A stretch of DNA of 64,000 bases from Thalia democratica. Its lineage: Eukaryota. Under the pieces are notes generated by a model, which did not search any database, had not been told where the DNA came from, and saw only the letters and a list, made by a program, of their open reading frames with translations. Position numbers and translations under genes: made by a program. This document shows positions 1 to 64,000 of the stretch, in pieces. Each line of letters opens with the position of its first letter. The first letter of the stretch is position 1. The stretch spans positions 73,346,001 to 73,410,000 of the forward strand of contig OZ241829.1 of NCBI GenBank assembly GCA_965202585.1, read 5' to 3'.

Positions 1-697
1 AAGCTAGTTTAATGCTGTTTTTTTATTTAAACTATTCTGATAGTAATTAAACTTTTAGTAGGTAATTTTCTACAGTTGTTAAACCATATGTATATGACAC
101 AATTGCTTTAAACACTTATTCTACTTTAATTAATAATTTAAACCTGATAAATAATACTTTCATTTAAATAAAAACTTAGGTTATTGTGTTTAAACAATAC
201 GAACCTTATTTTATTGAAATAATGTAATAAATTTATTTAAAAACTTTATTTATTCATTTTTTTAAAGCATATACTTTCTGTAAAAAATTATTCTAGTCCA
301 TGGTTTTAAACAGCCTTAACACTATAAAGTTTAAAGCTTCAATTAATAACTTAAGCTTCTTCTAACATTGTGGATTTAATTATTGCCAATAAGAATGCAA
401 AATAAAAAATACAACATGAGTTCAGCAAAAAAAGTTTTAAACCTAAAATAAGATGGCAGCTGTGATTAAGTGCGTAAATAAGTTTAAATTTTTTTAATCT
501 GAAACCTCCTTTTAGTTTTTTTTAAGTTTTCAAATATCTAATCTTAAGTTAATAAAAGTCTTGTAAATGTTTCACAGTTTTAATCAACAACTTTAGCTTC
601 TCCTAGTAGAAAATTGCAATTATTTTTTTTTTCTGCATTAAAGTAATGCCATTAAAATTCCAAATTAAATCAATAAAATTTCGTGTCAATAACGTAA

Positions 698-1060
698 AAG
701 ATGGCGACTATGTTTAAGCGTAAAATTAACTTTAAAACTTCAAACTGCTGTTTCAGCTTTCAATGGAAAGTGTTTAGTGACTTCACAGTGCTTTAGCTTG
801 AAGCGGTTATCATACGTCACAAGCAGCTTTTACCGCCAAGCTTGAAACTGAACGAGTTCTGTAAAGCCGTACGAGCCGACTCTAAAAATTAAAAATTGAT
901 GATTTAGAGGAAAAGTTTATTAGTGTAAATACATCGCCCAGCAGCTTCAAACTGTTTCATAATGTTAACGGGAGCTGTCGTGTTTCTACTGTCGTGACGT
1001 CACGTTTTACGGCTTGTTTTTATGACGCGCGTTTGTAAATTTGAGAGAACTTTTCATGGA
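698..1060. promoter_or_regulatory. YY1-like plus CRE cassette (divergent copy of the P-type regulatory element)
   Basis: AAGATGGCG at 698-706, TGACGTCA at 995-1002, TGACGC half-site at 1023, then AAATTTGAGAG. The layout matches 3433-3741, 25237-25580 and 43837-44030. Confidence 0.5.
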
Positions 1061-1099
1061 CCTCCGGTTTCGTAGTTAACTTTTTAAATGAAGTAGAAG

Positions 1100-1183
1100 A
1101 TGGCAGAAGAACAAAAAAAATCGCCCTCAGCTAAATACACGTTTCTGAAACAGGTTGAACAAGTGATTCAATACAAGACGGAG
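1100..1183 (+). CDS. Candidate first coding exon MAEEQKKSPSAKYTFLKQVEQVIQYKTE, product unknown
   Basis: GAAGATGGCAG start context just downstream of the CRE cassette; 28 open codons ending at a possible donor GAG|gttaat. No downstream exon identified. Confidence 0.3.
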
Positions 1184-2001
1184 GTTAATAAAACTTGAAT
1201 TTTTTTTTTAAATTAAGACATTTACTGAGTTTCATCGCTAAACGAACACATAAAATGTAATTAATATCCAACTAAATTTAAGAGAATTAACAAAAAACTG
1301 TTCACAAAGTTTTCTTGCGCATCTGCCACAACATTTAAGTGGTTTTTCCTGTTGTTTTGTTAAAGCAAATAAGTATAGTTTTACTTTATTTTTTTAAAAA
1401 TATTCTTTTTAAAAGCAAAAATATGTAACTTAAACAAATATGACATGTTCACCTTAAAAAACCAAGTTGATAAAATAAAAAAAACAACGACAACATTTTA
1501 TTTTGTTACTAAACTTCTTATAGGACTAATAATTTATAAATTTTATGACTAAGAAGCGAGTAGTGTGTAAAAAAATAAAGTACTTAAAGTTTTTTTTTGG
1601 TTATGACGTCATCATTACAGTATATATAGAATATATTTTGATAACTATAGTATATGTAGTTGGTAAAAGCAAGTATCTGAAACATCATAGAATTTAAGTG
1701 AGTCGTTGCAAATGAAAGCTAGGTTGAACTACTTCTGTTTTTAGGTGTAATGTCATAGTTAATGAGTAGATTTATTTGTATTTGTTTCACCTATATTACT
1801 CTGAAGTAATTTTAAAGACATATACGAGTTTTAATAACAATAAAGCAAGTAGTTTTAACACAAACTTATTTAAATTTATGTCGAGTGCAGCTCCAAATGT
1901 TTTCTTAAATACGGTATCAACGAAAACATCGGCGAAAGTCTGCAGAGCAGAAGCCTGATTTTTATTTGTCGTGAGACAATCTTAAGTTTAACAAAATGGT
2001 T

Positions 2002-2110
2002 GCCAGTTCGATCATCAGGTCACAAATTTTTCGGTTGTGACTGACTGATTAGTCCTAAACGAAACCGGTCTCAGTCTACCGAAGGCTAGTGATCTGATGA
2101 TCCAATTGGC
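2002..2110 (+). ncRNA. Degenerate type I (minimal) hammerhead ribozyme within an extended hairpin
   Basis: Stem I GACTGA (2039-44)/TCAGTC (2071-76), core CTGATTA (2045-51), CGAAAC-CG-GTC (2060-70). Outer stems TCGGT/ACCGA and 2002-2023/2089-2110. Confidence 0.7.
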
Positions 2111-2847
2111 ATGATGAGCCACCCTTTGTTTAATAAAGTATTAGTTTTAAAATTATTTAACTTCTATCACAGCTCTAATTTTATTGGTTGCAGCTCGCAC
2201 ATTAGAAAATTCTAAATAGAATTAAAAAAAAAAATATCAGGAAAATAAACGACAATTATAAACCTGAGAAGGCATATTTCAGTATTATTTATGCCGTACT
2301 TCATCACTTTACAAATATCTTATAGTTTGGGATATTAGAACAAAATTTTTATCAGTTTAAAGCTCAATTCCTTAGTTTTTGTATATTTTTTAGTTTTAGT
2401 TTTAGATAGTAAAGCTTTAACAGCGTTTTTTTTTAAAGAAGCAACATATAAATTTAAATCTTTTTGTACATTTTTTTGTCTTTTATTTTGATAGCTTTGG
2501 CCTCTACTTACAAAACATAAACGTAAGTTAAAAAAATTAGTAATAATTTGTTTCTTTTGAAACGTTCTTCCACTTATACAATAAGTATAGCGATAAATAT
2601 TTTTAAACGATTTAGATGCAATATTTGTACCAATTACTTTAAATAGTTCAAATTTCAAATTTTAAATGTTACGACTTTTGAACATATGTATGATATGTGG
2701 TTCTGTTAGTTAAATAAGAAAATATATTTACAACGTTACAGTTGATTTAAACTTGTTAAACTATATTAAGTTACTTTTTGATAGGCAATTATAAACCTTT
2801 TTTTTTTTTTGCTTTGTTTAGTAAGGAAATATTAATTTATAACTAAC

Positions 2848-2913
2848 CAGACAGTTCATAGCTTTGTTGTTAGATCAAATCTGACGTGACCACTTCGATT
2901 GCGACTGACTAAG
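2848..2913 (-). pseudogene. Short exon of module P (copies at 29253-29317, 44508-44576, 47593-47658, 60368-60428)
   Basis: On the minus strand: tttttacag acceptor and gttagt/gtcagt donor, conserved in 4 of 5 copies (the 29.3-kb acceptor is mutated to caa). No reading frame is shared. Confidence 0.5.
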
Positions 2914-3432
2914 CTGTAAAAAACATTTGTTAATAATTTTATTTTACATAAGTCTGTTTAATGCTGTTTTAGATTAAACAGATGTACCGTAGAAAAATTA
3001 TTCTGATAGTAATTAAACATTTAGTAGGCACTTTTTTACAGTTGTTGAACCATATGTATATGGATAAAATTGCTTATAAACACTTCTTCTATTGTAATTT
3101 ATAATTTAAATCGGTTTAAACAATACTTTTATCGAAATAAAAACTCAAACTTTTTAAACTTTAAGAACCTTATTTTATTGAAATATCGTAAACAATTTTA
3201 TTTAAAAACTTAATTTCAAAAATGACTAAAAAATATTTTTTTGTTATAACATTCAATGCTTTAAAGATTAAAAACTTCATAAATTTTTAATTTCGAGCTT
3301 TCAAAAGTTTTTTTTGATATTTGCCAGTTTTTGTTAACAATTTAAGCTTCTTTTTATAGTATCAATTATCATTCAGTTATACCAACAATAATGAAAAAGA
3401 GATCAATACTTAAAAGTAGTTCAAGCGTAACA

Positions 3433-3741
3433 AAGATGGCGACCGTGTTTTAGCGTAAACTAGTTTGAGTTCTTCAGCTTCATACTGCTGCTTCAGCTTT
3501 GAAAGCAAAAGCCGTTTGTGACGTCACAAACCGCTTTTGCCTCCAAGCATTCGAAGCGCTGAACCTTCAGGGTTGATTAAGACATTTAAACCGCACAATG
3601 CGGTTGTAAAAATTTAATAGTGCTTACAAACGCAGATTGTTCAAGACAAAGCGTATGCGGTGCAGTTTGGATGTGAATAGTATTGTGAAAGCGGGTGCTG
3701 GTGTTTTATGAATTGTGACGTCATCATTAGTTAGTTTCAGT
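3433..3741. promoter_or_regulatory. P-type cassette: YY1-like motif, palindromic CRE, second CRE (copies at 45106-45430, 48217-48550, 60961-61300)
   Basis: AAGATGGCG 3433-41; 36-bp near-palindrome 3505-3540 centred on TGACGTCA; second TGACGTCA 3716-23. Interrupted by the 3742-8940 insertion and resumes at 8949. Confidence 0.55.
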
Positions 3742-3750
3742 GGGACACGT

Positions 3751-4314
3751 TCAAAATCCACCCGCAATCAAAATCCACCCGCGATCAAAATCCACCCGAT
3801 CAAAATCCACCCGATCAAAATCCACCCGATCAAAATCCACCCGAGTCAAAATCCACCCGATCAAAATCCACCCGGGTCAAAATCCACCCGATCAAAATCT
3901 ACCCGGTTCAAAATCCACCCGATCAAAATCCACCCGGGTCAAAATCCACCCGATCAAAATCCATCCGAGTCAAAATCCACCCGAGTCAAAATCCACCCGT
4001 TCAAAATCAACCCGGTTCAAAATCCACCCGATCAAAATCAACCCGGTTCAAAATCCACCCGATTAAAATCAACCCGATCAAAATCAACCCGAGTCAAAAT
4101 CCACCCGAGTCAAAATCCACCCGTTCAAAATCCACCCGTTCAAAATCAACCCGGTTCAAAATCCACCCGATCAAAATCCACCCGGTTCAAAATCCACCCG
4201 ATCAAAATCAACCCAACTCTAAATCCACCCGAGTCAAAATCCACCCGATCAAATTCCACCCGGTTCAAAATCCACCCGGTTCAAAATCCACCCGATCAAA
4301 ATTAACCCGAGTTC
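3751..4314 (+). repeat. 15/16-bp minisatellite AAAATCCACCCG(ATC/GTTC/AGTC/GGTC), left arm
   Basis: Directly visible tandem units; source of the spurious ORFs 3715-4305 and 3740-4066. Confidence 0.95.
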
Positions 4315-7300
4315 ATTTTTTTTCGAAATAAGAATTAATTTCTAATAGAATTTTGTAATATTGAATAAAGTTATATGTTTAAACAACTATTGGTATAAAA
4401 AAGAGTAAGTATTTATAAAGAAAGAAATTTTAATTTATTTAATAAAATAATTAAAAAAATAAGTTAAATAATATAATTAAACAGCATTAAAAAAAAATTC
4501 ATAGTAGCTTTACAAGTATTTAAAATGTTTATAATTTGTTAATGTTAGTAGTGTTGGTGTTACTTTTAAAAAAAGAAGTTAAAAAAAAATAAAAAAAGAA
4601 TTACGCTCAGTTTCAATCAATTTAAACTTCCTTCTAATTTAATTTCCCAAAGTCAATTATAATTAAATAAAATATTTACTAAGGATAACTCATAGTAAAT
4701 TAAAATATCAAAACTATAGAAGTTTATAAATTAGAAGAATCTTTAATAACATTTATTAAGCTAAAGAAAATTACAAAAATCAAATACCAAATAATGTAAA
4801 TTTATGGAAAATGTTAATTAAATGTTACAAAAAGAAAATTAAAATATTAATCTAAAATTTTTGAGCTTTTTTTTTTGATGTAAAAAGTTTTGTGTTTTGT
4901 GCTTTACTTAAATTTCAATTATAGTATTACATACAATATTTTATTATACAAAAATTTCAACTAACAGTGTTTATAAAAAATAGAATATAGATAAAGAATA
5001 ATATAAAACTGCTACGTGATAATAAAATAAAAATCCTTTGTTAAATTTAGAAAAACTATCACCTATTAATTATATTTTAAACATTATTGTTTTCGACGTG
5101 GAAAAGACGTTAAAAGATATTTTGGTGTGCGACTCGATAACTTTAACGTATGTTCGTGCAAGAGGACTTAGGACCAAATATTTTGAGCGCTTTAATTTGT
5201 CGTTTAGTAAACAATTTATTGACGTTTATTTTATTAGTAATTTTTAAAAACAGAACATAAGTTTTAATATAAAAATACGAAAACTAATTTACTAAAAATA
5301 TAAATGAGGAATATGTAAAAAATCAATAACTGTTTTAAAACAATTTTATTGTTTTCTATCTAATTTTTGTTACAAATATTTTTTAGTTATTTTTTTCAAT
5401 TTATACAATAATTTTAGCTGCTATTATCTTTTTTTCAAAGTGTTTAAGTTAATTGAATTTTATTTTATAAATGTTTTTTTTATAAACCATCTATTTTTGA
5501 AAAAACTAAAAATAGTTTCGTCTAAAGTAACTAAAGTTCTAAGTTATATTTAATTAGATAACAACTTAATTTGCTAGTTTTTAACTAATAGTACAAATTA
5601 AAAAGCTAAACATTTTTCTATGAATTCTAAAGTCCTTTACATAAAACAAATATCGACTCTACAATTCATTGAGTTTGCTCAAATAGCTTGTAAATTGCAA
5701 CTAAAAAAGTTAGTAGTTAGACTTGAGCTAGGGAAATTATATACTTTAGAATTGTAGTAGCAAACAAATAAGTTGAGTTATTTAGAAATGACACTATATT
5801 TATAACAAATATTACGAAAAAAAACTTATAACATTTTTAATTTATTATTAAAATGTTCTATTTTTACATAGGTTCATTAAAAAAAGTATGTATTTCAGAC
5901 AAGAGAGTTTAAGTTCAAGTATAAGTTATTTTTATGAATTTTTGTACCAGACTGTATCAACTTAAACAATCGTTTTATTAATTTTATTAATAGGTTAAGG
6001 CCAGTTTTGAAAGTGATTAATTGAGTGGTTTTATAAAATTTAATCTCCTTTGGTTAACGTTTAAATTTTAAATTTAAAATTGTCTAATCTAAAACTTTTA
6101 ATTTACATGCGATAAATTTTCTTGAATTAATTTCCGACAATTTAAGTTAAAAGCTATAACTGCATGTTTTTAATTAATTAGTTGTAAACGTTTTATGTTT
6201 TTTTATAAATATAAAGTTGCATAGAAATTGTAATTAAGTAAGATAAATTATTATTTACTGTTCAATATTATATTGTTAATTGATATTTTTTAATTCATAG
6301 AAATGGAAATGTTATTATTTACCACTATTTTTTTAAATATAATCTTCATATAAAAAAAGTCCATTTGTTAAAACTTAAGAAATTTTAAGTAATTTAATTA
6401 AAAATGAAACAATACTAAAATTAAACAAAATTTTATATTGGTTATAACGAATTTAAACGGTAAAGACAACTATTGTTATAACAAACTGTTTAGTAGACAA
6501 GTTAACTTTAAAAGCGTGAAAATTTTGTCTAACAAATAAAACCGAAAATTAATAAATATTTAATTTAAAGTTAATATTGAAAAATCTTTAAATGGCAATA
6601 CAGTAAAGGTAACTATCTAAAGTAAATTAGTGACCTTTTCTTAACAAAGAGAACTTTTATAAATAAATATCTTGTTAAGACCTTTCACATAAAAAAATTA
6701 TATTAAAAAAAACACAAACTAAATGAATTTTAAACGTTTGCCTTTTACTTTTTTGTAATTAAAAGTAACGAAGATGCAGTTGCATTTAATCAGAGTCGGC
6801 AGACAATTCTTTATCTCGGGCCAAATTTCATGTTTCAATTTTTTCCGCGAGCCGTTGTTTTATTCAATTTTTGTTTTTAATCTGTTTTAGTCACGTTTAT
6901 CTACTTAAAGGGATCAGGCCTGGCATATTTAAAATGTATATTTTTTTCTAAAGTCGAAAACTATTTTTTTAAAAACTTGTGTCATATTATTATTTCTATC
7001 ATTATTTACAAGGTGTAGATCATTAAAAACAGGTGTAGATCATTATGTACACTTTTTATAATCAATTTCTATTATTTTATTTGTATTTTCTTTTTAGTAG
7101 TTAAAAAAAATCTTTTTTTATTTAATGCACAGCATATCACGTATTTAAAATTTTAGTGATTTTGTTAAACTAGTTAAAATATAAACAAATATTAATACTT
7201 TCATTTTAAACAGTGTAAGTTTTTCTTTTAAAACCTTTAAATACCTTAATAATCTATCTAAAGTTTTTCGGGTTGCAACTTTTTGAAACAAAAAAAGTAC

Positions 7301-7614
7301 AACAGTTACTTCAACCCAGTCACCGTGTTTTTAAAAGTTAAAAACATGTAAAATTGCCAATTAAAAAAACTTTGCAATATTATATAAGTAATTTATCCAA
7401 GTACGTAAGCTTTTGTTGTTAAAAAGGAAAAGTAAAGTCTAAACTTTAAAGAAAAACTTCTATATTTACTATCTGTCTTTTTTCACATCTAAGGCTTAAG
7501 CATAATAAATGATTTTTAAATGATATTCAGAAACTTAAAAACAAACTATTATAATTTCTTTTTCTTTTTTGAAAATTTCAATTTAAATTTTGTTTTGTTT
7601 AGTTGACCAATTTT

Positions 7615-7669
7615 ACATGCTCGAGGGCCACATATTTACACTTCGAGGGCCGCAGTTTGCTGACCCCTA
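7615..7669 (-). mobile_element. hAT-type terminal sequence nested in the foldback element
   Basis: Revcomp reads TAGGGGTCAGCAAACTGCGGCCCTCG, typical of hAT/Charlie-like termini. The partner end was not found. Confidence 0.5.
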
Positions 7670-8305
7670 AATTAAATGGATTAATTTGTAGTATAAATGG
7701 TAGCTTTCACTTGTAATACTCAGTTTTTATAAAAATTATATCGTGTGACGTATTTGTTTAAAAATTACTTAAAAGTTCTAAATTATTAAATTTTATACCT
7801 AGAAACAGTAAATTATAATTGATTGTCGTGTAATTGTGATTGAGATAATACAAGATTATTTTTTCTGGCACATCCTTTAGTTTTCTAAAAGTTTTAACAT
7901 AGTCATATTTGTATAGTAAAACTTTAATTTATTTATTCTGACGTTGTTAAACTTTTATTAGCTCTTATAGTTATACTTATATCAAAAACAACAGTACCTT
8001 TAAAAGCTGCTTGCCGGCTGTAGCTATTCAAAATTATATTCAGTAATCAAAAAAACAAAAATACTTTTGTCAAAAATTCCTTATAATAAGCAAAAATACC
8101 AAATAACAACTCAAAAAACCTCACAAAATAAGTTCAATCTGTAGTACAGTTTTTATATTCTTAAGTCAATTTATAAGGGACAAAAATACAAGATTTTATA
8201 AGTGTTTTTTAAATAAAACTTGTTTAAGATTGGTACTTTAGAGTGGTGAGATTTGTTTAAATGATACTTGATTTAAAAAGAAATAAATAAACAAGGTGCT
8301 TGTTT

Positions 8306-8931
8306 CGATTCGGTTGGATTTTGACTTTGGTTGATTTTATGTCGGTAGGATTTTGACTCGGGTTGATTTTAACTCGGATGAATTTTGATCGGGTGGATTT
8401 TGACTCGGGTGGATTTTGATCGGGTGGATTTTGACTCGGGTTGATTTTGATCGGGTGGATTTTAAACCGGGTGGATTTTGATCGGGTGGATTTTGAAACG
8501 GGTGGATTTAGAGTTGGGTTGATTTTGATCGGGTGGATTTTGAACCGGGTGGATTTTGATCGGGTGGATTTTGAACCGGGTGGATTTTGATCGGGTGGAT
8601 TTTGAACCGGGTGGATTTTGATCGGGTGGATTTAGAGTCGGGTTGATTTTGATCGGGTGGATTTTGACCCGGGTGGATTTTGATCGGGTGGATTTTAACT
8701 CGGGTGGATTTTGATCGGGTGGATTTTGATCGGATGGATTTTGAACCGGGTTGATTTTGATCGGGTGGATTTTGACTCGGGTTGATTTTGATCGGGTAGA
8801 TTTTGACTCGGGTGGATTTTGATCGGGTGGATTTTGACCCGGGTGGATTTTGATCGGGTGGATTTTGAACCGGGTGGATTTTGATCGGGTGGATTTTGAA
8901 TGCGGGTGGATTTTGATCGGGTGGATTTTGA
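8306..8931 (-). repeat. Same 15/16-bp minisatellite in inverted orientation, right arm
   Basis: GATTTTGATCGGGTG / GATTTTGAACCGGGTG units; shares the rare variant AACCCAACTCTAAATCC with the left arm (about 4209 and about 8505). Confidence 0.95.
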
Positions 8932-9002
8932 TAGTATACCGTTTCAGTATATGATGTAAAAATATGAGAGAGTTTTTTACTGTGTTCGATTATCGGTTTG
9001 CT

Positions 9003-10160
9003 TTCTTGTGCACGAGAGTCACTTTTGCACGATGGGAAACTTTTGCACGAGTAGAAAATTTTGCTAGGCGTCACTTCTGCACGGCGACTCTTTTGCACGG
9101 AGGGTCACTTTTGCACACAGAGTCATTTGTGCACGGCGTCAACTTTGAACAGCGACATTTTTTACGATTACAATTTTTCACGGCAGCATTGTTCACAACG
9201 ATACTCGTGGACAACGTCACATTTATACGGTGATTTTTTTGCACAGCGAAATTTTGGCACGATGACTTAAGGGCCTTTTTTATTTTCACGCAACATTAAA
9301 AAATAAACTTTCCATACAACTATAAAATAACCATTAAGTAAAAATCTTAAACTTCATAAATTAACTAAATTCTTTTTCTTCAGTTTAACATTTAAATAAA
9401 ATTAATTAAAGTATTTGTTAAACAACTATTAAAGCTAGTTTTAAGATCTAGAAAGTATAAGAAAAAAAATCGGTCTCAAATTTCGTGTTTTAAAGTCCAA
9501 CTAACTTAAATTTATATTTCTGTTTAAAACTAATGAAATTCATTTTTTTTTAAAGCATTCAAAATGGTTTTAATTTAATAGTAAAAAACTGTACTTATCT
9601 ATTATATTTTAATTAGGATTATAAATATGAATTAAATGAATTGTAGTACGTTATTACATTGGTCTATGTATAATTTTAAATAAAAACTTTCCATTAAAAA
9701 TCCATCACATTTTATTCTTTCAAAACAACTTGCGTTTAAAAGCGAATATTATTAAAGTTGACAAAATAAAAGTATATTTAATCTATTTAAATTTTTATTA
9801 AAAAAAATAAAGATTAAAAGTGTGCAAAAGTGAAGCTCCGACCAAAGTTGACCAATTGATTAAAATTTTTGCAGTTCATAAATATATCCGTGAAAATATA
9901 ACGCTGTGCGAAAGACACGCTTTGCAAAAATATCGCCATGCAAACGTAACTTCGTGCCAAAGTTTAGACGTGTAAAATTGTTGTCGTGCAAAAATGACCC
10001 TGTGTGTAAAAAAGTCGCCATGCCAAAATGTCCTTTCGTACCAAAGTGACGACCGTGCAAAAGTGACGAGCGTGCAAAAAAGTTCCCTCGTGCTAAATAA
10101 ACGTTTGTGCAAAAGAGTCGCCGTGCAAAAGTGTCCCCTCGTGCAAAAGTGACACCCACC
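9003..10160. mobile_element. TGCACG-repeat MITE-like element in module P (copies at about 45455-46634, 48572-49824, 61328-62425)
   Basis: Arrays of CACTTTTGCACG units point inward from both ends around an AT-rich core; right terminus AAAGTGACACCCACC(C). The left terminus looks truncated. Confidence 0.7.
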
Positions 10161-10467
10161 AATATTTAATATGCTAGAAGCTGCTAATATCACTGTTGTA
10201 ATGAAACTCGAGGACACTGACATTATTGTCTGTCGAAACAACTATAGTTAAGATAACTTAATTTCGCTTGATACATTAGTTTTAAAAACTACTATCGAAA
10301 TTGTTTTACAAATATGTACAAGACAACAAAAGTATTCATTTGCCTACAAATGATCATCTACTAATGGAAAATTTTGAAATAACGTAGCACAATTTGTAGA
10401 TGTTGCAATTCTAGTCGTCAGTGGTGTAATTTGTGTGCACTACTGACATAGTACTGTTTCATTGTAC

Positions 10468-11450
10468 CTCCACATTACTAAAACAGCCTGAAAATGTAAA
10501 GATGCTCACTTTTCACTGCAGTGATTCTAGACCAGGGTTTCCCAAGTTAGTTGTCCCCCTTTAAGGCCCCTTTAAAAAAATAAAAAAACTACGGCCCTAT
10601 CTAATAGATTATAAAAAAACTGATTTTCTCAAAAAACTACCATGAAAAATACCTAAAACGGTTTTTATTTTGTTTTTCATCATATGTTTCAGAATATCTA
10701 GTTAGAGTATCAAAATATGACCTTATGTTTCCCGTGGCTCCTTTACTGCTAATAGTACCCAAGGGCCCCACTTGGATAATTTTTTGAAACCATTTTTTAG
10801 ACCTACTAAGTGATTGTGCACAGTAAGTTTAGATATGTTAGTTTAAATTATCAGGTCGTTAGAAAAAAGAGAGTTTACAAAAAAGAGCTATTATGACGTC
10901 ACAAGTAACACAAAAAGTTCTTATGACGTCATAATTCACTTTAGCTTCACAAGCCGAATCTCAAAGCGAAATCACAAACAGGATTTGAAGTCAGAGACAC
11001 AACCATTTCAAATTATTTCAAATGATTGTAGAAATAATCAAAGTTTGCTCTTTGTAAAACAAACAGAAATTAGTCGAGCCTCTAAAAAGAGATACCTCTC
11101 GAAAACAGACAACCTATCCAGTGGAGTTGTAGACTGGTCAACAAAAAGAGTATGAGCTCATAAGGAGTATACAAAACAGTCACCTGGAAAAAAACGAAAA
11201 CATTTGTAGGCTGACAGACACTAGGTTTGATATCTAGACAATTAAATCACAAAGAGTGGGTGGGCAAGGGTATCAATGGCGACAACAAATACATTGGTAA
11301 ATAAGATTTTCTTATTTCTGAGCATATATATGAACGATTATAATATGTGCTCAGAACCAAAAAACATAAATTTTTATGCACTATTTACATATTAAGATGG
11401 TGCTTACCAATGGTTCTTGTTTGTTTTACTATTTGTTGCTGCGATTTAAA
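10468..11450 (-). pseudogene. Exon chain of an unidentified gene: 11408-11450 (43 nt), 11096-11183 (88 nt), 10940-11025 (86 nt), 10468-10487 (20 nt)
   Basis: GT-AG signals and mutually compatible phases give FKSQQQIVKQTRTI-GDCFVYSL*AHTLFVDQSTTPLDRLSVFES-HLK*FEMVVSLTSNPVCDFALRFGL*. In-frame stops and an AG-to-AA acceptor. Paralogs at about 50150-51137 and 62734-63729. Confidence 0.5.
10533..10794. mobile_element. hAT-type MITE (copies at 50205-50480 and 62799-63064)
   Basis: CAGGGTTTCC...GAAACC ends; 8-bp TSD TTCTAGAC (exact at 50197-204 and 50481-88), matching the NTCTAGAN target preference known for Charlie-type hATs. Confidence 0.85.
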
Positions 11451-11862
11451 CTACGAAGTAAGAAAGTAGGTGCACGACTTTTATAGATAAACAAATGCAA
11501 CATAAGTTTGCCTGCTTACACTAAATGTAGGACCACCTGAAAGCGAGATATCTACTGATTATCCAACAAAATTTATCCAGCTACTTTTTACTGAAACTAG
11601 CATTTTTTCATAATTGATTTAAAGGATTTATGATTTGGGTGCAGTATAACAAACTATTTAAAATAAAATGTGAAACAAATTTTTGAATGCTGCACGTACA
11701 AATATGTTTAAGCTTACGTCTTTTTACTAATATTTACGATAAAACATGATTAGTAGAGTAGATCTCAATGTATTGTTTGTTAAAAAACAAAACTATGCAA
11801 CGAGAGAATAATCTGAAAACTTATACAGTAATATATATAACATCAGTACATATATATGATAT

Positions 11863-12500
11863 GGATATGAGTCTAATATGCACGAAGGGACCTTTTGCAC
11901 AAAGGGTCACTTTTGAACCAAGACGCTTTTGCACGATGAGTCACTTTTATACGAAAATATTTTTGCTCGTGTTAAACTTACTTTTTATTATTATTGATTT
12001 TTTTAAATTTTTATCTATTTAATTTTTACTATAAATTTTACCCCTAACCCTACCCTCGGTCGGTAAATTCATTTTTTATTATTTTTTAGTAATTTAAATT
12101 AAGTCTTTAGCTGTTTATTTTTTGTTTTTTATTTATTTTTACGTTTACTATCATTGTTACACCTAGCCCTTACCCTCAGCTGGTTTTACTATATATTTTC
12201 TTTTCTTGTTTTTTTTAATAAAAGTTTTTATTATTTATTCTTATATTCTTACTTTTACTTCCACTCTTACCCCTAACCCTTGTCCTCGGTCGGTAACCTC
12301 TTTTTATTCTTTTTGTTAATTTATTATTTTATATCTCATATTTTTGTATAATTTTTTTCTGTTTTATTTAACTCTCGTGCAAAAATGACCCTTTATGCAG
12401 AAGTGACCTTCCTTGCAAAGGTGTCTCGATTCAAAAGTGTCCCTTCGTGCATATTTGATCCTTCGTACAAAAGTGTATTCGTGCATATTTAACCCGTTCC
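11863..12500. mobile_element. TGCACG-family MITE with GG..ACGGGTCAAATATGCACG-type ends and internal CCCTAACCCT motifs (paralog at 51530-52225)
   Basis: Left end GGATATGAGTCTAATATGCACG, right end GTGCATATTTAACCCGTTCC; inward-pointing TGCACG units. Confidence 0.65.
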
Positions 12501-12550
12501 TAAATGTAAAGTAATAAAATATTTTTAAATTTATAACATATATAACTCAC

Positions 12551-12675
12551 AGGAGTTTTGGCTGTGTTTTCTTCGCGGTATTTCGACTTCTAGTGAGTTC
12601 ATATACTCGTGATGTCAGCTTGAAATTTTGTTACCGTCTTTCATTCTTAAAACCTTGATTTTTAACTCCGTGCAA
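12551..12675 (-). pseudogene. Divergent copy of the six-copy LTS exon
   Basis: ttttaacag|TTGCACGGAG ... CTCCT|gtgagt; contains AAGCTGACATC like the other copies; in-frame TAA. Confidence 0.45.
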
Positions 12676-13081
12676 CTGTTAAAACATTAAAATTTAGTCA
12701 ATATTTTTATATGAAGTATAACTTGAAAAAGTAATAGTTCATTAACGAAATTCACAAATAAGGTACGATATTAACTACTACTTACCAAAAATGTACACTT
12801 CCACTACTGTTTAATGCTAAATGCATGACTTCAATCTAATTTTTCGAACTCCTTCATTTGGCTGTTAAAAGTTTTAAATTTACCTTAATAGGAAGTAAAA
12901 CTAACATTAAAGATAACAGCGACCTATAATACTTTAAAGTGTTCAAGTATAATAAATTTTTTTCATTATAATAATTAACTCTAGAAGTATTTTTCATAGT
13001 TTTATTTGATACACAATAGCAACCAAAATAAAGTATTTTTTCAATGTAAATCTTAACTATAGCTTAAAACAAAGTTTAGCC

Positions 13082-13329
13082 CAAGGTTTTCAAAAGCGAG
13101 CCATAACAGCAAAGAGGTCAAAAGGGAGAGTGGGCATGAGTAGTAAAGGGACCAAAAGGGGCCATGAGACCATTGTTTAAAACTTACACAAGATATTCTA
13201 TATTTGTTAAGGAAAAGTAAGACAAAGGTTTTAATCTTACTTAAACGTTGCTTTTTAAGAATTCTTGTCGGAGAGGCCTTAACTTTTATTTTTAAAGGTA
13301 GCCTTATGAAAAACGTTTTGGAAATCCTG
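13082..13329. mobile_element. hAT-type MITE of the 10533 family, reverse orientation
   Basis: CAAGGTTTTCAAAA...TTGGAAATCCTG ends; degenerate TSD GTTTAGCC / GTTTACCT. Confidence 0.6.
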
Positions 13330-13689
13330 GTTTACCTGAACAACAAATTTTTTTTTTATTAGTTTTGTTTTAATTAATCTTTATTTTATTTTCAGTATAT
13401 TCTTTTAAATCTTAGCTAATCGTTAGTTTCTGATAAAAGTTGTGTTTGACACGCTTATGCATAAACTTTTATTTTCTATTCTATAATTAAAATCAAGAAA
13501 AAAAATAACAGTTCTTTTAGTAAAAAAGTTATTTTGTGATGATCAGAATTGATTTTATTTTGGTATTAAGAATTAAATACTTAAAAATTTTAAAAAGGAG
13601 CATTTAACGACTGCATTTAAGTTTTTTACAATAAACAAAATATGGATAAACTTCACAGCACTGTTCCACGGTAAAAAAAAACAGCGAAG

Positions 13690-13960
13690 AACTATTATGA
13701 TGTCATCAGTAATAAAATATATGTGACGTCACAATACACTTTTGGCTTCACCAGCCAAAGTCTGAAGCGAAATCACCGAAAGGCTTCAAAGTCAAAATGA
13801 TTTAGCTTAACGTCATGTTGAAATTGACTCAAAAATCAAAAATAGACGGTAGTCCCGAAGCTTCGATGATGTTAATATATGACTAACCCTGAACCCAACT
13901 TGTAATGTTAAAACAAGCGAATGTTGTTTTCAGTTCGTGATGTCACAACAAAGTTGAAGA
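13690..13960. promoter_or_regulatory. T-type CRE cassette (related to 10885-11030, 30940-31210, 50570-50720, 52975-53210, 54200-54460, 63155-63310)
   Basis: TGATGTCA and TGACGTCA pair followed by GCGAAATCACC and GAACCCAA blocks shared with the listed copies. Confidence 0.45.
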
Positions 13961-15420
13961 ATAATTACTTGTCAATTTACTTTAATAATTTATTAACATT
14001 GTAGAATCTGAAACGAAAACAAGTATAAATATAAACACTAAAAATGAGCTATAGTCTAACTATTTTACAAAAGTAGAGTTTGTTAGTGACGAACAAATAT
14101 GAGAGCTTCTTTTTTCTTTGTGTTGTTTAGATTAGCTTCTAGATTTTAAACTTTAAGCTCATTTTAATACCTTTTTCACTTCTTATCTGCAGATGGTTGG
14201 TTTGAAAACTCTTCAAAACATGCAGAAATATTATAAAAGTAATATTAAAAGTAATATTTACTCTTGAGACTTACATAGATTATTGTACTATATTTGATAG
14301 TTCTGTATCATATCTATCATAACATACCGCTCATTTTTAGATATGTATGAATTTTTCTTCAATCAGTGACTCCGAATAGTTGGGTAAAATAAAGCGTGTG
14401 CCTCAACGTTTTAAGTACCAACACGACATAACTAACATTTTTTTATAGATCATAATATATTTTATGTAAGGGCAAATAAACAACTTTAAACCGTGGCAAC
14501 TCTGGTTGTTTTTAATAAACACAGGATGAATGAAGGCATATTGTACTCAGCTTTCCTGAGTAATTCGATAATCATGGTCATAGAAACTAAGCGACAAGCT
14601 GATTGTTAAATTGCCAAAGTATCGAAAGTCTAAAAAGTCTTCCTGAAACTAATACCAAAAGACCTGCGCTAACGAGTTTATTAAACTTATTCACTGGTTA
14701 TGGTAGAAACGACACGAGTCAGACTTGAAATAATAATAAAAGCAGGTAAAACAACGTCCAAATTAAAAGGAGCAAACAACCAAATCACAAGCTCAGAGAC
14801 ACATAGCCCAACGAGGCAACACCAGTCACGGAAAGCCTAAAACTCCGACTGACAACGATGTTTGTTATTGGAGACAATGGAGATACTGCAACACAGCAAT
14901 CGTTGCTCATCAGCCACAAAAAAACAAGTCACGATGATAGAATGTGTTAAATGTTCTTTTAAAAATACTGTCAAGAAACATAAAGTAACCAATCAACAGT
15001 CTGCTAGACTTTCTAATGAAATCTCTAACAGGTGATGTCATAAACCATTTGTGACGTCACACACGAACCTTCAAACAGACTTGTGAGAAACTCATGAAAG
15101 TGTTACAACCTGAACCAAGAACAATTAAAAACACACAACAAAGAATATTTACATAAAATGATACAATATGAATGATATAAAAAATATTATTATGGAGTGC
15201 ATGAATATAAAATACATAAATATGATTAAGCCTGCTCACAGAAAAATATGTTGCCAGAGCTGCAACCAATCAATAGGAAAACAAAGTCATTATACAATTA
15301 TTGCAATACGGAATACGTAAGATCCTAAAACAAACTTTATAAACAACTTACAACTATATAATTACAAAAAGTAAAATCAAACTAATTGGTTGTTTACAAA
15401 AAAAAATAACGATAGGCAAC

Positions 15421-15853
15421 GGGTGCACCACTATTCAAATTCGGACAATTCAAATTATTAACAGAAAATTAAAAGGGCCACTACTAAAAAAGTAATGTAT
15501 ACTTGTCAAATGTAAAAATACATATTTAGGTCCTATAAATATTTACAAGCCAGTTTTTCTTTTTTGCAAAACATTAAATATTTTAGGAAATATGGCTTAA
15601 ATAAGGTAAAAATGTATTTATTTTTAGTATTTTTGTAATATCTTAAAAAATTTTTAAGATTTTGCAAAAAAAAAAAAAAAAACAGCTTGTATATATTAAT
15701 AAGATCAACATATGTATTTTCTATTTTTTCAAATTTATATTACTTATTGAGATATAGTCTTTTAAATTAACATATTTTTTATATATTGCATATGTTTTTG
15801 AGAATTCGAATTGTCGGAATTTGTGTTGTCCAAATTTAAATTGTCATGTAACC
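15421..15853. mobile_element. MITE-like insertion absent from the other Q copies
   Basis: GGGTGCAC..ATTCAAATTCGGACAATTC versus GAATTCGAATTGTCGGAATTTG..GTAACC; missing at about 33525 and 56500. No clear TSD. Confidence 0.5.
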
Positions 15854-16925
15854 ATTTTACTAAAGTGAAAGCACGTCAAGATTCAAAAAATGAACGTTTA
15901 AAATAAACAGAACTCTAGCAGTCAACTTAAAAGACTCACTATAAACACTAAAGTTTGTTGTGAAAAGTCGAGAGAACGTGGTTGTTTTGGTGGTAACAGT
16001 AAGTGAAACAACATCGCAAAAAATTTGATAAATGGAATCAATACGTGTAAGATTATACCACATTGTTTATTAAAATTTACTCCATTTGACATGTTGATGA
16101 ACCACCGCTATATGACTAGCTAAATCAGAATTACACGAGTAAAGTTGAAAATATTTTCCGTATTTTTTCGTAGCAACCCTAAAAGTTGTTTTAACTTACA
16201 GAATAACAAGCATTTTACTGTTAGGAAAAATGTAGATCATGGTAGCAAAGTTTTAGGAAACTACTAGAATATTTAAACATACTGAAATAATCACGGTAGA
16301 GGTTGTTTTACACAATGAAAAACAAAACACGAAGATATTGGGCCAAAGAACTAAATACAAAAATAACTGTAGAACGAGTAGCTAAAACGGGCAAAAATGC
16401 ACTGAGCACGGATTTCATTTTTTAGGTGTCAGTTTTGCACGGGTGTCAACTTTGTATGGAGTCACTTTTTAGCGATGCCAATTTTGCTAGAAGTCACTTT
16501 TGCACAGTCGACATTTTTTTTAAATAAGTCACTTATTCAAGGAGTCAAACTTTTACAGCTGTCATTTTGCATGATGCATGTTGTCTAGAAACTTTCTTTA
16601 TTTGTCTAGAAACCTTTTCACGAAATTCAAGAAGGAGAAATTTACATGGTGCAAAAGTAATTACTCTACAAAGTTGACTACACGTGCAAAAATGACCCTT
16701 CGCTGTTTAAGTATTTTCAAAGAGGGCGTAAACTAAGTAGCTAGGGAATTCTTATATAGATCACAGTTATACAAATTTTATTAGATTCAATTGTTTAGAT
16801 TGACTTTAGGTTAAATAATCATAAGTAGTAGTTTTTAATGAGCTTAATTAATCAAAGACAAAGTTATGCAACAAAATTTGGTTCTGGTTACTTGCACTAT
16901 ATACATTATAAATATGAAAACTTAC

Positions 16926-17021
16926 TTGGAGTGTTTGCTGGGTTCGCGATTTCCAAAATTGATGTCAGCCCTGAGAGATCGTTGCTCGTTTTTCTTTCTC
17001 AAAAATAGCATCTCCGTCCAA
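16926..17021 (-). pseudogene. 96-nt exon (copies at 12551, 24297, 34782, 41951, 57769)
   Basis: ttttttcaacag acceptor and gtaagt donor; one frame is open (WTEMLFLRKKNEQRSLRADINFGNREPSKHS), but the frame is not shared by all copies. Confidence 0.6.
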
Positions 17022-18439
17022 CTGTTGAAAAAATAAAAACACTTATTCAAATAAAGATTTTAATCATACTTTAATAAGTTTTGCGTATTTTGCTTTCTAA
17101 ACAGTTTTGAATTGCCATTTATACCTACAATTATAGTTATGTTAATTTATTTTTATGACTTGACTACTAAAGCTACTTTTCAGAATTATTTTAAAAAAAC
17201 TAAAAAACACATAATAGTATTAGGTAATCTTACTTAATAGTTAGTCTTTTTTGTTTAAAAATATTGATAAAAAAATAAAGTGATTGTAAAAGATCTACCA
17301 CAAGATCAGCTTCTTAACAAACAATTCCTATTATAAACTATTGAAAATTTTTGACTTAGATTTTTAGAATTAAAAACTTTGGAAACTAAACAACTTATTA
17401 AATTTTACTTCAAGCTGAAGTATTTTTGACGTTACAAAAAACTTTCAGTATCCAAAGTTCTTATTTAATAAACCATGCTAGTCGAATAGTTAACGGTCAA
17501 CAACTTGCTTTATAAAAAACTAAGTATGGATGTTTGATCTTAACTGAATACACTGAAGTATTCAATTTGCTTTCAATTTGTTTTTCAAAAAAAAAACTAG
17601 AACGGTTAGTACAACTGAAGATAAACGTGTTAAATAACATGACTTTATAAAAAAACTTTTGATTTAGAATTCAAAAAATATATGTACCTAAAACTGATGA
17701 ATATTTTTTGCTAGGTTGTTTTTTATACTTAGAATAAATTGACATTTTTTGGATAATATGCATATCTAATGAAAATTTAACTGTAACTTCGTCACAATAA
17801 CATATAACCTGTTAGAAATGAGATAGGAAAGCGTTTAGGAGTCGGAATTAACTTTTCCGCAGTCAACACTGCGGTAGCTAAAATCAAAAAAATGGCGTCA
17901 GAAAACGGTATAGGAGAAACCCACGCAACCGAAAACTGCCTGTCAGGGACAAAACCTTTTAACTTCATAAGACGACTTTAGCAGGTGAAGATTACAAGAA
18001 TGAAAATATTTTAGTCGTGTTCGAGACGACTTTGAAATTGAGCGTAGATTTGTTAGAATCGGTCCATGCACTTACTGGTGCTGGTAATTTGTATATATTT
18101 TCATTTTAGTCAAGAGTGCTTGTTAGTTTTTTAATATTACGTCATTAAAAATGAGAGATAAAGTTGGGGAAGCGTAAAAACTTGAGAGAGCTGTTTTGTA
18201 CTTTAAATTGATAAAAAAACTGAGCTGATTTTAGGAACACGGTGATAATTAAAACAAAAAAATCTTTTTGAAAACATTTAAAAGAGTCGCTTATTATTAA
18301 AAACTGGTAATGTAGTAGACATAAAAGATTTCGAAGATTTTTCAAAACTTCTCAAAAGTGTTTTTATTTTTTAAATTGCTATCTTTTTATCTAGCTGCAC
18401 TTATCTTAAAAAGTTTTCGGCAACAAGAAAACAAAAATA

Positions 18440-18640
18440 GTGATTTTGATAATTTATAAACATTATTTATCTTGGCTCCAATGTGTAATCAAACGCATCT
18501 TTAGACTTTGAAATTAATAGTCGAATCGGTGAGGCGTCAGACGTGTTTGCTTCAAGAGTTCTGGATGAACAGAACTTCGAACGTTATTTAAGGTTTATTG
18601 TGTCTGTGTATGCAGTAATTTTCAATACAAAAATGTAGAA
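18440..18640 (+). mobile_element. RTE-clade-like LINE fragment (copy at 38430-38630)
   Basis: Translates to YLGSNV*SNASLDFEINSRIGEASDVF, matching the YLGS...LDxEIxxRIxKASxxF region just after the RT domain of RTE-type LINEs. Confidence 0.7.
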
Positions 18641-19867
18641 CTTATCATAATCAAATCTACGACCCACGGTGCCAAGATTGTTTGCAAACGTAGCCGAAAT
18701 CGGTCGGTTTAACGACATTAAAAGCTTCAATAACAGCAGTAACGAGTTAGATGAGCCGATGACCGCGACAAACGTGGATTTTGCTAATGAAAAAGGGTTA
18801 AAAAAATAAAACAACAAAATAAGAAACTGATGCAGAGGAAGAAATTAGAATCAAGGTGAAATTAATTTTCATGTGTATTTTTCATTACTTTTTGTTAATG
18901 TAGTTTAAACCATCACTGTGCTAAAAATTATATGTAATTTGCATAAAAGTTATTTTATTTGCTTTGTATACGCATAGCCGATTTTCCAGCGGAAAGAGTG
19001 CTTTTAATTTTAAGCAATAACCTGTTGATAGCTCTCAGCAAATAACCTTTTCCAATTATTCAATAAAACTTCATTTTTTAGCATATTAACCTCTTATCAA
19101 CCTCTCACCTTAAGTTTGTACCAATAGTAGCTGAGAAAAAGCACCATGAAAAATTTGTGAAGTTTAGTAAAGATACTAACAGTGCAAAGTAAATTTTATA
19201 CCGGGTAGGTTATTTTAGAAGACGAAATCGTTCACTTATAATAAATACATGTTTAACAACCGTACATTCTAAATACCTTGGCAGTTGTTATTATCGCTCA
19301 CAGACAACTAAATTTAGAATAACGAAATCCATAAAACTTTGCAAAACATTGCTGAAGTCCAACTTCAAAAAAAAAAAAGATTGCATTCTAAGTTGACAAA
19401 AAGTCAAAATGTTACTTCTTAACAAATTTAAGACTGTTTTTGTTTTGAAAGAGAACCAAACTACTTTAGTTGGTTCATATTAACACTTTTTGCTTAAAGA
19501 AATTGATCCCCGTTAATAACAAACACGTGTTTACAATGAAGTATAGAGGAACACAATATTATTGATAGCATCAGTAATAAACAAATAGGAAGATGTAAAA
19601 CAAAAGGCCAATTAAAAATTTGTGTTAAAAGTTTTGTAAACAGCAAGCTATTGTCAGTAACTAGTGCTCAAGTTACAACTTCAATAATAGCTCTCTCAAA
19701 AAAGCCTGTAGAAAGTAATAAATAGGAATTTTTATAGATACACCACAAACATACAGTACACAGATCATAATTTCTAACAAAAAAGCTTTTAATTTAATTA
19801 ACTTTAATTTCGCTTAAGTTAAATTATCGTAACTAATAGTTTATCATTTTTCAGAAAAAACAATTAC

Positions 19868-20112
19868 TAAGTTTCACCGCAGAGCGGATTTTCAAATTGT
19901 TGATCTGTCGTAAAATTGTAATGGTAAAAATTTATAAATGGTAAGCCTTAAAAAAAATTTTAGCGTCAATATAATTCTTATTATATTATTTCTTTTAATT
20001 TTAATTTTTAATAAAAACTTAATTAAAACCAATTTTTAATTATTTGTCATTTTTACCATTATTATTTTACTACGGATCTACAATTTAAAAATTCACTCTG
20101 CGGTGAAACTTA
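19868..20112. mobile_element. MITE with about 70-bp terminal inverted repeats (copy at 43498-43733)
   Basis: TAAGTTTCACCGCAGAG...CTCTGCGGTGAAACTTA; inverted similarity continues through GATCTG/CGGATC and AATGGTAAAAAT/ATTTTTACCATT. Confidence 0.8.
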
Positions 20113-22852
20113 ACAGTTGTTTTTTTTTTTTTAATAATAAATTAATAATTATTGATCTCCCTTGTTGGTAAACTACTGAGTCGTTTTTATTTGTTTATAA
20201 CTCAATAGTTAAATTATCATAACTATTAGTTATAAATTAAACTAATTAACCAATGACGAAATGATGCAACATAAAACTAATTCTTTTAACTATCACAATG
20301 TGAATATAAATATAACAACATACTTGAGTGTTCCATGGACTTAATTCCGAATTGCGATGTTGATAGATTGATGGAGTACTTTCTTCACTGTGAAGGATAG
20401 ATTGTTCCATACACTGTATAACTGTTAAAATATAAATTTAACTTATTCTGTTTAATGTAGATTTGAGTTTTATATTTGTTCAGTTTTGTTTCTTACAAAA
20501 AGTAGTCTGGCATTTGAAGCTATAACTGTTTGTCATTTTCGATTTATTTATCACATCAAAAAACTACTTTTTATATTATCTTATGAAATAGTTGGTTTTA
20601 AATACTATAAAAAGAAATATATTTTTGTGAACTCAGCTGAAGTCTGGACAATAAAGTCAACCTTAAACATATACATATCAACGTCAGTTTCAATAAAGCG
20701 AGTAATTTGCAGATAACTGCTATAATATTCGTACAAGTTTGTTTAGTTCGGACGTTTTCTGACAAACATATTAACAAACTAAAAGTAACAGTTTATCGAA
20801 CAAAAAACGAAAATGCTCCAAAAGTTTTTATTTAACTACCAGGGTGTTCGAAAACCTCTCGGTCATTGAGTCGTACACGACATCTTAATTTTTGAACTCT
20901 TAACTAGTATTTATAGTTATGCTATATGATTTGAACTGTGCAGAAGCAAGGTTCAAGTGAGATAACAACTTGAAAATAATTAATTTTTAAAGCGCTAGAT
21001 TGTTGGAGTTAATTGGTTAAGTCATGATATATTACAATTGAATTTTTAAAGAATAAGTTTGATTTTTGATTAATAATTTCTTTTTTTTTTACAGTTTTTA
21101 AACTTCAATATAATTTCTAGCTTTTGAATCTGTCTACATATCGGTTGTTCTAAAAGTCTTCATGTTGTGCAAATGACTTACAAAATCGATTAATTTTTAA
21201 ACATTCAGACATTTATTGTACTTTTTATAGTATTAAGCAGTTTATTCTTATAAATCTTTACAGTTAGCTCATTTTTTATAAAAAGACAGTGAACGGTCTC
21301 AAATAGCTTAGTATCTAATATGGGTACGACTCAGCGTTTAAGGCAAAATTGACATAATTATTATAATGTGTATAGAACATAGTTATATAAAGTCAAACAA
21401 TTGCTAAAAATTGTGGCAACTCTGCCTGTAATACAAAGTGTCGTATAAATCAACAGACATTGTAAGTAGCTCTCTCATTTTTTACAACAAAATCAATCAT
21501 TTAGCTTATCCAATACTTCGGGTGGACAATCTCTTCAGTCAAGACAAATATCTAATCAACACATATCAACTTTCAAACGTAAAATTAACACTTGCGTAAA
21601 TTAACACAAAAAGTATATTAGCCTCCTACGACCACTTTTTTAATAGAGATAAATCAATTGGTTCATTTTTCTTTAGTTTATAACAATTAGTAGGCGAATG
21701 ATCCAAGCACCGGATAAGTCATTGATAGTAGCTATTTTCTTATTTAAAACAATGAACACAATAAATAATCAACATGTAGATTTGTTACGATTCGCTGATT
21801 ACACCGAGAGTTGATCGGGAAGTCGGAAATGAGATTTTGAAAAAGAATCACAAAGTGCCAATTTAATTAGATGCAGTTCGCATTTTTAACTGATCCATCT
21901 TCGTCAAAAGCAGATCTTTGTATTTTATAAGTTGATGATTTTAATTTATAAAACAAAGTAGATGAACACAAGCATAAACAGGAGTTTGTTTTTACCCACT
22001 TAATGCGGAACACACTAAAATATAGGATATCAGTCCAAACTTTTCATGGGTTTAAACAGAGTTTTGGAGCTGTAAATAAATTCATATGACGCAAAAGATT
22101 AAACACTAGAGAAGAAGCGAGATGAGTAAAAAAGACGTAAAGAAGCACTCGAAACAGCATTCTCGAAGGATCAGTATAGAAATCCGGTTTATAATATTGA
22201 AAAATCAAAAATATTGCTAAACTGTCATTTATACACCGTTTCTCAACCGTAACACATGTTTAATGAACATATCATTGTGCAGTAACAATCAAAAAACTCC
22301 TGTTTCTTTGCAGTGAGTGAAGGTGTAAAGTATTTAGAACTGCCCGACCAACAGACTACACGGCATCAAAGTGAAAATGAAAAAAACATTAATTTAAAGT
22401 TCATGAATAGAAAAAATTTGGGCTTCAGAATGAAAAATAAATATGCATAAAGAGTAGGTTGTTGATTACGAAGAATTTAAACATGAAAACAACTAGCTTG
22501 AAAAAGCACCACGTAACATACCAACGGGAGCACAAAGTCAACATACGGTTGTTGCACTAAAACTTTCAACACAAACATCTTAATTAAACTGACAAATGAT
22601 GTCATTAGCTATTATTACGTCATACCTTCAAACAGAAGTGTGAACACAGTGTAATATAACTCACAAAATTGTTATGACCTGATCTAAGAACATTCCAACA
22701 CAAACATTTATGAACATGAATATGGAAAATATCTATATAAATAGTATGAGTATAAAGTATGTCAATGATATCAGTATAAGATACTTCATTAAAAAGAATA
22801 ATAAGGATACCAAAACTTGTGTAATCCTGTTTAAATAAAATCCGTGTTAAGC

Positions 22853-23090
22853 AAATGGCCCCCTTTAAAGAAATTAAAAACGACATGGCCCCCTTCGACA
22901 AGATTACTCATAAACTACCATAAAAAACACCTAAGATCTTTTTTATGCTCTTCGTCTGCAAATCAAGAATATCTAGTGTAAGTTTCAAATTATGATCTCA
23001 TGGCCCCCCTTTTACCCCTTTGCTACTCGTGGCCCCTGAGTATCTGTCACGGTCCCCAAGGGGCCACTTGGCCCACTTCGGGAAACCCTG
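22853..23090. mobile_element. Truncated hAT-type MITE of the 10533 family
   Basis: Internal GTCCCCAAGGGGCCACTTGG and right end GGGAAACCCTG. Confidence 0.65.
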
Positions 23091-24296
23091 GTGTAAAGGC
23101 CGTGACGTGTAAAAGGGCCGTAAGGGAGTACTTAGACACGCTTAACGAGAAACTCAAAAATAAACATACCTGGGTTTTTTATTGAAATGCAAAAAGTAAT
23201 GAACAAAAACTTGATACAAATACTATTCAAAAATGTTAAATATATATTTTTAAATAAACTTTGGTTGAGTAAGATTAACAGTTAGAAGTTTCATCAGAAA
23301 ATATTCAATTTAATTAATTATTTGTTCAACAGAAATTAACATACGTACAAAATAAAAGTAAAATAAACAATGAGTAAAATATAAAAAGCGACAAACTAGA
23401 CAAAGATATTTTTAAATTTTATTTTTTAAAGCGCGTAATGATTATTATCTAATCGTTTCAGAATCTTTGTTTGTACAAACATTTAGACCTAATTTATGCA
23501 AGCAACAGTACGTTTATAAATATAATCTTTATAAGTTGTTACAAATCTTGTTTGTCGATAATTCCATTTAACTTATTGTTTTTTTTTTTACTAACAGTTT
23601 TCTACGGGGGCTTATCTTAGTCAAATTACTAATTAAATTATAGTTATGTTATTATATACAGTTAGTCTACCTCTACTTAACTTTTTCTGATGTTTTATTC
23701 ATTAGTTGAGTATTTTTTGATGAAACATATAACTGTTTACTTACCTAAAGTTTATTTTTTAAAATAGTTGCTAAAAAAATTAGTTTAAATAGTATGCTCA
23801 ATAAAAAAGTTTCAAATGAATCTCGTCTTAAGTTTTTGTTTAATACCTGTAGTACTATAAAAATATATGGAAAAAAAAAATTTAAAGTAAAATTTAAAGG
23901 AAATTTTAAGCTTAATTTAGACAATAATTTTATTATAATTAGTGAGAGCGGTCTTTTTTTATTTGTAAAAAAAGAGTGTTTATGAACTTAAGTTTAGGAA
24001 CCCTGCCCTATTGAACAATGTTTTGCATTGACTGAAAATTAGTTGCAAAAAGTGGTGCGCATAGTTGCTTTTTAGAAAACTATAGGGGGGACGATTACTG
24101 TTTAAGTTTCTTAGAAGTGGTTATTACGAAATTTGTCCTGATAAAGGAAGTCCTAATAAACATCAATGCTACACAAATTTACTTCATTTGTTTAACATCT
24201 TTTAGGATAAAACATCTTAAGTGGTAGTTCTCAGTGAGCTTAATTAATGAGATTTTATTAGCTTACGCAGCATGTTTTATAAATATGAAAACTTAC

Positions 24297-24399
24297 TTGG
24301 AGTGTTTGCTTTATTCCATCAACTGCATCCTTTAACATTGATGTCAGCTTGAGGGATTGTTGATTCCTTCCACAAAACAAGCTGCCATTCTCTGTTAAA
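24297..24399 (-). pseudogene. Divergent copy of the LTS exon (103 nt)
   Basis: tttttcaacag ... CACTCCAA|gtaagt; open frame LTENGSLFCGRNQQSLKLTSMLKDAVDGIKQTLQ. Confidence 0.55.
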
Positions 24400-25236
24400 C
24401 TGTTGAAAAATTTAACATTTAAAATATTTATCTTAATAAAGATAACAGCTTTTCTTTAGTTTAATAATTACGAAAATTCTAACAATAATGTATAAATATA
24501 AATAATTTTAGCTTAATAATAAAATTTAAAACAAGATATTTTCTTTTAATTAATATGTAGTACATTTCAATAACACCACACGTCACCACTGCTTACAAGA
24601 TACAAATATAATTTAAAAATATTTAACTTTAAAACATCGTGTGTTTTTCAAAAGCATTTTAATTTAAAAATACGTGACACGAAAAATAAATTATTTAAAA
24701 AATTCTGAATTAATAATCGTTAAATTCATATAAACAGTATGTGTAAGTCTAACAAATTAAATATAAATTAAAAATCTCAATATTGCTAAAAATGAAATTT
24801 AATACTTTCATTGTATTTTATATTTAACGATTAAATGGTAATAAAGTACTACTTTAGTTATAGTTTGACTAAGCAGCTGCAGTAAAACATGTAATATTTT
24901 GATTAAAAAACATATTTCTCAATATTAATTTAGCTACTTTACAATAGTTGTAAAAACCAATGACATCATGTTTAAAAATTTATTTGAAATATTAGCTATT
25001 AATGTCAAAATTCTAACTTAAATAATTATATTGCAAATTTTCCGTGTTGCATTAATAGATTGTTAGAAAATATAAAAATTTTAATTGTTGTAGTTTTACA
25101 TGCAAAGCAGATAAAACATTGAGAAACTTGTCTTACTATACTAAAACATTAATCCCGTTATTTTACTACAGTTTTTGAGTTAAAAGTAAACTAAAAAATC
25201 TCAAGAAATACTTACGTTACAAAGCCGCGCGTAAAA

Positions 25237-25580
25237 AAGATGGCGGCAAAACTTGAGCGCTGGAAGTTTGTAGTTTATAAGCTGGAAGTTTGCTTCAAAA
25301 AACTTAAGTAAGGTCACAAAACTTCTGCTAAAAAAAAAACCGTTTGATACGTCACAAGCGGCTTTTACCTCAAGAACCGAAGCGTTAACGTTTCACAGAA
25401 AGCATGTTGGGCCGCGCTCGGCAGGCCTTAAAATTAATCCCTTAGAAGAAGACAACTTGAGCTAAATAAGCGTGCTGCCACTTTGAAGGTTAATCATACT
25501 GTGAAGGCGTTCAATCGTTGGTGACGTCACTAAAAAGTTATTTTGATATATGACGCAAGTAAAAAATGTGAGAGAGTTTT
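25237..25580. promoter_or_regulatory. YY1/CRE cassette
   Basis: AAGATGGCGGC 25237-47, degenerate palindrome at about 25338-25370, TGACGTCA 25522, TGACGC 25551, then AAAAATGTGAGAG. Confidence 0.55.
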
Positions 25581-26112
25581 TATTACGCTGCCTCAGTCTA
25601 CCTGCTGTTTGGCAATTTTAATTTTTTATATGGTTAAAAGACAATAATAAACATAACAATTGCGATGATATTGTATATGTAGTCAAGATAAAATAAATAA
25701 AACTATTAATGGTACTAAACTCGAATCCGCACGCAGGCTAATATGAACAAATACAAAAATTAAGTTTAAGTATAATTTTTGGCTAATAAAAATAACTATC
25801 AAAAGTAATTTTAAGTATGCATTTTGGCTAAAACAAATATTACTACAATCATTAATTTGATAGTTAGAAGGTGCGAGATAGTTTTATGTGACGCAGATAG
25901 CAAAATGAGTAAAATTATGTAAATGTAATCCTCAATGGATCAACCATACTACAATATTAGACTTACACCGGACGAGCCGACGACGGTAACTATTAAGTTT
26001 TCGGTGTGTAGGAATCAAAAATGTATATAAAATCGAGTTACCATCTTCCTCACAGCGAGGAACACCTTCCCTTCTTCGATGGCTATCATAAATGGATATA
26101 AGAAAAGCATGG

Positions 26113-26330
26113 GTCGTCACAGAGTGACACTTTAGCACAGAGTGACACTTTGGCACGGATTGACACTTTAGCACGGAGTGACACTTTAGCGCAAATAGAC
26201 CTTTTACCAAGGGTCGTCATTTATGTACGAAGCAACACTAAATCACGGAGTGACACTTTAACACGGAGTGGCACTCTGGCACGGTGTGAAACTTTGGCTC
26301 AAATTGACATTTTAGCTCGGTGTCACTCCA
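26113..26330 (+). repeat. 17-bp tandem repeat CACGGAGTGACACTTTA/G, related to the TGCACG MITE family
   Basis: Units visible at 26119-26185 and 26244-26320, each block preceded by GGGTCGTCA. Confidence 0.7.
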
Positions 26331-27419
26331 TTCTAACACTTATATCGTTTTAAAAACGATTATGTTTGATTTGACAAAAACATACCGAATGCTTATGTAA
26401 TAAAAAAATGTTTAGTATTTCAAAACAAAAGATAATCATTATTAAAATAATATTTTGTGTAAAAGTGTCACAAATTTAAGCTAAGGAATCGAAGTATAAA
26501 TATAAACAATATTTCAAACAATTTGACTTATAAACTTTTAAAGCACATTAAGGACAACGATAAGGTATGCTTTTGAATCGAAACTTAAATTACAAAATTA
26601 TTAGTTGTGTTACACCTAAATTGAGTCATATAAACATCATGTTTATGTTCAAGTATTTTAAAATACTATCTTAATAATAATACTACAGTAAATGTGTTTT
26701 TTCTGTAGCGTAATTTATTGATGTACCACCTATTGTATGTAAACTAAGTAAATGAAAAAAGCGGTGTAAGTAGAAACTATTACTATAAATCTAAATCAAT
26801 AATAAGCAAAAATATTTAATGGATGTAAAATAAATTTTAATGAAATAACTTATGTACAATGACAATAAATTAACTAACCAGAGGGTTCATGCTAATGTTC
26901 CATTTTCATAGTTTCTGATTACAAAAGACATAGTTGATTTTTTTTGTTGACCCGTCTCTTGACTGTTGAAGTAAAGTTTGTTGAATAATTTTAAATTTAT
27001 ATAAGCTTTTTTATTGACAATTTAGAACTTATAGAACTACATTATGAATGTGGATCGTAAGCTGGTTGTTTGCTTCAACGGTTAAAAGTAGAAGTTAACA
27101 AACGAAATTATTTTTTCAGACTTTTTGTTAATAGTAGTAGTACTGTACAGATAACTTAAAATGTTCCATTTTTAATAACAAAAACTTTGTTTTAAATTTT
27201 AAGAAAAAAAGTTTGGAACGTTTATTTATTGGTATCAGTTAGCACAACGCAGAGTAAAGTTGCTAAATATTAAAAAAAAATATCACATAAATTTTATTTC
27301 TGTATAATGATTTATGAATGTTTAGTTAAAAATAATTACGTCATTAAGAGTCAAGTGTAAAAGTTTGTATAAAGGTTTAAATTAGAAATAAATAAATTAA
27401 TTAATAAGGTAAAAAGTGA

Positions 27420-28050
27420 TTGTAGTGTCACATTAAAACCTTTTAACGGACTTGCGAGTATTTTTGACATAACGACAGAAATTTCAATCAGAGTTGGGAG
27501 AACTAGTGACGTCATATCAGAACCTTTAAACAGGAAAACGGGTCAAATATGCACCAAGACAAAACTGCACCAGGTTACTAAATTGCACGAGGGCGCAAGA
27601 TTGCATGGAAATACTTTTGCACGAAGACAAGCTTGCACGAGGGGACAAAATTGCACGAAGACAATTTTGCAGGAGGGTCATTTTTCGCGAGAGTGAAAAA
27701 GAAAAAACAAAAATAAAACTAAAAAATAAACAAGTAAATAAAAAAAACAAGAAGAAAAGGTTATGGGTAACAGTGATAGTAAAAAAAATGAAATTAATAA
27801 AATAATTAAGAATAAAAATTCAACCCGTGCAATTTTTTTTTTGTGCAAAAGTATCTTCGTGTATTTTTTTGCCCTAGTACAATTTTTTCCCTTCGTGCAG
27901 ATACCATTCAAACCATTGACAGATACCATTCAAACAGACTTGGGAGTAATTTTATCGTCACATTAGAACCTTCAAACACGAGCTGTGAGCAATTGTTACG
28001 TCACATTAGAAACTTCAAGTAGACTTGTGAGTGATTATGACGTCACACCA
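27420..28050. repeat. Degenerate about 42-bp tandem repeat carrying one CRE-like site per unit, split by a MITE at about 27533-27910
   Basis: Unit approximately ACAGACTTGGGAGTAATTGTGACGTCACATTAGAACCTTCAA; sites at 27507, 27953, 27996, 28038. Confidence 0.75.
27533..27910. mobile_element. TGCACG-family MITE (related copy at about 39340-39615)
   Basis: GGAAAACGGGTCAAATATGCACC left end; inverted CGTGCA units at 27826-27900. Confidence 0.6.
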
Positions 28051-30329
28051 GAATTTTTTAATCAGGCTAATTCAACTCACAAAATTGTTACGACATGAAG
28101 TAGTGACTTTCAAAAATAAAACATCAATGAATAAGAAGATTGAACATAGATAATATAAACATAAACAACAGGTATAAAAAAACATGCATGGTATCAAAAT
28201 ATGAATAAGTGTTCTCACAGACAAAAGAATCCCTACCAGAGCTGCAACCCACCGAGGAGAAACTAAGTCAGTATTATCTTGTTGCAAAATAAAATACATA
28301 ACATTCTTTACATAACATACAAATATATAAGATCAAAAACAAAGCTTTTTAACGGTTTCTCTAACGGTTTCAAAGCTCGTGCAAAAGTGACCCGTTCCCA
28401 GGTTTGATGGCCATTGGCCACCCTGTTAATTTAATTTCAAAATTTAAAAAAGTAGCTTTTTTTGAAGTACATAACTCATGTATAAATAGTTCAAATTTTT
28501 TTACGACTTAAATTCATCAATAAACTATAAAAGAAAAATTTTAAAAAACATTTGTTCAACTTGTGTTTGAATTTAAAATTATAACTTACAAAAAAAATAT
28601 TTCTACAATTTTGTTAACATAGGGAAGTGTTTAGTATTATTCTATTGTTCTATTTCAGATATGATTATTTTCAAATTTTAAAACATAAAAAAAATGAATT
28701 TGTCATAGGCCTAGACACACATTTTAATTTTTTTACCAAGCTTAAGCTGCAAAACTACCGAAAGTAGAGTTAATGACATCATCAAAATATTGGGTACTTT
28801 TTTTTGCAAATTTGCTGCAATTGAAAGTACCCAATATTTAAAACTACCCATAAAAAATCCTCCCGTTTAATGAATGTTTTCTGGGTTTACGCAAGTGGCA
28901 AGACATAAAGAGTCATAGGGGGTGTGGAGCAAATTAAATTGCTTTGTATACAGTTATCATATCGACGTAACTGCATTTTTTTAGGTTAAATTTTAATAAC
29001 ATTAGAAGTAGTTTAAAATATTGTGTTCCCGCTGGGACGTTGTCACGAGTTATTTCAGATGTTTTAATTTGTGCTGATTCGTAACTTTTTTGAGCTAGCT
29101 ACGTCCCTGGTTGTAGGTATTAAAAGTTATTTAACTTAATTAAGTTGTCTTTTAAATGGCAACTATTTTATTTACTAAGTTTTTCTTAACCATTTTTTTT
29201 TTTTTGAAAAAAGTTGCATTAGTTAGTAGTGAAACATTAGTTTAAAACTAACCAGAACGTTCATAGCTTTGTTGTTGAATCCAAACTGACGGCCCACTTC
29301 GTCTGCAGCTGACTAGATTGTAAAAAATATTTAATTACAGTTTTATTTTACATAAGCTAGTTTAATGCTGTTTTTAGATTTAAACAAATGTACAGTAGAA
29401 AAACTTTTCTGGTCGTAATTAACCTTTTAGTAGGTAATTTTCTACAGTTGTTTAACCATATGTATATGAATAAAATTGCATTTAAACACTTTTTTTTTAC
29501 TTTAATTAATAATTTTTAATAATAAATATTTAAACAATATTTTTAGTTAAAACAAAAACTTAGGTAACGTGTCATGAATAAAACACACTTTGAACAAACG
29601 CAATTTACTTTATTTTCAATAAAAATTCTTAGTTCTGAAGAAAGAAACTATTAAATCACGACACAAATAAAATCTATAAAAGTATCAACAATCGTAAAGT
29701 TATATAAATACTAACATCAACTCCGCGATGTAGACGTTTTCTTTATTCTCGAAATTTGTGAATAAAACGCTGAACTTAATCGTAACTTGATCGTACCGCG
29801 GAATAACTAAGTAATTAATTATTAAAACTAAGGAACAACTAACGCGTATTTGAAAGACAAACGCAAATATATACGCATTGAAATGAAGTTTACTCCTTGA
29901 AATAATAAAAATATTTGTTTTTAATACTGGAAGCACGTCACGAAATATGCGTAAAACAGTTTACAACATCCGCTTTAAAATACGAAAATGAGATGTTAAA
30001 ATCATTACAAGGTAAATTAGAGAAAACTATTCTAACTCTCTACGGTGTCATGAGAATTTTGAGGCTTTTTGATTGAGATTTAATCTTTTAGGTTGTTTAA
30101 ACTAAACTGTATTATAAGGCTGTTTGTATTTTAAAAATTTATTTTCTAGTAAAAATAAGATATCCTTTATAGCATTCTCCATTAATAAATAAGCTCGAGG
30201 GATGTAGAGTTTTGTAGCTTTTTTATTGTTTTTTGTCTTTTTTAGATAGTTTAGCATTTTTAAATAAATTAGCAAATAATTTTTGTGCACGAATAGAATA
30301 TAGTATAAAAATAACAAAAGCGCACTAAC

Positions 30330-31965
30330 CCTGCATCTGCAGCAGCAATTGCAGCGTACGCCTGCGAGTGATCCATTTCATCGACAACCTCAGTAGCGCC
30401 TTCAAGTGGATCGTCTAGTTGCTGGATGTCTCCGTTTTATCGGTTGCTATATCAATAACACCGTTCAGATAGACTGTTAAAATAATTTATTTTGAAAAAC
30501 TTACTATTTATTTAAAAAAAAAAATTAATTTTATTTTATATATCCTTTGATTTAGGTGACGTTTTTGCTGTTCAAACAAATACAATAAATTTTATATGCA
30601 ATCAGTCCTCGTTAAAAGTATCTCTAGTTAAAAATTTAATTTAATTGACTTATTTTAAATAATTGTTGATCAAATTAAGCTTTAGCTTTGTTCATTGCTT
30701 AACTAAAAAATAAATTATATATAAGAAATAGTAGATAAAAAGGTATTTTGTTTAAAATAATTTCATTTTTATCAGTATTAAAACTAATTAATTTCATTCA
30801 TAAAAGCTAATTGAATTAACGGTTGCAGTTTAGTTTTGTTTACGAAACCGCATGACTTGAAATTTCACAAGACTTTTAACGTTCAACGGAAAGTCGGTTT
30901 AGAAAACAAAAAGTCAATGTGACTTCAATAAAAAATAATGTCTCGTCACAACTCACTTTCGCTTAACCAGCTAAAGTTCAAGGCGAATTCACCGAAAAAC
31001 TTCGACATCAAAGATACATTCATTTTAAGCCATCTTGAATGGCTGTAAAAATAAGCAAATTACGAGGATAAACAAGAATACTCTTCGACTAGACACTCTG
31101 AACCCAATTTGTGCTGTGAAAGCGAGTATTTTCCGCACTCGGCCTGTGACGTAATACTTAAATACAAACTTGTTTGTGACGTAAAAATTTGAGAGCTGCT
31201 TTTTTCTATGTGTTGTAAGCATGAGTTTTAGTGTTGATAAACTTCTATTCAAACAGAATACGTATTAGTTGATTTCTGTATATATGTGGTCTTTATATTT
31301 ATATATTAATACTTAAATAGTCTTAAAAATGTGCAGAGAAATTACGAATAAAATGTGTTGTTACATTTTAAGCATTTAAATATTTACTGACACTTTACCA
31401 AGCTTATCGTGGATTCTTTTACTGTTTATTGTCGTTAGAGACATTTGTAATATTTTTTTCTATGAAAGATCACCAATAGCAAAGTAATGTGATTATCTTC
31501 GATTATCTAACGATTCAGAGTTATAAGAAATCCGACAAATTCATCGTAAATAGCCTTTTTTATTTTCACATATTTTTTCGAATAAACTACCCCTGTTATC
31601 CAGTCATGCACAAAAATACAAAACACTACTTAACTTATTCAGCCAAGGATGACCACAACTCAATCAAAAAAGTGGTTAGTTTTTACGAGGAGATAAATAA
31701 AAATTATTATCAGCCTAAGAAAAGAAAAATATTTTGTTTTTGCAACGTTCACAAAACAAGCAAATTGATAATTTGGTTGCTAATGATCTTCGACTTATGA
31801 AAAAAATAAAAACAATGAAATTAAAATATGATGAGTTGATTGAAGTCCCATTGGTGTAAAAAACCATTGGCTTAATATTAGGTCAATAATGAACAATAAT
31901 GCCAAGCAAAAGCTTGTGAATTCATAAGCACTTACCTTGCAGTAAGTGGATGCGAACGTAGTAAG
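30330..31965 (-). pseudogene. Exon chain: 31936-31965 (30 nt), 30957-31042 (86 nt), 30330-30473 (144 nt)
   Basis: Canonical GT-AG ends; the 86-nt exon joins the 144-nt exon in frame: HSRWLKMNVSLMSKFFGEFALNFSWLSE-IYLNGVIDIATD/GDIQQLDDPLEGATEVVDEMDHSQAYAAIAAADA. One 1-nt frameshift. Paralog at 53610-55208. Confidence 0.6.
31489..31800 (+). CDS. Hypothetical 103-aa ORF (paralog at 54728-55045 has an internal stop)
   Basis: Frame preserved across a 6-nt indel, about 10 synonymous versus about 20 non-synonymous changes, stop position conserved (TGA/TAA). No ATG start and no recognisable domain. Confidence 0.3.
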   Translation: MIIFDYLTIQSYKKSDKFIVNSLFYFHIFFRINYPCYPVMHKNTKHYLTYSAKDDHNSIKKVVSFYEEINKNYYQPKKRKIFCFCNVHKTSKLIIWLLMIFDL

Positions 31966-34781
31966 CTAAAAATTGTTATTAAACGAAAGAAGCAACACGT
32001 AAATGTTGCAGGTAATAACATTAAAATTACTTTAGCATTTATTAGAATAATAGGTCTTTAGCAATGTCAATATGCTATCAAAATAATTTATTTTCGTGAA
32101 GACAGATAATTTGGTCGCTAACTGAGAATTTGCAGTTTGTACCAGCACTTTCTTCTTTTAAATTTAAGAGAACAGTCAAATCAATATAATGTTTAATACA
32201 AAGTCTGTGTTAGGTTTAAATATGTTATTGCATACTTTCAATTAGAGTGGTGTTAGAGATGAAATGTCACTTTTTTGTTTGTTGACAATCCAAAAAAATT
32301 ACTGATTTTGAGTACGAGATTATTATTTAAGACTCAAAATCAAACATACGCACACTAGGTTAAATATTTTATAATTTATTATTTTAACAGATCGCTCGTT
32401 TTTTATATATAAAAAGTATTTTCATTGAGTGACCACAAATAGTTGTGAAACATGGTCATGATAAAAGGTTTGTCTCAACGTTCTAGATACTAAAACGAAT
32501 TAAGTAACATTTTTGTATAGATCACAATATCTTTTATGTAAGGGCAATTAAACAACGTTAAACCGTGAAAACTCTGGTTGTTAGTAACAAACATAGGATG
32601 AATGAAGGTGTATTGTACTAAGTTTTACTGTATAATTCAATAAAATTTCGTCATTGAAAATAAGCGGCAAGCTGATTTAAAATTTCCTAAGCATCGAAAG
32701 TCTAAAAAGGCAGCTTGAAACTATAAATATAGCACGACCGCAAAGAATGAGCTAAAAAGTTTGAATTAAACTAATTCGCTGCTTGTGGCAGAGAAGACAC
32801 GAGCCAGACTTGAAAATAATAATAAACCAGGTGAAACAATGTCCAAATTAAAAGGAACAAATGATCAAACCACAAGCTCAGAGACACATAACCCAACGAG
32901 CCAACGCCAGTCACGGATAGCCTAAAACTCCGACTGACAACGATGTTTGTTATCGAAGACAATAAAGATACTGCAACAGAGCAATGAGGTGCATCGTTGC
33001 TCATCAGCCACCAAAGACTAATTACAATACTAGAATGCAGTCATTTAAAAAATACTTTCAAGAAACATAAAGTAGTCAATAATTAGTCTGCTATACTCAA
33101 TAAAACAATTTCTAACATATGACGTCATAAACCATTTGTGACGTCACACACGAACCTTCAAACAGGTATTTCAGAAACTCATAAAACTGTTACAACCTTA
33201 ACTAAGAACAATTAAAAACACACCTCAAAAATATTAATATGCAAAGTTTTAACATAGAATGATACAATATGAATGATACTATTATGAAGTGCATGAAAAT
33301 AAAGAACATGATTGATCTAAAATATGATTAAGCCAGCTCTTAGAAAACTATCTTGCCAGAGAAGCAACCAATCAATGGAAAACAAATTCAGCATACATTT
33401 GTTGACTTTACGGAATACGTAAGATCCTAAAACAAACTTCAAAACAGTTTACAATAATTTGATCACAAAAAATTTTCAGAATCAAACTATTTGGTCGACT
33501 ACATAAAAATAACGATAGGCAACTAAAGATAGTATTTTACTGAAGTGAAAGCAACGTCAAGATACAAAAAATGAACGTTTGAATTAAACAAAACTCTAGT
33601 ACTCAACTTAAAAGACTTACTATAAAATATGAAGTTTGTTGTGAATAGTCGAGAGAACGCGGTCGTTTCGGTAGGAACAGTATACCAAATAGGAAAATTT
33701 AGTAAATAGAATCAATAGGTGTTTAACAGCAAATCAAAGCATTTTATGAAACGATATAATCATATTTAGTAATGCTTTTTGAACTATATCACTCACTGGA
33801 AATGTAAAACTCATCACTATGAAAGTAATAATACATAACTTCTTTGACATTCAAGTATCAAAAATTGTGGTAAGATTTATACATTTTTTATCTAAATATA
33901 CTGCATTAGACATGCTGATGAACCACCGCTTTATGACTAGCAAAATCAAAATACACGAGTAAAGTTGAAAATATTTTTCCGTGATGAACTAGAAACCCTA
34001 AAGGTTGTTTTAACAAACATAATAACACATATTTTAATATAAGAAAAAATAGAATCATAGTACAAAAGTTTCTATAAACTACTAGGATACTAAAATATAC
34101 TGAATTTATCACGGTAGAGGTTGTTTTACACAAGGAAAAATAAAACATATTCACGAAGATGTTGGGCCGGAGAACTAAATAAAAAACGAGGTACTGAGAC
34201 GGGTCAGAAATGCACTGAGCGACAATTTACCACGAATTTAATTTTTTATAGGTTTCAATTTTGCACGGGTGTCGAATTTGCAGGACGTCAATTTTAACGA
34301 TTGTCAACTTTGTATGAAGTCACTTTTTACCGATGTCAACTTTATGAGGTGTCACTTTTTTAGGGCTGTCAATTTTGCATAAAGTCACTTTTGCACGGGT
34401 GATATTTTTTTTATGAAGTCACTTTTGTACGGCGCCATTTTTTCAGGACGTCAAATTTTCATTAAGTAGAAATTCTTTTGAAAAACTTTTTATTAAATCT
34501 AAGAAAGCAAAATTTCCCCTTTACAAAACTGACTACTCGAGCAAAACTGACCTTTCGCTGTTTAAATATCTTCGAAGAGGGCGTAAATAAAAGTAGCTTG
34601 GGACTCCTTATATAGATCACAGTTATACAAATGTTCTTAATTCAATTGTTTAAATTGAATTTAGTTTACAACATCATAAGTAGTAGTTTTAATTGAGCTT
34701 AATTAATCAAAGACAAAGTTGTGGAACAATGAGTTATTTCTGGTAATTTACACTATATGTAACATAGATATGAAAACTTAC

Positions 34782-34877
34782 TTGGAATGTTTGCTGAGTT
34801 CGCGATTTCCAACATTGATGTCAGCCCTGAGAGGTCGTTGCTTGTTTTTCTTTCTCAAAAATAGCATCTCCCACCAA
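34782..34877 (-). pseudogene. 96-nt LTS exon copy
   Basis: Same splice sites and length as 16926-17021; open frame WWEMLFLRKKNKQRPLRADINVGNRELSKHS. Confidence 0.6.
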
Positions 34878-35579
34878 CTGTTGAAAAAATAAATTGAACA
34901 TTTATTCAAATTAAATTTTAAACATACTATTAATGAGTTTTGCGTATTTTGCTTTATATACAGTTTAGCATTACCGTTTAAACCTACAGTTAAAGTTATG
35001 TTTTTTTATTTTTATGACTTGATTACTGAAGCTACTTTTCGGAATTATTCAAAAAAAAACTAAAAACACATTATAGTATTGGATTATCTTTCTAAATAGT
35101 CAGTGTTCTTTATTTAAAAATATTGATAAAAAGATAAAGATAACTCTTACTATAAACTATTGAAAATTTTCGACTAAAGCTGTTTTATAATTAACAACTT
35201 TAGAATCTAGACAACTTATCGAATTTCACTTCAAACTGAAGTATTTTTGACTTTACACAAAACGTTCAGTATCCAAAGTTCTTAATTATTAAACCATGCT
35301 AGTCGAAGAGTTAAAGGTCATCAATGTGCTATATAAAAAACTAAGTATGGTTGTTTGATCTTAACTGAAAACACCAAAGTATTCAATTTGCTTTAATTGT
35401 TTTTATGAAAACGAGAACGGTTAATACAACTGTAGATAAACGTGTTAAATTACATGACTTTATAAAAAAAGGTTTTGATTGAGAGTTCAAAAGACATATA
35501 AACCAAAAAAAGAACAATTTTTTTTTGATAAGTTTATTTTACTTACTTAAAATAAATTTTTAGTTATTTAAACATCAGA

Positions 35580-36720
35580 CTTTATTTTATAATTTTTAAT
35601 GAATAAAATAACAATCAAATTTTTTCTTTCCAATAAATTTCGTCAAATTCTCTTCAGAAAAATTACAATTGAAACAATACAATAAAACACAAAAAGTATA
35701 TATACAAAAATTTTACAAATTAATTATCTGATCAATTAAGTAAAAGTAATTGTAATCAACAAAAATGTAATCAACAAAAACTTTAAAAATCAACACAAAA
35801 TGGTCTTAACTAAATAAGGCTAAGGTGTAGTCAAACTCTTTGTTTTTACATAAGTTTGGTTTGTTTAAATGTATTAAAATGGCTTCAAGTCTAATTAATT
35901 CCAATGTATTTGAACATTGTCGCATTACACTGAAATTAGATAATGCAAACTTTTTTCCACAACTTGGATTATTCACAAGTCGTTCTGCTATCGCAGATTT
36001 TTTTATTGCATTTTTGACTGCAACACTCTTTTTTTCTTTTTAGTCTTTAATATATGAAGTGATACACTTTGGAACATGTTCATTGTCCATATTCATGTCA
36101 AAACCAATACTTCAACGTTCGGGAAAAGACCTAATGACACCTCAAGAAAAAAGTCTTGTAGTTTACAAGTTTAAATGCTGCTGTGACATTAGCTACATTG
36201 GTCAAACTTCTCGACACCTCACAACTAGAATAAAGGAAAACGTTCCCAAGTGTATCACTTCGTATATTAAAGACGAAAAAGACGAAAAGAGTATGGCAGT
36301 CAAAAATGCAATAATGAAATCTGCGATAGCAGAACACCTTGTGAATAATCCAAGTTGTGGAAAAAAGTTTGCATTATCTAATTTCAGTGTAATACGACAA
36401 TGTTCAAATACATTGGAATTAATTAGCTTGAAGCCATTTTAATACATTTAAACAAACCAAACTTATGTAAAAACAAAGAGTTTGACTACACCTTAGCCTT
36501 ATTTAGTTAAGACCATTTTGTGTTGATTTTAAAAATTTTTGTTGGTTACATTTACGTTTACTTAATTGATCAGTTAATTAATTTGTAAAATTTTTGTATA
36601 TATACTTTTCGTGTTTTATTGTATTGCTTCAATTGTAATTTACCTGAAGAGAATTTGACGAAATGTATTGAAAAGAAAAAAAATTGAGTGTTCTTTCATT
36701 TATTAAAAATAAAAATAAAT
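35580..36720. mobile_element. 5'-truncated Penelope-like retroelement with an inverted duplicate of its 3' end
   Basis: 35580-36081 is the reverse complement of about 36238-36720; GIY-YIG ORF in between; absent at the homologous site near 58575. Confidence 0.9.
36082..36510 (+). pseudogene. GIY-YIG endonuclease C-terminus of a Penelope-like element
   Basis: VVYKFKCCCDISYIGQTSRHLTTRIKE...SAIAEHL...; frameshift near 36428 into LEAILIHLNKPNLCKNKEFDYTLALFS*. Confidence 0.9.
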
Positions 36721-36932
36721 TGCCATTTTTTAGTTAGTATGCGTATTTAATAAAATGTAACTTCGTCACAATAACATATAAACTGTTGAAAATAAGATAG
36801 GAAAGCGTTTAGGAGTCGGAATTAACTTTTCTGCAGTCAACACTGCGGTAGCTAAAATAAAAAAAAAATAGCGTCTGAAAACGGTATAAGAGAAAATCAC
36901 ACAACTAAAAACTGCTTGTTACAGGCAAAACC

Positions 36933-37254
36933 GGGTAGGTGTCACTTTAGCACGAGGAGACACTTTTGCACGGAGGAGGATGTCGCCGTGCAAAAAATGA
37001 CCCTGCGTGCAAAAGTGACGACCGTGAAAAAGTGATGCCGTGCAAAAATGTCCCTCCGTTCAAAAGAGTCAGTGTCTCCTCGTGCAAAAGTGACGCCGTG
37101 CAAAAGTGTCACCTCGTGCAAAGGTGACGCTTGTGAAAAAGTGTCCCCTCGTGCAAAAGTGTCACCTCGTTCAAAGGTGACGCACGTGCAAAAGTGACGC
37201 CGTGCAAAAATGTACCCTCGTTCAAAGGTGACGCTCGTGCAAAAAAGGCGCCGT
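36933..37254. mobile_element. Internally deleted TGCACG-family MITE
   Basis: Starts GGGTAGGTGTCACTTT; flanked by GCAAAACC at 36925-32 and 37255-62; empty site CAGGCAAAACCTGTTAG at about 58775. Confidence 0.75.
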
Positions 37255-37665
37255 GCAAAACCTATTAGATGACCTCACAAGATGATTTTAGCAGGTTAAG
37301 ATTCCAAGAATGAAAATATTTTAGTCGTGTTCGGGACGACTTTGAAATTGAGTGTAGATTTGTTAGAATCGGTCAATGCACTTACTTGTGCTGATAAATT
37401 GAACATATTTTCATTTCAGTCAAGAGTGCTTGTTAGTTTTTTAATATTACGTCATTAAAAATGAGAGATAAAGTTGGGGAAGCGTAAAAGCTTGAGAGAG
37501 CTGCTTTGTACTTTAATTTGTTAAAAAACTGAGCACGATCGTGATTAAAACAAAATAATGTTTAAAAAAACGTTTAAAATCGTTGCTTGTTATTAAAAAC
37601 TGGTAATATAATAGACATAAAACATTTCAAAGATGTATCAATAACTAAAATGCTGCTATTTTTAA

Positions 37666-38361
37666 GGGCATAGGGGAGTTTCCAAATTTTTTTTTTTCTA
37701 AAATATTGGATCTTATAAAAGCTTAAAGTACAAACTACAGGCCAGGTTATAAAGAATTAAAAAACATTATTTAAATTTTGATATATTTAAATTTCTATAA
37801 AATGTGTCCGATACAAACGTATGGACCGAAAAATTCTTCGGGGTCAATTTTCTCGGAAATTTAAAAAATCACTATAAAACCTATCTTCTCCTTCATTTTT
37901 TGAGCTAGAGGCCTCAAATGTTTACAAAACGTTTCTTTTATAGTTTAAAAGACTTCAAATTTTGGAATTTTAAAAATATTAAAAAATAAAATTTTAGATA
38001 AAAAAACAAAGAACAAATAGGTGGTTTTATTTTAATAAAAATTTTATTTTTTATAAATTAAAAAAATTTCTGCATTCAATTTTTTTTTTAATTTAATAAT
38101 ACACTTTCTGTGAAAATTTGAAGAAGATTGTTAGAAAATGAAGAAGGAGATAGATTTTTAGTGAAATGGCCTTTTTTGTGTTTTTAATTTGCGCCTTCCA
38201 TTAGGAACATATTGAGGTCACCAACTTTTATTGCTCATATCTCTAAAATTACATTGAGATTTTTCAAGTGGGTGAAAATGTCTGACAGCTCAGATAAAAC
38301 TCTATAACATTAGATCAACTTGTAAAAATCAACTTGTAAAAATCTCCCTCCCCCCATGCCC
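37666..38361. mobile_element. 696-bp non-autonomous element with TTAA TSD and GG termini (Kolobok-like)
   Basis: TTAA|GGGCATAGGGGAG ... CTCCCCCCATGCCC|TTAA; absent from the 18.36-kb paralog. Confidence 0.8.
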
Positions 38362-38640
38362 TTAAATTGCCATCTTTAATCTAGCTGCACTTATCTTAAA
38401 GAAAGTTTTCGGCAACAACAAAGCAAAAAAATAGTGATTTTGAAAATTTATAAACATTATTTATCTTGGCTCCAATGTTTTTATAAACGCTTTAGACTTA
38501 GAAATAGTCGAGTCGGTAAGGCGTCAGACATGTTTGCTTCAAAAGTTTTGGAAGAACAGAACTTCGCACGTTATTTAAGGTTTATTGTGTCTGTGTATGC
38601 AGTAATTTTCTATACAAAAATGTACCAAAAATGAACCAAC

Positions 38641-38774
38641 CTGGCATCTGCAGAAGCGATTGCAGCGTACGCCTGCGATAAATCCATCTCCCACCTCAGT
38701 AGCACCTTCAAGTGGCTCGTCTATTTGCTGGATGTCGCCGTTCCATTCTATTTCCATGCGACCGTTTAGAAAGT
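38641..38774 (-). pseudogene. Third copy of the GDIQQLDEPLEGAT exon (134 nt)
   Basis: ttttaacag acceptor and gttggt donor; directly abuts the RTE fragment, so it is a rearrangement junction. Confidence 0.65.
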
Positions 38775-39624
38775 CTGTTAAAAAAATTCTTATTAATTCA
38801 TTGTAGGTCAATCAGAAAAATTATCAATTTTGTTTTACAAAAACTTGCTTTTTGATTACTTATTTGTTTTAGAATACAGTCATTCCCTATTAAAATTTAT
38901 TTTTCGGCTAAAATATTTATAGACTTATTTCTACTGACTTTTTTAACAAAACAGTCTAGATTGCAAAACGTTGCATAAAACTATGTTTAGGCCCTTTGGA
39001 TGATAAACTTTCAGACGGCTTGTTCTTGTAAGAATAAATTCGTACTTATTAAAATGATAATTGGGACCGCTAGTTAGTTTTCATTACCCAGTGCTCTAAA
39101 ATGTAGTATTAGCAATATATTCTCAAAAAAATTCAAAGATCGCTCATTAATTATAAATAAGGATTTCTCTAATTAGTGTGCTAAGTCTGTTGATTAATGT
39201 AGGGAGCATAGAGTGGGATTTATTCTCACATATACACTTTTACAATCTATGGAAGTTGGATCTGTAAGTAAAAAACGCATTGCTACTCTTTTATTTTTGG
39301 AATATATGCACAAAGACAGTTTTACAATCTGTTTGCAAGTGCACGAAGAAATTTTGCACGGAGGGTCATTTAGGCGAGAGAGTAAAAAATAACACAGAAC
39401 AATAAATAAATTAATTAATTTAAAAAAAAGTTACTGACCTAGAGTAAGGAATAGGGGTAACAGTGAAGGTTAGAAAAAATAAATAAAAAGTTAAATTTAA
39501 TAACGAATTTTTAAGAAATAAAAACTCATCTCGTTTTGAAATTTCTTTGTGCAGAAGTACCATCGTGCAATTTTTGCCTTGATACAGTTTTGTCCCCTCG
39601 TGCAATTTTGTATGATTGTACAAA

Positions 39625-39780
39625 TTTAACAGACTTAAAACTAGAGCTGTGATTTATTATTACGTCACAACAGAACCTTTAAACAGACTTGGGAGTAATT
39701 GTGACGTCACGTTAGAACGTTCAAACAGATTTGACAATGATTATGACGTCACATCAGAACTCTTAGTCATGCTTGTGAGT
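39625..39780. repeat. 42-bp CRE-bearing tandem repeat
   Basis: TTACGTCA 39660, TGACGTCA 39702 and 39744; an inverted degenerate pair of units at about 40665-40740. Confidence 0.8.
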
Positions 39781-41950
39781 AATTCAACTCATAAAATTGT
39801 TACTATTTGAAGTAATGACATTTAAAAATAAATATCAATAAATATAAACACTGAACATAATAAATATAAACATAAATAACACGAATAAAAAGAACATGCA
39901 TGGTATTAAAATATGAATAAGCGAGCTCATAGAAAAAATAATCCCTACTTAAGCCGCAACCACTAAGGAGAAACAAAGTCAGTATTATCTTGTTGCATTA
40001 TTTAGTTTCAAAATTTAGTTCATGAGACTCAAAATCAAAGCTTTCTAAAGAGTTCTCGATTCAATGATTACAAAACACAAATAAATGAACTAAGTAACTG
40101 TTTTAAGCAAGCTTATGTTAAAAAATCTCTTTATTTGAAAAGTTAAAGAAAAAAATTATTCTTCTTAATGTTTTCAAATACACCTTGCTTTCTATTGTGA
40201 CAATTTTAGACTTAGACAAGTGTTTGATTTAAAATACAAAAAAAGTTAAATTAAAATAGAAGGAAATTTGTTGTTGTTAATTTTATTATTGGTGTTTTTT
40301 TCATAACAAATAAATAAACTTTACAGTACTTATCTTTATCTTTTCATTTATAAAAGTTAAGTACATTTTTATACACAAAATTCAGTTAATTTTTGTTTAG
40401 TTTTCTTTTCTTTTATTTCGCTTAGTTGATTGTTTTATTACTAAGGAATTAAAATAGCTCGTAAGAAGCTTTATAAACATGTGGTATACGACTCGATAAC
40501 CGAAAAGTTCTTTTGTACACCAGGTCCTTAGACCAAACTTTTTTAGCGTTTTTTTTTTTTTGTTTTTAAATAAACAATATAATTTGATTTTTGGTAAAAC
40601 ACAAAGGTAGACAACTAAAAGTCATAATTATTCACAACTCTGTTTAAAAGTTCAATAAGACATTTCAATTACTTACAAGTCTGGCTAAAGGTTTTAATGT
40701 GACGCCACGAATACTCCCAAGTCTGCTCGAAGGTTTTGGTGCTTGAAAAAAAAAGACTTATACGGGTATGTTCATATTATACTCGGCTAGACTCTTTAAA
40801 ACGATTCCTTACAAAGATCAAATAGTTATGTTTTATCACTCAATAAGTAACTTGTTTTTTTACAAGCTTAAAACAAGCAAACTTAAACTAGAACGTTGGA
40901 GGGAGATACAGAAAATAGACCGCAGTACTCTACAAGCTGTTGTAATAACAGAAGGGATTTGTAGAAAAAAAATAGGAAAACAGTATATTAATATAAACTA
41001 GTATGAAATAATCCACTCTTTTTTTATTCTACTAAACGTAAAATTAGGCAAAAATTTCATCTTAAATTTTTTACTTTGTTATTTGCATGCCTTAATTTTA
41101 GAGTGTTTTACTACCTACTGTTTGGACATTGCAAATAAAAAATAGTTATTATAATGGCTTACTAATTACATAACAAGCTATGCTAACAATTTTCTACATT
41201 AAACTATTTAAAATATTAAACAAAAGAGATGATAACTTATATATAAAAGAATTATAATTTTCATAACTGGTTTATAAAAAATAACATAAAAACATAAAAA
41301 AAACATTTTTCAAAAAAGAATAACTTTAGTATAGATTCAGGACTCAAAAGTGGCTCGTTTTTTCCTTTAGGGGTAAGTATTATTAAGCCATTTGGCGATG
41401 AGCTGCAAAAGGGCTAAAGGGGCTAAAAGGGAGTGCTTAGATACGCTTACGAAAATTTTGAAACTAGATATCTTAAGAACAAAAAATGTTTAAGGCTTTC
41501 AAACTTACAGTGAATATTTTTGGGCTTGAAATGAGTGGAATCAATATTTTTATTAGTTTTTGAAAAGGGGACTTAGAAAACGAGTTTATGAAATTTTACG
41601 CTACAAAAATATGGTTAACATAGTTTAGTTAGGCGCAGTGCTTGTTAGTGTACACAATAGGATGCACTCACAATTAAGTGTATTAAGTCCGTATATTAGA
41701 CTATTTATAACCTCAGAGAACGGGGTGATTGTTTTTTTAAGTTTTTTTAAGAGAGCGTTTTAAATAACAAAGTAAAATTCTTAACATATTATGTTTGTAT
41801 ATATTTTTTAAAAACTTTATTATTTAAATTAACTTTAGGGTATAACATTATAAGTGGTAGTTCTTAATTTACTTGTTTAATCAATGAAAGGCTCTTAAAA
41901 GAAAAAAAATTAAAACTTACACAGTGAGTATTATAGATATGAAAATTTAC

Positions 41951-42052
41951 TTGTAGTGCCTTGGATTCCCTTCCACTTAATTGCGTTTCTCAGCACTAAT
42001 GTTGAAAGTTTGTTGCTCGTTTTTCTTATCGAAAATACCATCCACCGTCTAA
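41951..42052 (-). pseudogene. Divergent LTS exon copy (102 nt)
   Basis: tttttcaatag ... CTACAA|gtaaat; shares GAAAAACGAGCAAC with 16926-17021. Confidence 0.5.
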
Positions 42053-44169
42053 CTATTGAAAAATAGAAAATTAGATATGTATTTAAATTAAGATTTTAAC
42101 TGTAAGTTTGATAAGTTTTGCTAAGTTTGCTTCAAAAATAGTGTAGCATTGTCGTTTATACTTATAGTCGTACGATGGTGATGAGGACGATAAGGTGTTT
42201 AGACGTGCTAGTCTTACCACCTTGCACTTCACCCTCAATCAGCGCTCGCTTTGCTGTTTCAGTTATCTTCAGGAAACAGGTGGTGAGCGAGTCCTAAAGT
42301 ATCGAGATTGTTTGTAAACGCAGCCGAAATCGGTCGGTTTAAAGACGATAAGAGCTTAAATAAGAGCAGTACCGAGCTAGATGAGCTAATGATCGCGACT
42401 AACAGAGAATTTTCCAAAGAATAAGATTGAAAAAAAAAGAAAACAACAAAATAAGAAACTGATGCAGAGAGAGAAATTAGAAACAAGGTGAAATTAACTT
42501 CATGTGTATTTTTTTTTACTATTTGTTAATGTTATTTAAACCATCACTGTGCTTAAAATTATATGTAATTTGTATGCAAGTTATTTTATTTGCTTTGTAT
42601 ACGCATAGCCGATTTCAGCGGAAAGAGTACTTATAATTTTAAGCAATATTCGTTGAGAGCTCTCAGAAAATAACCTTTACCAAAAACTCTGAAGAAACTT
42701 GATTTTTTTAGTATACCAACCTATTACCTTAAGTTTGTACCAATAATAGCTGAGAAAAAACATTATGAAAAATTTGTAAAGTTTAGTAAAAATACTAACA
42801 GTGTAGAGTTAATTTTATACCGGTTAAGTTATTTGAGAAAAAGAAATGTTTCACTTATAATAAATACATGTTTAACAACCGTACATTCTAGATAGCTTGG
42901 CAGTTGTTATTGTTGCACACAGAAAACTAAATTTAGAAGACTTGAAATCCATAAAAACTTTGCAAAACATTGCTGAAGTCCAACCTCAAAAAAAAAAAGG
43001 GTGTACTCTAAATTGTCAAGAAGTCAAAATGTTATTTCTGAACAAATTTAAGACTTATTTTTGTTTTGAAAGAGAACCAAAATACTTTAGTTGGTTCATA
43101 TTAACACTTTTTGCTTAAAGAAATTGATCCCCGTTAATAACAAATACGTGTTTACAATGAAGTATAGAAGAACAAAATATTAATGGTAGCATCAGTAATA
43201 AACAAAGAGGAAGAAGTAGAACATAAAGCTTGTATCAAAATTAATGTGAAAATTTTAGTAAACAGCAAGCTATTGTCAGTAACAAGTGCTCAAGATATAG
43301 TTTCAATAAAAGCTCTTTCGAAAAAGCTTGTAGACAGTAACAAATAGAAAAATTTATAGGTACACCAAAAGCATACAGTACACAGATCATAGTTTCTCAC
43401 AAAAAAAAAAGCATTAAACTTAATTAACTTTAGTTTTTATTAAGGTAAATTATATAAAGGTAAAAATATATTTATTACTTTTGAAAAAAAAAATTACTGA
43501 GTTTCACCGCAGAGCGGATTTTCAAATTGCAGATCTGTAGTAAAATAATAATGGTAAAAATTTATAAGTGGTAAACCTTTAAAGGTTGTTCAGCGTCAAT
43601 ATAACTATTATTTTACAATTTCTTTTAATTTTTTTTCAATTATTTCTTAACAGTTTTTAATTATTTGTCATTTTTACCATTATTTTTTTACTACAGATCT
43701 ACAATTTGAAAATCCACTCTGCGGTAAAACTTAGTCGTTGTTATTTCTCAAAAAAAAAATTAATTAGCGATCTTCCTTGTTGATAAAAATAACACAATAA
43801 ATATAAAAGAAAGTTGCATTAGTATCGAGCTTAAGAAAGATGGCGACTTTGTCTAAGCGTAAATGTGTGATATTAAACTTTGGAAGCGAAGCCTCGTTTA
43901 GTGACGTCACACAACTTCAGCTTGAAGAAGTTTTGTTGCGTCACAAACAGCTTTTACTTCGACTGCCTAAGCGAAGCTTGAGACTGAATCAGCAAGTTTC
44001 TTAAAGCCGCACTAGACGACTGTAAAAATTAGGATTCAAGTGTGAAGAATGAACAGTAGCAGCTAATTTTGTACAGTTTTTTATTTATTATTTTAATGTT
44101 TTTGACTTTTACTTGTAATATATAAACGTGAGTTTAAATAAACATAGTATAAACTTTTTTTTATTTTGA

Positions 44170-47100
44170 AAAAGTTACTCAACTTTAATAACAATAAATA
44201 TTTTTTACCGACCTTGATGTAGTATTTGTACAAATTATTTTAAATTGTCCAAATTTTAAGTTCTACACGGTAAAACTTTTCAACACATGTATAATATGTG
44301 ATATTGTTAATCATCATTATTAGAGTTTATTATGCCTTGATGGACTCGGCCATTAAAACCTGAGCCGCTTAAAAATTAAAGAAGAAAAAAATATTAACAA
44401 CGCTTTAGTTATTTTCAAACTATTAAATTTAGTTAAGTAGCCTTTTTAATGGCAATTATACACTAAATTTTTTTTTTTTGAAAAAAATTGCAATAGTTAT
44501 AACTAACCAAAACGTTCATAGCTTTGTTGTTGTTAGATCAAATCTGACGTGACCACTTCGTTTGCGACTGACTAAGCTGTAAAAAATATTTGTTATTAAT
44601 TTAATTTTAAAATCTGTTTTAATATTTCTGTTTAATGTAATTTAGATTTAAACAGATGTACCGAAGAAAAATTATTCTGATAATAATTAAACAGTTGGTA
44701 GGTAATTTTTCACAGTTGTTGAACCACATGTATATGAATAAAATTGCTTAAAAAATTGCTTAATTTATAATTTAATATGGTTTAAACAATACTTTTATCG
44801 AAATAAAAACTTAGGTAACGGTGTTTAAACAATAAGAACCTTATTTATTGAAATATTGTAAACAAAACTTTGTTTATAAACTCGATATCAAAAAAAAAAA
44901 AACTTTTTTGTTACAACAGTTCAATGCTTTAAAGATACAAGTTAAAAACTTAATAAATATTCAATTTCGAGTTGTCAAAAGTTTATTTAGTATTTGCCAG
45001 ATTTTATTAAAAACTTAAGCTTTTTTTGTAGTAACATTTAACATTCAATTAATACTAACAATAATGAAAAAGAGATCAATACTTAAAAGTAGTTCAAGCG
45101 TAAAAAAGATGGCGACTGTGTTTTAGCGTAAACTAGTTTGCAATTTTCAACTGCATATTGCTGCTTCAGCTTTAAAAGTAAAAGAAGTTTGTGACGTCAC
45201 AAACTTCTTTTACCTCTAAGCATGCGAAGCGCTGAAGCTTCAGAGTTGATAAATACATGTAAACAGCGCAGTTCTGTTGTAAAAAATCAATCATCCTTAA
45301 AATAGATCCATATTGACAAAAGGTCGGCGGTGCATATTCTAACTGACTAGTAAAGCGAGCGCTCGTGTGTTATGAATTGTGACGTCATGACTAACTAGTT
45401 TCAGTATATGATGTAGAAATATGAGAGAGGTTTTTCCTGTGTTCGATTATCGGTTTGCTTTCTTGTGCACAATCGTCACTTTTACACGACACTCTTTTTC
45501 ACGAAGGGACACTTTTGCACGAGTGGAAAAATTATGCTCGGCGTCACTTCTGCACGGCGACTTTTTTGCACGGAGGGTCACTTTTGCACACAGAGTCATT
45601 TGTGCACGGCGTCAACTTTGAACAGCGACATTTTTTACGATGACATTTTTCCACGGCAGCATTGTTCACTACGATACTTGTGCACAACGTCATATTAATA
45701 CGGTGATTTTTTTGCACAGCAAAATTTTGGCACGATGACTTTATTGCTCTTTTTATTTTCACGCAACATTAAAAAATAAACTTTCCATACAACTCAAAAA
45801 TAACCATTAAGTAAAAATCTTAAACTTCTTAAACTTCATAAATAACTAACATAATTAACTAAATTATTTTTCTTTAGTTTAATATTTAATTAAAGTTAAT
45901 TAAAGTATTTGTTAAACAACTATTAAAGTTAATTTTAGATTTAATATAAGTAAAAAATCGGTCTCGGAATTCGTGTTTTAAAGTCCAACTTCATTAAATT
46001 TATATTTCTGTTTAAAACTAATGAAATTCAATTATTTTCTTTAAGTCATTCAAAATGGTTTTAATGTAATAGTAAAAAACTGTACTTATCTATTATATTT
46101 TAATCAGGATTATAAATATGAATTAAAAGAATTGTAGTACGTTATTACATTGGTCTATGTATAACTTTAAATAAAAACTTTCCATTAAAAATCAATCACA
46201 TTTTATTCATTCAAAGCAATTTGCGTTTAAAAGCGAATTTTATTTAAGTCGACAAAATAAAAGTATATTTAATCTATTTAAATTTTTATTAAAGAAAATA
46301 AAGATTAGAAGCGTGCAAAATAAAAGCTCCGACCAAAATTGACTAATTGATTAAAATTTTTGCAATTCATAAGTATATCCCAGAAAATATAAGCTGTGCA
46401 AAAGATACGCTTTGCAAAAATATCGCCATGCAAACGTAACGTCGTGCAAAAGTTTAGACGTTTAAAAATTTTGTCCTGCAAATATGACCCTGTGTGCAAA
46501 AGAGTCGCCGTGCAAAAATGTCTCTTCGTGCCAAAGTGACGTCCGTGTGAAAGTGACGCCGTGCAAAAGTGTTCCCTCGGGCTAAATAAACATTCGTGCA
46601 AAAGTGTCCCCTCGTGCAAAAGTGACACCCACCCATATATAGTATGCCATAAGGTGCTAATACCACTGTTTTAATGAAACTCGAGGATACTGACATTTTT
46701 TTCTGTCGAAACAATCATAGTTTAGATAACATATTGTCGCTTGATACACTAGTTTTTAAAAACAACTACCGAAATTGTTTTACAAATATGTACAAGACAA
46801 CAAAAGTATTCATTTGCCTACAAAAACTTATGTCGACTGCAGCTTCAATTGTTTTCTTTGATACGATAATTTTATAGTTTCATGATTAGTAAGTTCTATC
46901 AGAGCTTTAGCTGTATTGACTGCAGCTCGCACATTAGAAAAATTTTAAGTACGATATATCAAAAATTAAAAAAAAAAAAAAACTTAGCAGGAAAATAAAC
47001 GACAATTATAAACCTGAGAAGAAATATTTTAGCATTATTCATGTCATACTTTACCACTTTAAAATATCTTACGGTTTAGGCTATCATAACAAAATTTATA

Positions 47101-50100
47101 TCAGTTTAAAGCTCTATTGTTGAATGTTTATATAATTTTTAGTTTTAGTTTTAGATAGTAAAGCTTATGCATTTTTTTAACTTAAACTATAAAATTGAAA
47201 TTTTTTGTACAAATTTTTGTCTATTATTTTAAAAGCTTTGACCCTTACTTGCAGTATAAAAACGTAAGTTAAAATAAAAATACATAAAAACTTTATTTTT
47301 TCGAAAAATTTATTCCACTTTAACAGTAAGTATGGCGTTAAATAATTTTTACCGACTTTGATGTAATAATTGTACAAAATACTTTAAATAGTCCAAACTT
47401 ATATAAATTGTAAGACTTTTAAACATATGTATAATATCGTTGATAAACTAAGAAAATATTTTAACAACGTTATAGTAGTTTTAAAACTATTAAACCTAAT
47501 TAGGTAGCCTTTAAATGGCAATTATACACTAAAATTGTTTTTTTTTCCAAAAATTGCATTAGTTAGTAGTGAAACATTAATTTATAACTAACCAGAATGT
47601 TCAAAGATTCGTTGTTTAATCTAAACTGACGTAATTACTTCTTTTGCGGATGACTAGGCTGTAAAAATTATTCATTCATAATTTTATTTCACATAAGTTA
47701 GTTTAATGCTGTTTTTAGATTAAAACAAATGTACTGTAAAAAAATATTCTGATAGTAATTAAACATTAAACATTCGATTGGATTTAAGGCAAAGTTTAAA
47801 GTTTAGTTAAGTTTTAAAATCAATATAAAACAATAACAATTATACAAGCTGTATGTAGCTTTCTTTTTTCTTTTAGCTAATTTTCAAAGCAAATATTGTT
47901 TAAGAAAAATTGTAGTTAATAAAGTGAGCTTAAAGTTGAAATGCAGTTGATATTAAAATATCGTTAATAACTTATTTATAAATTCTATTTAAAACATAAA
48001 ATTTAAAAATAGAATACTTTTTTTGGTATAAGAGTTTAATTGTTTTAAGAGTTATAAAACATAACAAATACTCAATTTCGAGTTGTCAAAAGTTTATTTG
48101 GTATTTGCCAGTTTTTATTAAAAACTTAAGCTCCTTTTATAGTATCATTTAACATTCAATTAATGCCAACAATAATGAAAAGGAGATCAATACTTAAAAG
48201 TAGTTCAAGCGTAACAAAGATGGCGACCGTGTTTTAGCGGGAATTAATTTGTGTTCTTCAGCTTCAAACTGCTGCTTCAGCTTTGAAAGCAAAAGCCGTT
48301 TGTGACGTCACAAACGGCTTTTGCCTTCAAGCAGAAGAAGCGCAGAAGCTTCAGAGTTGTTAAAGACATGTGAACCGCGCAGTGCGGTTGTAAAAATTCC
48401 ATTTTCACCATGATCATATCGTCAAAGACAAAAGGTAGGCGGTGCAGTTTGGATGTGACTAGTATTGTGAAAGCGGGCGCTCGTGTGTTATGAATTGTGA
48501 CGTCATGATTAACTAGTTTTAGTAAATGATGTAAGAATATGAGAAACATTTTACTGTGTTCGATTATCGGTTTGCTTTCTTGTGCACGAGAGTCACTTTT
48601 GCACGGCATCACTTTTGCACGGCATCACTTTTGCACGAGTGGAAAATTTTGTTAGGCGTCACTTTTGCACGGCGACTCTTTTGCACGGAGGGTCACTTTT
48701 GCACGGCATCACTTTTGCTGGAGTGGAAAATTTTGCTCGGCGTCACTTTTGCACGCCGGCTCTTTTGCACGGAGGGTCACTTTTGCACACAGAGACATTT
48801 GTGCACGGCGTCAACTCTGAACAGCGACATTTTTTACGATGACATTTTTCAAGGGAGCATTGTTCACAACGATACTTGTGCACAACGTCACAATTATACG
48901 GTGATTTTTTTGCACAGCAAAATTTTGGCACGATGACTTTATTGCTCTTTTTTATTTTCACGCAACATTAAAAAATAAATTTTCCATACAACTAAAAAAA
49001 ACTATTAAGTAAAAACGGAAATTTCATACACTTCATAAATTAACTAAAATATTTTTCTTTAGTTTAAAAATCGTTTAGAAATAAAATTAGATTAAAATCT
49101 TTGTTAAACAACTATTAAAGCTAATTTTAAGCTCAAGAAAATATAAATAAAAAATCGGTCTCAAAATTCGTGTTTTAAAGTCATACTAACTTAAATTTAT
49201 ACTTTTGTTTAAAATTGATGAAGTTTAGTTTATTATTATTTAAATTATTTAAAATTATTTTAATTTTAAAGTAAAAAACTGTACTTACCTATTATATTTT
49301 AATTAAGATTATAAATATAAATTAAAAGAATAGTAGTAGATTAATATATTGTTCTACGTATAACTTTAAATAAAAACTTTTCATTAAAAAACTATCACAT
49401 TTTATCCATTCAAAACAACTTGCGTTTAGAAGCGAATACTGCTTAAGTTGACAAAATAAAAGTATATTTAATCTATTTAAACTTTTATTAAAGAAAATAA
49501 AGATTAGAAGCGTGCAAAAGTGAAGTTCCGTTCAAAATTGACCGATTAATTAAAATGTTTTCAGCACATAAGTATATCCGTAAAAATATAACGCTGTGCG
49601 AAAGATACGCTTTGCAAAAATATTGCCATGCAAACGTAACGTCGTGCCCAGTTTAGACGTTTAAAAATTTTGTCGTGCAAAAATGACCATGTGTGCAAAA
49701 GAGTCGCCGTGCAAAAATGTCCCTTCGTGCGAAAGTGACGACCGTGCAAAAGTGATGCCGTGCAAAAATGTTACCTTGGGCTAAATAAACGTTCGTGCAA
49801 AAGTGTCCCCTCGTGCAAAAGTGACACCCACCCATATACAACATGCCATAAGGTGCTAATATCACTGTTTTAATGAAACTCGAGGATACTGACATTTTTG
49901 TCTGTCAAAACAATTATAGTTAAGATAGCATATTGTCGCTTGATACACTAGTTTTTAAAAACAACTACCGAAATTGTTTTACAAATATGTACAAGACAAC
50001 AAAAGTATTCATTTGCCTACAAATGATCATCTATTAATGGAAAATTTTCAAATAACGTAGCATAATTTGTAGATGTTGCAATTCAAGTCGTCAGTGATGT

Positions 50101-52225
50101 AATATGTGTGCTGACATAGAACTGTTTCATTGTAGAGAACCTCAACATTAGTAAAACAGCCTGAAATGGAATGATGCTCACTTTTTACCGCAGTGATTCT
50201 AGACCAGGGTTTCCAAAATTATTTTTTAAAAAGCTTTTTTAAAGAAATAAAAAAAAGTTATGATCCTACCTAACAGATTATAGAATAACAGATTTACTCA
50301 AAAAACTACCATTAAAAATACGTAAAACCGTTTTTTTTTTTAATTTTCATCAGCTGTTCTGGAATATCTAGTTTAAGTTTCAAATTACGACCTTTTTTCC
50401 CCCTTTGCCCTTTCCCTCCGTGGCTCCTTTACTGCGAATAGTCCCCAAGGGGACCACTTCGCTAATTTTTTGAAACCCTTTTCTAGACCTACTAAGTGTT
50501 TGTGCACAGTAGGTTTAGATATGTTAGTCAAATTCTCAGGTCGTTAGAAAAGTAGGGTTTACAAAAATGAGCTATTATGACGTCAGAAGTAACACAAAAA
50601 GTTCTAATGACGTCATAATTCACTCAAGCTTCACAAGCCGAATCTCAAAGCGAAATCACCAACAGGATTTGAAGTCAGAGACACAACCGTTTCAAATTAT
50701 TTCAAATGATTGTAAAAATAATCAAAGTCTGCTCTTTCTAAAACAAACAGAAATTAGTCGAGCCTCTAAAAAGAGATACCTCTCGAAAACAGACAACCTA
50801 TCCAGTGGAGTTGTAGACTGGTCAACAAAAAGAGTATGAGTTTAAAAGGAGTAAACAAAACAATAACCTGAAAAAAAAAAAACAGAAACAATTGCTGAAA
50901 GACACCTGGTTTGATATCGAAGACATTCAAATCACAAAGAGTGGATGGACAAGGATATCATTGGCGACAACAAATACATTAGTAAATAAGGTTTTATTAT
51001 TTGCCGAACATATATATGAACGATTATATTATGTGCTCAGAACCAAAAGACATAAATTTTTTATGCAATCTTTACAAATTAAGATGGTGCTTACCAATGG
51101 TTCTTGTTTGTTTTACTATTTGCCGCTGCAATTTAAACTACAAAGTAAGCAAGTAGGTGCACGACTTTTATTGATAAACACATGCAACATAAATTTGCCT
51201 GTTTCCACTAAATGTAGTACCACAGTAGATATCTACTGATTATCCAACAAATTTTATCCAGCTACCTTTTACTGAAACTAGCAGGTTTTCAGAGTTGATT
51301 GAATAGATTTATGATTCGGGTGAAGTATAATGAACGTGAAACGCATTTTTGAATACAGCACGTACAATTATTCTTAAGTTTACGTCTTTTAACTAACTTT
51401 TAGGATAAAACATGAATAGTAGAGTATATCTCAATGTATTGTTTGATAAAAAACAAAACTGTGCAAAAAGAGGTTTAATCTGACAACTTATACAGTAATA
51501 CAAATAACACCAGTGCATGTATATGATATGGGAATGGGTCAAATATTCACGAAGGGACACTTTTGCACAAAAGGTCACTTTTGAACGAAGACGCTTTTTC
51601 ACGATGAGTCACTTTTGTACGAAAACATTTTTGCAAGTGTTAAACTTTTTTTTTTTTTTTATCTATTCTTTATTTTTTTTTTTTTGATCTTTTATTATTA
51701 TAGATAAAAAAATCAAAAAAAAAAAATCAAAAAAAAAGTTTAACACTTGCAAAAATGTTTTTGTACAAAAGTGACTCATCGTGAAAAAGCGTCTTCGTTC
51801 AAAAGTGACCATTTGTGCAAAAGTGTTCCTTCGTGAATATTTGACTCATACCCAAATTTTTACTATCACTATTAGCCCTTACCTTACCCTGGACGGTATT
51901 TTTTTTTCGTTATTAATTAGTTTTTTAAATTAGATTTATAGCTTTTTAGTTTTTTTTGTTATTATTATTACACCTAGCCCTTACCCTCAACCGATTTTTT
52001 TTTGTTGTTTTTCAATAATAGTTTTCATAATCTATTCTTTTATATCTATTTTTACTACAACTGCTACCCCTAACCCTTACCCTTGGTCGGTAACCTCTTT
52101 TTAATCTTTTTTATTATTTTATTATTTTATTTTTCATTTTTCGTATCGTTTTTTTTTCTGTTTAGTTTTATTCTCGTGCAAAAATGACCCTTTATGTAGA
52201 AATGATCTTCCTTGCAAAAGTTCTG
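44170..52225. repeat. Two head-to-tail copies of module P (44170-46822 truncated; 46823-52225)
   Basis: Junction TTTGCCTACAAA|AACTTATGTCG at about 46822; both copies are colinear with 1590-12500 and 58840-64000. Confidence 0.9.
51530..51853. repeat. Foldback (about 125-bp inverted arms, A/T-tract spacer) in the TGCACG MITE
   Basis: Arms differ at about 5 positions and share variants absent from the 11.9-kb paralog, which lacks the second arm. Confidence 0.85.
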
Positions 52226-53609
52226 ACTTTTTTTTTTAATAAAATTTCTCGAATTTTCCTGACTTTTGTCTTTTTTAAAAATTTTTCCTGACTTTTCATG
52301 ATTTCCTGACTTTCCTGACCAAGTGGCAACACTGCGCTTTGAAGCAACATATGTGCTCTTGAAATAGAAACTTGCAGAATTTTAAAAATATGTTACAAAA
52401 CTTTATAAGTTTTTTTTTGGAGATTTTAAAGGGAGTTTTAAATTGAAGCTTTATTAATAAAGTTTATCAGGTCTGAAATACTTTTCTTACCAAACAGAAA
52501 TTTTTATTTGGGCTTTTGTGGTTCAATTTAGTGTATTTGAGGTGTTTTTGCTAAGGTTTAAATTACTTTAAGAATTTTAGTTTAAGTGAGGTTTAAGTGA
52601 CGTAGAAGTTTGTGACAACCTACTAACCATTAAGTATAATGTGAGCCAATAAACTGATCAAAATTTAAATTTATGTTTTTTGTAAAAAATAGTAGCTTGA
52701 ATCTATTTTAGTTTGCTTTTTTATTGTTTAAAATTATAAGCACAAGCAATCATTTATTTCGTTAGGTCATGAGTTTGTTACAAATTCAACTGAGGTTTGA
52801 TAAGACTTCTACTTTAGCTGAAGTTCGACGTGACATCGAACCAACATGTGCCAAGTATTAAAGATGAAGTCGGATTTCGACATCTCAATTGTCATTTCTG
52901 TTTGTTCTCTTAATGTATAGTTAATTTAAAAGACTCGTAACGCGGAACGGAATGACCACTTAGAAATTATAGAGCTATTATGACGTCACCAGTAGCGCAC
53001 AAAGTTTGTGTGACATCACAATTCATTTTCGCTCTACAGGTCAAAGTCCGAAGCGAAATCACCGTAAAGCTTTATATTCAAAGATACAATCATATTAAGC
53101 CATTTCAAATGGCTGTAAAAATCCTTCATTTGTTGATAAACAAACTCAAACATTGCACTTCAACAAGACTCATTGAACCCAATTTGTATTGTGAAGGCAA
53201 ACGATTGCTGACTTAAAGATTAACATTGCAACTCTTATGGAACACACTTTGCTGGTCTACGGTAAATTAGAGAAAATTATTCTAACTTTCTACGGTGTCA
53301 ATAGAATTTTTCGGTTATTTGATTGAGATTTAGTCTATAAGGTTGATTAAACTTAACTGTATTAGAAGTCTATTTATACTTTTTAAATTTATTTTCTAGT
53401 AAAAATAAGATATCCTTCATAATACTCTCAATTAAAAATTAAGCTCGAGGGATGTAGAATTTTGTAGCTTTTTTATCGTGTTTTATCTTTTTTCAGATAG
53501 TTCAGTATTTATAAATAAATTAACAAATCATTTTTTGTTCACCTTACAAGAAATTTTTTGCTAGACTAGAATATAACATGAAAGAAACATTTGAAAAAAA
53601 CGCACCAAC

Positions 53610-55208
53610 CTGGCATCAGCTTCAGCAATTGGAGCGTACGCCTGCGAGGGATCCATCTCTCACCTTAGTAGCGCCTTCAAGTGGCTCGTCTAGTTGCTGG
53701 ATGTCGCCGTTCATGTCGGTTGCAACTTTCAAACAATCGATCAGATAGCCTGTTAGAAATCATTTGTTTTAAAAAACTTACTATTAATTTAAAACAAAAG
53801 TATTAGTTTTATTTTATATAGCCTTTGATTTAGGTTACGTCTTTGCTGTTCAGACAAATACAATAAGTTTTAAATGCAGTCAGTCCTCGTTAAAAGTATC
53901 TCTAGTTAAGGTTGAAATTTAATTGACTTGAGTTGAAATTTAAATTTTTTGATCAAATTACAGTTTTAGATTTGTTCATTGCTTAATTAAAAAAAAATTA
54001 TACAAAAAAAAAGTAGGTAAAGTAGTAAAGTATTTAAAAATAATTTAGTTTTTATCATTATTATAATTCAATAATTTTATTAATAAAAACTTTGTTTACA
54101 AAACCGCAAAATTGTTAACTTCACAGGACTTTTAACGTTCAACGGAAAATTGGCTTAGAACACAAAGAGTCAATGTGATTTCAATAAAAATAAAAAATAG
54201 TCTCGTAACAGTTCACTTTCGCTTCACCAGCAAAGTTCGAGGCGAATTCACCGAAAGACTTAGAAATCAAAGATACATTCATTTCAAGCCATTTTAAATG
54301 GCTGTAAAATTAAGCAAATTACGAGGATAAATAAGAATACTCCTCGACTAATCACTCTCACCCCAATTTGTGCTGTGAAAGCGAGTATTTTCAGCACTCG
54401 GCCTGTGACGTAACAGTTAAATACAGACTTGTTTGTGACGTGAAAATTTGAGAGCTGCTTTTTTCTATGTGTTGTAAGCATGAGTTTTAGTGTTGATAAA
54501 CTTTAAGCTTTTTTCTAGATACGTTTTAGTTGATTTCTATATATAGGTGGTTTTAATAGTTTTCAAAATGTGCACAGAAATTACGAAAGACATGTGTTGT
54601 TACAATTTAAACGTTAAAAGTTTACTGACATTTTACAAAGCTTATTGTGAATTCCTTTACTGTTTATTGTCGTTAGAGATATTTATAACATTTTTTTTTC
54701 ATGAAAGATCACCAATAGCAAAGTAAAGTGTTTATCTTCGATTATCTAACTATTCAGAGTTATAAGAAATCCGAAAAATTCATCGTTAATAGCCTTCTTT
54801 ATTTTCATATATTTTTTAGAATAAATTACCCCTGTTGTCCAATCAAGCACAAATTTACAAAACACTTTTTAAGTTATTCAACCAAGGATGACCACAGCTC
54901 AGTCGAAAAAGTAGTTAGTTTTTACGAGAAGATAAAATAAAATAATATCAGCTATATAAATAAGAAAAGAAAAATATTTTGTTTTTGCAACGTGCACAAA
55001 ACAAGCAAGTTGATAGTTATGTTGTTAATGATCTTCGACTTATAAAAAAATAAAACAATGAAAATAATACTTGATGAGTTGATTGAAGTAACCATTAGTG
55101 TAAAAAACCATTGGCATAACAATAATTTCAGTGCGAGTATAATGCCAAGTAAAAGCTTGTAATTTCATAAGCACTTACCTTGTAGTAAATGGATGCGAAC
55201 GTAGTAAG
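53610..55208 (-). pseudogene. Exon chain: 55179-55208, 54217-54301, 53610-53749
   Basis: Paralogous to 30330-31965; HLKWLEMNVSLISKSFGEFASNF and YLIDCLKVATDMNGDIQQLDEPLEGAT; frameshifts in both larger exons. Confidence 0.6.
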
Positions 55209-57768
55209 CTAACAATGGTGATTAAACAAAAGAAGCAACACGTGAATGTTGCAGATAAAAACATTAAAATTTATTAGAAAAACAGGTCTTCAGCAATGTC
55301 AATATGCTATCAAAATAATTTCGTTTCGTGAAGACAGATAATTTGGTCGCTAACTGAGAATTTGCAGTTTGTACAAGCACTTTTTCTTTTAAATTTGAGA
55401 AAATAGTCAAATTAATATAATGTTAAACACAAAGTCTGTTTTAGGCTCATATCTGTTATTGCATACTTTTAATTAGAGTGGTGTGAGAGAAGTACTAATA
55501 CGACATAACTAACATTTTTATAGATCCAAACACCTTTTATATAGAGGTAAATAAACAACTTTAAACCGTGGAAACTCTGGTTGTCAGTAATAAACACAGG
55601 ATGAATGAAGGCACTAGCTTTTCTGAGTAATTCATTAGTCATGGTCATAGAAACTAAGCGGCAAGCTTATTACTAAATTGTCAAAGTATCGAAAGTCTTA
55701 AAGGCAGCCTGAAGCTAGAAATACCGAACGACGGCAAAAAATGTGCTAACGAGTTTGGATTAAACTTATTCGCTGCTCTGGCAGAGAAGACAGAAGTCAG
55801 AATTCAAAAGAATAATAAAAGCTGGTAAAACAACGTCCAAATTCAAAGGAGCTAACAACAAAACCACAAGCTCAGAAACACGTAACCCAACAAGCCAACG
55901 CCAGTCACGGAAAGCCTAAAAATCCGACTAACAACGATGTTTGTCATCGTAGACAATGAAGATACTTCAACACAGCAATCGTTGCTCATAAGCCACAAAA
56001 AAAAACAAGTCACAATGATAGAATGCAGTAAGTGTAATTTTAAAACTACTATCAAGAAACATAAAGTAGTCAATCAACAGTCTGCTAGACTCTCTAAAGA
56101 ATTTTCTAACAAGTGACGTCATAAACCATTTGAGACGTCACACACGAACCTTCAAACAGACTTGTGAGAAACTCATAAAAGTGTTACAACCTGAACCAGA
56201 ACAATTAAAAACACACAACAATTAATATTTAAGTAAAATGATACAACATGAATGATATAAAAGATATTATTATCGAGAGCACGAATATAAAGTAAATAAA
56301 TACTATTAAGCCTGCTCACAGAAAAATATCTTGCCGGAGCCGCAACCAATCAATGGAAAACAAAGTCAGCATACATTTGTTGCAAAAAGGAATACATAAG
56401 ATCCTAAAACAAACTTTCAAAACTGTTTACGATAATTTTATCACAAAAATTTTTAAAACCAAACTATTTGGTCGTTTATATAAAAATAACGATATGCAAC
56501 TAAAGACAGTATTTTACTGAAGTGAAAGCAACGTCAAGATACAAAAAACTAACGTTTAAAATAAACAAAACTCTAGCAGTCAACTTAAAAGACTCACTAA
56601 AAAATTTGAAGTTTGTTGTGAATAGTCGAGATAACGTGGTCGTTTTGGTGGGAACAGTATACCAACCAGAAAAATTTAATAAATGGAATCAATAGGTGTT
56701 TAACAGCAAATCAGAGCAGTTTAAAGAACGATGTAATCGTATTTATTAGTTGTGCTTTTTGGGTTTTACCTGAAATGGGAAACTCACCACTATGAAAATA
56801 ATAACTCAAATTTCTTTGATATCCAAGTATCAAAAACTGTGAAAAGTTTTATACATTATTTACTAAAATGTATTAGACATGCTGGTGAACAACCTGTTTA
56901 TGACTAGCTAAATCAGAATTACACGAGTAAAGTTGAAAATATTTTTCCGTGATAAACCAGAAACACAAAGTTTTAAGTAACAGAATAAAAAATATTTTAC
57001 TGTTAAGAAAAATTTAGAATCATGGTAAAAAAGCTTCTAGAAACTACTAGGATAGTACAATATACTGAAATTATCACGGTAGAGGTTGTTTTACAAAAGA
57101 AAATCAAAATATAAGCACGAATATGTTGGGTCGGAGAATTAATGAAAAATAACTGTAGAACGAGTAGCTGAGACGGGCACAAATGCGCTGAGCGACAATT
57201 TTTGTATGGATTTAATTGTTCTAGGTGTCAATTTTGCTCTGGTGTCAATTTTTCAGGACGTAAATTTTTTATAATTATTAAATTTGGATGGAGTCACTCT
57301 ATACCGATGTAAATTTTACAAGGCGTCAATTTTTTACGGCTGTCAATTTTGCGAGAAGTCGCTTTTGCACAGATGACATATATTTTCAAGAAGTCACTTA
57401 TGCAAGGCGTCAAAATTTAACTGTTGTCATTTTGCATGAAGCATCTTGTTTAGAAATTTTCTTGAAATTTTTTTTAAGAAATTTAAAAAAGCAAAATTTA
57501 CATGGTGCAAAAGTAATTACTTTACAAAACTGACTACACGTGCAAAATGACCCTTCGCTGTTTAAGTATCTTCGAAGAGGGCGTAAATCAAAGTAGCCCA
57601 GGACTCTTTATATGGATCACAGTTATACAAAATTTTTAAAAACATATGTTTAGATTGATTTAGGTTAAACTATCATAAGTAGTAGCTTAATTAGTCAAAG
57701 ACAAAATTGTGCAAAAAAAAATATTTCTGGTTACTTGCGCTACATGTATGACAGATATGAAAACTTAC

Positions 57769-57853
57769 TTAGAGTGTTCGCGATTTCCAACATTGATGTC
57801 AACCTAAGAGGTCATTGCTCGTTTTTCTTTCTTTAAATAGCATCTCCTTCCAA
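57769..57853 (-). pseudogene. LTS exon copy (85 nt, internal deletions)
   Basis: ttttttcaaacag ... CTCTAA|gtaagt. Confidence 0.55.
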
Positions 57854-58839
57854 CTGTTTGAAAAAATTGAATATTTATTCGAATCAAGATTTTAACCATA
57901 CTATTAATGAGTTTTGCGTATTTTGCTTTATAAATAGTTTAGCATTGCCGTTTAAACATACAGTTAAAGTTATGTTTATATGTTTTTATAAGTTGACTAC
58001 TGAAGTTACTTTTCAGAACTATTCAAAAAAAAACTAAAAAGCACATAATAGTATTGGATAATATTACTAAATAGTTAGTTTTCTTTATTTAAAAATATTG
58101 ATAAAAAATGAAGTGATAATAAAAGATCTACCACACGAACAGCTTATTAACAAACAACTCTTATTATAAACTATTAAAATATTTCGACTAAAATTGTGCT
58201 AAAATTAGCAACTTTGGAATCTAAACAACTTATCGAATTTCACTTCAAGCTGAAGTATTTTTGACGTTACAAAAAACGTTCAGTATCCAAAGTTCCTAAT
58301 TATTAAACTATGCTAGTCGGAGAGTTAAAAGTCATCAATTTGCTACATAAAAAACTAAGTATATTGTTTGATCTTAACTGAAAACACTGAAGTATTCAAT
58401 TTGCTTTAAATTTGTTTTTCGAAAAAACAAACTAGAACGGTTAATACAACTGTAGATAAACGTGTAAAATAACATAACTTTAAAAAAAAAAAAGTTTTGA
58501 TCAAGAGTTAAAAAGAAAAATGAACCCAAGGAAAAACAAGTTTTTTTAAATAAGTTTATTTTATTCACTTAAAATAAATTGCCATTTTTTGGTTAATCTA
58601 ATGAAAATTTTACTAAGTTTTTATAATAACAAATAAAATGTTAAAAATAAGTTTGAAAAGCGTTTAGGAGTCGGAATTAACTTTTCTGCAGTCAACACTG
58701 CGTTAGCTAAAATAAAAAAAAAAGCATCTGAAAACGGTATAAGAGAAAATCACACAACCGAAAACTGCCTGTCACAGGCAAAACCTGTTAGATGACCTCA
58801 CAAGATGACATTGGCAGTTAAAATTACTTGAACAATATT

Positions 58840-61800
58840 TCTTTTTTATTTGGTTATGACGTCATAATTATAGTATGGATAGAATAATTTTTTATAACTA
58901 TAGTATATACCAGTGGTCGTCAAGGTGTACAATGGTGCACACTAGTATACACGAAATTTTTTTTGGTGAACAAAATTTAGAGATTACACAAAAAATACAT
59001 AGACTTAGATTAGATATGTGGTTAATACTAAATAAAGTATTTAATGAATACTGAACTGGGGATTTTGTAGTAATTGCGGAGAAGTGTTCAATTAATAAGT
59101 ATGTGAGAAAAAGTCATATAAGTAAATTAATATTGTGAAAATAAGATAAAACAAATAAAGAGGTTAAAAAAAAATAAGCTTTAGTCGATAAATGGTTTGC
59201 ATGTAAATACAAACTGATTTATGACTTTTAAGGAGAAATGAACTTAAAAAAGTGTTTATTAAAATTAGTTTTTTGGGTGCACTGATTTAGTTTTTTGCAG
59301 CTTGGTGTAAACAGAACTTGATTAGCTTGACGACCACTAGTATATACTATATGTAGCTGGTAAAATCAAGTATACGAATTATCCTAAAAATTAAGCGAGT
59401 CGCTGCAAGTGAGAGCTATGTCGAACTGCTTCGATTTTTAGGTGTGACATCATAATAACCGAATTAAGTAATTTTAAACTGATTCGTCTATATTACTCTG
59501 AAGTAATTTCAGAGACATACACAAGCTTTCAAAACAATGAAGCAAGTAGATTAACAGATTAAAAACAAATTTATTTAAACTTATGTCAATTGCAGATCCG
59601 ATTGTTATCTTTGATACGATAATTTTATAGTCTTACATTATTTAAGTTCTACCACAGCTCTAGCTGTATTGACTGCAGCTTGCAAATTAGAAAAATTATA
59701 AATACTACATGTCAAAAAATTGAAAAAATAACTTAGCAGGAAAATTAACGAGAATTATAAACTGGAGAAGGAATATTTTTATTTATGTCATACTTCTTCA
59801 CCTTACAAAAGTCTTATAGTTTGGGATATCATTTATTTGGGTTTAGTTAAACTTTGTATCAGTTTAAACCACAATTATTCTATCTTTGTATATTTTTACA
59901 AGTTTTAGATTTATATACTTGAGCTTAAACATCTTTTTAAAAAGCTTAATTCATAAAATTGAAGCTTTTTGTACAGATTTTTTATTATTTTAAGAGTAAT
60001 AAATAGCTTTGACCTCTACTTGCAAAATATATAAATTTTAAAATAAAAATACATAAAAATTTTTTTTTTTCTTTTGAAAAAGTTATTCCACTACAACAAT
60101 AAGTATAGTGAAAAAATTTTTTTATTCGACTTTAATGTAATATTTATAGAAGAGTCTTTAAGTAATCCAAATTTTAAATTCTAAATTGTAAAGTTTTCAA
60201 CATATATATTATATGTGATATTGTTAGTTGAATAAGAAAATATATTCACAACGTTGTCGTTATTTTAAAGTTATTTTTAATTGTTATGGATTTTAAATGG
60301 CAGTTCGAACTTTTTTTTTTGCAAAAAATAGCATTATTAAGTAGTGAAATATTAGTTTATAACTGACCAGAATGTTCGTAGCTTCGTTGTTGAATCTGAC
60401 GTGATAACTTCGTTTGCAGATGACTAGGCTGTAAAAAATTTTATTTATAATTTAGATCTACATAAGTTTGTTTAATGCTGTTTTTAGATTTAAACTAAGG
60501 TACCGTAGAAAAATTATTTTGATAGTTATTAAACATTTAGTAGGCATTTTTTTTACAGTTTTTGAACCATATGTAAACGAATAAAGTTGCATTTAAACAC
60601 TTATTTACTTTATTTCAATCGATAGTTTAAATCAGTTTAAACAATACTTTTTATTAAATAAAAACTTAGGTAACGGTGTTTAAACAATAACAATATTATT
60701 TTATTGAAATTTCGTAATTTTTTTTAAACCCGATTTAAAAAATAAAATAAAGAACTAGAATATTTTTTTGTTATAACAGTTCAATGCTTTAAAGAGTTAT
60801 AAACTTAATAAACACTAATTTCGAGTTTTCAAAAGCTTATTTGATATTTGCCAGTTTTTATTAACAACTTAAGCTTTTTTTTATAGTATCATTTATCATT
60901 CAATTAATACCAAATAAAAAATGAAAAAGAGATCAATACTTAAAATTAGTTCAAGCGTAACAAATGGCGACCATGTTTTAGCGTAAATTAATTTGTGTTT
61001 TTCAGCTTCATACTGCTGCTTCAGCTTTGAAAGCAAAAACCGTTTGTGACGTCACAAACGGCTTTTGCCTTCAAGCAGAAGAAGCGCAGAAGCTTCAGAG
61101 TTGTTAAAGACATGTAAACCGCACAGTGCGGTTGTAAAAATTCAATAGTAAAACATAGAAAATTACAAACGCAGATTGCCAATGACAAATGGTTGGCGGT
61201 GCAGTTTGGACGTGACTAGTATTGTGAAAGCGGGCGCTAGTGTGTTATGAATTGTGACGTCATGATTAACTAGTTTCAGTAAATGATGTAAAAGTATGAG
61301 AGAGGTTTTACTGTGTTCGATTATCGGTTTGCTTTCTTGTGCACGAGCGTCACTTTTGCACGGCATCACTTTTGCACGAGGAGACACTTTTGCACGGCAT
61401 CACTTTTGCACGAGTGGAAAATTTGCTCGGCGTCGCTTTTGCACGGAGGGTCACTTTTGCACGGCACTTTTTTGCTCGAAGTGTCACTTTTGCACGAGCG
61501 AAAAATTTTGCTTGGCGTCACTTTTGCACGGCGACTCTTTTGCACGGGGGGTAACTTTTGCACACAGAGTTACTTTTGCACGGCGTCAACTTTGAACAGC
61601 GACATTTTTTACGATAACTTTATTGCTCTTTTTATTTTCACGCAAAATTAAAAAATAAACGTTTTATACAACTCAAAAATAACCATTAAGGAAAATCTGA
61701 AATTTCTTACACTTTACAAATTAACTAAATTCTTTTCCTTCAGTTAAACGTTTGTTTAGAAATAAAGTTAATTTAAAATATTTTTTAAACAATTATTGAA

Positions 61801-64000
61801 GCTAAATTTAAGATTAAGGAAATATAAGTAAAAATTGGTCTCAAAATTCATGTTTTAAAGTCCTACTAACTTAAATTTATACTTCTGTTTAAAATTAATG
61901 AAATTCAGTTTATTTTTATTTAAAGTATTCAAAATTGTTATAATTTCAAAGTAAAAAACTGTATTTATCTATTACATTTTTATTAAGATTATAAATATGA
62001 ACTAAAAGAATTGTAGTACATTATTATATTGTTCTACGTTTGACTTTAAATAAAAACTTTCCATTAAAAAACTATCACATTTTATCCATTCAAAACAACT
62101 TGCGTTTAAAAGCAAATATTGTTTAAGCTGACAAAATAAAAGTATATTTAATCTATATAAATTTTTATTAAAGAAAATAAAGATTAAAACCGTGCAAAAG
62201 TGAAGCTCCGACCAAAGTTGACCAATTGATTAAAATTTTTGCAGTTTACAAGTATATTCGTGAAAATATAACGCCGTGCTAAAGTGACACTTTGCAAAAA
62301 TGTCGCTATAAAAATGTAACGTCGAGCCAAAGTTTAGACGTGTAAAAATGTTGTCGTGCCAAAGTGACGACCGTGCAAAAGTGACGCCGTGCAAAAGTGT
62401 CCCCTCGTGCAAAAGTGACACCCACCCATATATAGTATGCCATAAGGTGCTAATATCACTGTTTTAATGAAACTCGAGGATACTAACATTTTTGTCTGTC
62501 GAAACAATTATAATTAAGATAACATAATTTCGCTTGATTCATTAGTTTTATAAACAAATATCGAAATTGTTTTACAGTTGTGTACAAGACAACAAAACTA
62601 TTCGTTTGTCTGCAAATGATCATCTACTAACTGAAAATGTTGAAATAACGTAGCATAATTTGTAGATATTGCAATTCTAGTTGTTTGTTGTGTAGTATGT
62701 GTGCACTAATAGCATAGAACTGTTTCATTGTACCTCCACATTACTAAAACAACCTGAAGATGTAATGATGCTCACTTTTTACCGCAGTGATTCTAGGCCA
62801 GGGTTTCCAAGTTATTATTCAAAAGGCCCCTTTAAAAAAAATAAAAAAAGCTATGGCCCTATCTAATAGATTATAGAATAACAGATTTACTCAAAAACCT
62901 ACCGTTAAAATACCTAAAACCTTTTTTTTTTTGTTTTTCATCATCTGTTCCGGAATATCTAGTTTAAGTTTTAAATTATGACCTTATGTACCCCCCCCCC
63001 CCCGTGGCTCCTATACTGCTAACAGTCCCCAAGGGGACCACTTGGCTAATTTTTTGAAACCCTTTTCTAGACCTACTAAGTGCTTGTGCACAGTAAGTTT
63101 AGATATGTTAGTTTAATTCTCATGTCGTTAGAAAAAAGAGGGTTTACAAAAAAAGACTATTATGACGTCACAAGTAACACGAAAAACTCTTATGACGTCA
63201 TAATTTACTTTAGCTTCACAAGCCGAATCTCAAAGCGACTTCACCAACAGGATTTGAAGTCAGAGACATAACTATTAAACTATTCAAATTATTTTAAAAG
63301 ATTGTAAAAATTATCAAAGTTTGCTCTTTGTGAAACAAACATAAATTATTCGAAATTTTTAAATGAGATACCTCTCGAAACAGACAACCTATCCAGTGGA
63401 GTTGTAGACTGGTCAACAAAAAGAGTATAAGCTCATAAGAAGTATACAAAACAGTCACCTTGAAATAAACGGAAACAATTGGCGGCTGAAAGACACCAGG
63501 TTTGATATCGAAGACAATTAAATCACAAAGAGTGGACGGGCAAGGGTATCATTGGCGACAACAAATACATTAGTAAATAAGATTTTCTTATTTGCCGATC
63601 ATATATATGAACGATTGTATTATTTCCTTGGAACGAAAAGACATAAAAATTTGTAAGCACTGTTTACATATTAAGATGGTGCTTACCTTTGGTTCTTGTT
63701 TGTTTTACTATTTGCCGCTGCGATTTAAACTACGAAGTAAGAAAGCAGGTGCACGACTTTTATTGATAAACACATGCAACATAAGTTTGTCTGTTTACAC
63801 TAAATGTAGGACCACCCGAAAGCGAAATATCTACTGATCATCCAACAAATTTTATCCAGCTACCTTTTACTGAAACTAGAATGTTTTTATAGTTGATTGA
63901 ATGGATTTATGATTCGGGTGAAGTATAATGAACGTGAAACAAATATTTGAGTACAGCACGTACAAATATTCTTTAGTTTACATCTTTTAACTAATACTTA
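58840..64000. repeat. Module P copy running off the window end
   Basis: Starts at TGGTTATGACGTCAT as at about 1600; same order of exon, palindrome cassette, MITEs and exon chain. Confidence 0.9.
58911..59339. mobile_element. 429-bp hAT-type MITE
   Basis: TIR CAGTGGTCGTCAAG / CTTGACGACCACTA; 8-bp TSD GTATATAC at 58903-10 and 59340-47; absent at the paralogous site near 1645. Confidence 0.9.

Follow-up and report, generated by a model that had tools for sequence, protein, structure and literature searches.

In yeast promoters, template switching homogenises and expands the inverted repeats found at transcription-factor sites, as at GRE2 (PMC13100816). Multi-base compensatory changes are also produced by template switching, which has been connected with both the origin and the maintenance of RNA stems (PMC8794818), and the correction of quasi-palindromes has been described in E. 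coli, yeast and T4 (PMC7202029). Here we describe a family of long palindromes in Thalia democratica, found in a window of 64,000 nucleotides (the whole stretch of DNA that was analysed), in which the two arms covary around a conserved centre. With evenly balanced confidence, we consider that template-switch-type copying from arm to arm has repeatedly re-perfected a quasi-palindrome seeded by that centre. The two salp genome papers mention neither palindromes nor the central word TGACGTCA, and a search for the 12-mer TGTGACGTCACA returned only unrelated papers.

A sequence-only reading of the window had claimed two perfect 36-bp palindromes and two copies with one mismatch each, and all four were recovered. 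They are listed below together with the wider dyad, where k is the distance from the palindrome centre.

48289 to 48324, no strand assigned: perfect 36-bp palindrome with arm type I (GCCG/CGGC at k9-12), centre TGACGTCA
45178 to 45213, no strand assigned: perfect 36-bp palindrome with arm type II (GAAG/CTTC), differing from type I by four compensated pairs (k10, k11 and k17, with k22 just outside)
3505 to 3540, no strand assigned: copy with one mismatch, C:C at k10
61033 to 61068, no strand assigned: copy with one mismatch, A:C at k12
48261 to 48352, no strand assigned: extended imperfect dyad of 92 nt, homologous to 3477-3568, 45150-45241 and 61005-61096

The label "CRE-centred" that had been given to these palindromes is valid as a description of sequence, with TGACGTCA standing at the centre of both perfect copies. 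The canonical cAMP response element (CRE) is this same word and is bound by CREB/ATF bZIP dimers. The three matched differences per arm that had been claimed are located at k10, k11 and k17 and form complementary pairs every time, while the fourth compensated pair, at k22, lies beyond the 36 bp. Mirror pairing was observed to be exact to k18 and to continue imperfectly to k24-25, in agreement with the imperfect extension proposed earlier, and about 38 bp are formed when bulges are allowed. This bulged RNA fold over approximately 48260-48352 has an energy of -49.3 kcal/mol (z -8.1 against shuffles) and is available to both strands; the corresponding DNA fold has -33 kcal/mol (z -6.4). A chance origin of the palindromes is excluded because the 18-mer core has six matches in the 64-kb window against 0.00 in shuffles, and because a random perfect 36-bp palindrome is expected only about 2e-5 times per 64 kb at the composition of the window. 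Short-read contigs from two DNA runs, the only runs in which the stretch was found (the sample being the assembly's own), reproduce 45184-45388 and 48295-48470 without differences and therefore, the palindromes are not an artefact of long-read assembly.

All four copies share one position inside a GC-richer module of roughly 250 bp. At least 30 copies of this module were found, all within C5:72.45-73.71 Mb and on one unplaced contig; this census of about 30 covers part of a 1.25-Mb array and is a lower bound. The elements surrounding the palindrome at 48289-48324 and the distant paralogs of the module are as follows.

48150 to 48950, no strand assigned: GC-richer island (GC 0.34-0.50 against about 0.20 around it) containing the module, a second CRE and a minisatellite
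48217 to 48227, plus strand: invariant AAGATGGCGAC box that resembles the YY1 consensus and precedes the palindrome centre by 89 nt
48373 to 48389, plus strand: downstream stem-loop with a 6-bp stem, followed by A-rich sequence (..AAATT)
48498 to 48505, no strand assigned: second TGACGTCA, about 190 bp downstream, found in other copies at 3716, 45380 and 61255
43837 to 44030, plus strand: distant paralog module, a nested quasi-palindrome with CRE-like cores at 43902-43909 and 43936-43943
25237 to 25440, plus strand: distant paralog module with second core ATACGTCA, the type I arms complementary at 10 of 12 positions
698 to 900, plus strand: distant paralog module, quasi-palindromic, with two degenerate cores

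The AAGATGGCGAC box was also found at 698, 3433, 25237, 43837, 45106, on the plus strand in each case. Tried as a genome-wide promoter motif, the box gives 286 sites, about three times the expectation from composition, and its reversed control gives 344, a count that a repeat inflates. The downstream stem-loop keeps its position in the distant paralogs with a different stem sequence, and the flanks of the second TGACGTCA are non-palindromic in every copy. The distant paralogs had been called quasi-palindromic, and this is what we see near 700-900, 25240-25440 and 43835-44030, each with two CRE-like cores. In the L021 group, the two cores (TGACGTAA and TTACGTCA) belong to a 14-nt inverted repeat and match each other exactly as reverse complements; complementarity has therefore been kept at the expense of the consensus word. 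Dyad symmetry was observed in all paralog groups, whether single, adjacent or nested. A search for tRNA and tmRNA genes detected none, and a scan of metagenomes with the 18-mer returned 23 unrelated contigs and no relatives of the module.

The conserved core of the palindrome is 18 bp long, GTTTG-TGACGTCA-CAAAC, and nearly every close copy carries it unchanged and with perfect symmetry. The word TGACGTCA occurs 29 times in the window against 0.62 expected, and the 12-mer TGTGACGTCACA occurs 1210 times in the genome against 17 for its reversed control. The core is thus both conserved relative to its surroundings and over-represented, as the sequence of a CRE or bZIP dimer site should be, and it is presumably held by a dimeric reader, by default a CREB/ATF-type bZIP protein. 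The module in which it probably acts is GC-rich, may be regulatory or exon-like, and would stand at the start of tandem units of roughly 5 kb. The symmetric 16-mer occurs 42 times genome-wide, where 40 are expected from independent flanks, and sites with the same core showed no general symmetric extension across the genome. Therefore, the long arms are peculiar to the palindrome family.

The arms behave quite differently from the core. Nucleotide diversity (pi) is 0.02 in the core and 0.08 at k5-9, rises to 0.25 at k10-18, and falls to 0.11-0.13 at k19-46 against 0.14-0.16 in the near flanks; the arms are thus fast and unconstrained. Only 2 of the 11 close copies are perfect and 4 of the 11 have three to five mismatches, the mean being about 1.9 mismatches in 14 pairs per copy. 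A covariation analysis of the collected copies, which the sequence-only reading had asked for, found that the covariation of the arms is real and beyond chance: five pairs change on both sides (9 cells), a result reached by none of 500 shuffles. Across 20 copies, CG, GC, AT and TA were all observed at k10, CG, TA and AT at both k11 and k17, and TA, AT and CG at k8. Complementary double transversions occupy 8 cells (5 events) where simulation gives 0.4-1.5.

Under the reading that we favour, the conserved 18-bp core would seed a quasi-palindrome. During replication or repair, the nascent strand would fold back on the perfect core and copy the opposite arm (template switching, that is, quasi-palindrome correction). 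Several mismatches of one arm would then be converted together, mimicking multi-base compensatory evolution, and the outer arms would be made complementary over and over by such copying. This locus already has an imperfect inverted repeat from which a hairpin could nucleate, and a donor arm state independent of the converted arm is present elsewhere, as template switching calls for. Genome-wide, the type II arm word was found on three arms only, namely both arms of 45178-45213 and the right arm of one other copy (L016), where it stands opposite an unrelated left arm with five mismatches. Lineage-specific fixes fall at k10, k11 and k17 on the left arm of 45178-45213, at k11 and k17 on the left arm of L018, and at k17 and k19 on the right arm of L017. 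This one-arm clustering in three lineages is suggestive of copying (about p = 0.06, post hoc, with ancestral states that are uncertain because the flank phylogenies are mosaic). Two observations speak against copying. In 45178-45213, the A:C mismatches near the compensated pair k22, at k19 and k21, have stayed uncorrected, which places k22 outside the copied tract of k10, k11 and k17. A crude scan of the whole locus for clusters of mutations explained by reverse-complement copying showed no general excess (1 cluster, with 4 and 0 in the controls), although it was too strict to flag the 45178-45213 event. The sequence-only reading had offered two explanations, a pre-miRNA/siRNA-like hairpin or perfection by template switching. 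The second fits best because the changes seem to cluster on one arm, the donor state is present unpaired in L016, the arms evolve fast and unconstrained and the wobble mismatches are unbiased; the first finds no support in the testable data.

Selection on a hairpin, of RNA and of DNA taken together, is a doubtful alternative. Its DNA form, which we regard as unlikely, holds that the symmetry is required, either by a cruciform or hairpin or by a protein that binds as a dimer or tetramer and touches about 18 bp in each half-site. Such an element might control transcription or take part in replication or in recombination inside the array. The stable DNA hairpin is in keeping with this, as are positions k5-9, k12-16 and k18: neither arm varies there, even between groups whose divergence is otherwise about 30%. 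Flank phylogenies are mosaic, with recombination within about 100 bp of the module, and this too would agree with such a role. Selection on structure would also explain the dyad architecture seen in every paralog group and the kept position of the downstream stem-loop. However, a sequence-specific protein would not yield covariation at k8, k10, k11 and k17, the same-core sites elsewhere in the genome do without symmetric extension and imperfect copies are common. A nearby 12-bp palindrome (CTGAAGCTTCAG) also decays in four lineages without compensation.

The RNA form is about as unlikely. Here the module would be transcribed and its hairpin of 60-90 nt would be either a precursor of the pre-miRNA/siRNA-like kind or a structured part of a leader or exon, its pairing kept by compensatory selection. 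The strength of the RNA fold and the reality of the covariation are what such selection would leave, and so are the compensation at k22 between two mismatches and the second stem-loop, whose position is kept while its sequence has changed. An imperfect hairpin of about 60-70 nt, far more stable than shuffles, is indeed present. In 10 of 11 copies the minus strand gives the more stable RNA fold, since the A:C mismatches that the copies share at k19 and k21 are G:U pairs there; these are, however, two shared ancestral positions, and mismatch events overall (about 7 G:T and about 8 A:C) have no strand bias and thus favour no transcribed strand. In a pre-miRNA, the sequence of the mature arm is expected to be more conserved than the terminal loop. 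The centre, which would form the loop, is instead the most conserved part (pi 0.02-0.08) and arm positions k10-18 are the least (pi 0.25), which is the reverse of the pattern of a miRNA precursor. The perfect palindrome would moreover leave a loop of just 4 nt, and 3-5 mismatches are tolerated in many copies. Neither the greater conservation of arm over loop nor a match to a curated family was found. A search of the whole window against Rfam at gathering score gave nothing. At permissive E-values it returned only generic miRNA-model hairpin matches, on both strands, which score 21-35 bits against gathering scores of 56-105; the best of them reaches 34.5 bits, its model having a gathering score of 105.

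We consider it quite unlikely that the dyad is under selection as a nucleic-acid structure, one through which copies of the salp-wide word TGACGTCA act by self-pairing or by pairing with one another, be it in RNA or in single-stranded DNA. If this were true, the covariation of the arms and the TGACGTAA and TTACGTCA pair would be the first structural clue to the reader of the word.

Neutral decay combined with ordinary conversion between paralogs is very unlikely. A few old perfect variants would have been shuffled among the copies, and double hits would have arisen by chance, aided by AT-biased mutation at G:C pairs. The mean of about 1.9 mismatches in 14 is near the expectation for a perfect ancestor at 10-25% divergence, C:G to T:A doubles are merely two common transitions and the mosaic flanks show that conversion is active. 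However, complementary double transversions are 5-20 times as frequent as simulated. The type II arm has no other donor in the genome and therefore probably arose at 45178-45213, to be copied there in inverted orientation. Hypermutability of CpG can be ruled out at k10, as CpG observed/expected is about 1.06. Other candidates were rejected: conserved coding sequence (of 31 copies, just 3 have an ORF that starts at the ATG of the box and runs through the palindrome, the frame varies between groups, and neither Pfam matches nor exact database entries were found), a spliced-leader RNA gene (the putative exon varies), an LTR primer-binding site (tRNA-like complementarity ends after about 11 nt), a Helitron end (no CTRR end) and a MITE or foldback transposon (copies are confined to the array interval and the one unplaced contig, and the dyad lies inside a module that is itself conserved).

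If arm copying is correct, the locus would provide a clean natural example of textbook compensatory changes in a palindrome that need no functional paired structure, and covariation taken alone would wrongly have pointed to a structured RNA. The palindrome family also marks a 1.25-Mb tunicate array of CRE-word modules and connects it with the genome-wide excess of TGACGTCA in Thalia democratica. The case would be far more interesting if RNA processing of the hairpin were shown.

Animal pre-miRNA hairpins resemble this dyad in fold length (60-90 nt) and stability. They differ from it in that the dyad has a conserved loop with variable arms, a perfectly paired stem, a loop of 4 nt, identity on both strands and no family match. 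The canonical CRE shares with it the identical 8-bp palindrome, conserved relative to its surroundings within a GC-richer island, whereas bZIP contacts cover at most about 12-14 bp and not 36. As in the RNA stems attributed to template switching (PMC8794818), one reverse-complement copy event would explain multi-base compensatory changes in the stem; those stems belong to known structural RNA genes, whereas here the functional part, judged by conservation, is the centre of the dyad and not the stem. The dyad is also like yeast GRE2 and quasi-palindrome correction, where an imperfect inverted repeat likewise has a dimer-type binding word at its centre. There, as may be the case here, multi-base changes clustered in one arm restore complementarity to the other, and arms are lengthened or perfected with no need for selection on their sequence. 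The present copies differ in being tandem paralogs of one tunicate array, known from sequence alone, rather than strains or species, and in having arms of up to 18 perfect bp among which one-core, adjacent and nested two-core forms interchange.

All four palindromes proposed by the sequence-only reading were found to be present in the window, where k is the distance of a base pair from the palindrome centre:

3505-3540: palindrome with one mismatch, C:C at k10
45178-45213: perfect 36-bp palindrome, centre TGACGTCA
48289-48324: perfect 36-bp palindrome, centre TGACGTCA
61033-61068: palindrome with one mismatch, A:C at k12

Both perfect palindromes were recovered by an inverted-repeat finder, and the paired differences claimed between them were observed at k10, k11 and k17, in both arms and always complementary. 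A fourth compensated pair (k22, G:C versus A:T) lies just beyond the 36 bp. Once bulges are allowed, the dyad spans about 92 nt, with folding energies of -49.3 kcal/mol (z -8.1) for RNA and -33 kcal/mol (z -6.4) for DNA. In two DNA runs of the assembly's source sample, short-read contigs match 45184-45388 and 48295-48470 without difference, with contig ends falling within the palindromes as is usual for k-mer assemblers; a search for RNA runs containing the stretch found none.

The palindrome was observed to occupy a constant position within a module of about 250 bp, in the following order:

invariant AAGATGGCGAC box
about 89 nt
palindrome
GAAGCGCTGAAGCTTCAG segment
short stem-loop
A-rich ..AAATT

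The module is located within a GC-richer island (0.34-0.50 versus about 0.20 around it) close to the start of tandem units of about 5 kb, within which identity is flat at 85-92%. The genome is 801 Mb with 29% GC and the window corresponds to C5:73346001-73410000. A DNA search found the module confined to C5:72.45-73.71 Mb and one unplaced contig, and it is therefore a locus-specific array and not a mobile element. The strand is minus for copies at 72.45-72.96 Mb and plus for those at 73.18-73.71 Mb; our analysis is based on about 30 copies, a part of the array. The AAGATGGCGAC box resembles the YY1 consensus and may be modestly enriched genome-wide. None of the ORFs inspected was coding-like. 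A conserved coding sequence was rejected, as just 3 of 31 copies have an ORF that starts at the ATG of the box and crosses the palindrome, the frame is not the same between paralog groups and no match was found by Pfam or exact-sequence look-up.

Several other features were noticed in the window. The module at 698 is preceded, 250 bp upstream, by a decayed module head without CRE core (AAGATGGCAGC and a ..GCGTAAAT.. segment) at 450-520. In each unit, the second TGACGTCA is followed by a GC-rich minisatellite (45421-45700, 48556-48936 and 61313-61651), which forms the bulk of the GC-richer island and has a strong plus-strand skew (T>A and G>C). Two mutually inverted 15/16-bp (31-bp) minisatellite arrays (3702-4352 and 8234-8977) bracket about 4 kb inserted in tandem unit A1, just past the second TGACGTCA. 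CpG observed/expected is about 1.06 across 1-64000, within and outside the GC-richer islands, and there is no sign of methylation-driven CpG loss. In addition, a large inverted repeat at 51526-51857, at the end of tandem unit A3 (152-nt arms, 90% complementary, 28-nt A/T-rich spacer), gives weak generic miRNA-model matches on both strands. At 35809-36439, a near-identical peptide is encoded by two ORF fragments, one on each strand, which indicates an inverted duplication; a GIY-YIG domain, our first guess, was unsupported as neither fragment has a Pfam match.

The window has 29 occurrences of the core word TGACGTCA where 0.62 are expected, and GC around its sites is above average (0.348 versus 0.292, P < 0.0002). 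Genome-wide, TGTGACGTCACA was found 1210 times and the reversed word 17 times. These sites showed no tendency towards symmetric extension: with TT flanks in 441 of 2420, independent flanks predict 40 occurrences of the symmetric 16-mer and 42 were found, so the long arms belong to the C5 module family and not to the word. Such a palindromic word is by default read by a CREB/ATF-type bZIP dimer, and TGACGTCA is a putative promoter CRE. C1:98.31-99.11 Mb and C1:101.65-102.20 Mb look like possible further arrays based on the same word: seven exact 16-mer palindromes (TTTGTGACGTCACAAA) are found on C1, 24-250 kb apart, and the second region has many half-extended sites spaced about 1.5 kb or 3.2 kb. 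A 400-bp module search found no match in either region.

Eleven close copies contain one core, and the more distant groups contain two CRE-like cores at a spacing of 34-40 bp. An indel of about 34 bp, with short direct repeats on either side, distinguishes the two forms. Among the groups, here named after a member copy, shared outer arms enclose both cores in the L032 group to form a nested palindrome of 70 bp that is nearly perfect (about -61 kcal/mol for both strands), each core of the L024 group has a local palindrome of its own and the L021 group has bulged arms at the first core. In copies L021, L022, L025, L026, L030, L031, L035 and L036 (C5:72.45-72.96 Mb) the cores are TGACGTAA and TTACGTCA, with TGACGTTA as the second-site core in L021 alone. 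In the L021 group TGACGTAA and TTACGTCA are exact reverse complements inside a 14-nt inverted repeat; inter-site complementarity is thus kept while both cores deviate from the consensus word. Dyad symmetry is retained in every paralog group.

The covariation between the arms is real. Five pairs (nine cells) are changed on both sides in the eleven close copies; the number of such cells, the covariation score and the percentage of cells paired were each reached by 0 of 500 shuffles and the count of five pairs by 6 of 500, and the signal was lost when partner columns were slid. Over 20 copies, k10 shows all four Watson-Crick forms and k11, k17 and k8 three each, with k5-7, k9, k12-16 and k18 practically invariant.

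The best explanation, which we rate at about even, is repeated arm-to-arm copying, in which one arm would have been recopied from the other around the conserved core word. The arm word of 45178-45213 was found on only three arms genome-wide, namely its own two and the right arm of module copy L016 (C5:73343993), where the left arm opposite is unrelated and five pairs are mismatched. This distribution points to a local origin, at least one copying in inverted orientation and an uncorrected unpaired state in L016. Furthermore, multi-mismatch resolution is restricted to one arm in each of the three lineages that show it:

45178-45213: k10, k11 and k17, left arm
module copy L018: k11 and k17, left arm
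module copy L017: k17 and k19, right arm

This single-arm clustering favours copying but is no more than suggestive (post hoc, about p = 0.06), and ancestral states are uncertain because the phylogeny of the upstream flanks conflicts with that of the downstream flanks. For 44945-48400 and L012-L018, the two flanks group differently; each has two types, and these are present in all four pairings, which indicates recombination or gene conversion at a distance of about 100 bp or less from the module. The break on the downstream side lies directly after the stem-loop and A-rich tail.

A selected RNA or DNA structure, all forms taken jointly, is a rather doubtful alternative. It would account for the k22 pair of 45178-45213, compensated despite uncorrected mismatches at k19 and k21 around it and therefore outside any single copied tract, for the symmetry present throughout all paralog groups, and for a second stem-loop of fixed position and unlike sequence between groups. 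Mutation clusters from nearby reverse-complement copies also showed no general excess over twelve paralogous segment pairs (1 versus 4 and 0 in controls) in a crude scan which missed the 45178-45213 event as well. Other results favour copying over selection. The arms lack constraint, with a pairwise diversity at k10-18 of 0.25, compared with 0.02 for the 8-bp core, 0.08 for k5-9, 0.11-0.13 for k19-46 and 0.14-0.16 for the near flanks; purifying selection on a stem should lead to slower, not faster, evolution than in its surroundings. Of the 11 close copies, just 2 are perfect and 4 have 3-5 of their 14 pairs mismatched. Mismatch events of the G:T and A:C types are similarly frequent (about 7 versus 8), so neither strand looks transcribed; in 10 of 11 copies RNA of the minus strand folds more stably, an effect of the shared ancestral A:C positions k19 and k21. 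Uncompensated decay in four lineages is also seen for a 12-bp palindrome located 35 nt downstream. As for the two readings first offered, copying by template switching fits best and the miRNA-precursor hairpin fared badly, as its conservation pattern is inverted, the loop has just 4 nt and no family matches on either strand (best 34.5 bits, gathering score 105). Pure chance is highly improbable: part of the covariation is unsurprising, C:G to T:A being two common transitions, but complementary double transversions (8 cells, 5 events) exceed the 0.4-1.5 expected from a neutral simulation with deliberately generous settings (14 pairs in 20 independent lineages, divergence of 0.10-0.20 per arm, transition fraction 0.49 taken from the flanks), which indicates some pairing-preserving process.

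Neither palindromes nor TGACGTCA are mentioned in the two salp genome papers, and the case marks an unexplained CRE-word array and serves as a warning that covariation is no proof of functional structure. In yeast promoters, imperfect inverted-repeat arms are homogenised and expanded by template switching, frequently at dimer-type transcription-factor sites (PMC13100816), and multi-base compensatory changes in RNA stems have likewise been explained by template switching (PMC8794818). The salp palindromes match this template-switch kind and add a metazoan tandem-array example to it.
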